Below, piece after piece: positions 1 to 64,000 of a stretch of DNA of 64,000 bases. Numbering within the stretch: position 1 is the stretch's first letter; each line of letters begins with the position of its first letter. The position numbers and the translations under genes are program-made. The stretch comes from Girardia tigrina (Eukaryota): assembly GCA_001938485.1 (NCBI GenBank), contig MQRK01244667.1, positions 68,150 through 132,149 on the forward strand, in the 5' to 3' direction. Under the pieces are notes generated by a model. The model saw only the letters and a program-made list of their open reading frames with translations. It was not told the DNA's origin and did not search any database.

Positions 1-1645
1 GTAAGAGTAGCTTCTGCCATGTCTACCAGCAAAAATAAAATTATGTAATTATAACACACAAAAAGATATGGTGTCTATATTACGTGTTCTCAAATAGCTG
101 CCGCACCCTGTAAATGCACTCTACAATTTTACTTAGTTTTCAAATGGCGTCTCAGTTGCGTAATAATTACCTGTAATATGAGAACCTTTCTTTTAAAAAC
201 CAGTTGTTCAGTAGATGACAGTTAGACCGTCGAGATTAATAAAAAAAAATAAAGTTTAATTGTTTTGTTAATTTTTATACCCCATAATGAGTTGATCCGA
301 AATTTTAGGACTCAATATACGAATGCTTAGACATTGTGGGACTGACAAAGTAAATTAAAAATGTTTAATAAATCCATATTGGTTACCTGAAATTGTGACA
401 TTTAACAATAGAAATTGAAATAATTTAGATAGAAATGAAATATAATATTCGAATATGATAACTTCTTACACCTATGTAGAAACATTCGTAACTCCAATCA
501 AATGTCTATCTATTTTATCTGGGTATGTTAAAGGATAAATGCAAGCCATATTTTGTAAGCTGGAATATGAGAAAAGAAATAAATGATACACTAACCTCAC
601 ATAATAAAGAATAAAATAAATCACAAAATTTATAATTTTGATCGAATGCATCCAGATGAAATTCAGTTTCCAAATAAACTACTGAATGTGATAAGTAGAA
701 TAATAGTAATTAGTAATTACTACACGTAACGTTTCAAGTATTATAATTTTTATAGTTATATAGCGCCTTTATTTTATAAAAATTAGAAAGAAGACTAAGA
801 CTGATATTTCAATTAAAAAGACGTGTAGCAGATCCGTGGTTATAAGAAACAAAGAATTAATAAAACTTCCTTTTTTCCGTAATAAAAAGCATTGTATTTC
901 CATCTTTAAATCCACATTCCAATTTTAAAATTAATTTACTTAGCAATTAACCTGACAGGAAATTTATGAAGATGTTGGGACGATTCGTCACAGGATGATT
1001 TATTACATGAATTATTCATCGCATTTGGTTTCTGTGTAGCTTAGTGACTATCCCATTTATTTCATCATTATTAAAGACTTTCTGGGTTTTGGTAAGGACT
1101 TAAAAGTTTAAAAGGGTTAACTATAGTTGTCTAAGATGAGGAGCTATAATTTTTGGACTGAAGGTTAGGTTTAGAATAAAGATTCCTGTAAGAGTTTGAG
1201 TAATTTTTATAAGTTTAGTGCAATGTTTATGCAGGTGTGTTGAATTATCCACTTGGAAATAAAAAGTGTTTTGAATCGTCCGGATATCATTACAAATTTT
1301 TATTTTACTATTTTCACAAATATTACCGTATTTTCACAAGTAATAATTCACTCGTAAATGTTATGAACAATTTTTAAAACACAATTTAATAATAAATAAA
1401 TTACAGGAATGTTAAAACTCAAAATAGTAGAAAAAAAGTTCGACATAAAACTCGTAAAAATAATGTTTATTTAGTCTAGATAAATGTTTCAAAAACAAAA
1501 ATTTAACTAAAATGATCCACTGAAAATTAGTTTTATCCCCATGTTACATACATTTTGTTGTGGTGAAAAGATCTGATGCAGTGAATCAGTAAACAGAATT
1601 TTGGTAATTCTAATTCTATTGTCAAAAAATTTAAAATTTGAACTA

Positions 1646-1827
1646 CAGTAAAACCTCTCGATAAGGAGTGTTTAGGGACCGAGAAATCTACCTCTCCATA
1701 AGAAAAGTTGCTTATAGAGAGGGAACGAATGTAAATTAAATTAATGAGTACTTATTATTCAAATGACGGTATATAAATATATATTAAAATACGGTTTCAA
1801 ATAACTCCTTATAGAGAGGTTTTACTG
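1646..1827. mobile_element. Tigger/pogo-type MITE
   Basis: TIR CAGTAAAACCTCTC...GAGAGGTTTTACTG, TA on both sides. Confidence 0.85.
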
Positions 1828-2808
1828 TATTTGAAAATCTGTTAATAGGATTTCATTTTCAAGTGTCATATTGTAAACAAAGTTCTAAAACAACATTTTT
1901 ACATTTATTTCTTTATCGATTTGTATATTAACTAAATGCAAATTTTTTCATTGAATATTTTCACATTCCGTTGCTTCTTACGATATCTAAAGATTCGAAA
2001 ATGATCCATAAAGTAATTGTCTCTCATGAACAGAGACGCTGTGTCTTACTATATGATTAAAAATTCGGCTTGATCAAAAGTAGCCTCATATTAACAAAGC
2101 ATTTGGAAAATACAATTGTTTCACTTCATATAAAGGAAATGGACAAGCATAAGTCGACTGGACGTATGGGTCCCGCGTCAGTTGTCCAACTTTGATCGAC
2201 AATGCCATTGAAACATCTACGCGACCTTTCAGTCCAAGTGGTTATTGGCTGGTTACTGTAGATGATAAATGTCTGAACTAGAACATGACACGCCAAAAGC
2301 TTGACAGACAAGAGTAAAACTGCACAACCTCAGGTAAAGGCAGACCAATAGCATAAGAAATTCATGGTTTGTGTTTGATTGAATAGTTCTAATATATTGG
2401 AAAATGCTTAAATGCAATTAGTCCATCAATTTTCACTTATACTGTCAACAACTGCAGCGAATGTTTCTACATAACAAAACCCCACAAAATGTTGTAATTT
2501 TTTAGAAATTTTTAAATTATAAAGTATGAAAAAAGCCTGTCGCGATGTGAAAAATGACGGTGCCCCAGTATTTCTATGATACCAACAGTATACCGTAAAA
2601 TTTTTCAGTTTGTCGAGTTAAATGTTAGAAAGAATCCACTAGCACTAGATTAAGGAGAATGAGGTAGAGTGTTATAAAAGTTATAAATGGGTACGGATCA
2701 TCTGCGGTTATTGTGAGTATTTTTTTAATTAAACATCAATTAAAAAAAAACAAAAGATAAAATTCTTCTCTGACATCAAAGCAAAATTAAAGACAAAAAA
2801 ATAATTAC

Positions 2809-5800
2809 ATTAATTGTGAGATTGTTCTTCCGTATTCGCGTGTCTTCTTTCAATTCTGGTAATCTGGTAAATAATAAATGAACAATACGTTCTAGAGTGC
2901 ATTCAGCCGTATGGCGCAGTAATTCCGATAACTGAGCCTCGAAACATATTCTGAAACAACTTGATATGATTTTGCAGACTGCATAGTCACTTATTAAATA
3001 TCCCGCGGGAACATGCATAAGTGTATCAAGTAACCGCAATATTTTCATTAGGATTACCTAAATATATAAAGCTTATGATTCTCTATAAAATTAATTCTAA
3101 AATAAATTCATAAATTTAACTGTTGCATCTATTTGCTTGAAGAATTTATTACAACCTAATATAAACATCAAGGTAAACAAATGTACCTAATAACGGATAT
3201 CGCCAAATAGTATCAATGATACCATTTAAATAGTATCACTAAAAGATGATCACTTAGGGATACTATTTGGGTCGTGATACCGTGTTTCCCCGAAAGTAAG
3301 ACAGTGTCTTACTTTCTTTTTATCCCTAAAAGCCCCACTATGTCTTACTTTCGGGGTATGTCTTATATTGGGAAAAAATTGTCGAATTTTTTGTTTTAAC
3401 CATAAAATTAACATTTATTAACAACCTAAATAGTATTGTATTCACCACAAAACAGGTTAATAAAAGGAAGTGACAAGAATGTCTTGTTACAACATTGCAT
3501 AACATGTAAAACAATGAAAAATGGTAAGAACGAACAGTGGAATACTGGAAGATAAAACAGATTTATTCCATGACAACCATGTCATCATTCTCTGGGATAT
3601 CATCATAAACATCCGCACTCTTAGGTTCCTGTGGATTTTCTTGGGACTTATCAAAACGGCGCTGTCTCTTCAGTCGGAGGGGAAGGGCACTGGCCTGGAT
3701 CTCCCCAGGGTGCGGCCCGCACCCCCAGCCCCACTCTTTGTACCGCACGTCACTGGAGGCAAATCCCCCGTGTTTCCCCGAAAGTAAGACATATGTCTTA
3801 CATTCGGGGTACGGCTTATATTAGCTGACCCTTCTAAAACTCCCGATACGTCTTACAATCGGGGGGGGGGGTCTTACTATCGGGGATACACGGTACTATT
3901 TGGTGCTTTCAAATTCCATTAACAAAAATATCAAAATATGAATAAAAAAAGAAAAAAAATATCAATAATACTTTATTCATTAACGACATTCAAACATTCT
4001 ACATCATCATTATCATCTAAACAGTCTACATCCTGATCATCTACATCTTCCCCGGAAATAGACTCGTAGGGAAATTGTTCAATCTGGTTTGAAACAGCCC
4101 AAACCTCGCAAAACTTTCTACCAAATACACAATGCTTTGCTATATGCCAATCGTCATGGTTCGAACTAAATCCTGATGGTATTATTGAGTTTTTTATGGT
4201 TTCGGTTTTCAATTTATTCAAAGATTCTCCGACCCATGAATTAACCAATTCCTTCGATGGTGGTTTTGGATTACCATTTTTGGTATAAACAACAGAATCA
4301 GAGTTCTTCCATTCATTAATACGAAAATATATCAAATCTTTCAAGGAACGAAAAATTCCTATATCTCATGCTTGTAGATAAGATGTCAATCCCCCTGGGT
4401 TCGCCATCATTTCAACATTTCTCTTAATACAATGTTCTTTTACTTGTAGGCCTAAATGAACTCGACACGAATCCAAAATAGTACACTTATCGTTGCTTAA
4501 ATCAATCAAAGGAAACATATGGTCGATCAACTTTATAATTAATTCTTGCTATTACTCTCATTGAACTAAAACCAGTTGATTTTATTTCAAGTGATTTTTA
4601 AAAATTTAAATAGTGATACTAATAGGGTCGTGATACTATTTAAACAGTATCACTAAAAAATTTTTAAATTGGTGATATTATTTGGGTCGTAACACTATAT
4701 GGGTTGGTGATACTAATAGGCGATATCCGTTATAAGATTTACAGATCAAAGTGACTGGCTTAAAATATTTTAATATAATAGAGAATAATGTAACTATCTT
4801 ATTTATCATATTAGGCTTGACCAAGAGATAAATGATGTACATTTATGAATATTGTAAACTCAGTAACCATTTCAGGCCTAATGTTTGACAGAGTAGAATT
4901 AGAATATTTATAAAAATCACAAGTGTTTTTATAGACGCATTTAATGAAAATTTGGCAAGGTAAGTTTGCAATTTATAATTTTAACAATCAATTTAATAAT
5001 TTTATATTTTTTCGCGTAAAAATTGCAGAATTTGTGATTATGAGACGCGTGTGTCATCTAAGTAGTTTTCAATAAGTTAAAAAAAGGTTGTGTGAAAAGA
5101 GTAATATATTTTCATTAATTTTTTATAACTATATTCGATAATTTATATGACGTAAGATATTTAAATCTATTATTAAACAAATAATTCTTTAAATTAAGCT
5201 TATAGTATTAATTATTGACTCCAGTCATTTGCTTCATTATAATACTGACTAAATTTTCTCTTCCTTTCACATAATTGTCAATCTTATTTGTTCTATATTT
5301 AGCATTAATTTAATAATCATACCAAAAAAAATTTAGGTGTACAAGCTTTTATAATTTGTCATATGTTTGCGGTTCTGTATCTATTTCACCCACTTCCCAC
5401 ATTTTTTGACTGAATTATCAAAGCCTACTATGCGAAAACCCGCTTTCTATTTGCATTTGGATGTAGCAAATTTCAAAGCCTACTACTGAGGAAAACATGA
5501 GAACGACACTTTAATTACTTTTTGCGGTCAAACTAAAGGCGGTAGATGATCAGTGACAGTGAAAAAGTGTATTGTCACCTAGAATACATCCGTCCTGAAA
5601 GTTTCATGTCGCTAGGTGAACGGGAAGTGGGTGAATTTACGATCACAAGATTTGATGCATCCAGACAGACAAATAAATGAAACGTAATAAAAGCTTGTAA
5701 AAAGGAAAGTGTTACTAGTCTTATCTTATCCAGTATTGTCTAACACGAATACATGAACTCACTTTACATATTATATTGTATAAGCCTCCCCCGACTGAAC

Positions 5801-8800
5801 GGAGAATTGTGTATTGTAGAGACTACAGTACCAGCATTGGCGTACAGGGCAGTGAGTCATAGACTCTGTATCGGATAGAAGTCAGAAATAGGCAATACAG
5901 AGCCTACTGATTTTCTCGCATGGCTTTAGATGCAAGAATGCGAGCTTTCAGTGCACGGACACGCTTCGGTTTCCCAGTTAGAAAGAACCATTCATGATCC
6001 TTGATTCTGTAGAGCTTTGGCTGTGTAAACACGTTTCGAAAAATGAGTAAAGGGACACAGAAATATCCCCACATCATTTGTATTACTTAATCGAAAGTCG
6101 AGAACCATCCTTGGAATCACTCCTGAGTCCATCTCCGCAATACCGTCGAGGGGCACTGACACATCATGCATCGCGATCGGGTTCGAAGATTTTGTACATC
6201 CTTCATCTCCGTTATTTTGTGCAGTACTAGCACCACTGGTACTGCCTTGGGTTCGGTGATCTATCAATAAATGTCGCTTTAACCATCCATCCGTTTTATG
6301 TCTTGTGACAATTTTCCATGGGACAATGGAAAGCTTTGCACCATTCTGATGCTGCGGCGTCGTGACCATATACACGTTTTTGATTTGTCTCTTTACTTCC
6401 TTCTGTTCCGCAAAAGCTTTGAAGCAAGAAGGTCACGTGCATTGCACTCTTTTGATACGCGTCTGGAGCATTTTCGGGTAATCTTTTTCTTGTTCAATCA
6501 CTTCTGTCAGTTTTTCAGACACAGTTACTTAACAAATCTATTATCCCCCAGCTGAAGATATGGTGTTAATCCAGCTGGAATAACGACCATCAAAATGTTC
6601 CTTATTTGATAATGTCGTTTGACCGCCTTGGAAATGTGAGCTCTACACGAATCACAAATGATACATTTATCTGGTCTTACATCAAATCTAGGAAATATTA
6701 AATCAATCCAACGGATTATAATTTCTTAGGTTATCCAAGCCTGATGCCTGATCTTTTCCGCTATAAATAATCAAGGACAGGGCCTTTTTCCATTGCCAAA
6801 CAGAAAGAGCAGTCGTTATTCTCATAGAAGAAAATCCTGCTGATCGCATGACGACATGTCGTCTTTTTTCATATTAACAGTCTGAGTTATATTGTCTTCA
6901 AATTAGACAGCGGTTTCATCCATATGGATTGTTTTTGTTACGTTTATTGACGGCATTAATTTTAGAAGAAACACAACAAACGAAACAGCTATATCAATCA
7001 AGGCATTATCACACAAAGTTGTAAAATTGGTTCCTTTTCTTAAGGACGAATTGTGTCTCTTAATAAAACCATCAATCCATCAATAACTTCCCTATAATAA
7101 AATGTTTTTTTTCGGCCAAAAAGAATGTCTTATTAGAAACAAAGGTTTTTGTCCCCTTCAATTTCGTAGTACTATCGTAGTTCTATAATTTCGGATAAAA
7201 ACGTTCATTAAAATTTATAGGGACAATTTTAAACAGTGTCCTCATTTTATAAAATTAGAGACACTATTAGGAGATATCTGTTGTTTACCACCCCACAATT
7301 TTGTTAATTTTGTCAAGATGATTGTCAAAATTTAATAAGTTTTCATTTATTTTTAATAGAGGCTTTCATGAATGTATTCGACTCGTGACACAATTTTTTA
7401 AATTCCTTATTAAATACAAAATAATATGTTTTCGTAATTTAAAAAAACATAAGAAATTGATCATTAAAAAATTATTATTTCAAATTTAAAACGAAAATAG
7501 GACTCACTTCGTCCGAGCTGTGATCGGTTCCAACAAATTTTGTATTTGTGACGGTGTTTGCGACGGCTTCAATCGCCGTTTGAAGAGCCTCACTATCACT
7601 CGTCATCGATACATCGACGTATCGAAACCCGAGGAATTTCTCTACAGCGGTGAGAGCTAATCCTGTGATCAATCCGATCATCTCGCCAGAACTGATCACA
7701 TCGAGGAATGGCGATAAATATTCCAGTGGTTTTAGTTCCGATAAATCTAAGGACAAACATATCACAATTGTCAAGTTCAATATTCGGTGCCCTTTCACAT
7801 TAGCCCAGTTCCAATAACGATTTTTTGTTCATTTAATAACGAAAAAATCAAATAGTTGGAAGAGTTCGCTGTTTTTATTTTGCAAAAAATGCTTTTGTTT
7901 TAATAATACAGGTTCTATTAATACAATTTTGAATTTTTTCTGGTCATCAAGTCGGTTACCATGACAAAAAGAACATTCAGCACAGTTTTCAAGAAAGAAG
8001 TAAAAGAATTTATGGAGACGGGTAACAGGGCCTATTGCGCAGTGAAGTACTTCTCCATTCGAGATAAAGTTGAGTAAGTGGATACAGTTTTAAAACAATC
8101 GTTTATTAGTAAAGGAAAGTTCAAAAACAACAACCAAACATGAAAAATATCGGGTGCGGGTAGAAAATCCACCTTTCAGTATACATGAGGAAATTATAAC
8201 AGATGAAATAGAGCTCAGAATGATGAAGATAAAAATTACAAGAACATTTATTTCTGAAAGAGCTATTCAACTCGCAAGTGACACCAATATTGACTTAAAA
8301 GCAACCGGGCCTTGGTTGAATGTGTTTATGTGCAGAAATAATTTTTCTTTTTTACAAAAACGCGTTTCAATGATTGACTTGTCGAAAACACTATTAATAG
8401 ATGAGACGTCTGTATATTTTGAAGACAATCAGAATGTGACAATTAATGTAAAAGGCAGAAAGCACGTTATTATAAAGGGAACAGGATTTTCGCTTTGAGA
8501 GTTACAGATGGTAGGAAATCGCAGGCTACAATAGCACACAAAGGTAAGCAGATGAATGAATTTAAGATGGACGGGGGTGTTAAAAACGTTTCCCAAGATA
8601 ATGCGTGGATCAATCAAGATATTGTTATCAAATGGATTGACTTGATGTTTCCAAAGATTGACAATTCTGAAGGAAAGTGTATAGTGTGGGATTCATGCAG
8701 AGTTCACATATCCAGAAGTTAATGTTCACTGTGGAAAGAGAAATATTAAATTAATAGTTATTACCGGCGGTCTCACACCAAATCTCCAAGCGAACGATAT

Positions 8801-11673
8801 TAGAGTGAATAAGTATTTTAAAGCTAAAGTTTTTGAAAAGATAATCCAGTGGGAGAACTAGAATTCCGTTCAATACACAAGAGCCGGTAATCCCAGGCCG
8901 CCCGGGCATGAAGTTCTGAATTCATGTATAGGTAGTGTTTGCAATGAACTATTCGTCAACAACAATCAAAAATCAATCAACGCAGCAGGAGTTTGCGAAT
9001 TAATCTGATTTGCATATAGCAAAACACGATATATATGGTGAAGCTTTCGTTGAATCGTTCTATCGGAAGAAAATAATCATAGCAACAACGAGGGAATTCC
9101 CGATGATGATGATGAGTTTGTTATCATTGATGAATGAACGTCTTTTTATTCTTTCATCGTTTATTTTTTTTATTTGAGAATAATTTTAGTTTTTCAAATT
9201 TCTGTTGAATACAAGTTTATTTTATTGCAATTTTTCTGAAAGTATCAAATAATGAGTGTATTTTTTTTTAAATACACCTGTTATATAAATAGTAGGCCAC
9301 CTACTATTTGATGTTTTCCGTTAGTTTTTGTATTGTTGTTAATAATTTCTGAAAATTTTGATGCTTCTGTAAAGTATTTAAATTTTTGTTATTTATTACT
9401 TTTTCTGTTTAGTTTATAGTCAACATAATTTCTATTTTTATTAATAATTCATATTAATTTAGTATTACTTATTTATATTTCCTAATTTACTCTTCCTTTT
9501 TTTAAAATTTGTGATAATTTATTATTTATTTGCTAGTATTGTTGTGCATTACTTTATGTAAAATAAGGTGATTTTTTCGATTTTCAAACACTATATTATT
9601 CAAACAAATGAGAATTAATCTATTAAATTACACTCCCCCATGATCTCCAGATCAAATCACATAATCGTCTAGATACTGAGGGGGCTTCCGCACCCGAGTC
9701 GGTCGTTCAGCGGAATCTGCAGCTACCTCTTGCGTTGTTAGTCCACTGATTTCGTCTTCACTGTATGAAATGCGATCATCGGAATCCACTAACATCAGTT
9801 GTCGATTGACCACTGCACTCCTGATGTGGAATATATGCCTCATGATTCTATAGTCGTCCAGCTCCACCCCAACTGCAGACTTCAACGATGTAATTGCATA
9901 CAGTCTCGTCCATGGTTCATCGCATTTCCCGCCGACTCTCAAATAAACATTCTCACCAATGCTGAACGGGTTTTCCTCCGTAGCGTCATACTCATCATTC
10001 GAGATGCACTCCGAGATGAATTTGCATTCAATCTAACGCTCATCTCGAATCATTGGCAGTCGAGACTTGAAATGGGACATCAATTCATAGGGTCCCGCAT
10101 CCCGGTGACCCGTCGTACTGTTGTACCAAAACACACATTTGCTGATCTAGGCCGCCAACACGTCCAATCTGTCATCCGGGAAAATCTTGTTTTGACCAAG
10201 CAACAACCATGTGTCAAATCTCCCCAGACCAAACAATCGGGCGCAATTCACTTTTGATATCCTTGACATTTCTCTGTTGATCCAGCGATAAACCCTTCCA
10301 AGTGTCGTATGCCGGCCCATCCAACTGAATGACCAAGCATGAGACTTCTTTTTCTATTAGCCCGTCTATCTTGATGGCAAACTCGAATATGTCGACCCAA
10401 CGTTCGACGTCCTCCCCACCATCAAATTTCTTCAAATTAATGATGGCTTTCATAGCCGCGATAACTTGTAAAATAAGGTGATTTTTTCGATTTTCAAACA
10501 CTATATTATTCAAACAAATGAGAATTAATCCATTACATTACACTCCCCACGATCTCCAGATCAAATCACATAATCGTCTAGATACTGAGGGGGCTTCCGC
10601 ACCCGAGTCGGTCTTTCAGCGGAATATGCTGAAAGTGATTGAATATTCGAACATAATTAAAATAATCATTTTATAAGTTCATATTTTTTTTAATTTATCA
10701 ATTAAAATCAAGTTTAATATTTTTGAAGAAAAGAATTTAAATAATTTTTAACAATTTAAAAAAAATTTTGATTATTTTGGGTTTTTATAAAGAAATGGTT
10801 AAAATTATTATTTTTAATTAATATTTTTAGGAATTAAATATTTTTAAAATATTTAGAAAAACTGTTCGAATAATCATTGATTAAAAACAGAAACAACAAA
10901 AGCAATCAGTGAGATGTCAAACGGTGAAAGACTTCCTGATAGTTGTAATTACTCGAAATGTGATAGCAATATAAATTCTAATGAAAATTGTCCCAATGTT
11001 CTTAACGATAATTATTAATAAAATAAATAGAAATTCAATTATCCCTTTTCATTTGAGATATTACCGCTTTAAGATTCGATAAATTTTCTTTGATTTGTGT
11101 GAAATTATTATTTTTCTCTATATTATTTTAATTAAATTGTTTGGTTTTTTGAAATCTCTTATTTTTTTACGTTTTCTATTGTTCATACGACTCACTATAA
11201 ATTTATTTAATATTTTTGCAATTTTATAAAATTTTTACTTCATTTTACGATTTTTGTCATTTTTGTTAATTTAATAATTACTTTTTATGTTTCCTATTTT
11301 TTTGATTTTCTTATAATATTATATAATTTTTTCTATTTTTTGTATTTGTTAAAATATAAATATATATATATAATATTTATCAAATAATTATAAAATAAAT
11401 TATTCCCGCAAATCACACGCGATAATTCATAAATCTTACCGTTTATTTGAGATAAAACCGCTTTTAAATTCGATAAATTCCGATAAAGCGGATCCGATAT
11501 TTCCTCCTCGAAAAAAATTTTAACATTAAAAACGATTTTGGAAATCGATCTTGTGCTATTAAATTTACTTGATATGTTCGATGAGAACTGACTTTCATTC
11601 GTCGTTTCATCGCAGTCATTAAGAGCATTACTTCCAATTGTACGACGTGTTTTGCATTTCTCGTACTCGTCAT
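2809..11673 (-). CDS. GBF1: GBF1-like large Arf-GEF, 5' exons (DCB domain): 11569-11673, candidate 11046-11115, 7508-7746, 2809-3057; gene probably continues beyond the left end
   Basis: Peptides LSPFLDVISS..ITGLALTAVEKFL, TKFVGTDHSSDEV|ILMKIL and CFRICFEAQLSELLRHTAE..LFTRLP match the GBF1 N-terminus. Exons 1, 3 and 4 have canonical GT/AG ends; exon 2 ends are non-canonical. Confidence 0.88.
3193..4730 (-). mobile_element. Deleted pogo-like DNA transposon with DDE C-terminal remnant (3973-4560)
   Basis: TIRs ACGGATATCGCC..TAGTATCA / TGATACTA..GGCGATATCCGT, TA TSD, subterminal TGATACTATTTGG repeats; translated remnant ends in acidic tail. Confidence 0.85.
3280..3893. mobile_element. Non-autonomous Tc2/Tigger-type element nested in the pogo element
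   Basis: TIR CCGTGTTTCCCCGAAAGTAAGAC / GTCTTACTATCGGGGATACACGG with TA TSD; removing it restores the host repeat GTCGTGA-TA-CTATTTGG; internal extra TIR copy near 3768. Confidence 0.9.
5340..5699. mobile_element. Non-autonomous repeat with nested inverted repeats (class uncertain)
   Basis: TACAAGCTTTTAT / ATAAAAGCTTGTA ends, internal CACCCACTTCCC / GGGAAGTGGGTG, CAGACAGAC near the end; similar fragment near 41920-42030. Confidence 0.55.
5785..6540 (-). mobile_element. 3' fragment of zinc-finger-tailed LINE (subfamily B)
   Basis: KAFAEQK, GWLKRHLLIDH and CPF motifs shared with copies at 31-32 kb and 38 kb; 3' region closely similar to 63790-64000. Confidence 0.75.
6543..7282 (-). mobile_element. 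Decayed pogo-like transposase fragment
   Basis: DETAV, ICDSCRAHISKAVK, VVIPAGLTPYLQLGD on the - strand; TIR-like end at 7255-7282. Confidence 0.75.
7839..9321 (+). mobile_element. Near full-length pogo-like transposon with pseudogenised DDE_1 transposase
   Basis: TIRs ACGAAAAAATCAAATAGT / ACTATTTGATGTTTTCCGT with TA TSD; CENP-B-like HTH, IDETSVYF, IVWDSCRVH, GGLTPNLQAND; stops and frameshifts. Confidence 0.88.
9557..10625 (-). mobile_element. Miniature internally deleted Ty3/gypsy-like LTR element (TRIM-like); 76-bp LTRs at 9557-9632 and 10467-10542
   Basis: TG..CA direct repeats; polypurine tract GGGGGAG; gag start (KFDGGEDVERW..LDGPAY); integrase C-terminal-like tail (FSIGENVYLR..RPTRVRKPPQYLDDYV). 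Confidence 0.85.
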
Positions 11674-12559
11674 TATTTAAATGTGTTTTCTCTGCAAAAA
11701 AAACCTATTTTCATTAAATTGAAACATATTTTCCGTTATTTCTTTCGTCAGAAAAAAAATTAATATTTTAATATGAAAATTGTGCCACGTAAATTTACAT
11801 AATTAAAAAAACTTATTGAAATAATATTAAAACAAATGTTTAATTTTGATGCATTAAAAGAAAGAAATTTGTAGTTTTTAATAATTAAACTTTTTTCATT
11901 TTTCTTTGAGAATTGGTTCCCGAATTCAAATATGGAATATTTTGAGATAATTTTCTAATCATTTGTCATATTAGTTGACAGTTAGTTTTAGTAGTTAGTT
12001 TTTTTGGTACCGTAGTCGTTGGACCGCGGGTGCACTGAATTATGCGCAAGCATTTTTTGACATGGTTTTACATATTTTTGAGTGTCTCAGTAGGCAAAGT
12101 TAGATTATTTAAAAGCAAGTTAATTAACTTTACTTTTTAAAAATACTTTTTATTTACCTAGGATGTATTTTAAGACAATTTAATTGTCATAAATCGACGT
12201 ATTATGATTTCAGCTTATGGTTTCTTGTTGATTGTTGGTTTATGCTGTTTTATTGTTTTGTTCAATCATTTTGGATGAATTAATCCATTAATTGATTATA
12301 GTTTTGATAAATTATTAAAATATATTGTTATATAAGCTAAGATTGCAAATTTTTAGCCCTATTCGATAATAAAAAGGGAGATAAACGATGAAGAAACAGG
12401 TAAACTGAACAAAGAAATATAAAGCGTGGTTACGATATAATTTTTTTAATATTATTTTAAGAATTTAACAATTTATTGAACTAACAAATATTCTTCAGTT
12501 TTATATTTAAACAAATATAACATTCAAATTTTATTCATTTTTTACATTCCTCGTGGTTT

Positions 12560-13390
12560 CAAGATCAAATTTCAAAATCATGTATATATTTAAGAGACTT
12601 CTGAACCCGCATCTGTTGTTTCGAAAAACATGTTCCTATCATTGGAGCTACTGAACCTTCATTTATATGATCGCTGTATTTAATGTAATCAGTTAGTATC
12701 TCGTGAGGTGCCTGATCTCCAGTATCTTCATCAATGTATGAAGTGTAATCATCGGAATTAAGTATAGTAGATAAGTGATTTTGCGTTGCTTTCCTGATGG
12801 GGAATATGGACCCTATGACACCATTGTCGTCGAGCTACATCATAATTTCAGATTGCTATGGTTCATCGCATTTTTCATTAAATCTAAAATAAACAATTTT
12901 GTTAATATTAAAAGATTTTTATCTATGTTGTCATAATTAATTCCCATTTCATCAGACTCTCATCTTATATGAAAGACAGTTTAGATTTTGCTTTGAACAC
13001 ACATTCACCAATCACCCTATTAAATCTCACTGTCATTGTAATTCTGGTTAAGTTGTTTCTCTCATAAATCGGTCTCCTTGATATCGGTAGGCTGATGTTG
13101 AACCTAGTTCAATTTTTCATTTATTCAAAGTCAGTCTTGTTATCGTACTTCTTTAAGCAGGTGCATTGTCAGAAAAAACCATTTAGATTTTCAAAATTCT
13201 GTAAATATACTATTTATATGCCTATTCATTATCTCAGCGGATTAATTATGCAATAAAAATTTTGTGATATAATCCTGCAGATTTATTGAAATTTCATACA
13301 GATTATTGTGCGTATTACGTTTTTGTCATAAGTGTTCAATGAAGTTCTATTGAAATATTGTTGAGAATCCGGTTTGTCATTAAAATATTC
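12560..13390 (-). mobile_element. Highly decayed non-LTR retrotransposon RT fragment
   Basis: Weak GVIGSIFP and YIDED motifs in RT order on the - strand. Confidence 0.3.
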
Positions 13391-13849
13391 AGTTGTTACA
13401 AAATTTGATTATTCAAACAAAAAAATTAATTCATTAAAAACTATTCACTTTTTACAAATTCTAAATAATCAAACAAAAAAGTATTATTTTTAAATGTTTT
13501 ATCAGTTTTATAATACACATGTATTTATAATACACATAAAAATTACTTTTTTCTAAAATATTTTATCCGATAAAATTTTTTATTGTGATTATTAAATATA
13601 TATTTTTCTTTAATATAGTTTCTTTATTATTAAAGTATATTTTTAATTTTATCGAATTCAGAAATAAATTTTTAAGCATATCAAATTATTTCTTTTCGTA
13701 ATACGAGGGGGAAGGGGGGGTAGGGAAATGTAACCTCACATCGAAATTCTGAAAGTGCTTGAATACCCCAAATTACAATACAGAATTTATTTTTTCATAT
13801 AAAATTGTTGATTTTTGAAATATAATTGTTAATTTTTGTTAATTGTATG

Positions 13850-14050
13850 CTTTTGAGTCAGGATGACAAAGCTCGTGTTCCAATCGGGTTTAGCCTTTGC
13901 TGATACACGTAGAGTATATAGTTAGCTTGCCTGAACATGACTGGGTTGTGGCTGCCGCACACAAGTTAATTCCTTCGGTATATGCCGGAATTTAAATTCA
14001 GTGTAATGGTCTGGGCAACAGAGAAGTTGTTGGTTATTCGAGGCCGACAT
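13850..14050 (+). mobile_element. Zator-like transposase fragment
   Basis: SQDDKARVPIG...EYIVSLPEHDWVVAAAHKLIPSVYAGI. Confidence 0.65.
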
Positions 14051-14052
14051 AA

Positions 14053-15090
14053 TAATGGTTAAGTTTTGGATTGCGGTTTTGTATATTGTTAGTTATTTAG
14101 TTTAAATTTTAAATGATTGTATGGTTTGGTTTTGTGGTTATTTGTGCGGTTTCAGGTTTGTTAGTAATTTGTATTAAAATTTAAAATATGGTTTATTTTC
14201 GCTTAGAATTTAGGATCTGTATATTGTTTAGGTAGGAGTGATATTTATAGGTTTTAGTGATTTGGGTTTCAAATTTAAATTAGATTTTATTAAGTATTTT
14301 CGATTGCGGTTGTTTTTGAGAATTATGAGTGTATTTGGTATTTTGATGTTTGGTTTGTGAAAACATTTAAATAAGGGTGCGATTTGGATTTAGGTGTTTT
14401 TGTTAGTGGTATTTTGTATTTGTAGTCGGAGTCTGCTTTGAAGAAGAATTATGGTTTAAAGTTTTTTTTCGTTATTAGGGTTAAAATTTAAATTTGTTAT
14501 AGTTGTCTGTGAAGTTTTTTTTCATTGGGATAGGAGTAAGGTTTGGTGAAGCAGTTGAGATTGAATTAGTGTTAGTAATTTAGCTTTCAAATTAAAGTAA
14601 GGTTTTTTAGTGTTTTGGGTTTCCGTATTTTCGGATTTGGATTTGTTTAATTTAAAGAAGGGTTTCAAAGTATTTGGTTTAGTAGCGGTTTATGTAGTTT
14701 AGTCTTGTGTTTTTTATTTTTGTTCATATTTAAATTAAGGTTTATTTAATATTTCAGTTAGAGTTTGTATAGTAATCTAACTGCTGTTCTTTTAGAAATT
14801 TATGATTGTTATGATTTTTTACTTTTTGTTAAAATTAAAATTATGGTTTAGATAGTATTTATGTTGTGATTATTTGTGTAACTTATCTTTTAATTTGGGG
14901 TATAGTTCTATATCTAGGTCTCTTTTGAGACAGGAGTTGGTTAAAATTTAATGTATCGGTTAGTAATTATTAAGGTTTGTGGTTGTTTGTGTGATTTGAG
15001 GTTGTGTAAGTGATTTGGGTTAAAATGTAAATTTGAATTTCGTTATGATTTGTATATTGGGTTGTTGTTAGGGTTGGATCAAGGTTTTTT
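14053..15090. repeat. G+T-skewed degenerate repeat tract
   Basis: Very few C on the + strand; recurring TTAAAATTTAAAT-like motif every ~75-140 bp. Confidence 0.6.
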
Positions 15091-16392
15091 AATAATTTCT
15101 TTAATATACGGACGAAACATGTTAAAAAAGACTAAATTTCTATTGCAATTTTAGATCTACATGTCACACTGCTGCATTATGGGAGATTGAGTCAAGCGGA
15201 ATCATGACAGCCTTCACTGTTACAGTTGTATCTGTACGGCTGCCATGGGATAAGTAAACAGTGTAATTGTGCGCAAACTTGCAAGCTAAATTCACAAACC
15301 TTTCACACGTTCTACATTTCACGTATTGTGTTTTGCGCTTCCATTCAACAGGTTCAAACATATATGTTTGCAAGCAGTCACTACTATTTTACATTCACTT
15401 TTCTGTGATTATACCATTCTATAGTATAGTGTGAGAAGTGCTGAAAATATATTCTTCTGTTGCAAAGGAGCGAAGGAGTGTATTTGTGGTTAAGTTTTCT
15501 TCTAAAGCAGCGAAGGATAAATCTTCTGTTGTTGCAAAAGCATCAGGTTGTGATCACAAAAAAAATAGAAAGGTAGTTTTAAAAATCGGTTTTAAAAATT
15601 TCTCTCCAGTCTATCACTTTTACTTTGAACTTGGGGGCATATTTGGCCACTAGGGGGCAAAGTCCCTGTCATTGATTTACTCTTTTTTTGAAAGAGCTCC
15701 TTATATTCGAGAATTCTTATCTAATAAAAACCCCTCATCTGCTTTTTTTATTTTCATTAGAAACACCTCTGAACTTTCCTTTTTTGTAAAGAATAATGTT
15801 AGTTAATACTTACTTTGCTGCAGATCAAATAAAGTTGACGTTTTAAAACTAACTATCAATCTTTGATCTCCATGGATTCTTATAAATGAGGAATGCTTTT
15901 CATTTTGTACCTATTTTTATTGTCTGAAAAAATGATTTTTGGTTTTTATTTTTATATAAAATTATGTAAGAAACAAAATTTATTTTCTTCAGAATATTGT
16001 TGTTGAAGATTTTTCTCTTTTTTTTCTTAATGGAAAATTCCATATGGATACTCTTTTTGAACTCTCAGTGTCAATTTTAAAAATTAACTCGCACGAAATA
16101 TTGATTGTATATGTATTCTGTCATCAAAGAATTGAATTATTATTATTATTTGTGACTTGTTGATATTTGTTATTTGAAATAAAGTTTGATAAAAGAATTT
16201 GCGTTCATTATTCATATATTTATGTTGGAAGACCTTTCTGAATAATTGGAGTCAGATCAAAAGATACAAGATTATTGATTGAGAATTATTGATTAAAGAA
16301 TTAAGAAGAGATTTACGATTAAAGATAAAGATTTAAGATTTGTGTTTTAAAAAGTGAATAATTGAATTAAAGATAATTTTAAATTAAAACCC

Positions 16393-16432
<40 letters not shown>

Positions 16433-16631
16433 NNNNNNNNNNNNNNNNNNNNNNNNNNNNNNNNNNNNNNNNNNNNNNNNNNTATATATATATATATATA
16501 TATAATAAATTGTATATAGAAATAAAATAAATATATATAGAAAAAGATAAATAATACTCAAAATTGTTTAAATGCAAACAACCATTAAAAAATCTAGGCG
16601 GCCAATTCAACAAAAATCCTCCGATTGCGAC

Positions 16632-16810
16632 AAATCCAAGGAGCTCGACACTCGCTATTTCCTCTCAATCGTCGTCATTTGAATAATTCGTGCGAAGATC
16701 CCGCGAGTCCGATACACTCAATTCAATCTCAATCGATGTCATTTGAATAATTCGCCTTAAGATCCGACGAGCCCGACACTCGCTATTCCCTTTTAATCGT
16801 CGTATAATTC
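16632..16810. repeat. Three ~63-bp tandem repeats
   Basis: AAGATCC..GAG..CGACACTCGCTATT..TCAATCGTCGTCATTTGAATAATTCG repeated three times. Confidence 0.8.
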
Positions 16811-17240
16811 AGATAACTACATCAAATAAAAAATTCTCTATCTCAATTGTCTGTCTGTATCAAATTTCGTTGGCGATCCGAATAATTATCGTATATCAAC
16901 TATCTTATATGATTGATTCCCCCCTGTTAGCTTTTTTATATTGTTAAATTAAATTCCTTAAATTAAGAATTAATCTTTTTTTATATTTTTATTTATTAAT
17001 ATTATTTTTTGTTAAAAGAGCTCCCTGAAATGTCAGTTTCAGTAAGCTCTGTTACACGCGATCACATAATTTAATTTTTGAGTGTAACAAAACAAAGACA
17101 TTAAATGTCAGGAAAATATATATTATTTTATTCATCAATTTTTTTTACAGAAAAAAATATGGTTAATCAATTTTTTAAGAAAAAAGTTTTATTAGTAATG
17201 TGAGATATATCAGGAATAGAAACTGAAAGTGGAACCAGCT

Positions 17241-20200
17241 TTACAATGTTGAAATATCAGATTGAGTAGATTCATTTTCTTTTGCACGTCTCTCTTCTTT
17301 TTCTGATTCATTTTCATAGTCACTTGACCTATCACTTTTTTTCTTTCCTGGTACACTTAATTTAACCTCTTTTCTAGTCGAAGATTTTGATGATTTCTTA
17401 CTCCCTTCATGAACAATATATTTTGGGGTATGACTCGTTGTTGGTTCACTGTTTTTACTTACAGATTTTTTGTGACTGTAATCATAAGCAGGTTCACTGT
17501 CTTTACTTATAGACTTTTTGTGACTGTAATCATAAACATCTGATTTATTTTGATAATTTGGTGAATTTTTGTGACTATAATCACTAGCGTCTGATTTATT
17601 TTGATCATTCAGTGATTGTTTGTGACTATAGTCACTAGCATCTGATTTCCTATGGTCATTCAGTGATTTGTTGTGACTATGTTCACTACCATCTGATTTC
17701 CTATGGTCATTCAGTGATTTTTTGTTACTATATTCACTACCATCTGATTTCCTATCATCGTTCACTGATTTGTCTTGATCTTCAATGTACTCATAAATTT
17801 CATTATTTTTAAAGGATTGATCAACATTTCCTGATATGTTTTGTTTAACTTGGGTTGGAGCAATGGTTTTGCGCACATCGGAAGTTTCATCCACCCCAGT
17901 TAAACACTTATAGTCTTCCTGGAGATATGCAAATTCCTCTCTAGCTTCAATAAATTCACTTTCTTCCATTCCTTCACCAACAAACCAATGAACAAAAGAC
18001 CTTTTACTAAACAAAATATCAAATTTTGAATTAAGATTTCCAAGTTTTTGATGAAAACACGTATTATTACAGAGAAGTAAAAGACTTCTTTCAGTATCGT
18101 ATAGATGACTCTCTTTTGGTGCAATAGTAGGATGTCTATTAATACCTATTTTGTAACCTGTGGGGCACCAATCAATAAACTTAATAGATTCCTTTTTTTT
18201 AATCTCAAAAACAGCTTTATTGACTTCAGAAGGATAAACATTTCCCCGGTATTGTAAGCAGCAGGAAAGGAACTTTTCTTCATCAAAATTACATTCTAGC
18301 AATTTATTTTCAAAGGTGAAAACGTCTTTCGTTATTTGATTTGTCGAATGTAAATAATGAGCCCCCGTTTTATGGCAACATATTGGCGAATAAATGTCTA
18401 ATGGATAATGTAATCTTGGGTAAGGTATTAAATTTGTTGCAATTTGATCAAGATCGTTGTTAAGTGCATTTTCATACCGCATTGATACAGTAAAGGAGCT
18501 AAACACTTGGGCAAGCAACCTATTTATATTATTAAATGTTGGACTATTTATTTCCAATTTGTTTTGTACAACTTTAAAAATGGACTGGTTATCGTGCTGT
18601 AAACACAAATCCGTGGTATCTAAACAAGTTTTGCCAGATAACACTACATTATAAGGTTCAACGATGGCACATGATAAATGTGAGCTTGGAAGTATGGAGA
18701 ACTGCATTTTTGACCTCTTACTGTATTCAATACTTAATTGTTCCATAACCAATGATGTAAATCCAGATCCACATCCTCCACCAAAACTTTGAATGATCAT
18801 AAAACCTTGAATAGAATTACATAGGTTTGCCATATGTCGTAAAGTATCCATAAACTCTTCGAGATATGATTTACCAATTGTATAATGACCTCTGGCGAAA
18901 TTACATGACGAATCTTCAAGCCCAGAAATCAATTGATTGGGACCAAATAAGTCTCTGTATGTACCAGTGCGAATTTCATCTAAAACCATTAAACATTTGA
19001 AAATAAAGAATAATATCTTGATGAAATTTCAAAAGCAAAAGTTAATTTTTTATGAACTCTATTTTAACATATTTACAGAGGATATGAATTCATTTAGGGT
19101 ATTGACTTAAAAGAACTTCCTCTATAAACCTTATCCTATGTCTTCCTTTTTCGATTGAGGCTTTCAGCTTTCACAATTTTAATCTGTAAAATAATAAAAA
19201 AATAATGTCCTGGTAATGCTGAAACCATCTGTGAACAGGTTAATATATTATGTTATCATAATTATATTTTATATTTTAAACTTAATTGCATTTGAAGATA
19301 ATAAATTGTTGCAGAACATTCTCAAATCTCACGAAAGGACATTACATCAAAGTAGTATAAGTACGAAACAATTAGAAGTCCTAACGTTTTTAAAAGTCAA
19401 ACATATCGTTTTTGGATTTACTATCAATCCATGTTTCTAGGTGTTGTCTTAAAATATATTCCGTGAGAGTTGTGTGGAATTAATATGGCGCCGTTTATTA
19501 TGAATTACTTAATAAAAATGTTGCAATTGTAGCCGAACTTAATTGTGAACAACAACCTTCAAACATCACAAGAAAATCGAAATTAAGTAATACTTAAATT
19601 CACTATTTCAAAAGCACAGAAGAGGAAGTTTTACCGACCGAATTATATGGATTTTTTAATATAGGTCTGTCCAGAAAGTCTTGACTGATTTATAAACAAG
19701 TGAAAGATAAGCATTTATTGTTATTTTCATCATTATCTCTAATGTGTTCAAAGTATTGTCCATTGTGAGCCACGCAATTCTCCCACCGTTCTGGGAGTTT
19801 CCTAATACCTTTGGAGAAGAAATTGCGAGGTTTCTCTTCAATCTAACGCTGCAACATCACTTGAACTTCTTCTGCGGCGTTATAATTTCGTCCTCGGAGA
19901 GCGATTTTCATTGAGGAGAATAAATAAAAACGGAGGGAGCGAGGTCAGGTGAGTATGGTGGATGGGGCAATACACTGAACCCGATTTTCTGCAGCTTATT
20001 TACTGTTTGGTTGGCTGTGTGAGGCTGGCGTTATCGTGAAGGTAAGTAATTTGTTGAGCTCCTCCTCCCATAAGCTGCCTCCGCTTTTGTTGTATTGCAG
20101 CAACAAGACGATCCATCTTCTGACAGTAGATATCCACAGTAATTGTCTGTCCATGAGGGAGAATTTCCATTAGCAATACCCCTTGGTAGTCCCAAAAAAC

Positions 20201-23200
20201 TGAAATCATGTACTTTCTGGGTGTAAGCATATGACGAACTTCGAATGGAGGATCGTCTCCTTCTCCTCGCCAAGAACGATGATGTAGTGAGCCTCCATTG
20301 TCCCAATATATCCAGGATTCATCCATGGTAACTAATTATCCAAGAAAATCAAAAGCTAACAGCTCGTTGCATATTCTTGCTCTATTAGCTATTTGTTCAG
20401 GGGACAATAGATGTAGGATCCATCGATTACACAGGTACCTTTTCCCCATGTGAATGAGATGATTTCGAGCTACCTCCGGGGAAATTGCCAACTCAAGTGC
20501 TATTTGCTAACGCAATGAAAATACAACTTTCAAACAATATTACAAAATAATATTTATTTTTGAAACAATTTGTTAACTGATATTTTGAAATTAGTTTGCC
20601 TACAATAGGAAAAATTGATTATTTTTTTCCCTTTTACTTAATCATTCACATATGTATATGTTATCTATACTGTAAATATCATAGACATTTATTAATGCGT
20701 TCACTAGATACTTATAGAAGACCATCGGTCAAAACTTTCTGGACAGACCTGTAATAATGTTTAACATTAAAGTTAGTTTCACCGATTCTTTGCTTCAAAT
20801 CGGCAGATTTTTAAAAACACAAAATCTAAAAAATCGCCTGTGCGCTGGGGGCTGTTATAAATTGTGCCAGAAAACCTTTTGTTGAGTAATTGTGCTATTT
20901 AATAAATGAAACATTAAAAAATGCATAAAAGTTTGCTCCATCCCAATGTTAACCAGTTTTCAAATTATTTTGTGTAAATATTTTTGATTGCCATGGTAAA
21001 TAACATATGTACAGTGACATCTCGAATCCCCTAAAAGTACATATGTGTACCATGGTCCATTATCTACCATGAAAAATAAATTTAAATTATTGAATATTAC
21101 AATAATAAAATCACAACAATTAAAAATATAAAAAGTATATTAAGGGTCGACAAGGTTTTTATTTTGTAAATATTTTAATTCCAATTAGAGAAAAGTTGAT
21201 GATATTTTATTTATCTTATATTTTATTAAATATTTTAATATTTATATTATATTTTTATATCAAAGATATTTAATATTTTTTCGTGAAACGTTTAATTTAA
21301 TTAATCATTTTGTTAATTTCATAAAAAATAGGAAAATATCTTAGTAATTTAGGGTACAATTAACTTGTTTTAAAGGTTAACTCGTTTGTTTAAGTTGAAG
21401 AAATAAAACTTGTTAAGTGTTTTTTCACCTTTATTGGGGATATAAACGGTTTTATTAATGTTTTATTAGTGTTTTATTTGATCTTGTAAAAATAGAGTAC
21501 TAAATTTATACCCGCTGTTCTTTCGTCATTAAGATGAAAAACATTAAACTGGTTTTACTTATAAACCTAATTTGATGAATTATAAAAAAAATTATAATTT
21601 CGGATTTTTATGATTATATCTGTTATCAGTAAAAATATTAAGAAATTTTAAAAGGTATTGCTATTTCCACAGTCTTGATGAAACATAGAGGTACCTATTA
21701 AGAACACAAATATGAATTTTAATATTTTTATTATTACAATAAGTTTTATTGTCCTCAGGACAATTTTTGTCAAAGCTTTCGTAAGATTGCATCAGTCTAT
21801 CAATTAATGACTTTAATCTTATTATCTGAGCAAATGGAGAATTAAATAAATTTTTTAAATATTTACTCAAAAATTTATTGGTTAAAAATTAAAATGATTA
21901 TTAATTATTTAAAAAATATTAATTCAATTTATTTATTTAATAATTGTAAATAAAATTAATAAACTTATTTAAAATTTTACAATTATTTTAAATTAGAAAT
22001 AAATTTAAACATTACATATTTTCAGATAATAAGAATTAAAACATTAATCATCCATCTGGGTAGGAGAGACACAATTCCAAATCAACATACAACATTCAAA
22101 CACAAAATATTCCTCACAGTACCCTCTTTTTATAGGGAGGATAACGTTGTAGAATAAAATATTGAAAATTTTCAGTATTTTTAATTCTTGGAATATCTAA
22201 AATAAAAATATCGTGATGCAAGATCGAAACCAAATTTGACTACAGGGTGCCAAGTAGAATACCAAAAGATTTTATGAAAACAAAGTGTATTTAATGAAAA
22301 ACGTGATAAAAGCAAACAATTATATTTACATAAATAAGCTTGATGTCAGAGGTGTTCAAAATGTCCTCCGTCATTGCCGCAACCTTTGGTTTTATTTATG
22401 TAAATATAAATTTTATCTATTAATTCTATTGTAAACACTATGAGTTCTGGTCATTTTACTCAACAGAAACAGTTGCACCATGTACACACTGATCCAGTGT
22501 GTCTACATTTCCTTTAGAGTTGTTATAATCTAGTATTATTTGAAGTTTTTTGTCCTCCCGGCCACTATGTTCCGCATCGTGATGCACACTAAAGAGTAAA
22601 ATAACCGTCTTGTTCTTTTTCGGCACGTAAGAATAGAGGGCCAATGCAACGGTAAAGCCGAACAATGACGTATAAACTTTCCGGCTATTATTCTTCTTCA
22701 TAAATAGAGGAGGAATCTGAGATTTATTAGCTCTAAATGTGCCAAGTTAAGTAAGACCGTTGTTCAATAAACTGCGTGCCAAGGATACAGATGTAATAAA
22801 ATATCTGTAGTGATATTGTGACCACTGTCAGACAATGGAATGTCAATCGTTTTAACAACACGCTGGGCTAGGCCAACTTCTGTAAGAATGCCTTCTTTAT
22901 CAAGGTAAACTAGAGCATTGACGACATAAGTAGTATTGGTACCAGTGAGCTAAAAGATTTTATTCCCATTCTGATCCGACTTAGAAGCTTTGCACATTCG
23001 AAAGGGACATCTTCATTGGAAGCCAAGCAGCTTGTGCAATTAGCTCCATAAACATAGCACATTCGACGGTAGGTTTATTAAAATTTAATTTAGAGTCAAT
23101 ACAAAGATTTATTATAAAGTAATAAAGTAAATTTTAATTTTGATGGAAATATTTAATGGAAGTAAAATAAACAGGAACATAAAGTTTAATATTTAATTTT

Positions 23201-26200
23201 TGAAATGAAAATAAACGAAACTATTATTTTGTAACTTTAATTTTAATATAATTTTAAAACGACTAAATTGAAGTAAATTAAAATGTGATTTTAATTCTTT
23301 TTTTTGAAAATATGATTTTATAGAAATGGAAATGCAATTGAGAAACGATTAAATTAAAATTGTAAAATACAACGGAAATTTAATAAAAATCGAAACAAAA
23401 TCTTTGTGACAAAATTTTAATAAAATACCTTTATAAGAAATGGAAATTCAATTGAGAAACGATTAAATTAAAATTGTAAAATACAACGGAAATTTAATAA
23501 AAAACGAAATAAAATCTTTGTGACAAAATTTTAATAAAATACCTTTACAAGACGAGTAGAAAATTTAAATTCTTAATAAATAAAATAATATTATCTATAT
23601 ATATTTTTATTTATAATGGTTTGTGTAAAAAAAGAAAGTGCTTAGGTTCCTCGAAAATATTTGTTTAAAAAACTATTTGTGATAGAAATAAATTTTGGTG
23701 TTGAGTTTAAATTTTGAATCCGATCCCAATAACTGCCAATTTTTATTTCTATTCCATTTTGAGACTTTAACAAATTGCTGTGTGAACGAGTGGTTGGAGA
23801 AACGCAGCACAATAATTCTCTTCTCTCCTGCCAGCGCATGCAAATCACAATGTGCATAAAGTTTATACAGTAGAACCTCTCCATAGTCTCACTTTCTATA
23901 GTCTCCCTCTCCATTGAGTCATAGTATTCATCAAGGTATTAACGCTGCCTTGTCTTCAATTGACCTTCTGCTATTTATAGTAACACATGATTTTTGCCAT
24001 TCTTTGGTTGTCTTTCTATGGTCATGTCAATTTAGTATGCTCAACTTATGTTAATGCATGTGCTATTTTCTCTCTATTTGCTATCAGAGGAAGTATGTGT
24101 GTGTATTTGGATAGCAGGGGCAGGTGAAAAATTGCATACAGTGTTTTTATTAAAAAGTGTGTATGTACTTCTGTCATTTATTTTTCTCTATCTAGTGTAA
24201 AAATTCATGCACTCACAGAACTTGAGGGAACATATTATTGGATACACCTCATTAAAGTTGTCTGATAATCTAGTTGACTTAAAATGATCTTTGAGACTGA
24301 GTGATAAAACATGAATCAGGTTAAGGTCAGCCCACGCCCTCAATGATGTGTATGTGTGAGTGCATGTAGTTTTTATTGTGTGTGTCCATTATTTGTTTTA
24401 GTGTTTCAATCACAAGCAACCCTTCTAGTTCTGCTGAGACTATTCGATTACTTGGCGTCCAGTTTCGCTGTTGCAATGGATAAATTCCTTATTCGAAGGG
24501 CAAAGATTATATCGTCTACTAATTTATTAACGTCTGTCACTAATTTAACTACATACTCAACGTCGGCCGCTATTCCAACTGCATCCTCATCATCTGCCGT
24601 AATTTCAACGTCAACAACTTAATGACCAAGACAGCCATGACATTCCCTAAAGCATTGAAGAAAAATAAAGGAGGACAAAACTTCCAGCCCGACTGGCTAA
24701 CACGGTTCCCATGGTTACAATATTCGACCGAACATGATGCTGCATTTTGTTTTGCCTGTTGTATCTTCCAGAATCTAGGAAGTAAAGAGATAGCTTACAG
24801 GAGCACTGGTTTTAGAAATTTGAAATACGCTTTAGACAAGAACAAAGGCTTTTCGCAACATGAAGCCAGTATGGTTCACGTGCGTGCCATGTCTATGTGG
24901 AACGAACGGGAACAGAGATTGCAATACAGTCTCACGGTATCAACTGTATTAAATGACAAAGATCTTGAGGATAATCGACTTTATGTCAAATCAATCACAG
25001 AAATCATTCAAATCCTCGCATTAAATGAATAAGCATTTAGAGGGCGTTATTACATAGAAGATAGTGAGGCACGTTCTTTTTTCAGAAACTAATTTGAATT
25101 TATTCTTCGTAAAGACGCGAAATTATCCGAATGAAGTCAACATATTCCAAAAAACGCGAGCTACCTCTTATGTGATATTCAAAATGAAATGCTCAAAATT
25201 ATGGGTGATATTGTCCGTGAATGGATCGTAAATGACACCAACATAGCTGACGTTCCATGGTTCACACTTTTAGAATATGGAACAAGGGACAAGTCAAACC
25301 GTGAAGATGTGGCGATCGGAATTCGATATGTGAAAGACGGAAAGGCGTGCGAGTCGTTGTTGTCGATTGATTTAGATGCAGCGTCCTTTACAGATTTGGC
25401 TCTTGAAACGCTATAAAAACTGTTTAGATGAGAACTGTTGATTGAGTCAGTGCTATGATGGGGCTAGCGTAATGAGCGGACAACAAGGTGGCGTTCAAGC
25501 TAGAATCCAAACAATGCTGAAACGCAGGGTTCCTTCCGTTCACTGCAACAATCATCGACTACACCTTGTCATTGTGAAAACCACGTCCCACATCCCTGCT
25601 GTGAATCAATTTTTTGAACAATGCTCAATGTTCCGTGAATTCTTGCCCCATCCCAAAATTTAAGCTCTATATGAAGGCAAAACAATTCCACGTCTTCTGC
25701 AGCAAAGCTGGTCAGGGCATTTGGCTATTACCAATGTTATTCATGCCAATTATACTCCGATTCTCGATGTTTTGATGGATATTCCATCTGGATTCTTTGC
25801 TGGTGATGATGTGGCAATAAATACACTTATTATAGCAAACACTGAAAAATTGACGTTTTCATGAATAATCACAGCCACCATTGAATAATTACCTAATGTC
25901 AGTAAGGTGAACTATTATGACGAACAGCACAGAAATAAATGACACTTCCATTAACGTAACACTATTTATATGGGGGCTTAAAATAATGATAGAGCGATAA
26001 AAATAGTGATTGTCTTCAAAGTTAAACCAAAAAAAAACGGTAGGACAAGCAAAGATATTAACATTTAAAGTTCAATGATGATATTTTGTCAGCGGTGCAC
26101 AGTATCAGAGTTAAGTAATCAATTGCTCAAAGTCATGCGAATTGGACATAATGAATAGACTGGTTGAAGCTATTGTTATTAAGACATGTAGATTTATGAG

Positions 26201-26969
26201 GGGTTACAAAAATTAAAAAAAAACAATTTATATAAATAAAATTTGAGAAATAATACGTTCATTTTCTTATCAGTCGATACAAATTCATAAGATCTTATGT
26301 AACACTCTTTCATTTTTTTTCTATTGGTAAATTTTAACAAACATAAACTTATTATATTTGTTCGATCCATTCTGGGGTAACTCGCAATGACAATCGTATG
26401 AAGCAAGGTAAACAGATTTTGTAGAATAAATGTCGATTTAGACAAGAATCAAATGTCAACAGGACACTATCGATAGAAATGCCGAACCACATTTGGTGAC
26501 GCAAAAAAACTTGCATATAGACGAATTACATATAAGCAATACCTACCGTATATGACTCAATTTTGTACCAGGCAACATATTACAGTTTTTTGTAAGAAAT
26601 TTAAATTAAAAAAAATCAACAAAATTTTCGAAATGACTGTACCTATAACGCTGGGTTCTAAATCTATACTGATCGTTCTCGGTACAAATTTATTATGTGA
26701 AACTTCCATAAAAATGCTTTCAGATGATAGAGAATGTGCAGAAGGTTCTGATAAAGTCGAGAATCCATTAGTACTAATTCCATGTTCCAAGCACATTAAC
26801 TCCCAAACGGCATTTGAGATTTGTACTCCAGCTTGTCCGATATTTACGCAAATGAGTTCTTTCTGGAAGACAAATATTTCAAAATCTTCCTTCAGGTACT
26901 TTATTTATTGAAAATAAAAGTTTCTCTTTTAATAATTATGTATATTATGTCATTTATAAAACTAACCAT
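17241..26969 (-). CDS. Divergent alpha-tubulin, about 653 aa, with long repetitive C-terminal tail; exons 26967-26969 (ATG), 26643-26862, 17241-18979
   Basis: GQAGVQ, CLEHGI, DLEPSVI|DEIRTG, GGGCGSG, NLIPYPR, FVHWFVGEGMEE. The intron after the ATG and the phase-1 intron at VI|D are typical animal alpha-tubulin positions; phases join in frame. Confidence 0.93.
17430..17772 (-). repeat. Coding minisatellite (51/48-nt units) in the tubulin tail
   Basis: KSLNDHRKSDxSxxSHK-type 17-aa unit five times, then two shorter variants. Confidence 0.9.
19662..20751 (-). mobile_element. Decayed mariner element in tubulin intron 2
   Basis: TIRs AGGTCTGTCCAGAAAG / CTTTCTGGACAGACCTG, TA TSD; WIxHLL, MDESWIY, HDNA, HPPYSPDLAPS motifs. 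Confidence 0.92.
22440..23040 (-). mobile_element. piggyBac transposase fragment
   Basis: SYVPKKNKTVILL..H, IILDYNNSKGNVDTLDQ, GHNITTD, RCPFRM. Confidence 0.85.
23323..23550. repeat. Tandem duplication of a ~114-bp unit
   Basis: GAAATGGAAAT..CAATTGAGAAACGATTAAATT...AAAATACCTTTA twice, nearly identical. Confidence 0.9.
24475..25815 (+). mobile_element. hAT (ZMYM1-like) transposase pseudogene
   Basis: TTF zinc finger (FPWLQYS..DAAFCFAC), DUF4371-like region, SQCYDGASVMSG..GVQ, VHCNNHRLHL; several stops. Confidence 0.9.
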
Positions 26970-27538
26970 TAGTTCATTAGATCAATGATACTAAATATCG
27001 ATCAATACAACGATTTGGATTTCAGTTATCTCAGGTTATTTTATTTTAAAATAATTTAAGAAAAAAATATTTAAGCATCATATACCAGATGACTATCCTG
27101 TGTTGCCGGAGAAAAAATTGTTTGTAATAAAAACATTTAAAAAACAAAGGTTTCAGCAATTTTTTTAATTTGTTAATTTGAAAATCTATTTGCTCTTTCT
27201 TCCCCCTCTTCCTCGGTGAGGTGGGTACACCGCTGGGATGATTATATATATATATATATATNNNNNNNNNNNNNNNNNNNNNNNNNNNNNNNNNNNNNNN
27301 NNNNNNNNNNNNNNNNNNNNNNNNNNNNNNNNNNNNNNNNNNNNNNNNNNNNNNNNNNNNNNNNNNNNNNNNNNNNNNNNNNNNNNNNNNNNNNNNNNNN
27401 NNNNNNNNNNNNNNNNNNNNNNNNNNNNNNNNNNNNNNNNNNNNNNNNNNNNNNNNNNNNNNNNNNNNNNNNNNNNNNNNNNNNNNNNNNNNNNNNNNNN
27501 NNNNNNNNNNNNNNNNCTTTAATCAAATTATATTTTCG

Positions 27539-27580
<42 letters not shown>

Positions 27581-27777
27581 CTTTTTTTAAATGTTTTGAA
27601 ATTTGTTTCGAAATAAATGTTTCCAGTTCATATGACTATTTTAATGGATTTAGGGTGTCTTAAAATCTCGAAACGGCTTGGCCTTTAATTAAAAAATTAA
27701 AAATGATGTATTTATTTACAAAAATTATTTATTATATAAAAACATTTTTTTGGAAAATAATTGATTTTTTGTAAAAC

Positions 27778-30700
27778 ATGCTTTTTTGTTATTCACGTTG
27801 TTGTTTAAATGCAAAAGTATGCGCGTTGTAAATCGTGAAAAGTTTAAAAATTGTGAATATAAATAAACTTTAGAAAGATCTTTCTGTTGAGTATATAGTA
27901 ATTGTTGCGCTCGTTGTGACTCCCCAACAAAATACAAATCTAATCATGCAACAATCAATTCATCAACCAATCTTTTCAACTAGAAACGCAAACCCAAATT
28001 CGAATAATATCTTGAATCAAAGAAAAAAACACTTTTTTGTAATATTAATTAATAAAAAACTTTTTCTATTTTTCTATATTCAATTTTTCATCTGTGTTTT
28101 TTCCAGGAAAGTCTTTTCAATATTTATTGTTCAATTGACTATTTTAATGTAACGAGTTTGTTTTATTATACCAAATAAATTATTTTCGTCGGAATTTTTT
28201 TTAAAACGCCGAATTTTTAAATCTTATTCAACCAGTATGGCGTTTTTCTTACTCACGGCGTTTCCAGACGACCAGCGATTATTACCAAATTATTTAAGTG
28301 AACATCACCTTAATAGCAATATATAGTATCTAATAAAAATTATTTTATAAAATTTTGCTTTAATTAATTAGAGTAAAATAGAATTATTTACTCTTGTTTT
28401 AGTAAATATAAATTATATATAAACAATTAAATTAAAAATAAATAAAAGATAAATAATTACAGGGTTTCCCACCCCAATTTGACATCGTTTCATTAATTTT
28501 TGACATTGTGTCAATAATTTTTGACATTGATTCACTAATTTTTGACATTGATTAATTAATTTTTGACATTTCTAAATTGTTTTATAATTTTACTATAATT
28601 TAATATTATTTTTAATGGATTATGTCTCGAAAGAATTCCACGGTTTCTAACGCAGATCGCGAAAGAATCATTGCTTGCTATGAAAACCAAAAAGAGATTG
28701 CTGAAATCTCTTCAACCTTAAATATCAAACGAACAACAGTGTATCAAGTTATATCAACAATCAAGACGTGTAAACGCAATCAAAAGAGGATCTCCTTCTA
28801 GAAAAAAGTTGGGTGATAATGAAATTAATGCTGTTAGAAGTTGGATTGATGTTGATAGTACGCTTTCACTTAATCAAATTGCTGTACGGATAAATGAAGA
28901 TTTCGGTGTTTCAGTATCTAAATCCACAGTTGGGAGATTGATCGAGTCTTTTAATTATTCATTAAAAAGACTTCAGCTTATTCCTGAACGCCGAAACGCA
29001 GAAAATACAATCCAAATAAGGAGAGAATATGCGCTTGAGTTTTGTTCATTACCTGCGATTTTTTCAGGAGGAAATTATTTTCTTAGATGAAGTAGGTTTT
29101 AGCGTGTCTTCGAGATCTTCACGTGGTCGTTCCTTGAAGGGAACACCAGCGGTAGCTATTGTTCCTGCTATACGAACTCGAAATATTTCAATTTGCTGCG
29201 CAATGAACAGAAACGGAATACTATTTTATAAAACAAGCACGCGCGCATTCAATGGGGAAATATTTATCGAGTTTTTAAAGGAACTTAAAGACAAAATACT
29301 CGAAGAAAGGTTGAAACATATTGTTTTGATCATGGACAATGTGCGCTTTCACCATATGAATGAAGTTAAGGCTCTGCTCGATAGTTTTAATTATAGGATT
29401 TTATACCTCCCTCCTTGTTCGCCTTTCAGTAAATATTGTAATAACATTAGAAAAATAGTCATTTCAAACAAATGAGCCTTTGATTTTACACTAGTATTTT
29501 TAACAAATAACAATTAAAATACAATTAATCACTATACGAAAATAAATATATTACCATTTAAATTATTATTTTAAAGTTAATAAAATCAATGAAAATTATT
29601 TTTATATAATGGATAAGCTTATTCAATTTTACTACAGATGCAAAAAATGTTTTTGATTTTGATAAAACATTTGGCATTGTCATATCGCTTTGAAAGTTGT
29701 AGAGATATCAGACATTGAAATTAGATTATGTTTAAAGTTTCAGTTCAGTAACTGTAAGAAATCGGGATTTACAGTGTGAAGATGCCCAGAAACAGACAAT
29801 ATTACAAGTAGAAAAGAGGTCTACATGGTGGTGTTAGTATGGTAGGATTAAAAGTAACAGAAACTACCACAATACTAAGAGTTTCAACAAGTTCTATCTC
29901 ACAAATGACTGCGTTGGTAAGAGTAAGAAGAACCCATTTGCAAAGAATAGTTCTGATCGAAAGTCGAAGTTGAGAGGCCGTTGGATTTTAAACAGAATCA
30001 CTAGAGAATATCACAAGGACACTGTTCTTAAAATCGATGTAGAACTTACTAAACACTTACAGAACCTAGTTTCTAAAAGCACTGTTCGTCGGAGATGCAC
30101 AAATCTGGATTCGATGGAAGATCTAAAATTAGAAAACCTATGCACTGAAAGAAAAATGTTTCAAAGCTTTTAAAGTGGTGTAGAAACCTGTAGAATAGGT
30201 TCCTTAAGCAATGAAGAAATGTAGTGCTCTCTGATAAATCATCATTTCACCTATTTGCAACCTCCGGCGAGGATAAATTTTTAAACACCGAAAGACGCAT
30301 TTCATCCAGCCTGCCTTCCCTCAACCATTTAACGCGACGAGAGTTCTGTGATAATATATATGCAGTTTTTTGAAAATCCATAGGGCTAATAATTTTCCCT
30401 CATGTAAGAATTTTAAATCGAGACTATTTAGAATTTACCGCAACCAAGTTCATCCAATGGTTTGAGAACTGTTCCGGAGGGAAACTTTATCTTTCAAGAT
30501 CGTAATACACTAATTTATACAGTATAAATTGTTAAAGAATAACACGAGGAACATTCTAAGGAAGTCGAGCATCGCATCTGGACACAACAATTCCTAGATA
30601 TCAACATTATTGACTATTTATGGTCGATTTAAGAGATTAAAGTAAGAAGTCGATTTCCACTACCACTGTCTTTTAAGAAAAACCTGAGAATGTTTTAACT

Positions 30701-31011
30701 AAAAAACGGACTGAAATTCCTTTGGAAACAATTCACAATTTGGATCAATCCATGCCTCGGAAGATCAGGGCTGCAATCGTCACAAAAGTTAGGCTTACAC
30801 CATATTGGAATATACTTTGTTTATTTTCAAGGTGTTTCCATTATTTTGTCCAACCCCTGTATGTGTGTATTTGTAATACTTAATCTTGTTAATTTCCAAC
30901 CAAAATTAAAAAACAATTGATAATGTTATTCTTTCTAAATTTAGTTTTGATGGAAAATTATTCCGCATAATTTTGAATACTTACCGTTCAATACGAATTC
31001 CTCGCGTATAA
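27778..31011 (+). CDS. Predicted spliced gene of unknown function; exons 27778-27816, 27874-28038, 28107-28148, 28236-28297, 30945-31005/31011; 3' end uncertain
   Basis: Five consecutive GT-AG-bounded segments join in one open frame; three short introns (57, 68, 87 nt) and one TE-filled intron; no family recognised. Confidence 0.5.
28460..29430 (+). mobile_element. IS630/Tc1-like (DDE_3) element, 3'-truncated and frameshifted
   Basis: Starts TA|CAGGGT, subterminal TTTTGACATT repeats, HTH, FLDEVGF, MDNVRFH, YLPPCSPF. Confidence 0.85.
29632..30859 (+). mobile_element. Decayed Tc1 element
   Basis: SDKSSF, FIFQDRN, WTQQFLDINII and SMPRKIRAAI motifs; end TTTTGTCCAACCCCTG|TA; left end approximate. 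Confidence 0.75.
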
Positions 31012-31129
31012 ATAGCCCTGTAAGAATAATATTGTTTTACATAAGAGGTGGTAAAACACCAAAACAAATCTGTCTTATGCAGTCTGTAAAACATTGAAAA
31101 ATATAATTGTTTTAACCATTTTACATTAC

Positions 31130-32470
31130 AATTTTGAATCTGAATGGACAAAGGATACATACAGCCGCGAATGTCAACGACATGCAAATAGAATGGGTAA
31201 CTGAATTCTACTATTTGGGTTCCCAGATTACCACAAAAGGTACTTGAGAACACGACATCAAGGACAGGATAAAAAAACGGAGAACCAGGCTAAGGGAACT
31301 CGGTCAGGTAATCAAAAGTAATATGCTTACTCTAAGAATCAAAAAGACACTGATTGAAAGCTGTACACTTCCTATCGTATACTATGGCTCGGAGAACCTT
31401 CGTACAAACGAGAGCCTCATCAGAAAACTTAAAGCCCTACATAACTCGTGTATAAGAACAAAACGTAATGTAGATAAGAAAGATCATATCAGAAAAGACT
31501 TAATCAGTATCGGATTAGATCATACAATGAACATCGTTGCCAAGAGACGGCTTCTGTTTCACGTCACCTTAACAACAGGAGAAAGTTAGCTATGTGTGCA
31601 AAGAATTCTGAAAAGCACACTGGAATGAAATAGAAAGATCGCGGGAAGAAGCAAACAGAAACTCGAAAAATGCCTACGGATCGATGCGGAATGGCTGTTC
31701 GAAGACCGCCTTTGTTGACTTTTTTATCAGTCTGTTAGCAGATGGCGCTCAAATCCGTATGCAAGACAGACTAGATCATTTAATCCGCAATAGGAGTATC
31801 GTAGGGAAGACCGAAGATCTTCCGAAATTGATCAAACCGAGAATGAAAATGATCCAATGTCACTACGAGCTTTGCAAGGCCTTTGCAGAACAAAAGGTGC
31901 TCAATAGACATATCAAAATGGATCATGAAACGGCACCGGACAAGCAGAAACCTTATCAACGTCAGTACTGTTCCAGTAGCTATGCATCAATGGGGTGGCT
32001 GACCAGATACTACAAGATCACATGGAAGAAGCAAATCAATCCAATCAAATCCAACAGAAGCATCAAAGGAGAAAAGCAGGTGACTGTTGTGATGGCGATT
32101 TGATCGGTGATACCAGGGAGAAGGATGAAAATCCAACAATTACAAGCAGTATTCAGGTACGGACAATCAATACGAATTTCAACGAATCTCTCGGAAACGA
32201 TCTCTTTAGAAGTGTTAAATTTCCGTTTAACGGATTTATCTGACAAAGGAAATTTCAACTGTCCCTTCGCGGGCTGTTCAAAGTCCACGGGAACGGACTA
32301 AATCATGGAACATCCGAACATGGTTGGTCGTTTTTTACTGGGGGTCCGAAGAGACACCGTAAGCGGAAATCTGACAACCTCGTAGGAGGCCTATCGGGGC
32401 TTTTTAGTTCGGGTGGACACTATAAAGAGCCTACGGCTCAATACCATTGAAAAAGATGGGATGACCATAT
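31130..32470 (+). mobile_element. 5'-truncated RTE-like LINE with C-terminal zinc fingers (subfamily A)
   Basis: RT end EWVTEFYYLGSQI, LPIVYYGSE; C2H2-like fingers; CPFAGC..HGWSFFTG; 3' UTR shared with 38515-38610. Confidence 0.85.
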
Positions 32471-32898
32471 TACAAAAAACGTCCCCATTTTAATTGAATC
32501 TCTTCAACCTTGATTCGCTAGAAGTTTCGTACAATCAACGCTTCAACACTTCCTATCTGTCTATAAATTGCAGTTAATTAATATCACCTTCTGATTCCAA
32601 TCTGGACCGCGATCTATTTAGATTCGATTTTTGTTTCAGATTCAGTGGAAACAATATCCTCTTCAATAAGAAATGAGAACGAGAAGAAAATGTTCGTGCA
32701 CGCGACAATTTATATTAAATGTATTTCAAACATATAATGGTCTTTGAAATCACAACCCTTTTAGGAAAATAAAAACAAGTAACAAAGGCAAATGTGAAAA
32801 ACAAATCTTTCAAACTATACATGGAAAAATATTTTTATTACAGAAATAAGTGTTCAAGAAGTCACGTCAAGACAGCATTAAAAACGCATTGTATTGCA

Positions 32899-35800
32899 CT
32901 ACAAAAGACTGTTTTCCAAAAGTGATGTATTTGATGACTTCTTACGTTGATCAATGGCGTTTTCTTCTTTCTGTTTTAATGATAAAATTTTCTGGATTCC
33001 AATTTTTAGTACTTCGAAATTATACTCGATTATTCCTAAAGTTTGAAATGTAAAATAAACTAAATTAATTTCATTAATTGACATTAAAACGACATCGAAT
33101 AGTTAAACATTAGTCACATTTTCAATCGTTCATTCACTTGATGCAGTTTACGTGCAACAAAACGAAACTTAAAAACTGTTAGGAAGATTGTACAAACTTG
33201 TAGCCGTTGGTTTTCGACAAATTCGAGTCTGGTTTTTATCATTGACTATTGTAATTAAGACGTCCAAAAACGATAACTTTTAGTCTTAAATAATGATTTC
33301 CAATAATGACTACTTTGGAAATGAATAAATAAACTAGTAAATCAAAAATTTTTTTTTCATATATATTCCTTATGCGGGCAGAACTCTACTTGGGACAACA
33401 GATTTTTTTTGTTATCTTTGGTATAAGGGAAAATTACTATTACATTTTTTAAATGTGCAAAGTTTGGAGAAAATTGATTGAGTAAAATGCTTTCAAAAAT
33501 AGGCTTCTAAATTCCATGGATATATATATATATATATATATANNNNNNNNNNNNNNNNNNNNNNNNNNNNNNNNNNNNNNNNNNNNNNNNNNNNNNNNNN
33601 NNNNNNNNNNNNNNNNNNNNNNNNNNNNNNNNNNNNNNNNNNNNNNNNNNNNNNNNNNNNNNNNNNNNNNNNNNNNNNNNNNNNNNNNNNNNNNNNNNNN
33701 NNNNNNNNNNNNNNNNNNNNNNNNNNNNNNNNNNNNNNNNNNNNNNNNNNNNNNNNNNNNNNNNNNNNNNNNNNNNNNNNNNNNNNNNNNNNNNNNNNNN
33801 NNNNNNNNNNNNNNNNNNNNNNNNNNNNNNNNNNNNNNNNNNNNNNNNNNNNNNNNNNNNNNNNNNNNNNNNNNNNNNNNNNNNNNNNNNNNNNNNNNNN
33901 NNNNNNNNNNNNNNNNNNNNNNNNNNNNNNNNNNNNNNNNNNNNNNNNNNNNNNNNNNNNNNNTATATATATATATATTATATTCTGTCAATTAGGACGT
34001 TTTAAAATGATCATTTATTAGTATTTTTCCATTCTTTATATTAGCTTACTTTCTAGGTATGTAAGGAAAACAAAATTCCATCAGTGGTTGCTGTTTACTC
34101 TACTGCACATATATATAGAAAGTAAGCTAATAAAAAAAGAATGAAAAAACGAAAATAAATTTTATTTTATATATAATTATATATATTATATATAACTACT
34201 TATAATTTATAGATAGATCTTTTTCAATTAATACTGTTCAGGAACTTCAATGGGACCGTGTTTTCCCAATTCTGAGACCTTAAGTTTTTTTGATCAAATT
34301 TTCACATTACATTTATTGCAAAGTTTGGAGAAAATTGGTTGATTAAACGGCCTTAAAAAATAGGTTTCTAAATTCCATGGATACATACCTAGAAAGTAAG
34401 CTAATATAAAGAATGGAAAAATACTAATAAATGATCATTTTAAAGCGTCCTAATTGACAGAATCAAAGATAAATATAACTCGACATTATCGAAAACCAGC
34501 TGATACCGCTTTGTACAGTTATCCATTCAGTATTCCAGACCCTAAATATAATCGAAACGTAATTTAATGTTTGGTATATAGAGTCTGGAGCTTAACATCA
34601 ACCTTTGAGTCATTTGAGAATGAAGTCGATGAACTTTATAAAAGTCTTTCAAAAAATAAATTTAATAAAAAATATTTAAATAAAATCATAAAAGAAAATG
34701 TTGAATCAGTTTATTTAAAATAAAAAAAACAATAAGTCAAATAGAATTTCTGGAGATTGCATGTAACAAACAAAAAAGACTATTCATTTCCAATTACCGT
34801 ACTCAAAGAAAGAAAGAAAGGCTTCAAACGATTTTCAGAACATGAATCAATGTTTTCTTAAAATTGACAGTAAACTTTGTAACTAATGAACTTTTCAATA
34901 AATCAAAAACTTCTACATTGGAGAGGTAAGTCACTATATCATTACTAGAATTGGTGAACATGCTCAACAGAGAAGAAGTCAATTAATTTTGAGCCATATT
35001 ACAAAATGCCAGGGTAATCGTAGTAATCATTAAAAGATTTTAAATAATTTTGACAGGAACTATGATAGGGTTGTGGCCTAAGTATTACTAATAAAGCATC
35101 GTGTAAAATTTAAGGAAAACAAAATTCCATCAGTGGTCGCTGTTTACTCTACTGTTATTACGTATCTATCTATCCAAAATTATGAATCCACTGCTATAAA
35201 TTAAAAACATAATAATGAAAAATTCAAACTCTGATCCTCACCTGAACGATCTATTGTTTAACCTTTGTTCGCCATGAGTTGAATTTTGATTATTTTTTAT
35301 CATATCAATCTACTTAATATTTCTTTCCGTTTTTGTGTAATTACGAAGAATATCTATTTGTTAGCTTAGAATTATTTTTTATTTTTTATTATATACAGCG
35401 CATAGATCTGCTATTTAAAACAGACAGTAAAATGGATTTTCTATAATAAAACCATTAGCCTAATTGAGGTCTATTTGTTTTGGTAAATCACAATTTATAA
35501 TTAAATTCAAGATTTAAATTGCAATTTTCAACAAACATTTGAATTTTAAAATACTAATACTGGACTCCGGTTAATTTTGGCTAGCGAACAAATATACTAA
35601 TGCTATACGCTTAATTGGGAAACTTAGCTTAAATGGGCGACTTAGCTCTGGGGACACAAAAAAATCGTTTCAGTATCATTGCTAATAACTCACATAAGTT
35701 AAAACTGCAAAGAAAAAGAGTTGTAAGTGTAAAGTAACGTCGATTTTCATTTTATAATTTAAAAATTGTGATTATAAGAATAGTAAAGACTAAATTTATT

Positions 35801-38800
35801 ATATACAAAATTAACCAGATATTTCTATTTCTTTTCCTATTCTAATAGCTCCTTTGCTGATGCATAATATTCATGCAATTCTGGTATACTTTTTTTAAAC
35901 ATTAAAAAGTTAATTTTAAACATCTGTAAAAAATATCTTTTATTTATCAAAAATTCTACCCTAAAATTCCGCCGATAAGTCATGAAGTTTTTTACACAAT
36001 ATATTTGGCTTATGCACGAGTTCGTCTTTTATGTCAAATCTTTTATTCAAAATAAAATGCTGAGTATTGAGTAAAGCGTTACCAATGAAGAATGAAACAG
36101 AATTGAAGAATATACTTAAACGTCTTTTTCAGAATAAGAGTATTAATCAAAAATTTGAGAAAGTGTTGACATGTCAGGGTTCATAACCAGCTAAGTTATA
36201 TGGAATAACTAAAATACATAAAGCTGGTCATCCACTTCGCCCTGTATTATCAATGATTGAGACTGTACAGGACAATGTCGCAAATGTTCCTGATTCACTA
36301 TTGAGTCCTTTGATTACTAATGAATTTCAGATCAGGGATAGCTTTGAATTCAAAGATTTCATTTTGGATCAGGTCATTAAAGGTAATTCTGAATGTACGG
36401 TCTCATTTTATGTCTAGAGTTTATTTACGAATGTGCCCATCGACGAAACTATCGATTTGTGTGAAATATTATTGGATGATAAGTCTGACTCTGTGAATGA
36501 AGTAATAAACAAAAAGGCAATGAAAGAATTTTAAACATTTTGGCTAAAAATGCACCACTTCTTTTTAAAGACGGTATCGCAATGGGTTTCCCAATAACAC
36601 CAACGTTGACATCAATTTTTATGATATCTCTTGAGGATAAAATTGATACATACTCTGAGGAAAAACCTGCGCTCTACAAGAGATATGTAGATGATATATT
36701 TTTTTGTTTTCAAAAAACAATCCATTATATAACCATTCTTAACATTCTTGAATGGTCTTCTTCTTACTAAAGACTTGTAAGTTAATAAAAACTTCTTTTT
36801 CTTGACATTCTTATCACTAGGATAAATGGGAAAAATCGAACTGAATTATACAAACAGACAACATATACATGTATCTATTCAACACCACAGAGCTTTTTTG
36901 ATGAAAAATATAGAAAGGGCTTAGTCCACAGAGTTTGGAGTTTATCTTCCAATTTCGAAACCACAAATTATGGTTTAAATATTCGTAGGGGACGATTGAG
37001 GGATAAAACAAACAAAAGGATAGATTACAACATTAATGTTACATTAGATAAATTATGTACACAAACACGAGTTAAAAAAGACTAAATAAAGAAAACATTG
37101 AAGAGAACAAACAAATAATCAAAATATCACATTCTGAAGGATTTAAAGCATTTAAGAAGAGTATTTGCAAGAATATAATTAGTTTCAATGATATCCAAAG
37201 TTCAAAGCTTCTTCTCGAATAAATCGAAAACGATTTGTGGATTACAAGGTAATCTGGTTTATAAATTTGATTGTTACGGGTGTAAAAAGTCGTACATTGG
37301 AGAGGGGATATAATGCTGCTCGCCTCCCCGTGGTGTATCCTGGGAACTAGAGAGAGGGGTTATTTCCCTTTCTAGAAATAGATTGGTGAGGTTTCCTTGA
37401 TCTAGGCTAAATGAGTAAGCGGATTGACGGTGCTAGCAACTCTGTCTTTCGATAGTCCAAAGCTATGAAAACTAAAACTAGGGGTCTGGTAGGACCCGAA
37501 GTCATGAAGCTCCCGATAGGGTGATCCCTCATTAAGGATTCCACTTGCAGTGGACTGAAGATTGGAACATGGAACGTAAGAGGCTTAACCGACGAAAAGA
37601 TACTGAACATAATATGTATCTTTGACACACTTAAAGTTGATATGTGTATCCTGACCGAGACGCACTGGATTGGAAACGATATTGCCTCCATAGGGGAATG
37701 GAGAATCCATCATAGTGGCAGTACAAGTGGGACACATGAGAGGTGTTGCCCTGATGGTACGATCAGTTGATTCGAAGGGAGCGGAATTTGAAGCTGTCAA
37801 CGAAAGACTATTCCTGTGCCATATACCCCAAAGGTCACAATCATTGATAAGGGTATATGCACCAACGGACAGTGGATATTCAAGTGAAGAGAAAGAAGAG
37901 TTCTTCGTATCGTTACAAGAACAAGTGGAGAAGGCGACTGTTGAAACTGAGCGCAGAAAATACGAACTGTTAGTTGGAGGCGACTTCAACTGCAGACTTA
38001 ATCGGACGGAAGAGAACAGAGGAAGTATCGGGTGGTACACTAATTCAACAGAAACATCGGAGAATGGTGATCATGTTATTGATCTCACAGAGGCATGTAA
38101 TTTGCGAGTAGAGAACACCTTCTACAAGCACTAACTGCCTTCACTGCCCAAAATAATACAAGTGCGCAGGATGGCTGAAGATCCACTTACAGAAGAATCA
38201 CCGAGAAGAACCAAAGCAATCCAACACACAGAGAGACGACAACTTGATAAGAGAGGAAGAGGAAGAACCAAAAACAATCCAATCGAACCCTCAGTTTCTG
38301 GGCGCAACTGTGGGTATGCCGGGGACCCAGAACGAACAAGACGCTGGAGAAACACACAGAGACTACCGATTACCCGACATGAAGGCGAAAGGTAAATTTC
38401 AGTGTCCATTTCGCGGTTGTTACGTGTCCACCGTAACATCTAAAGGCATGTATGGCCATGGTTGGTGATTCGTCACTGGAAAGCCGACTGCTCAGAGGCG
38501 GAAAACCACTGACACGGTAGGTGGCCTATCGGGGGGCCCTTAAGGACTTTAGTTTGGGTGGACCCTCTAAAGAGCTTTAGGCTCAATACAATTGAAAGAG
38601 ATGGGAGGCTCACATTGGGGAGACATTGGGAGACATCGTCATCTCAAAACACGGATTAGTGAGTATTCACAATCAAGTCAATCGAGTAAGGTTCTTGATT
38701 ATTGGTTACATTGTGAAAATAGAATCTCTTCCATTTCAAAGGATGAGTTTTCTGTTTTACAGAAGGGTTTTCATTCACACTATGAGAGACAGTTTTGTGA

Positions 38801-39504
38801 ATCATTATTAATAAAACACTGACACCCATTAAAATACATTCAAGGTGGACAATGTAAATCCGTTACAAATCTTCAAATTTTTAATGAAAATTTTAAAAAC
38901 ATTTTGCCATTATTATCGAATAATATCTTAAATTAAATAAATAAATTTTCCCTTTTCAAATAACTTTATAAAAAAGTAATTAACAAATATTATTGCTGGT
39001 GATGGAAGAAGAATTTCCGCAACATGTACAATTTCTAAAATTTATATATATACAGGTAGTCGTCGACTTACGACCACGATTGGTTCCGACAGACCGGTCG
39101 TAACACGATTTGATCGTAAGTTGAGTAGGCTATATGTACAGTACTGTGCAACTGGTTTAATATTTGCAAAACATACAAAATTACAAAATACAGGTTTAAA
39201 AAATACAATANNNNNNNNNNNNNNNNNNNNNNNNNNNNNNNNNNNNNNNNNNNNNNNNNNNNNNNNNNNNNNNNNNNNNNNNNNNNNNNNNNNNNNNNNN
39301 NNNNNNNNNNNNNNNNNNNNNNNNNNNNNNNNNNNNNNNNNNNNNNNNNNNNNNNNNNNNNNNNNNNNNNNNNNNNNNNNNNNNNNNNNCATATATGGTA
39401 GTGCTACCGGAACCTGGTATGCACTGTCGTACGCCACGGCTAGCGATTGTGGTCGTAAAGTCGAATGGTCGTAAGTTGCATAGGTCGTAAGTCGACGACT
39501 ACCT

Positions 39505-39535
<31 letters not shown>

Positions 39536-42500
39536 ATCTTTATCTAAATTTAATCTTGTAGAAAAATTTACTACTATAAGGCAAACATAAAAATAAATTA
39601 CAATATAACGAAAGAATAAAAATTGTAATGAAAACTTAATTATATAAATAAATAATAATATAGGTGTAACTGATATTCATTACTTTACGTTTTTATATAA
39701 TAATTGTCTTACAAAGAGCTAATTTTGTATTTAGTTTAATTTTATAAACCATTAAAAGATAATAAAATGAATACCAAGTTTTTCCAACGCTTCTTCTCTC
39801 ATAAGACAAACAAGAGCCAAATATTTATTGACACCCCGCAAATAAAGTACGCTTTCGTTATTTAATTTAATTGTTGATGACGTTAACTCAGAAAACACGG
39901 CTTCAGTTTGTTGATGTTTCGGACTGTTGGGAAACATAAGAGTTACTTTATGATAAAATACACTTACTTGTATATGGAAGCAATGTCCACAACTACATCT
40001 ATCATATCACAGCATAGCTCATAAGTCTGCATATCAATCAATACCATGGAGTCTGTAGCCAGATAAATTTTGCTTGCAACATCAAATAAGAAAGCCTTTT
40101 CCAAATTGGAGTTCTAATAGATGGATGGGTTTTAATATTATTCATTAAATTTTATATCATTAAATAATTCAGCAGGTATCATAATTTTCTTTTCTAAAAT
40201 TTAATACTTCAAATACAAAAGGCTCCTCCGCCACAACTAGGAGAAAATGTTAAACATACTTTGCAACTTCCGCAGTTACAAATAAAATTTTCGACCAGAA
40301 GTTTAAATTCACAACTTTCTCTTACACGATATATTTTGAATAGTTTTATTTGTTGTGTGATGATAATAATTTTATTAAAATTTTAAATTGAAATATGCTT
40401 GATGAATATTTCCATTGATGAATATATACATTGATAAATTATTTGAGTAAAAAAGACTTATTACAATTAATTATATACAATTATTGACATTGAAATTGTC
40501 TTCGATAATTTTAGATTCAAGCCGCATAATTTGGACAATTTAAAATTATTTAGTAATTTAAATTTGATCGAATAATGAGTGGTTTAGATATAGAATTAAA
40601 ATTTATTAATCAAGAACGATGTCTAACTACGAAAGTTTTTGAGAATTTTCCTGGAAGCAATTTGAGATTTGATGTCAATAAATGTACTGAAAATCATATT
40701 AGGGTCCGTTCATAAACGACGTCACGCAGAATGGGAGTACGGGGGGGCAGAATTTTGTGATGAAGTATGACGTGGGGGAGGGGGTTTTGGAAATTTCACG
40801 TCAAATCGAAATGCTGAAGTATTTAGTGAAAGAATTCTGTGACGAAGTAAGACGAGGGGGGAGGGACCAGGTTTTTGTGACGAAATGTGACGAGAGGGAT
40901 GGGAGTTGGAAATCTGCTAAAATCACGGGACGTCATTTATGTACAGCGCCTTAGTTTTCCTAATAAAAATAATACACATTTAAACAAATGTTTCGTAAAT
41001 TTAATCATTTCGCCAAAATCCTTTTATTAGGTTTTCTTTAAAATCAAATTTCTACTTTGGTAAAATTTATTAAACTTTCACTATTAAAATTTATCTCTGG
41101 AATTTTACTAATTTTGTTAACAATTATTTAACTTATTTTAAATTTAATTTATATACTTTTTATTTTCAAAATCATTTCGTAAATATAATTAAGGTGACTA
41201 TTATTTTGACTCAAAAAAAATCAAACTCTCAGTATTTTTAAAATTGATTTCCCAGTATTTTTAATTAAATTCTCAATATTTAAAAAATCTAGTAAAAATT
41301 TTTTAACTCTGTAAAATTAATTAAAAATATACGTTCTTCGGTTTCTCGATTCATATATGCAATAATATTATTAATAAAAAAATTTTTTATAAAAACAACC
41401 ACGTTTTTCAAGCATTACCAATGCACTAAAAATAATTTTTTTTCTAGACATATGCGAAATTTTATACCTAACCAAAAACGTGGGGCGGATTTCTGAATTA
41501 CTGCTATTAATAACTGCTATTTCCTCTTTACTGCTTTTTAGTAACAATCTATCATTTCTATGCCCCACGTTTTTGGTTAGGTATAAAATTTCGCACATGT
41601 CTAGAAAAAAAATTATTTTCCTCTTTTTAGTGCTTGTAAAACCAATGCTTGAAAAACGTGGTTGTTTTTATAAAAAAAATTTTTTATTAATAATATTATT
41701 TTACTATTTTTAGTTATCATTTAGGAATTCAAATCTTTCGATTGATTTCGAATAACAGAAATNNNNNNNNNNNNNNNNNNNNNNNNNNNNNNNNNNNNNN
41801 NNNNNNNNNNNNNNNNNNNNNNNNNNNNNNNNNNNNNNNNNNNNNNNNNNNNNNNNNNNNNNNNNNNNNNNNNNNNNNNNNNNNNNNNCGTAAATGTTTT
41901 AAAATATTGTATTGTCATTGGAAGCAAGCCTGTATAAAAAATTCAGCTCAATTGGATGACTGAAAGTGGTCGAAAAATCAATCGCAAGATTTGTTCCAGA
42001 CAAGAAAGCAAGCTCATAAAAACGTGGTAAAAACGTATTTATACGTTCCTGGTAATTAAAGGGTTAAACAGCACTGAGCATTGTTCCGAGTAACATCACT
42101 ATTTAAATTATTCTTTCCTCGACATAATATTTTTGTAATTATCATAAGGGACGAAGTTTCAATCAATATGCCAATCCTACTTTAACATTCTGCATATAGT
42201 AGTATTTACGGTGAAACAAATTAATCAATAAAAACACTAAAGAAACATATGATAAACATGTGGATATTAAAGGAAATATGTAAATAATTGATATAATGAG
42301 AAATTTAAAATAGTCATTAATAAGATACTAAAAATAAAAACTAATGTGCGCGAATATCAGCAACCTAATTATTGAGATCATGTTAAAACATGCAAAAATT
42401 TGGATGAGAAGTACAGTGCAGCAATTCGTTGCTTATGGCAGTCTAACAACCAGGTGAGGGCATCATCAGTTACAGTCTTAATGAAATTTGTCAACGCGTT

Positions 42501-45500
42501 CATAGCCTAATTTTGAAAGGATGAGAACAAATGATTTTACCTATTTACATTATTTATAAATTATAAACAATTGAAATGGTATTGCTGCAAATATACTTTT
42601 GATATGAATATATGATGAATTCTCACATGATACTGATTGCTTAAATTATTAACTAAAAATCGAAAAGTTTTGTATTAAAATATAAATCTATATACAAAAA
42701 CAATACTAGAAATCAAGGGTGGACCATTGAATTTGGGGGGGCCCTGGGCTATGACAGCAAATGAAGCTCTACACCCCCAACTTCTATTGTTTAAAGACGA
42801 TTATAGTTTAGTAGTGTCTCACTTTCTTGCGCCTTTTTCGATCTAAAACCTTTGCATTTTTTATTAAAAAGAATAAATTTAAAAAATATTAGATAAACTT
42901 GATGTGTATCTACTTGAAATTTGGGTATGAAAAATTTATAAAGTTATTGTTATGTGTATTGTGCGGTACAATTTGTACCCATAACATAAACATAATAAAC
43001 AATATAAAACATGAACAAATAATTTATTAGATTTCGGCTTTTATTTTCATAAAATGCAGGTAACAATTAACAAAATTTTTATTAATGACATGAATCGCTT
43101 TCATGGACAATTTACAGAAATCTATTAAAATATTTATAAATAATATCTACCATAAGCAAAATAAAATGATTTATAATTTTTGTTATAAACACAATTCGGA
43201 TCATCCCTGAGACAATCTGTAGAAAAGTTTTCATACATAGACATTGTTCAAAAAGATTAAATATCTTTATCTCATAATCTGAACTAATTTGAACCTAAAT
43301 ATTCTTTCAAAAATATACAACATTCAAACATAAAACATCAACATTCCTCACAATGTGTATATATCAGTTGCCTGATATATCGGTATCAGAATTACAAAAT
43401 ATACATGACAATATCATTATTATTATTTTGATATTACTCATTTTAGGACCATTTTGTGTCTAATCTCAGAGTAAAAGGGGGTCCTTTGATGGGTGGGGCC
43501 CTGGGCTGCAGCCCATAAAGCCCATGCCTAAATCCGGCACTGCTAGAAACTTATTTTTTTCGTATTTTCATGTAATAAGTTCTAAATGTCTAAAACTATT
43601 GATGTTTCTTGTCCAAAATGTCTGCAAGACATTCGTCTACATACATAAATTATATATTTAGATTAATTGCTTTTTAAATGCACAATAAAATATCAAAAAT
43701 ACGCATTATATGAATTTATACTAAATTAAGTATCAATCTAGAAACTCTAATAATAGTGTAATCACTCTTTCAAGAATAATCATTTGTTTCGCATACGCAA
43801 AGGAATAGTGTCAATAGAACAATAGTGTCTTGTATTAGGTAATCACTTTTGATAAACTTATCTAACGTATCTTACAGTAGCACTAAAGTGTTTTATTATC
43901 ATTTTTATTGTTATTATTTTATAATAAGAAAAAATTTTAAAAAATTATAGTAATCAGAAACTTACCAAAATAAATAGATTCAGAATATTTTCGAAAACCT
44001 CAAGATATGGTATTAATTTCTGAACAACTTTACTGAATGCTTCAAATATCGAGTGATCGTAAATTGTTGTTAAATGATACCTAAGGAAAACAAAAAATAC
44101 TTAGATTTGTCATTTTAAAACTAGAGAATGTGTGATAATTATATCACTAATCTTTATTTTTTAAAACGATGTATAATACTTTTTTAATATTTTATGTTAA
44201 TTAAAGAAACATATATGCATTGTTTACCCTTCGTAACTCAATATCTTAAAAAAATACCACACAATGTAATAGAGAGAACTGTCAAATTCATCATCCTACC
44301 ACCAACGCCACCTGTAGGTACTAATAAATCACCGATGTTGTATAGATCGATGTGTAACAGATATGCAACAGTGATTTAAAATGTGATATGTTAATAATTA
44401 GAGATCCTGTAAGAGTTACAACGGTTTGTTACAGAAGTGTCACACTAAGTTACTAAGGGTTAAAAAATCTTAAAAAGTGTCGATATGAATAAAATGATAA
44501 TTAATCCAAATTACACATAGTATTACAATTCAGGTGCTTAATATACAAACGAATAGAACGGATTACACTACAGGGTCATCGGTCAATTCTTGTATATATT
44601 AAATTAGATAAAACTACGTGTCATAAAAAAATAACATTCCATTGTTATTCTAAATATTACGTTGAATTACATATTATGAAAATAAAACGTATTCAAAAAG
44701 AACTTTAAAAATAAATTAAATGTAATGAATAATTTTCTTTAGCTTTAGCCATTAAACAAATCAATGTGAGTAAAATTTGTCCGATTTATACAGTATTATT
44801 TTAAATCAACAGAAGTTAAAAAACATCAAGGACATGTGAATTACATAAGAGAAATAAATATAGACTGTCAACCAATAATTAAACAAGAATAAATTATTCG
44901 GAGCCAAGTATGGCTTCTTTGGTTTATATAAACCAGTACAGAGCCTCTAATGTCCAGTGAATCCATAGTTCAGTGAACAGTATACACTAGTGCATTGCCC
45001 TGCATCCTAAATGTCCACAGAAACTATCCAATATCATTAACATATGCACATAAAATGTGGGAGTCGATGATTCCATCAGTGAAGAATAATCTTCAGTGAC
45101 GAGGCACATTTTCATCTCTCGGGTTAAAAACTGCCACAGTTGGGGTGACGAAAACCCTAGAGTGATCCAAGAGAAAGAAATGCATCGCCTAAGAGCAACA
45201 GTTTGGTGTGGTTTCTGGGCAGGAGGCGTGATTTGTCCTTTTTTAAGATGATGATGAAAATTCAGTTACTGTAACTGGCAACAGTTATCGGGATATGATC
45301 ACTAACTTTGTTTTGCCTGCTCTGGAATAAATAGAGGATGAAGGAATTGATAAAATGTGGTTTCAGCTGGAAGACCTACTGCTAAACATCACGGGAGACA
45401 ATCACCTTGCTTCGTAAAAAATTCCCTGAGCGTCTGATCTCGTTTCTCAGCAACGACCAAGAATGGCCTCCGAGTTCATGTGGCCTTGTGAAATCTTTTC

Positions 45501-48500
45501 ATGGGACATGTGAAGTTACAAGTTTACGTGAACAAACCTCAAACAATTGCCGAACTGATGAGGGAAATTCAACGGAAAATGGGCGAAATCGACAGAGGCG
45601 TCTGCGAAAGAGTTATTGTTTATTTAAACGATCGGTAGAAACTGCTGTAGAAAAGGTGGAGGTGGACAAATGCTCTACATCATTTTTCATTATTAAATCG
45701 AAATATAATGTTGAATGAAATTAAAAAAAATTTTGAATTTTTCTTGGAATTTGGCTGAATTATTACATTTTTTAAAAAAGTACGTACTTTATGAAACACC
45801 CTTAGATAAACTTCAAAAATTTGTCAAAAATATGTAAAGCCATCATTAATCATCGTAAAAATAGTTATTTAATTTTAATTGAAATTTATAAAAAATGATT
45901 TTATGTCATTAAAAGTATAAAATAGTACGTTTTTGATCTCGGGCAAATTTTTGAACGGTAGTGTACATACAACAGGTATAAATAGAAGACGACGCGTTTC
46001 GAGATAACACTCCCATCCTCAGGTTAATCCACACCATGTATTAAACCAACACATTATACGGGAACAAATAATAATTAAAAAACATTTTATCAATAAATTG
46101 TTGAATTAAAATGAATTTATTTCAGATTACAAATGGTGGAAGCTCTATCAAGATATGTTGTGAAGACAATTCAAATTGTGTTGTTTATAAAAATAATGAA
46201 ACACATTCTTACTCTTAATATTTGAAATAAGAAAAAACAAAACAATTAGAATATTTTAATATGATTGGATGAATTATTTTAAAAATTTATCATTTTGAAT
46301 GTTAATTAATGAGTTGTAGTATCTTATCCATTGAGATGCACAGAAATGCCACTAGTATTGTTAATCGAAACCCTCTTGTGCAACGAAAACTTGTTTTTTA
46401 AATGAATGAAATTCTATTCTCACAACACAACCAGTGATCAAGAACCTCACTCGATCGACTTAATTGTGAATGCTCTAAATCCAGGTGTCGAGACAATTTG
46501 TATTTGGACTGTACGATTTTTTGACAACCATTACAACTAAATTTTTATAAAATATTAGCTTGCCATTGACAAACCGTTTTCGTTTTATTTGAGAGGAAAC
46601 TTTGCATTTTGGACGCACAAACTCATACAATGGAGTATATCATGTGACATTTGTACAATCATACCATTTTTTTAATTATAAACGTGTTATAAACAGTTGT
46701 AATGACTTTTTAGCCAACCCATTAAAATAAATGAACAAATTGTATTGAAAATCAATACAGTTAAAGAGAATAAACAATGGTTAAAAAGACTTCTAAAATT
46801 TTTCAAAAGAATAAAAAAACACATCAAAATTTTAAAAATTCAACGTAAGCTACTTTACTAAGACTTATAATAATATGCTCACCCAATGTTGACATTCTCC
46901 AAACCAAGGTCAATGAGATCATCATTCGATTTTTGACCAATATCCCTCTGGATGTCAATTTTCTGATCATCATTTAGTGAATCCACTTTATGAATAAACA
47001 CTTCGAATTTTATTGTCTTATTCAGTTTCCAGGCAAAATTGATAGTTGCATTTAACCGTGTTAAGGCATCTGTGTAATCGTCCTTGAATGATTTCGCAAT
47101 TAAGAAACAATTGATTTAACATAAAAATTGTAATTAATTTTCAACTACCGTATTTTATTGAATAAACCGATGCGATTATTAATTGAAGCTACTCACACAG
47201 AGTGCGTTTATTTAGTCCATCTAAATTTCTTATAAAATTTATGTATGAAGAATGGCGATTAAGTACCCATGAAGTAAAATTTTAGCACATGTTACATAAT
47301 AACATTTTAGCTCCCTGTATTTAGAGTTTATCTTTTCTTTTCCATTCTATAGTTTTCTATACTTTTCCATAATTTTTTCTAAAAGTATAAATAGGAATGA
47401 AGGATTTCTTTTAATCAGAATGTTAACCTTCCAAAACTTGTTGACAATAATAAATCCTTTAGTTATTTAATTGGTGAAAATCGATCTCGTTTCAAGTTTT
47501 TAAAAAGCGGGAGGAATAGCATATGGGATCCGTGAATCTCTACTGAGCTATAACACTAAAAATGATACAAATCTCAATGAAATTGGTCCCGATGATGAAG
47601 TTATAAGTGGTGATGTTAATGATGGTGAATAGATTGCATCTGATTAGATATGATTACTTAATTTGCATTACACGCTCTTTTGTAATAGTCATAGATGGAA
47701 AAGCGCTTTTTATTTTTGTATTTTTTATTATTCTCGTTATTTTTTATTTAAAATTAATAAAGATTGACTTTGGAATTAATAGAACTCGAACTTTCATTTT
47801 AAAACTAATCAGAATTTTACTAGATAAGAATTATTACTATTTAAATGCATATTTAAATGGGGGTGCGTTTATTCGATAAAATACGGAATTTTCTTTAAAT
47901 CAAATTAACATTAATCTCAAATCAGAGAAAGTAGGATGACAAGAACACAAAATTAAATACATTAAACCAGTGGATTCCAACATTTTTTTTCCAACATTCC
48001 ACGGAAACATTCCTATAGCTAGAGGAGCCATGTGCAATAATTTAAATGTCTTATGCAGAAAACATCAATTATTTTTTTAAAATTAAATACAAATATTTAT
48101 GTTCAGAGATTGTACATATTTGTTGATGAAATTAAAACGAAATTGTACGTGTTTGAATTTTAATAAGTTTATTCTTATCAAGAACACAGTGGGAAATCTG
48201 AGCCCGGTGTTTCTTGCACAACTGTACGGTTCCGTCGTGTTTTTGACAGACACACAAAGTTCATCTTCCACAGATACCAATTGTGCTCGTGTTACATAAT
48301 AACATGTTTTCATAAAAAATGATTTTTTCATATTAAGTTGAATTTTTTTCATATTAGATTGATTTTTTTTCACACTAAATTGATATTTTTTCATATTAAA
48401 TACAGAAAAACTCATTAGTCCAAATAAAAATCTAGTTATTGAAAATGTCGTGTTTCAAAAAATGTGTAGTAACAATGAAAATATTTCATTTCAGTTATGG

Positions 48501-51500
48501 ATCGAATTAAAAAAAATTATCGAATTTAAAAATGTCGAATTAAAAAATTTGTCCAATTAAAAAATGTGTCGAATTAAAAAATTTATGTCGAATAGTACGT
48601 GTGTCGCATTGTCATGGAACCGTTTAACAAAAGTGCTTAAATTTTCTATCTTATTCTAGTCAAATTCATATAGGACTGTAAAATCCTTATAGCTAAACTG
48701 TATAATTCTGATCATCAGATACCAAAATCTGAATAATTTCTTCAATAGATGATTCTGGACGTTGTATTCGCATACTATGATGCCTGAATACTATAAATGC
48801 TTCGGTTCCATGACAATTCGACACACGACAATTATACAGTTTAGCTATAAGGATTTTACAGTCGTATATGAATTTGACTAGAATAAGATAGAAAATTTAA
48901 TCAGTTTTGTTAAACAAAACGAAATTGTAGTTTATTTTTGGGTTTGTATGAAATTTATTGTTGTTCTCTTCATATTTTATGCGCTTATGAATATTAATAA
49001 AAGAAATTATAGAAATCATTGCACATTATTTTAATATACTTTATATAGAACTGATTAAATCAAAATATCAAAAATAATTAATATTTGTAAGTTAAATTAT
49101 ATTAATTATAATAAAAATTATTGGAATATAAAACCTACCTGTGCATCGATAACAAATATGACGGCTCGTGTGTTCTGAAAGATGGTATCGGTCTGAAAGG
49201 TGTGATCGATGTATTCGATTTGCCCGGGACAGTCCCAGATTTGGAATTTGATGAACGAACAATCAGACACGTCTTAATGAATCATCCAGAAAGCACATTT
49301 CAATCAAAATAAACATTATTAGATATTAGGAAACTAGTTCGGTATCGCCACCCACTAAGGAAAAATTTCATGCAAGCTTCTTTTCCCATCACATTTAAAA
49401 TTAGTTTTCAATAATTTTCAACAAATATTTTTCTAATTTTCCGTCAAAAACTTGTTTCACAATATTTAAAACACATTGTCTATTGAAAGAATTCGAAAAT
49501 GTTATTTATATTTCCAGTTTATAATTCATAATCAAAACAAATCAACTTAAATATATTAATTTAAAAATTAAAAAAAACATTAATTTAATAAATTAATTGT
49601 AATTATACATTTTTATGATATTTCGAAATATATTTAATCATTTTGTTAACGGTGGATAGATGTTTTGCCACGAGACAAAAAGCAAAATATGATTTATTGG
49701 GAATAATTATTTTCATATAAAACAAAAAATGAAATTTTTATAATACCGTATTTCTTCTAATAGAGCGACAATAATTAATTAGAGCGACATGTTCCATTAG
49801 ACCGACATGACGACTACCATTCGAAACAATAGACCGACATTGCTCACTTAGAGCGACATATCGCTTTATTAGACAGGTCTGGTGACTACTATTTAAAAAA
49901 TAAATCATCATCCAAATCAACATTTGTTTCTACCACCAGCCGCACACACAGTGGAAGCCGCGAGAGTTATCTAATTTACTTTATCTTCTATTTACCATGA
50001 TACGTGCTGAAAATAACATAGCACCCCATCTCCCGAGATATATCTCCAATGGAGTGTGGAGGGCTGGAAGTCGGTTTCATCAGAAAATATGAAAAAGTCA
50101 TTCATTGCATGCGGAATAACCATTGCCTGCAATGGATCCGAAGATGCCGAAAATGTATTCAAACCTTCTGGTTTGATGGAGTTTCAGAAAAAAACGAGGG
50201 TTAAACATTGAAATTTGATCATTACTAGCAACACTGGAAAATCTCGAAAGATGTCAAATTTCTGTTTAATTGTGATTAACAATATACTTCGTGATTACAT
50301 CGAGGAACTTCTTACTTACATCGTTCAAAGTTTAAAAAATTTCTAATCATGGATAATCATGAAGAAACTACAATGAAGTACGATTCAAATGCCTTCAAGA
50401 TGAGTTTTGTGTTGATATCGAAGAAAGTCCATCCTTCCGTCGGATTGATCATTAGATGCACCGGGAGTCTGACATACGTTGATGATAATATTACCAGGTT
50501 CAATGAGGCCGTCCGTCGAACGCTCATAAACCAAAATCGCTTAGGTAACAATTTCTTCCCATTATTATCCCTGCGACCCCTTAACCGCCCTACAACATTA
50601 CAGCGTCCCTACCGTACCGCGATTATCGCCTTACGATCAAGGATTAATTATTTAAATACAAGAAAATCTCGAATTTGATAATGAATATGTGTATGATTTA
50701 AATCAAGATAGTGTGAGTCAATATGACTCAGACTCACACTGATGCTTGGCTGCATACATTTTATTTGTTGAAAATATAATTTTATAGATTCTGCGGCTTT
50801 TGTAGTTCTACTCTATAAAGTAAACAACAAGTAGTGCTTGTTAGACCGGCACGATGACCACCATTCGAAACAATAGACCGACATGTCGCTCTATTAGAAG
50901 AAATACGGTATATTCAAACCAATATTTACATAATACTTGTACCGTAAGCTTAACCATAATCATATGAGGTAAGTCGAGAGTTTGTAAGTTCAGTTCCTTG
51001 AGCACAAAACATGGAAAATCATTTTACACGAAAGGTTTAACCCTTGAATGCATCTTGTATCAAAAATGATACAACAAACGTTTGAAAGTGCCATGCATCC
51101 AGTTTGTGTAAATAATTGCTGTCCTTTGTAAATAAATTATCTTTGTACATTTTTGTCTATGACGATTATAACAAAACATGTCAAAACTCCCGCCAATATT
51201 GATATAAACGTCAAAATAATATAAACAGAAAAAAATATTTCATGAAAAAATAAAAAATCATGCATTTAAGGGTTAAACAGGGTTTAGTAACAGTATTAAA
51301 AAATTACGCTAACAAGTTTAACAAGCATACAATGTATACTGGAATAAAAATGTTTTATGATTCATTTTTGCTTGGCGAAATTACTAGTCAAAAAATATAA
51401 ATTTGGTTTTTGTTCTTTTTGTACTTCTTTAAATTTTACATAAATATTTTTAAATATGTAACTCATTTTTTAGATTAAACAAGATTCAATTTATATACTT

Positions 51501-54500
51501 CTGCGAATTTTGGATAATGTCAAATTATTAAAAATACATGTCGCTTTAGGTATCATGATTTTATGTATGAAATTCATCAAACTAATAAACAAACCTAAAT
51601 TATTATTCTAAAAGCAATTTACGGTAGGCCACACATTCGTTTATTTGCATTTTGAGATTATTTTATCAAAACTCATGATTCTCGTTAAATAATTCGTACC
51701 AATAACATTTTAATTTGTTGATTTAAAATAAATGAATAAGTTTTCTTTTTTAATTTGTATTGGAGTATTTCTTTTTCTTTATTACAACTGGGATTAGATA
51801 ATCCAATAAATATTAATTTAGCAGTAAATTATTTTGTATAAATTTATTAGTAGAGTTTAAATAATTTTCGGGAGCAATACCAAACCGTAGAGAAAATTAA
51901 TTTTTTACCACTCTTTTCAATTTTATTAGTGCTCTCCAAAAACAAAGTTTCAGTCGGTGACATTTTATGAAAAACCACTTTCTGAATTGACGATTTTCCA
52001 CTCCTACAAATGAAACATATTCAACAAATTAAAACTTCAAAAGAAAATGCATTCGTATTGACCAAAATTAAAAAAAGTAATGTGGTAAACACGATGTTTC
52101 CAAAAAATATTTAAAATAATATTAATTGTTCACTCCGCTAAGATACTCAGCAACGCTGATGAATATTTGAAGTAAATCGCTTTTAAAAATGGGTAAGAAA
52201 ACTTTCGATCACATACTCTTCTAGATTACATACTAGGATTTGTAGATATAAATACAAAAATTATCAATAAAAGTAGTAATAGTTTAAAAAGATCAAATAC
52301 ACGTGATATTAAAGGGCAGGTTAATTTACGATATATATATATATATATANNNNNNNNNNNNNNNNNNNNNNNNNNNNNNNNNNNNNNNNNNNNNNNNNNN
52401 NNNNNNNNNNNNNNNNNNNNNNNNNNNNNNNNNNNNNNNNNNNNNNNNNNNNNNNNNNNNNNNNNNNNNNNNNNNNNNNNNNNNNNNNNNNNNNNNNNNN
52501 NNNNNNNNNNNNNNNNNNNNNNNNNNNNNNNNNNNNNNNNNNNNNNNNNNNNNNNNNNNNNNNNNNNNNNNNNNNNNNNNNNNNNNNNNNNNNNNNNNNN
52601 NNNNNNNNNNNNNNNNNNNNNNNNNNNNNNNNNNNNNNNNNNNNNNNNNNNNNNNNNNNNNNNNNNNNNNNNNNNNNNNNNNNNNNNNNNNNNNNNNNNN
52701 NNNNNNNNNNNNNNNNNNNNNNNNNNNNNNNNNNNNNNNNNNNNNNNNNNNNNNNNNNNNNNNNNNNNNNNNNNNNNNNNNNNNNNNNNNNNNNNNNNNN
52801 NNNNNNNNNNNNNNNNNNNNNNNNNNNNNNNNNNNNNNNNNNNNNNNNNNNNNNNNNNNNNNNNNNNNNNNNNNNNNNNNNNNNNNNNNNNNNNNNNNNN
52901 NNNNNNNNNNNNNNNNNNNNNNNNNNNNNNNNNNNNNNNNNNNNNNNNNNNNNNNNNNNNNNNNNNNNNNNNNNNNNNNNNNNNNNNNNNNNNNNNNNNN
53001 NTAATATTTATTTATTAATACACAATCATTTCTTTATTGATTATAAAATCATTTCAAAAATTTACCTTACAGCGTTAGTGAGGCAGTGAGGCAGGCAGTG
53101 AGTGACTTGGGCTTTTATAATATATAGAATTGTTTTGTAAAAGTATAATTTTGATATATTTGGTGTATATACCTGTTTGTTAAATGGACAATTATCAAAA
53201 ATTAATATCATATTTATTTAACTTAATAGTGTATTATAAGAGTACAAAAAACGAAGAAATCGAAATTAGATTTATTTAAAATAATCTGTTATTTTTTATT
53301 TTATGAACGTTCCCAACAGGTGGAAAATACTTAAACCACGTGTTAGACATTCGTTAATGTACATTATTTTCCTTTAAGTTGTTAAAATATCTCACGTGTT
53401 TCGGTTTAATTAGAAATTTAAATCCGATGTTTTTAATAATTTATAAAATATTTAATAAATAATTTTTATTCATTTCGAAAAACATTTTTTAATTTTGAAA
53501 TCAAATATCGATTTTTTGAAATTCTAAAAATCAAAAAAAAATAATTAAATTTTAATAAAAAAGAAAATTGTCCTACAATTTATTTTTTATCTATTACCCT
53601 GTTTTATGGTTATTAGGTACCACTGCTTACTTAGGTGCCACCTTATTAAATTTTTTTGGACCCTGAAATTTTGTTTTTTCTTCTTAGGTGCCATCTTATT
53701 ATATGTTTTTATACTTTTTTAAATCTTTTAATAAATTTCTTTAATGTATTTTTTATGCTTTTTTTAAAAATTTTATTTTTAAATAAAAATTAGTTTTAAT
53801 TTACCATAAAACGGGGTACTCTAAAAATGTCAAGTGCAAAGCGAAAGACTTATACATTGCAATTTAAACTAGATGCTGTTAATTACGCTCTAAATTCTTC
53901 ACATTCAAAGGCAGCTGAAAAAGCAGCTTTTAAAATTTTGTTCCGTTTTACTAAGGTGCCACTTTTAACTAAGGTTCCACTGTTTACTAAGGTGCTTTCG
54001 GGGTAAAATTTTGTCTTTTAAAGTCTACTAAGGTGCCACCATATAACCATAAAACAGGGTATATAAATATTATATAATATTAAATGAATAATTGTTTAAA
54101 AAAATTTTATCATCAATTTCGCTACAATGTCTAAGTTGGATTTATTTATCGCTTCGCGTCGAAGAACATTAGGATGACAAAAATATTATCCTTTATCAAA
54201 TACCTGTAACCTTCAATCTAACACTCCAAATTCGGATCATTTAATTATCTTACAATTTATCAAACTGCTTATAACAACAGAAGAAAACTCGACATCAATC
54301 CAAAATTAATTATTTTTGCCAATCAAGGAGAAGTTACAACGAAATTTGTATAACAAATTTCCTCAAAAAATTACGGAAAAATTTGACGTTAGAGATTTTA
54401 TTTAACTTTGTTACTACCTAATGCTATTTTCTGTGTTTAGTGATTATTGTTAGTTTAAATGCCTTCTTTCTTTTTATTCCTTCGTTCGTAATTAATTAAG

Positions 54501-55200
54501 AGAGTTCCGTGAACTTTATTTTGTTCAGTTAGCTCTTTTGCAATTTTCATTCAAGGAAAAATATATTAAAATTATCAAATATTAACGAAAAAAATAATTA
54601 AAAAATAAAATACATATTTAAAAATACCAATAAATATATTAAAATAAATTATTTAAAAATTATCAAATTTTTACTGAAATAAATATGAAAAAAATCGAAA
54701 TTAAATTAAAATAATTTGTATTAATTTTTATAGATTATTAAAAAAATAGCAGATTCAAATTTCTGATTAAATTTAAAACAAAAGAGACATTCCAAAAACT
54801 TAAATTAAGACGATTTAATTTATAAATACAATTCAATCGGTAAAGAAATATCTAATAAAAAATTCGATTTAAATATTTAAAAATATTTTATTTATCAAAA
54901 AAAACTAAAAATATTTATTTCAATTATTAAAATTTTTTATCGATTATTATTTTTTTTTGATTTGTAAATATTTAAAAAAAAATTCAAAAGTAAAAATAAT
55001 TTTGATTATTATTTAAAATTCAACCGTCTCATTCCCATCAACAGAATTCTCGGATATTCATCGCTGATCGATTGATCGATATATCCTTCCGATGTCAAAG
55101 TGTCTTCGTCTTCGTATCCCGGATTAATAAAGTCATTTGTAATACTACCAACAATATTCTCTGACATTACGTTCTTTTTATGAATTACAATATCAGCCAT
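32899..55200 (-). CDS. RRAGC/D: Ras-related GTP-binding protein C/D (RagC/D), about 383 aa; exons 55025-55200, 51909-52003, 49139-49272, 46883-47082, 43966-44080, 39968-40113, 39775-39923, 32899-33035
   Basis: [10 protein letters not shown]|[69 protein letters not shown]; all junctions GT-AG and in phase. Confidence 0.97.
33983..35154 (+). mobile_element. Decayed Penelope-like 3' fragment with direct and inverted terminal copies
   Basis: YIGE..TRIGEH GIY-YIG remnant near 34915-34960; 34062-34105 repeats 35112-35154; 33983-34062 is inverted at 34382-34463. Confidence 0.65.
37305..37420 (+). ncRNA. HDV-like self-cleaving ribozyme
   Basis: P1 GGGATAT/GTATCCT with G1-U wobble; P2 GCTGCTC/GAGTAAGC; P3 GCC/GGT; L3 TCCCCGT; P1.1 CC/GG; P4 region with two hairpins; J4/2 GGCTAAAT with the catalytic C at 37407. 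Confidence 0.85.
37305..38622 (+). mobile_element. Internally deleted RTE-like LINE (5' ribozyme, AP endonuclease, zinc-finger tail, 3' UTR; no RT)
   Basis: [30 protein letters not shown] motifs; jumps near 38132 to the zinc-finger tail; imperfect TSD ACATTGG(A/G)..AG. Confidence 0.88.
38992..39032 (+). ncRNA. Degenerate minimal type I hammerhead ribozyme at the Penelope 3' end
   Basis: ATTG-CTGGTGA-T-GGAAG/TTTCC-GCAA-CATGT-A-CAAT; palindromic stem III (ACATGT); two core substitutions. Confidence 0.55.
39053..39505. mobile_element. Tigger-type MITE spanning a gap
   Basis: Perfect TIR CAGGTAGTCGTCGACTTACGACC, TA TSD. Confidence 0.92.
40702..40950. mobile_element. MITE with 3-bp TTA TSD (Zator/PIF-Harbinger type)
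   Basis: GGGTCCGTTCATAAACGACGTC / GACGTCATTTATGTACAGCGCC flanked by TTA. Confidence 0.8.
41361..41700. repeat. Long inverted repeat (foldback), arms ~125-140 bp
   Basis: 41361-41486 is the reverse complement of 41562-41700 apart from small indels. Confidence 0.9.
42714..43542. mobile_element. Non-autonomous hAT element
   Basis: 8-bp TSD CTAGAAAT/CTAGAAAC, CA..TG ends, GGGGCCCTGGGCT subterminal motifs. Confidence 0.8.
44571..45802 (+). mobile_element. Decayed Tc1/mariner element (DD37D/DD41D-like)
   Basis: [32 protein letters not shown]; CAGGGT / ACACCCT ends. Confidence 0.8.
45988..46025 (-). ncRNA. Minimal type I hammerhead ribozyme (Penelope-type)
   Basis: - strand CTGAGGA-T-GGGA/TCTC-GAAACGCGTC: intact core, palindromic stem III ACGCGT, GUC triplet; stem I weak. 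Confidence 0.68.
47148..47886. mobile_element. pogo/Tigger-type non-autonomous element
   Basis: TIR CCGTATTTTATTGAATAAAC / GTTTATTCGATAAAATACGG. Confidence 0.75.
48598..48915. repeat. Two interleaved inverted repeats (A-B...A'-B')
   Basis: 48598-48622 is inverted at 48803-48828; 48622-48707 is inverted at 48830-48915. Confidence 0.85.
49746..50908. mobile_element. pogo/Tigger-type element with internal unrelated sequence
   Basis: Perfect TIR CCGTATTTCTTCTAATAGAGCGACA, TA TSD, subterminal AGACCGACA repeats, DDE C-terminal remnant near 50090-50150. Confidence 0.88.
51041..51272. mobile_element. piggyBac MITE
   Basis: TTAA|CCCTTGAATGCAT ... ATGCATTTAAGGG|TTAA. Confidence 0.9.
53597..54059 (+). 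mobile_element. pogo-type deletion derivative
   Basis: TIR CCCTGTTTTATGGTTAT, TA TSD, AGGTGCCAC repeats, HTH start [18 protein letters not shown]. Confidence 0.88.
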
Positions 55201-55938
55201 AATAGTTGTCGGCAAATCAAATTATTTCTATTTAAAAATCAAACAGTTATTCCTACTTTTTTCAAATTTGAATATTTGATAAAAGAAATTATTTTTTTAA
55301 TGCAGTTAAACAAAATTGCATAAACACAAATTATTTGATAATTTTTAAATAGAAATTCTAGTATAATTTTTTTCTGATGTTCATTTCTTACACATAAAAA
55401 TAAAACGGTTATATTTTCTGGTATTTAAAAAATGTTGAAATTCGATTTTTTTTTAAATCCAACATGTGAACTTAATTAAAATGTTACAAAAGGGTCGTGT
55501 AGAACATGTAACGTTATTTAATTGGTAGATATTTTTGTAGTAAAATATATTTTATATCAGGTGGAATAATTTTTTTCGGCGGATTTCGTAAAGCCGGTCT
55601 CTTTAAACCGGCCTTAATTTATGTCTACATTTGACTTTATTAAGAAACAAAAAATTAACATATGTATCAAGTTTTTTTAAAAAAATATTTTTATTAATTT
55701 ATCAATATGGAATTATTTATTTAATAATAAAATTGTTTATAATTCATATATTTGAAGTTGTAAATGGTTTTTATATTGCTCATGGCAAATCGTGTTATTG
55801 AGTAGAATTACCTCCTATATTTTGCGTAGTCACATGCATCAATCGAACAAAATTTCTAACGTTTTAGATAATGCTAACATGCTTAAAACGAAGCCAATTA
55901 GAAGAGATAGAGAAACGAATTCATTAAATCACAGTGTA

Positions 55939-56005
55939 TATGGATGAGAAGCGTGACTTTGACATAATGAGTTGATGATTTTACTGGAAATCTTTAACAC
56001 TGAAA
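55939..56005 (+). ncRNA. Candidate box C/D snoRNA
   Basis: C-like TGGATGA, D' ATGA, C' TTGATGA, D CTGA in order; ACTTTGACAT upstream of D' is complementary to conserved LSU rRNA AUGUCAAAGU. Confidence 0.33.
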
Positions 56006-58442
56006 AGTAATATTAAGCGTATTTTAAATAAAGAAATTTATGCTTTTCTTATTTAATGACAATTTAGAATATTTAATAGTAATATTCTTAGAATAAAAAT
56101 TAAGATGATATTAATAACTAATTATTAATATATATTTTTATTTTAAATATTTTTTTTAATTAATATAAATATTTTCTTAAATAATAAAATAATTTTTTTA
56201 TTAATTATAAATATTTTGTTTATTATTTAAAAAATTTCTTATTAAAAAAATAAATTAATATATTTTATTATAAAATTTAGTTAAGAATATGCTGTACGTA
56301 ATTAATTTGCTATTCGAATAGGAAAAATTTACAATTTTTATAATACAGATTAATTACAACTAAAAATTTAAAGCGATTATTATTGTTTTAATTAAGTGAA
56401 TGTGGAGTACTAGAGCTAAAGATGAGAGAGAGAAATGTGTGATTTATCCACAACAAGCTTGGGCAGTTCTGTTTGACGTTGTTCACATGTTATTTTGTCT
56501 TTGAAAATCTTGTAGATGGTTATAATTAACTAGCAATGTGAAGAACACAGACCCGGACTCATTTACCTCTAAGGTCAAAGGCGTCACGAAACATTGTGGT
56601 AAATGCAAATATCTACTTTGATCTCTAAAAATCTGAGGATGTTAACTACTGTCACTTTCATTGCTGTATTTGTAAATTGCCTTTTCAAAAATAGATAATG
56701 AATTATTCGACAAATTTATTTGTAAAGAATTTAGAGAAATTTATTCGCATAAATAATTCGGAATATTAATCAATTAATTTTTAGAAAAAAGTTTATTATT
56801 TATTAATCTAAAATTTTTTATTGAAAATTATTTTTAATATTATGAAAATAATGAAAAGAAACAAAATTGTTTTAAATTTTTGTAAAATTTTCAATCAAAA
56901 AATATTATTTATTGCAAAAATAATAAAATAAATAAATAAAATATTTTAGAAAAATAAAAAAAATTATTTTTATTATCAGGAAAAAATTATTAAAAATATT
57001 TTTTTTGTCGTTTTTCTTTTATTTTTTGAAGAATCACTTAGATAAATTTATAATATTAAATTCCGGTTTTGAAAATGAAATAAATGATTATTTTTATTTT
57101 TTTAGTATAACAGAAGTCTCACGGTCACATCCAAGACTGATTGATTAAATGCTGATAGTTTAGTGGAATGTTTTTCCAAAATATTTAATTATTGTACTAC
57201 TAGATGTTAAATGTCAGATTGTAAAATTTTGCAAGAAAATGACAGCAAATACTTCAAAAGAAATTTCAAAGTTATATGGTATAATTGTATGTATTGGACA
57301 GTTATTAACAGTAATAAAATGATAAATTTTGATACAGTTCATCTTATATGTGGCACAGTGTTAACTTTCAAATGGGCGTATAGGATAACAGTAGGTCAGC
57401 AGTTGCTTGCCTGTTGTCAGAATAATAGATGACTTATACCAATTATATCATCCAAACCTGGTGAAAAAATGATAGTAAAGATCCAATCGTTCTCCTATAT
57501 ATTTTTTTCATTCTTTCCTATTATTCCTTTTTAAACTAAAAGTGCTTTTTTGTAACTTTTAAACACTTATGCAATTTACTATCAGTGTTACCTACGTTTC
57601 AGTTATAATATATTTTTTAGTATTTGTTATAAAATAACCCAGTAGAATATTTCCCATTTCCGATAGTGGAAAAGTAGAAAATAGAGAGTATGGTATTTTT
57701 ACTGTAGATATTGATTTTACGGGAATACTAATTTAAGATTGAAAAAGCAATAACAAAGCATATTTACGTATGAAACGCAAATAATATAAACTTACATTGT
57801 TACAGTTTTATTTTGAAAAATAATGAATCAATAAACAAAATAGGATTTGAAGGATACTTCTTATCTCAAGTTACTAAAGTACAAATACACAAAAACTATC
57901 ATTTGAAAAGAAGGAAGTATGCGTTTGTCTTGAAAAATTCGCAGAAAGTATCCGGATATGTTTCTATCCATAATTAATTTATTTTATAATTTTACTAAAA
58001 CTTTCAGGTGTAGTTGTGACCTTTAAATATACATTGTTACCGATTGTTTACTTTCTCAGTTTCACTTAATTTAATTCAAACACGCAAACGTATGCGTTGC
58101 GGAATGTGCATTTACAAGTACTGACACTATATCACGTGTCAATGAAAACATTTCACACTACTTTTGGTAGTAACTTGCGGTGAGCAATATTGTTCAGTTT
58201 ATTTTTATAATTCAAAACAAAAAATATTCATTTAAGGATTAAGGTAAATTTCCTGTATATCATGATAAAAAAGATCATTTTCTTACATGAATAGTAGTCG
58301 AACGACTGGAGGATCAATCTATTTTTAAATTTATCTGCTTGATTCGTTTGAAAATGTGTTTTTTGATCAATGAATTCGTGAATTAATATTTTTTTAAGAT
58401 AATATTGATTGAAAAAAAAGATCATTTAACAGTTTATTTGAA

Positions 58443-58595
58443 CTGATGCCACATTGAGTTATTTTGTTCTTGAGGAATTGTCAGGCTACAATACAAGTAT
58501 CTGAACATTGTTTTCCCCCGAGTTATATCAGTGTTAAGTGCGTTTAACAACTTATTGTTCGGAGGTATTTACTTGTATATTGTAATAAAACATCT
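58443..58595 (+). ncRNA. Candidate structured RNA (H/ACA-like or long hairpin)
   Basis: Stacked helices ATACAAGTA/TACTTGTAT, TCTGAACA/TGTTCGGA, TGTTAAG/TTTAACA; preceding pocketed hairpin, ANANNA motif and terminal ACA. Confidence 0.35.
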
Positions 58596-60039
58596 AAATA
58601 TTTTAGTGAATATTTGTATCTTTTCCCTTCTTCGATTATATTTTCAATGCAATCTTTATAGTAATATAGTAATATTCTTCAGGCCTTATCGCAAACTAAC
58701 TTTAGATTTCATTATAAATCAGACTGTTTGACTAGTGGTATTATGTATAAAAATGTTATTTATCTTTATTTATATTTTTAAATCTTGTATTGATTATTTT
58801 GTTTTTGTGAAATGTAATATTTTCTCGTTTAATTTTGTTTATCTGAAGAAGATATAAATCTAAATTATTATTTTTTAATTGAGGATGGAAGTTGATTTAT
58901 AATTTAATTACAAAAATTAAAGTAAATAAATTATATATTTTTTTATCGTTTTTTTGTTTAAATGTTTTTGATAATTTCTAATAATAATATTTCTAGTTAT
59001 TATAATTTACATATACAATATTAATTTATATTCTAGTTACAAATATTTAAGGAAAATTAAAATTAATTTCATTTTTATTAAGGAAACTTAGATTTAGTTA
59101 ATTAAAAATTTAATTAGGTTATAACTATTAATAATAAATATCCGAATTATTAGGAACACCAACATGGGTTTTCGAACTTTTATTTCCAATACAATTAGAA
59201 TTGTCTTTTGGACAATTCTCAGCAAAACTTTCGTAATTCGACATCGTTCTAAATTGATAAATTTTAGTTAATGTTTTTTAATAAGCAATTCGAACAAATT
59301 TTTCATTATTTTCAGATTTTATTTTTAAAGTTCAAATTTTGTAATTTTAGTAATAATTTTATTTACATATTAATTTTATTTAAAAAATTATTTTATGGAA
59401 AAAAAGAACATTTATTTAATATAAACTTAGTTAAAACTATTTACTTTATTTAAATTTTAATATTAAATTTGAAACGATTTAATATTTTTAAAGTTTCTAA
59501 ATATCTTATGTACTTTAAAATGCAAATTATACTTGAATAATTATTTATCGTGAACATCTAAAATATAAATTTTCCATTAGAGTGGGAGAAACATGTTTCC
59601 AAATACTAAACTCAACATACAAAATTCGACATACCAATTTCAACATACCAAATTTAAAATATTCCTCACACCAATAAAAATATAATATTAAATATATCTA
59701 TTTATTTTTAAATTTAATGCTATTGAGAACTCTTTATTTAACGGTGCTTCTCGGCAAGATTAAGAGCAAATAGTAAATAAAGTGATATAAATTAAAAAAA
59801 GACACATATAATGTTTTAACCAACCTCCTTTAAGGTTGTTGATTTCTTCCCTCTGATGACTTTCGAGACATGATATAAAAAGTTCTCTAAATTAAAACTA
59901 TCAAGTCCACATAAAAATATTCTACACATTGTCTTTCTACTCATTGTCTTTGAAGAATCAAGGTACAAAATTATAACTTTCCAAATAGTACGTATTCAAA
60001 AATAATAATTTTTGTAATTTATTAATCGCTAATTATTTA

Positions 60040-61318
60040 TGTGGTGCTTTCAATAAGTACCCGACCTAAGGTAAAAAAATATAATAGAAAATTTTAATTT
60101 TTTGTGTAATGAAATATATTAAGATAGGTTTTAATTTCTGTAATTGTTTATTTTATGAAACACATTAAAATTTTTATTTTGACATTTTGAATTTTCGTCA
60201 GTGCGATGATTTCAGACATCGAATATCGATGCGTTATCAAGTTCTTCGTGTTGGAGAAGAAGAGGTGCAGTGAAATCTATGATGTTTTTTTAAGTCAACT
60301 TACTTACAAGACTCTCCATCTCTAACAACTGTTAAATATTGCTTCAGAGATTTTAAAGGTGATAGCAACTTTATTTTTGATCAAGAAAAATTTGGTCAGA
60401 CACAAGACCATTTTGATACAGTTGATGAAAATTTGGAGAAGAGAGTCATAGAAGAGTATCAAATTACTATGGAAATGATTTCAATGAAGCTCAACATCCG
60501 TGTTGGTACAGTCAATGCAAAATTGAAATCTATGACTATCAGAAAACTGCTCCAGATTCTAAACCCATTTCTTGACTAGTGAAATGATGTGAAAGCACTT
60601 GGAGTGCAGTCAGAACAGCTTTAACCAGTGGGACCAGAATAATGAGATTTTTCTGTCAAATTTAATTACGGAGGATTAAATCCAACTCAGTATGTATTTA
60701 CTAGAAATAATGCGTGTATCAGCAGAGTGAAAACTGGTTGGAGAAAAGCTATCTTTGAAGATGCAAACGGGAACAAGTCATGGATCAGCAATGATGCTTG
60801 CCCTTTTCTGGGATCACAAAAGTGTAATTCTCATGGATTTTGCCGATAATGACATTCCCATCAACGCTGCCTTTTAGAGCAAACTCGTGGAAAACGCCAG
60901 AAAAATAAAAAGAGATAAAAGAACACGCCACTATGTTTCTCCTCAACAATACGCCAGTGCACATAGTTGGCATTTCACGGGCCACAAATTAATGTGGATA
61001 ATCCGCCATACAGCCAAGATTTGGTATCGAGCGATTTTTACCTCTTCCGATATCTAAAGAAACATTTGAGTAGCATCCAGTTTGGAACAAATTTGAAGTT
61101 GCCGTGGAGGAATTCTTCGACGCATGCCTACCTGAATTTTACAAAATGGCGTTTTCTAAGTTCATTATTTGCTGGTAGAAGTGTGTTGAGCGACATTGTG
61201 TTGAAAAATGATGCCTAGAATGTAGGCCCTACATACGTTAAGCTTGTTTTGTTATAAAAATGGCCCTTTTTGGAATTTGTTTTCTTTGTTAGACTGGGTA
61301 CATAGTGAATGCACCACG
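60040..61318 (+). mobile_element. Decayed mariner element
   Basis: TIR GTGGTGC..GTACCC..CTAA / TTAG..GGGTAC..GCACCACG, TA TSD; YRCVIKFF, ITED, NPPYSQDLVSSDFYLF. Confidence 0.9.
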
Positions 61319-62519
61319 TATAATTGTTTGATTTTCGATATATTGGCAAATTCTTAAATCTATTTATATATTTTAAAAATTAATTTAAATAATTTATTTA
61401 AACATTACGAACTTAAAAAAGACAATTTCCTTGGATTATCTGTGATTAACACAGCTCAATATTTGGTTCATGTAAAGAAATTTAGGATTGCAAACATGAA
61501 GATAGGAAGCATCGAATTTGTGGGTTGTTTGTCAAAGTACCTTTTATGAATAAGAAGAAATCGACAGGATCATATTTTCATCACTATAAGTTATCTAAAC
61601 ATCAACTATTTTCTGCACAGAAATCAGTTGTATAACATTGTACAGGAAGAAAAAGTTTGATAAAATTGAAAACACCGTTCTGAGCTCCATCAAAATGTCT
61701 CTGAACAATAGAAGTGTGAGAAACATATTATTCACGTAGAATTTATTTATACATTTTATTTCCTCGAACATAATTAAATTTCTCATGCTACTTGTTTTTT
61801 TTCATTTATAAATCTTCTTCAGCTTTGTGATCAATGTGGACAATTTATAAATGAGTTCATGCAGCCCATACAAGGTTAATAACATGTCTCTCGTAATTCC
61901 AAGAGAATTTCTTACTGGCTTCTCACTATTCAGCAAAAACATCATTAGAAAGAAATTTTTATAGTTAATCGATTATTATGGCTGAAAAAGAGCCTGATAT
62001 TACAAATAGGTATGAAGTATCTTTTTTCTGTTGCTTTATTAATAAAACTAAAATAATTTCGAAGCCTCTTAGTGTTAAAGGATGGTGGTTTTATGGAGCT
62101 TCAAACATTTATGTTCATCAAAAAGGATCAAGATTCTTCTACAAGCTCACCACTTCCCGTGTCATCTTTGTAATCTTGCTCAAATTTTATAGCATAAGAA
62201 TTTAGAGAATGGAGGTATTATTCTTCAAATTTAATTTAATAGTTCAAAAGTATCTGGCATTTAAATACATGTTAAAGAAAGTGCCTAATAACTTTGAAGA
62301 AGCAGTTTTCAAATATTATGAGAATTTGAGCCAATTGCATATGTGATTGTTTGGCGTGTTTTAAATAAAATCGAGTACGATTGTGAAAAAATAGTGTCTG
62401 ATTAAAATGTGTTGCAAAAAAATGTTCAATCCAATTGGAATTCATGTTGTATAAAAAATGTATCATCAAATATACGATTTTCAATTTTTATTTCGTTATT
62501 TCGATAAATCGAATGAGAT

Positions 62520-62862
62520 ATGAAAAAATTACTTTCACCAAAATTAACGAATTGGTTTTCATCAAACGACAGTTTGACAAAGCCTTATAATAAAACATTT
62601 AAATTAAATCAAACAAAAGTTTCAAATATCGTTAGAGAATTTAAAAACGACAAATCGATTTTACCGACGATAAATAAAACTTTTCTGGATCTCATGTACT
62701 GTCATTATAATCAGGATGATAAAAATTGCCTTGAGACAATTCAATCGATTTGTAATTATTTAATCAAACTCTTTGTGTTTTCTGATCGAACAGTGGCATT
62801 AATTGCAATAAAAATTATGCCTTCCTTTTTATTTGCTTACCTTTCTATTGACAATAGGCACG
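62520..62862 (+). CDS. Hyccin/FAM126-like protein, first coding exon (3' boundary uncertain)
   Basis: Pattern W-F...DKSIL...LETIQSICNYL..LF...ALIAIKIMPSFLFAYLS resembles the hyccin N-terminus; downstream KIEAI and LSRLVYHQ resemble later motifs but were not joined cleanly. Confidence 0.6.
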
Positions 62863-63759
62863 GTTTCCGTCCCAATTTTTTTCAGATTTTTTTGAAAATA
62901 AAAAGAAAGACTTTGTATATTTTATTAGAATCAATTTAATTTTATAAATTATTATTTTAATCATCCATCTTTCATCCACCACCTTATTGACCACTTGGTC
63001 GCATGTTTGAGCTATTGACGCTTTTTGGTTCATTCGTGAATTGGAAAGTCTTTTAAGTTCTAAACATTTTGTTGCTTTCGTCGCAAATTCCCCCTAGGAT
63101 CAAGATTGAGGCTATTTGGGTTATTAAATAACTTAAAAATAACTGCTCGTTCAATTTAGATATTTGCTTGACTCCATTTTTATATTGAAATTTAGTTATT
63201 TAAAAACTCTGAAAATAGAGCTTTCTCGACTAGTTTATCATCAAGCATTTTTAATAATTTTTCCTTCCTTATATTGAGATTAAGAATCAAAATACTTGGA
63301 GCAAATATTGCTTTATTAATAAATTAAAAAAATAATAATGAAAAAGATAAAGTAAATAATTTTTTATTAGAATACTTTAAAAAAAGACAACAAAATGATT
63401 CAAAATAGATTTCTGTAAGATAAAAGTTATAGTATACATTAATAATACGAAAATTTTAGTATATTTTTGCACGACATTTCAGAAGAGATAAATGAACTCA
63501 GTTTCGTCAACTGTACAAGAAAGTATAATTGTAGAAACTGCGAAGAATAGCCATATATTTATTAATAAATAATTACATGTATGATTAATACAAATTTTAT
63601 TTATTTTTATTTTTTATTCATTTGTACAAAAAATTAAATCCATATTAAAAATAAAGAATTACTTAAAATTATTTCAATATAAACCTCTAATCATATGTAA
63701 ATTATATATACATATTATTGAGTCTTGCGAATGCTAATTTGATACAGAAGAAAGGTAAA

Positions 63760-64000
63760 CCTCGCACTACTGGATAGAAAACTGAGTATCGTAGAGACTG
63801 TAGTACCAGCATTGGCGTACAGGTTAGTGAGCAATAGATTCTATATCGGGTAGCAACCGTAAATAGACAATACAGAGCCTATTGACTTTCTCGAACGGCT
63901 TTACATACAAGAATGGGAGCTTTAAGCCAACGGGCACGCTTCGGTTTCCCAGTCAGAAAGGACTAGTCATGATCCCTTGTACAATGATTTTGTAGAGCTT
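63760..64000 (-). mobile_element. 3' end of zinc-finger-tailed LINE (subfamily B), runs off the window
   Basis: Colinear similarity to 5815-6018 (GTACCAGCATTGGCGTACAGG, CACGCTTCGGTTTCCCAGT). Confidence 0.85.

Follow-up and report, generated by a model that had tools for sequence, protein, structure and literature searches.

Glutamine in place of the catalytic glutamate 254 in a divergent alpha-tubulin gene of Girardia tigrina and in a flatworm paralogue family, candidate GTP-locked tubulins of sperm

The window (the whole stretch of Girardia tigrina DNA that was analysed, 64,000 nt) carries on its minus strand an alpha-tubulin-like gene of three exons, encoding 653 amino acids in a 654-codon frame with no internal stop. 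The coding part of exon 1, predicted from sequence, would be an ATG (26967..26969) followed by a GTTAGT donor and a GT-AG intron of 104 nt. Exon 2 (26643..26862, minus strand) encodes residues 2-74 (KEL...DLEPSVI), with K2 replacing R2 and without K40. A second GT-AG intron of 7663 nt (18980..26642, minus strand), which splits the D76 codon as G and AT, as does an intron of paralogue L007, separates it from exon 3 (17241..18979, minus strand). Exon 3 runs from D76 to the stop, lies in a minus-strand open frame of 595 codons (19028-17241), and supplies the remaining GTPase domain, the C-terminal domain, and a tail.

At canonical alpha-254 the catalytic Glu is lost: the codon is CAA, Gln (18444..18446, minus strand; residue 253 of the window protein). 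The segment ENALNNDLDQIATNL aligns without gaps to canonical DGALNVDLTEFQTNL; D251, T257, and N258 are retained around Q254, and Asp stands at 253. The second-best PDB sequence match of the window gene, 9f3b_A, also has Gln there (DLTQFQTNL). An earlier note on this DNA had described a Q codon at 18444-18446, a frame intact across three exons, and a protein with MKEL, GGGCGSG, and EDSSCN and with neither K40 nor a terminal EEY. Each of these details holds in the joined model; the description missed the 220-aa repeat-bearing tail and the multi-gene family to which the gene belongs.

We give negligible probability to an artefact of assembly or base calling and to a pseudogene. The gene is single-copy in the assembly and no allele contig was found, but the 654-codon frame is intact, the introns are GT-AG, and the same motif stands in four orthologue sequences. 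Two of these are database orthologues (P0005, 74%; P0010, 72%), and two are Schmidtea mediterranea transcript models (SMEST010934001.1 and SMEST010930001.1, co-orthologues of the window gene with NNDLDQIATNL). All four carry D[LI]DQIATNL and GGGCGSG, and this recurrence excludes chance as well as the base-call error that the earlier note had raised. No RNA run that carries the sequence is among the 15 listed sequencing runs, and 6 of the 15 contain at least half of the sampled words.

Several repeats lie in or derive from this region. Intron 2 holds what we take, by motifs, to be a decayed mariner-like transposase (19656-20335, minus strand), and two overlapping frames upstream of the gene (28722-29475, plus strand) resemble by motifs what is presumably a Tc1/IS630-type transposase. 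A 200-nt piece of exon 3 occurs in a dispersed repeat family at about ten places, 88-96% alike (source, window 18573-18320; copies, L206:1501-1702, L207:636-837, L208:1501-1708, and L209:1501-1710), likely through transposon capture; a 45-nt deletion in the copies (18462-18418) removes the codon-254 region. Elsewhere in the genome, many broken nuclear copies of mitochondrial COI are present (31 matches; L121-L124).

The window protein matches the Pfam Tubulin and Tubulin_C domains (E 2e-28 and 1e-28), and the exon 3 model has the tubulin fold (Foldseek E 2e-42; mean pLDDT, 65.5 overall and about 80-95 over most of the core). Identity is 45-51% to the best alpha-tubulin versus about 30% to beta-tubulin, and the protein aligns to alpha-tubulin without a gap across the alpha-type S9-S10 insert; judged from sequence, it belongs by descent to the alpha-tubulin lineage. 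Among the canonical-alpha features tested, D251 is present and E254, GGGTGSG, MREC, K40, and terminal EEY are all absent. The tubulin signature reads GGGCGSG (T145C; 18762..18782, minus strand), common to all four orthologue sequences examined, and the N-site loop reads EDSSCN for EDAANN (A99S, A100S, N101C; 18900..18917, minus strand). N-site changes are T145C, N101C, T179C, and Y224F. The protein ends in a low-complexity tail of 220 aa (17244..17903, minus strand; S 43, K 31, D 23, E 17, N 17; net charge, -1) that is predicted to be disordered. Five tandem repeats of 51 nt (17 aa) each (17515..17771, minus strand; 86% matches) are followed there by a near-duplication of 48 nt (17443-17535, minus strand), and the terminus, STQSDISTL, is similar to that of orthologue P0005 (STESDISTI).

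For the genome-wide family, the best 150 of 1130 and the best 114 of 420 candidates were scored and 120 loci were fetched, so that family counts are lower bounds. Exact duplicates, near-identical haplotypes, fragments, and broken copies were removed and L086, L108, and L109 left out, which gave at least 60 alpha rows. Residue 254 among 60 rows is E in 24, Q in 15, V in 8, H in 5, S in 2, a gap in 2, and A, I, D, or N in 1 each, with E254 absent in 36. Three of the five H254 rows are partial and may represent one or two genes; Q/H254 paralogues number about 18-20, and canonical E254 alpha genes about ten. Divergent alpha paralogues are 38-58% identical to the canonical protein, and paralogue matches to named proteins are 96% (Dugesia ryukyuensis) and 82% (Schmidtea polychroa). 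COI pieces of this genome translate under the mitochondrial code of flatworms, which with these matches indicates a planarian, likely a dugesiid. A second family marker, Q318 (18252..18254, minus strand), occurs in 31 of 32 clade rows and in 0 of the 43 non-Q/H rows of the genome. Q/H254 rows also share L398 and F/Y399; the window gene carries the whole set. These rows group together with SH-aLRT support of 99 (25 rows) and 98 (32 rows), flukes excluded. An AU test carries no weight, because its unconstrained tree came out 50 log units behind the constrained one. Expansion of planarian alpha-tubulins has already been published: the S. mediterranea count is 62 alpha versus 8 beta genes (PMC12579930), and our by-eye count of Table S1 there found Q or H at 254 in at least 12 of 53 alpha rows.

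Other divergent tubulins were seen alongside. A second well-supported alpha group shows V, A, or a one-residue deletion where E254 would stand (L068-L072, L074-L076, L080, L084-L086, and L089). Its longest tails reach about 730 aa, it has counterparts in S. mediterranea, and one D. ryukyuensis testis gene maps to it. E254-retaining divergent alphas (L069, L077, L078, L023, L088, L091, and L082) have tails of 70-570 aa, and most have orthologues elsewhere at 75-95% identity. Divergent beta-tubulins L115, L116, L117, and L119 (51-73% to canonical over aligned parts, with altered nucleotide-site loops) are candidate partners of divergent alphas. No compensation on the beta side was seen at the canonical lysine, which is kept in 7 of 7 readable beta loci aligned over 240-260; one further locus has a stop beside the lysine, and five divergent or partial beta loci fell outside the alignment.

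Genes with both Q254 and Q318 occur in the planarians D. ryukyuensis, S. polychroa, and S. mediterranea. Flukes have them as well: a profile search of 50% representatives returned a Fasciolopsis cluster, and a search with that cluster returned Fasciola gigantica, Echinostoma caproni, Opisthorchis viverrini, O. felineus, Paragonimus skrjabini, Calicophoron daubneyi, and one further protein. All 8 of 8 fluke proteins (seven named species) carry Q254 and Q318, in a motif near FESSLNADLTQLETNL. Support for the fluke-planarian join is moderate, 85/90 with one fluke and 56/96 with eight; once columns 254 and 318 are taken out, the two groups meet at a polytomous node that also holds three E254 genes. 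From these alignments and trees, a common origin of the fluke and planarian Q254 genes is likely. Q254 without Q318 stands in Sparganum, Tetrahymena, and a few other proteins as separate occurrences.

Metagenome scans found no relative carrying the window gene itself, and an ESM Atlas search returned generic tubulin clusters. Among 80 metagenomic alpha-tubulins from a profile search, residue 254 was E in 76, S in 2, A in 2, and Q in none. Four metagenomic proteins that are 82-86% identical to canonical (L193, L199, L194, and L198) carry Ser or Ala at this site (DMTSFQTNL, DMTAFQTNL) and appear from these residues to be near-canonical natural losses of E254 in other eukaryotes.

Site 254 changes slowly within the family. 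Over 32 sequences it takes 2 parsimony steps (tree length 11) versus a mean of 7.3, and its states are Q or H only, never E; the flanking sites 253, 255, and 256 take 10, 7, and 13 steps. Columns with at most 2 steps make up 26% of 359, and site 254 is thus not uniquely conserved. R243, T257, N258, L259, P261, and P263 are invariant across the 32 Q/H254 sequences. In 21 of 21 paralogue pairs, pS (0.68-0.88) exceeds pN (0.13-0.40); dS between these paralogues is saturated, so only pN against pS is quoted. The window gene differs from P0005 at 8 of 97 conserved and 54 of 152 variable columns, and from P0010 at 5 of 96 and 67 of 152. With pS far above pN and differences that spare conserved columns, a dN/dS near 1, another objection that the earlier note had foreseen, is excluded. 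On sequence evidence, the window gene is intact and constrained and sits in a multi-gene family sharing Q254.

Selection might instead have been relaxed after the family expanded, with Q254 going back to one C/G change and carried along since then without meaning. We think this very unlikely. All divergent paralogues do evolve fast, E-to-Q needs one base change, and we count in its favor that testis genes often diverge fast; against this, synonymous sites are saturated while 254 stays Q/H in triclads and flukes, with both CAA and CAG in use, and the sites that flank it are free to vary.

Interfaces and N-site positions were scored with residue lists that we assume to be correct. Over 17 Q/H254 rows, mean identity to canonical alpha is 0.67 at the intradimer face, 0.61 at the interdimer face, 0.53 overall, and 0.42 on the lateral face, which indicates that the longitudinal faces of Q/H254 alphas are better conserved than the whole protein and the lateral face worse. 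For the window gene the values in the same order are 0.52, 0.57, 0.47, and 0.27, and its N-site identity is 0.52; the clade ranges up to 0.95 (N-site) and 0.62 (lateral). It retains 18 of 27 N-site positions, versus 24 of 27 in P0124, P0127, and P0084. By these measures the window paralogue sits at the divergent end of the Q/H254 family.

Since its N-site and lateral surfaces are eroded, a non-polymerising role keeps some weight for the window paralogue. The earlier note had mentioned such a tubulin; the protein could be a non-polymerising or end-capping scaffold or cap with the tubulin fold, for example in the central core of a 9+'1' axoneme, with Q254 kept for a new contact. The 220-aa tail and the excess of alpha over beta genes in S. 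mediterranea agree with this, as does the repeated, independent replacement of E254 in the divergent paralogues (by V, A, I, S, N, or a gap), which also fits a general loss of lattice function. Both longitudinal faces and H12 (GEGMEE) are nevertheless conserved above background, T257, N258, and P261 do not vary, and the N-site is nearly intact in P0124, P0127, and P0084; we regard the role as rather improbable.

Hydrolysis of GTP triggered by alpha-E254 drives dynamic instability. E254 reaches over the interdimer interface and, as a direct base, takes a proton from the lytic water that attacks beta-bound GTP; a salt bridge of alpha-R2, a position occupied by K in the window protein, is also implicated in the mechanism (PMC10319017). 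Human alphaE254Q microtubules contain GTP throughout and undergo no catastrophes, hydrolysis being abolished (PMC11893814). In yeast, E254A is lethal and E254D slows hydrolysis four-fold (PMC7018511); the lethality argues that Q254 alphas serve a non-mitotic cell type. A Q254 alpha might alternatively be a minority lattice component that tunes hydrolysis, not abolishing it, with tail display as its main job and partial activity provided by D253 and D251 or by canonical neighbours. D253, an acid adjoining site 254, is found in 18 of 32 clade rows (window gene included) and D251 in most, the E254D enzyme is merely four-fold slower, and about ten canonical E254 alphas share the genome. As D253 is missing from 14 of 32 rows and from 8 of 8 fluke proteins, and human Q254 tubulin is dead although D251 is intact (PMC11893814), we hold tuning to be distinctly unlikely.

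Evidence on expression comes from relatives. Two D. ryukyuensis transcripts, TR27538 and TR45012, are top sexual-worm alpha-tubulins localised to the testis (log fold change, 14.6 and 13.8; PMC6467871). Their primers (PMC6467871 supplement) translate into LPIHPSP and AVWQRL, best matched by the A254 gene L089 and its relative P0269, and into RGHFTV, LAQTT, and GEGMEEG, best matched by the Q254 subgroup L035/P0087, a mapping made on peptides of 5-7 residues. Another alpha-tubulin is 2774-fold enriched in sexual worms (PMC12654950). In asexual S. mediterranea, the Q254 gene dd_50311 has 0-9 reads per library, and several canonical tubulins in the same libraries have hundreds to tens of thousands; dd_61931 (alpha.30) was not among the matches listed from Table S2. 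Several Fasciola alpha-tubulins are testis associated (PMC11484910); in the portion of that source covered, no link could be drawn between testis marker D915_001685 and the Q254 gene, and no testis-associated Fasciola alpha was tied to Q254. The accessible text of PMC6743461, PMC10002865, PMC3224759, and PMC5544531 has nothing on Q254 isotypes. Taken together, these data suggest, indirectly, testis expression of Q254 relatives of the window gene.

Digenean sperm contain two 9+'1' axonemes and cortical microtubules (PMC10295390), and the cytoplasmic microtubules of Haematoloechus sperm were described in 1970 as atypical and relatively stable; their wall is helical and has an 80-A repeat (PMC2107960). 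We favor, at somewhat better than an even chance, a GAP-dead flatworm alpha-tubulin family for hyperstable sperm microtubules, because this substitution blocks hydrolysis in the human protein, paralogues and other species conserve the residue, and the relatives look testis expressed. The Q254 alpha would pair with beta-tubulin, and the dimer would co-assemble into sperm microtubules; the alpha subunit would dock on beta yet supply no base, so that hydrolysis on the neighbouring beta would not be triggered and the lattice would remain GTP bound and resist shrinking. Expression would be restricted to the testis, the protein would sit in the sheath of cortical microtubules or in the flagella of sperm, and the long disordered tail might be a built-in spacer or linker. 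The earlier note's suggestion of a hydrolysis-deficient isotype for hyperstable structures such as sperm is thus the best-supported reading, with the amendment that the gene is not a single isotype and is one of about 18-20 Q/H254 paralogues. More tentatively, and as something we would sooner doubt than assert, ancient dedicated GTP-locked alphas may build the stable, helical-walled cortical microtubules of planarian and fluke sperm, and perhaps further parts of the 9+'1' sperm skeleton, with no dynamic instability. The same tentative reading would have at least one such gene per fluke and about twenty in planarians, with tails varied as built-in linkers.

The planarian alpha expansion and a predicted GAP-dead, long-tailed alpha in Toxoplasma are already known. 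A literature search, with most subscription journals and the original planarian tubulin papers beyond its reach, turned up no paper describing flatworm tubulins that have lost E254, and within that scope the flatworm Q254 family is apparently unreported. To our knowledge, every GTP-locked microtubule known to date was engineered in the laboratory. If the favored reading is true, a conserved natural animal family would show cellular use of a permanent GTP lattice, could account for part of the planarian 62-gene alpha expansion, and would make the fluke gene a parasite-specific fertility protein. Such a family would also be a candidate molecular basis of the stable, atypical microtubules seen in flatworm sperm (PMC2107960).

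Canonical alpha (TUBA1B; L048 here) shares with the window protein the Pfam domains, the fold, the gap-free core, D251, GQAG, DLEP, WCPTG, and GEGMEE at 47% identity; the window protein differs in Q254, T145C, N101C, K2, the lack of K40 and EEY, and the 220-aa tail. S. polychroa Q7Z1L8 (presumably SpTub-1) and D. ryukyuensis A7M6D9, reportedly testis-specific divergent tubulins, belong to the same family with Q254 and Q318. They group with paralogues L049 (82%) and L054 (96%) and differ from the window gene as other paralogues with canonical GGGTGSG and shorter tails. Divergent alpha-like Q23WP5 of Tetrahymena thermophila also has Q254 but has M318 and falls outside the flatworm group, and its Q254 is likely independent. 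The direct co-orthologues of the window gene, S. mediterranea alpha.30 and alpha.34, have NNDLDQIATNL and GGGCGSG and are listed by BLAST name, with function not given, in the rows of Table S1 covered (PMC12579930). Engineered human alpha-E254Q (PDB 9f3b; PMC11893814) has the identical substitution with D251 retained. It is one mutation in a canonical protein, whereas about half of the residues differ in the window protein, so what the engineered protein does in the lattice may not hold here. Toxoplasma alpha3-tubulin and its coccidian homologues, for which GAP loss and stabilised polymers are predicted, resemble the window gene in a natural Q/H254, an acid at 253, and an unusually long tail (PMC10056924). 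They differ in having T for D251, an MPREI insertion, and one gene per genome, against D251, MKEL, and about 20 paralogues here, and common ancestry of the window gene with coccidian alpha3 is unlikely.
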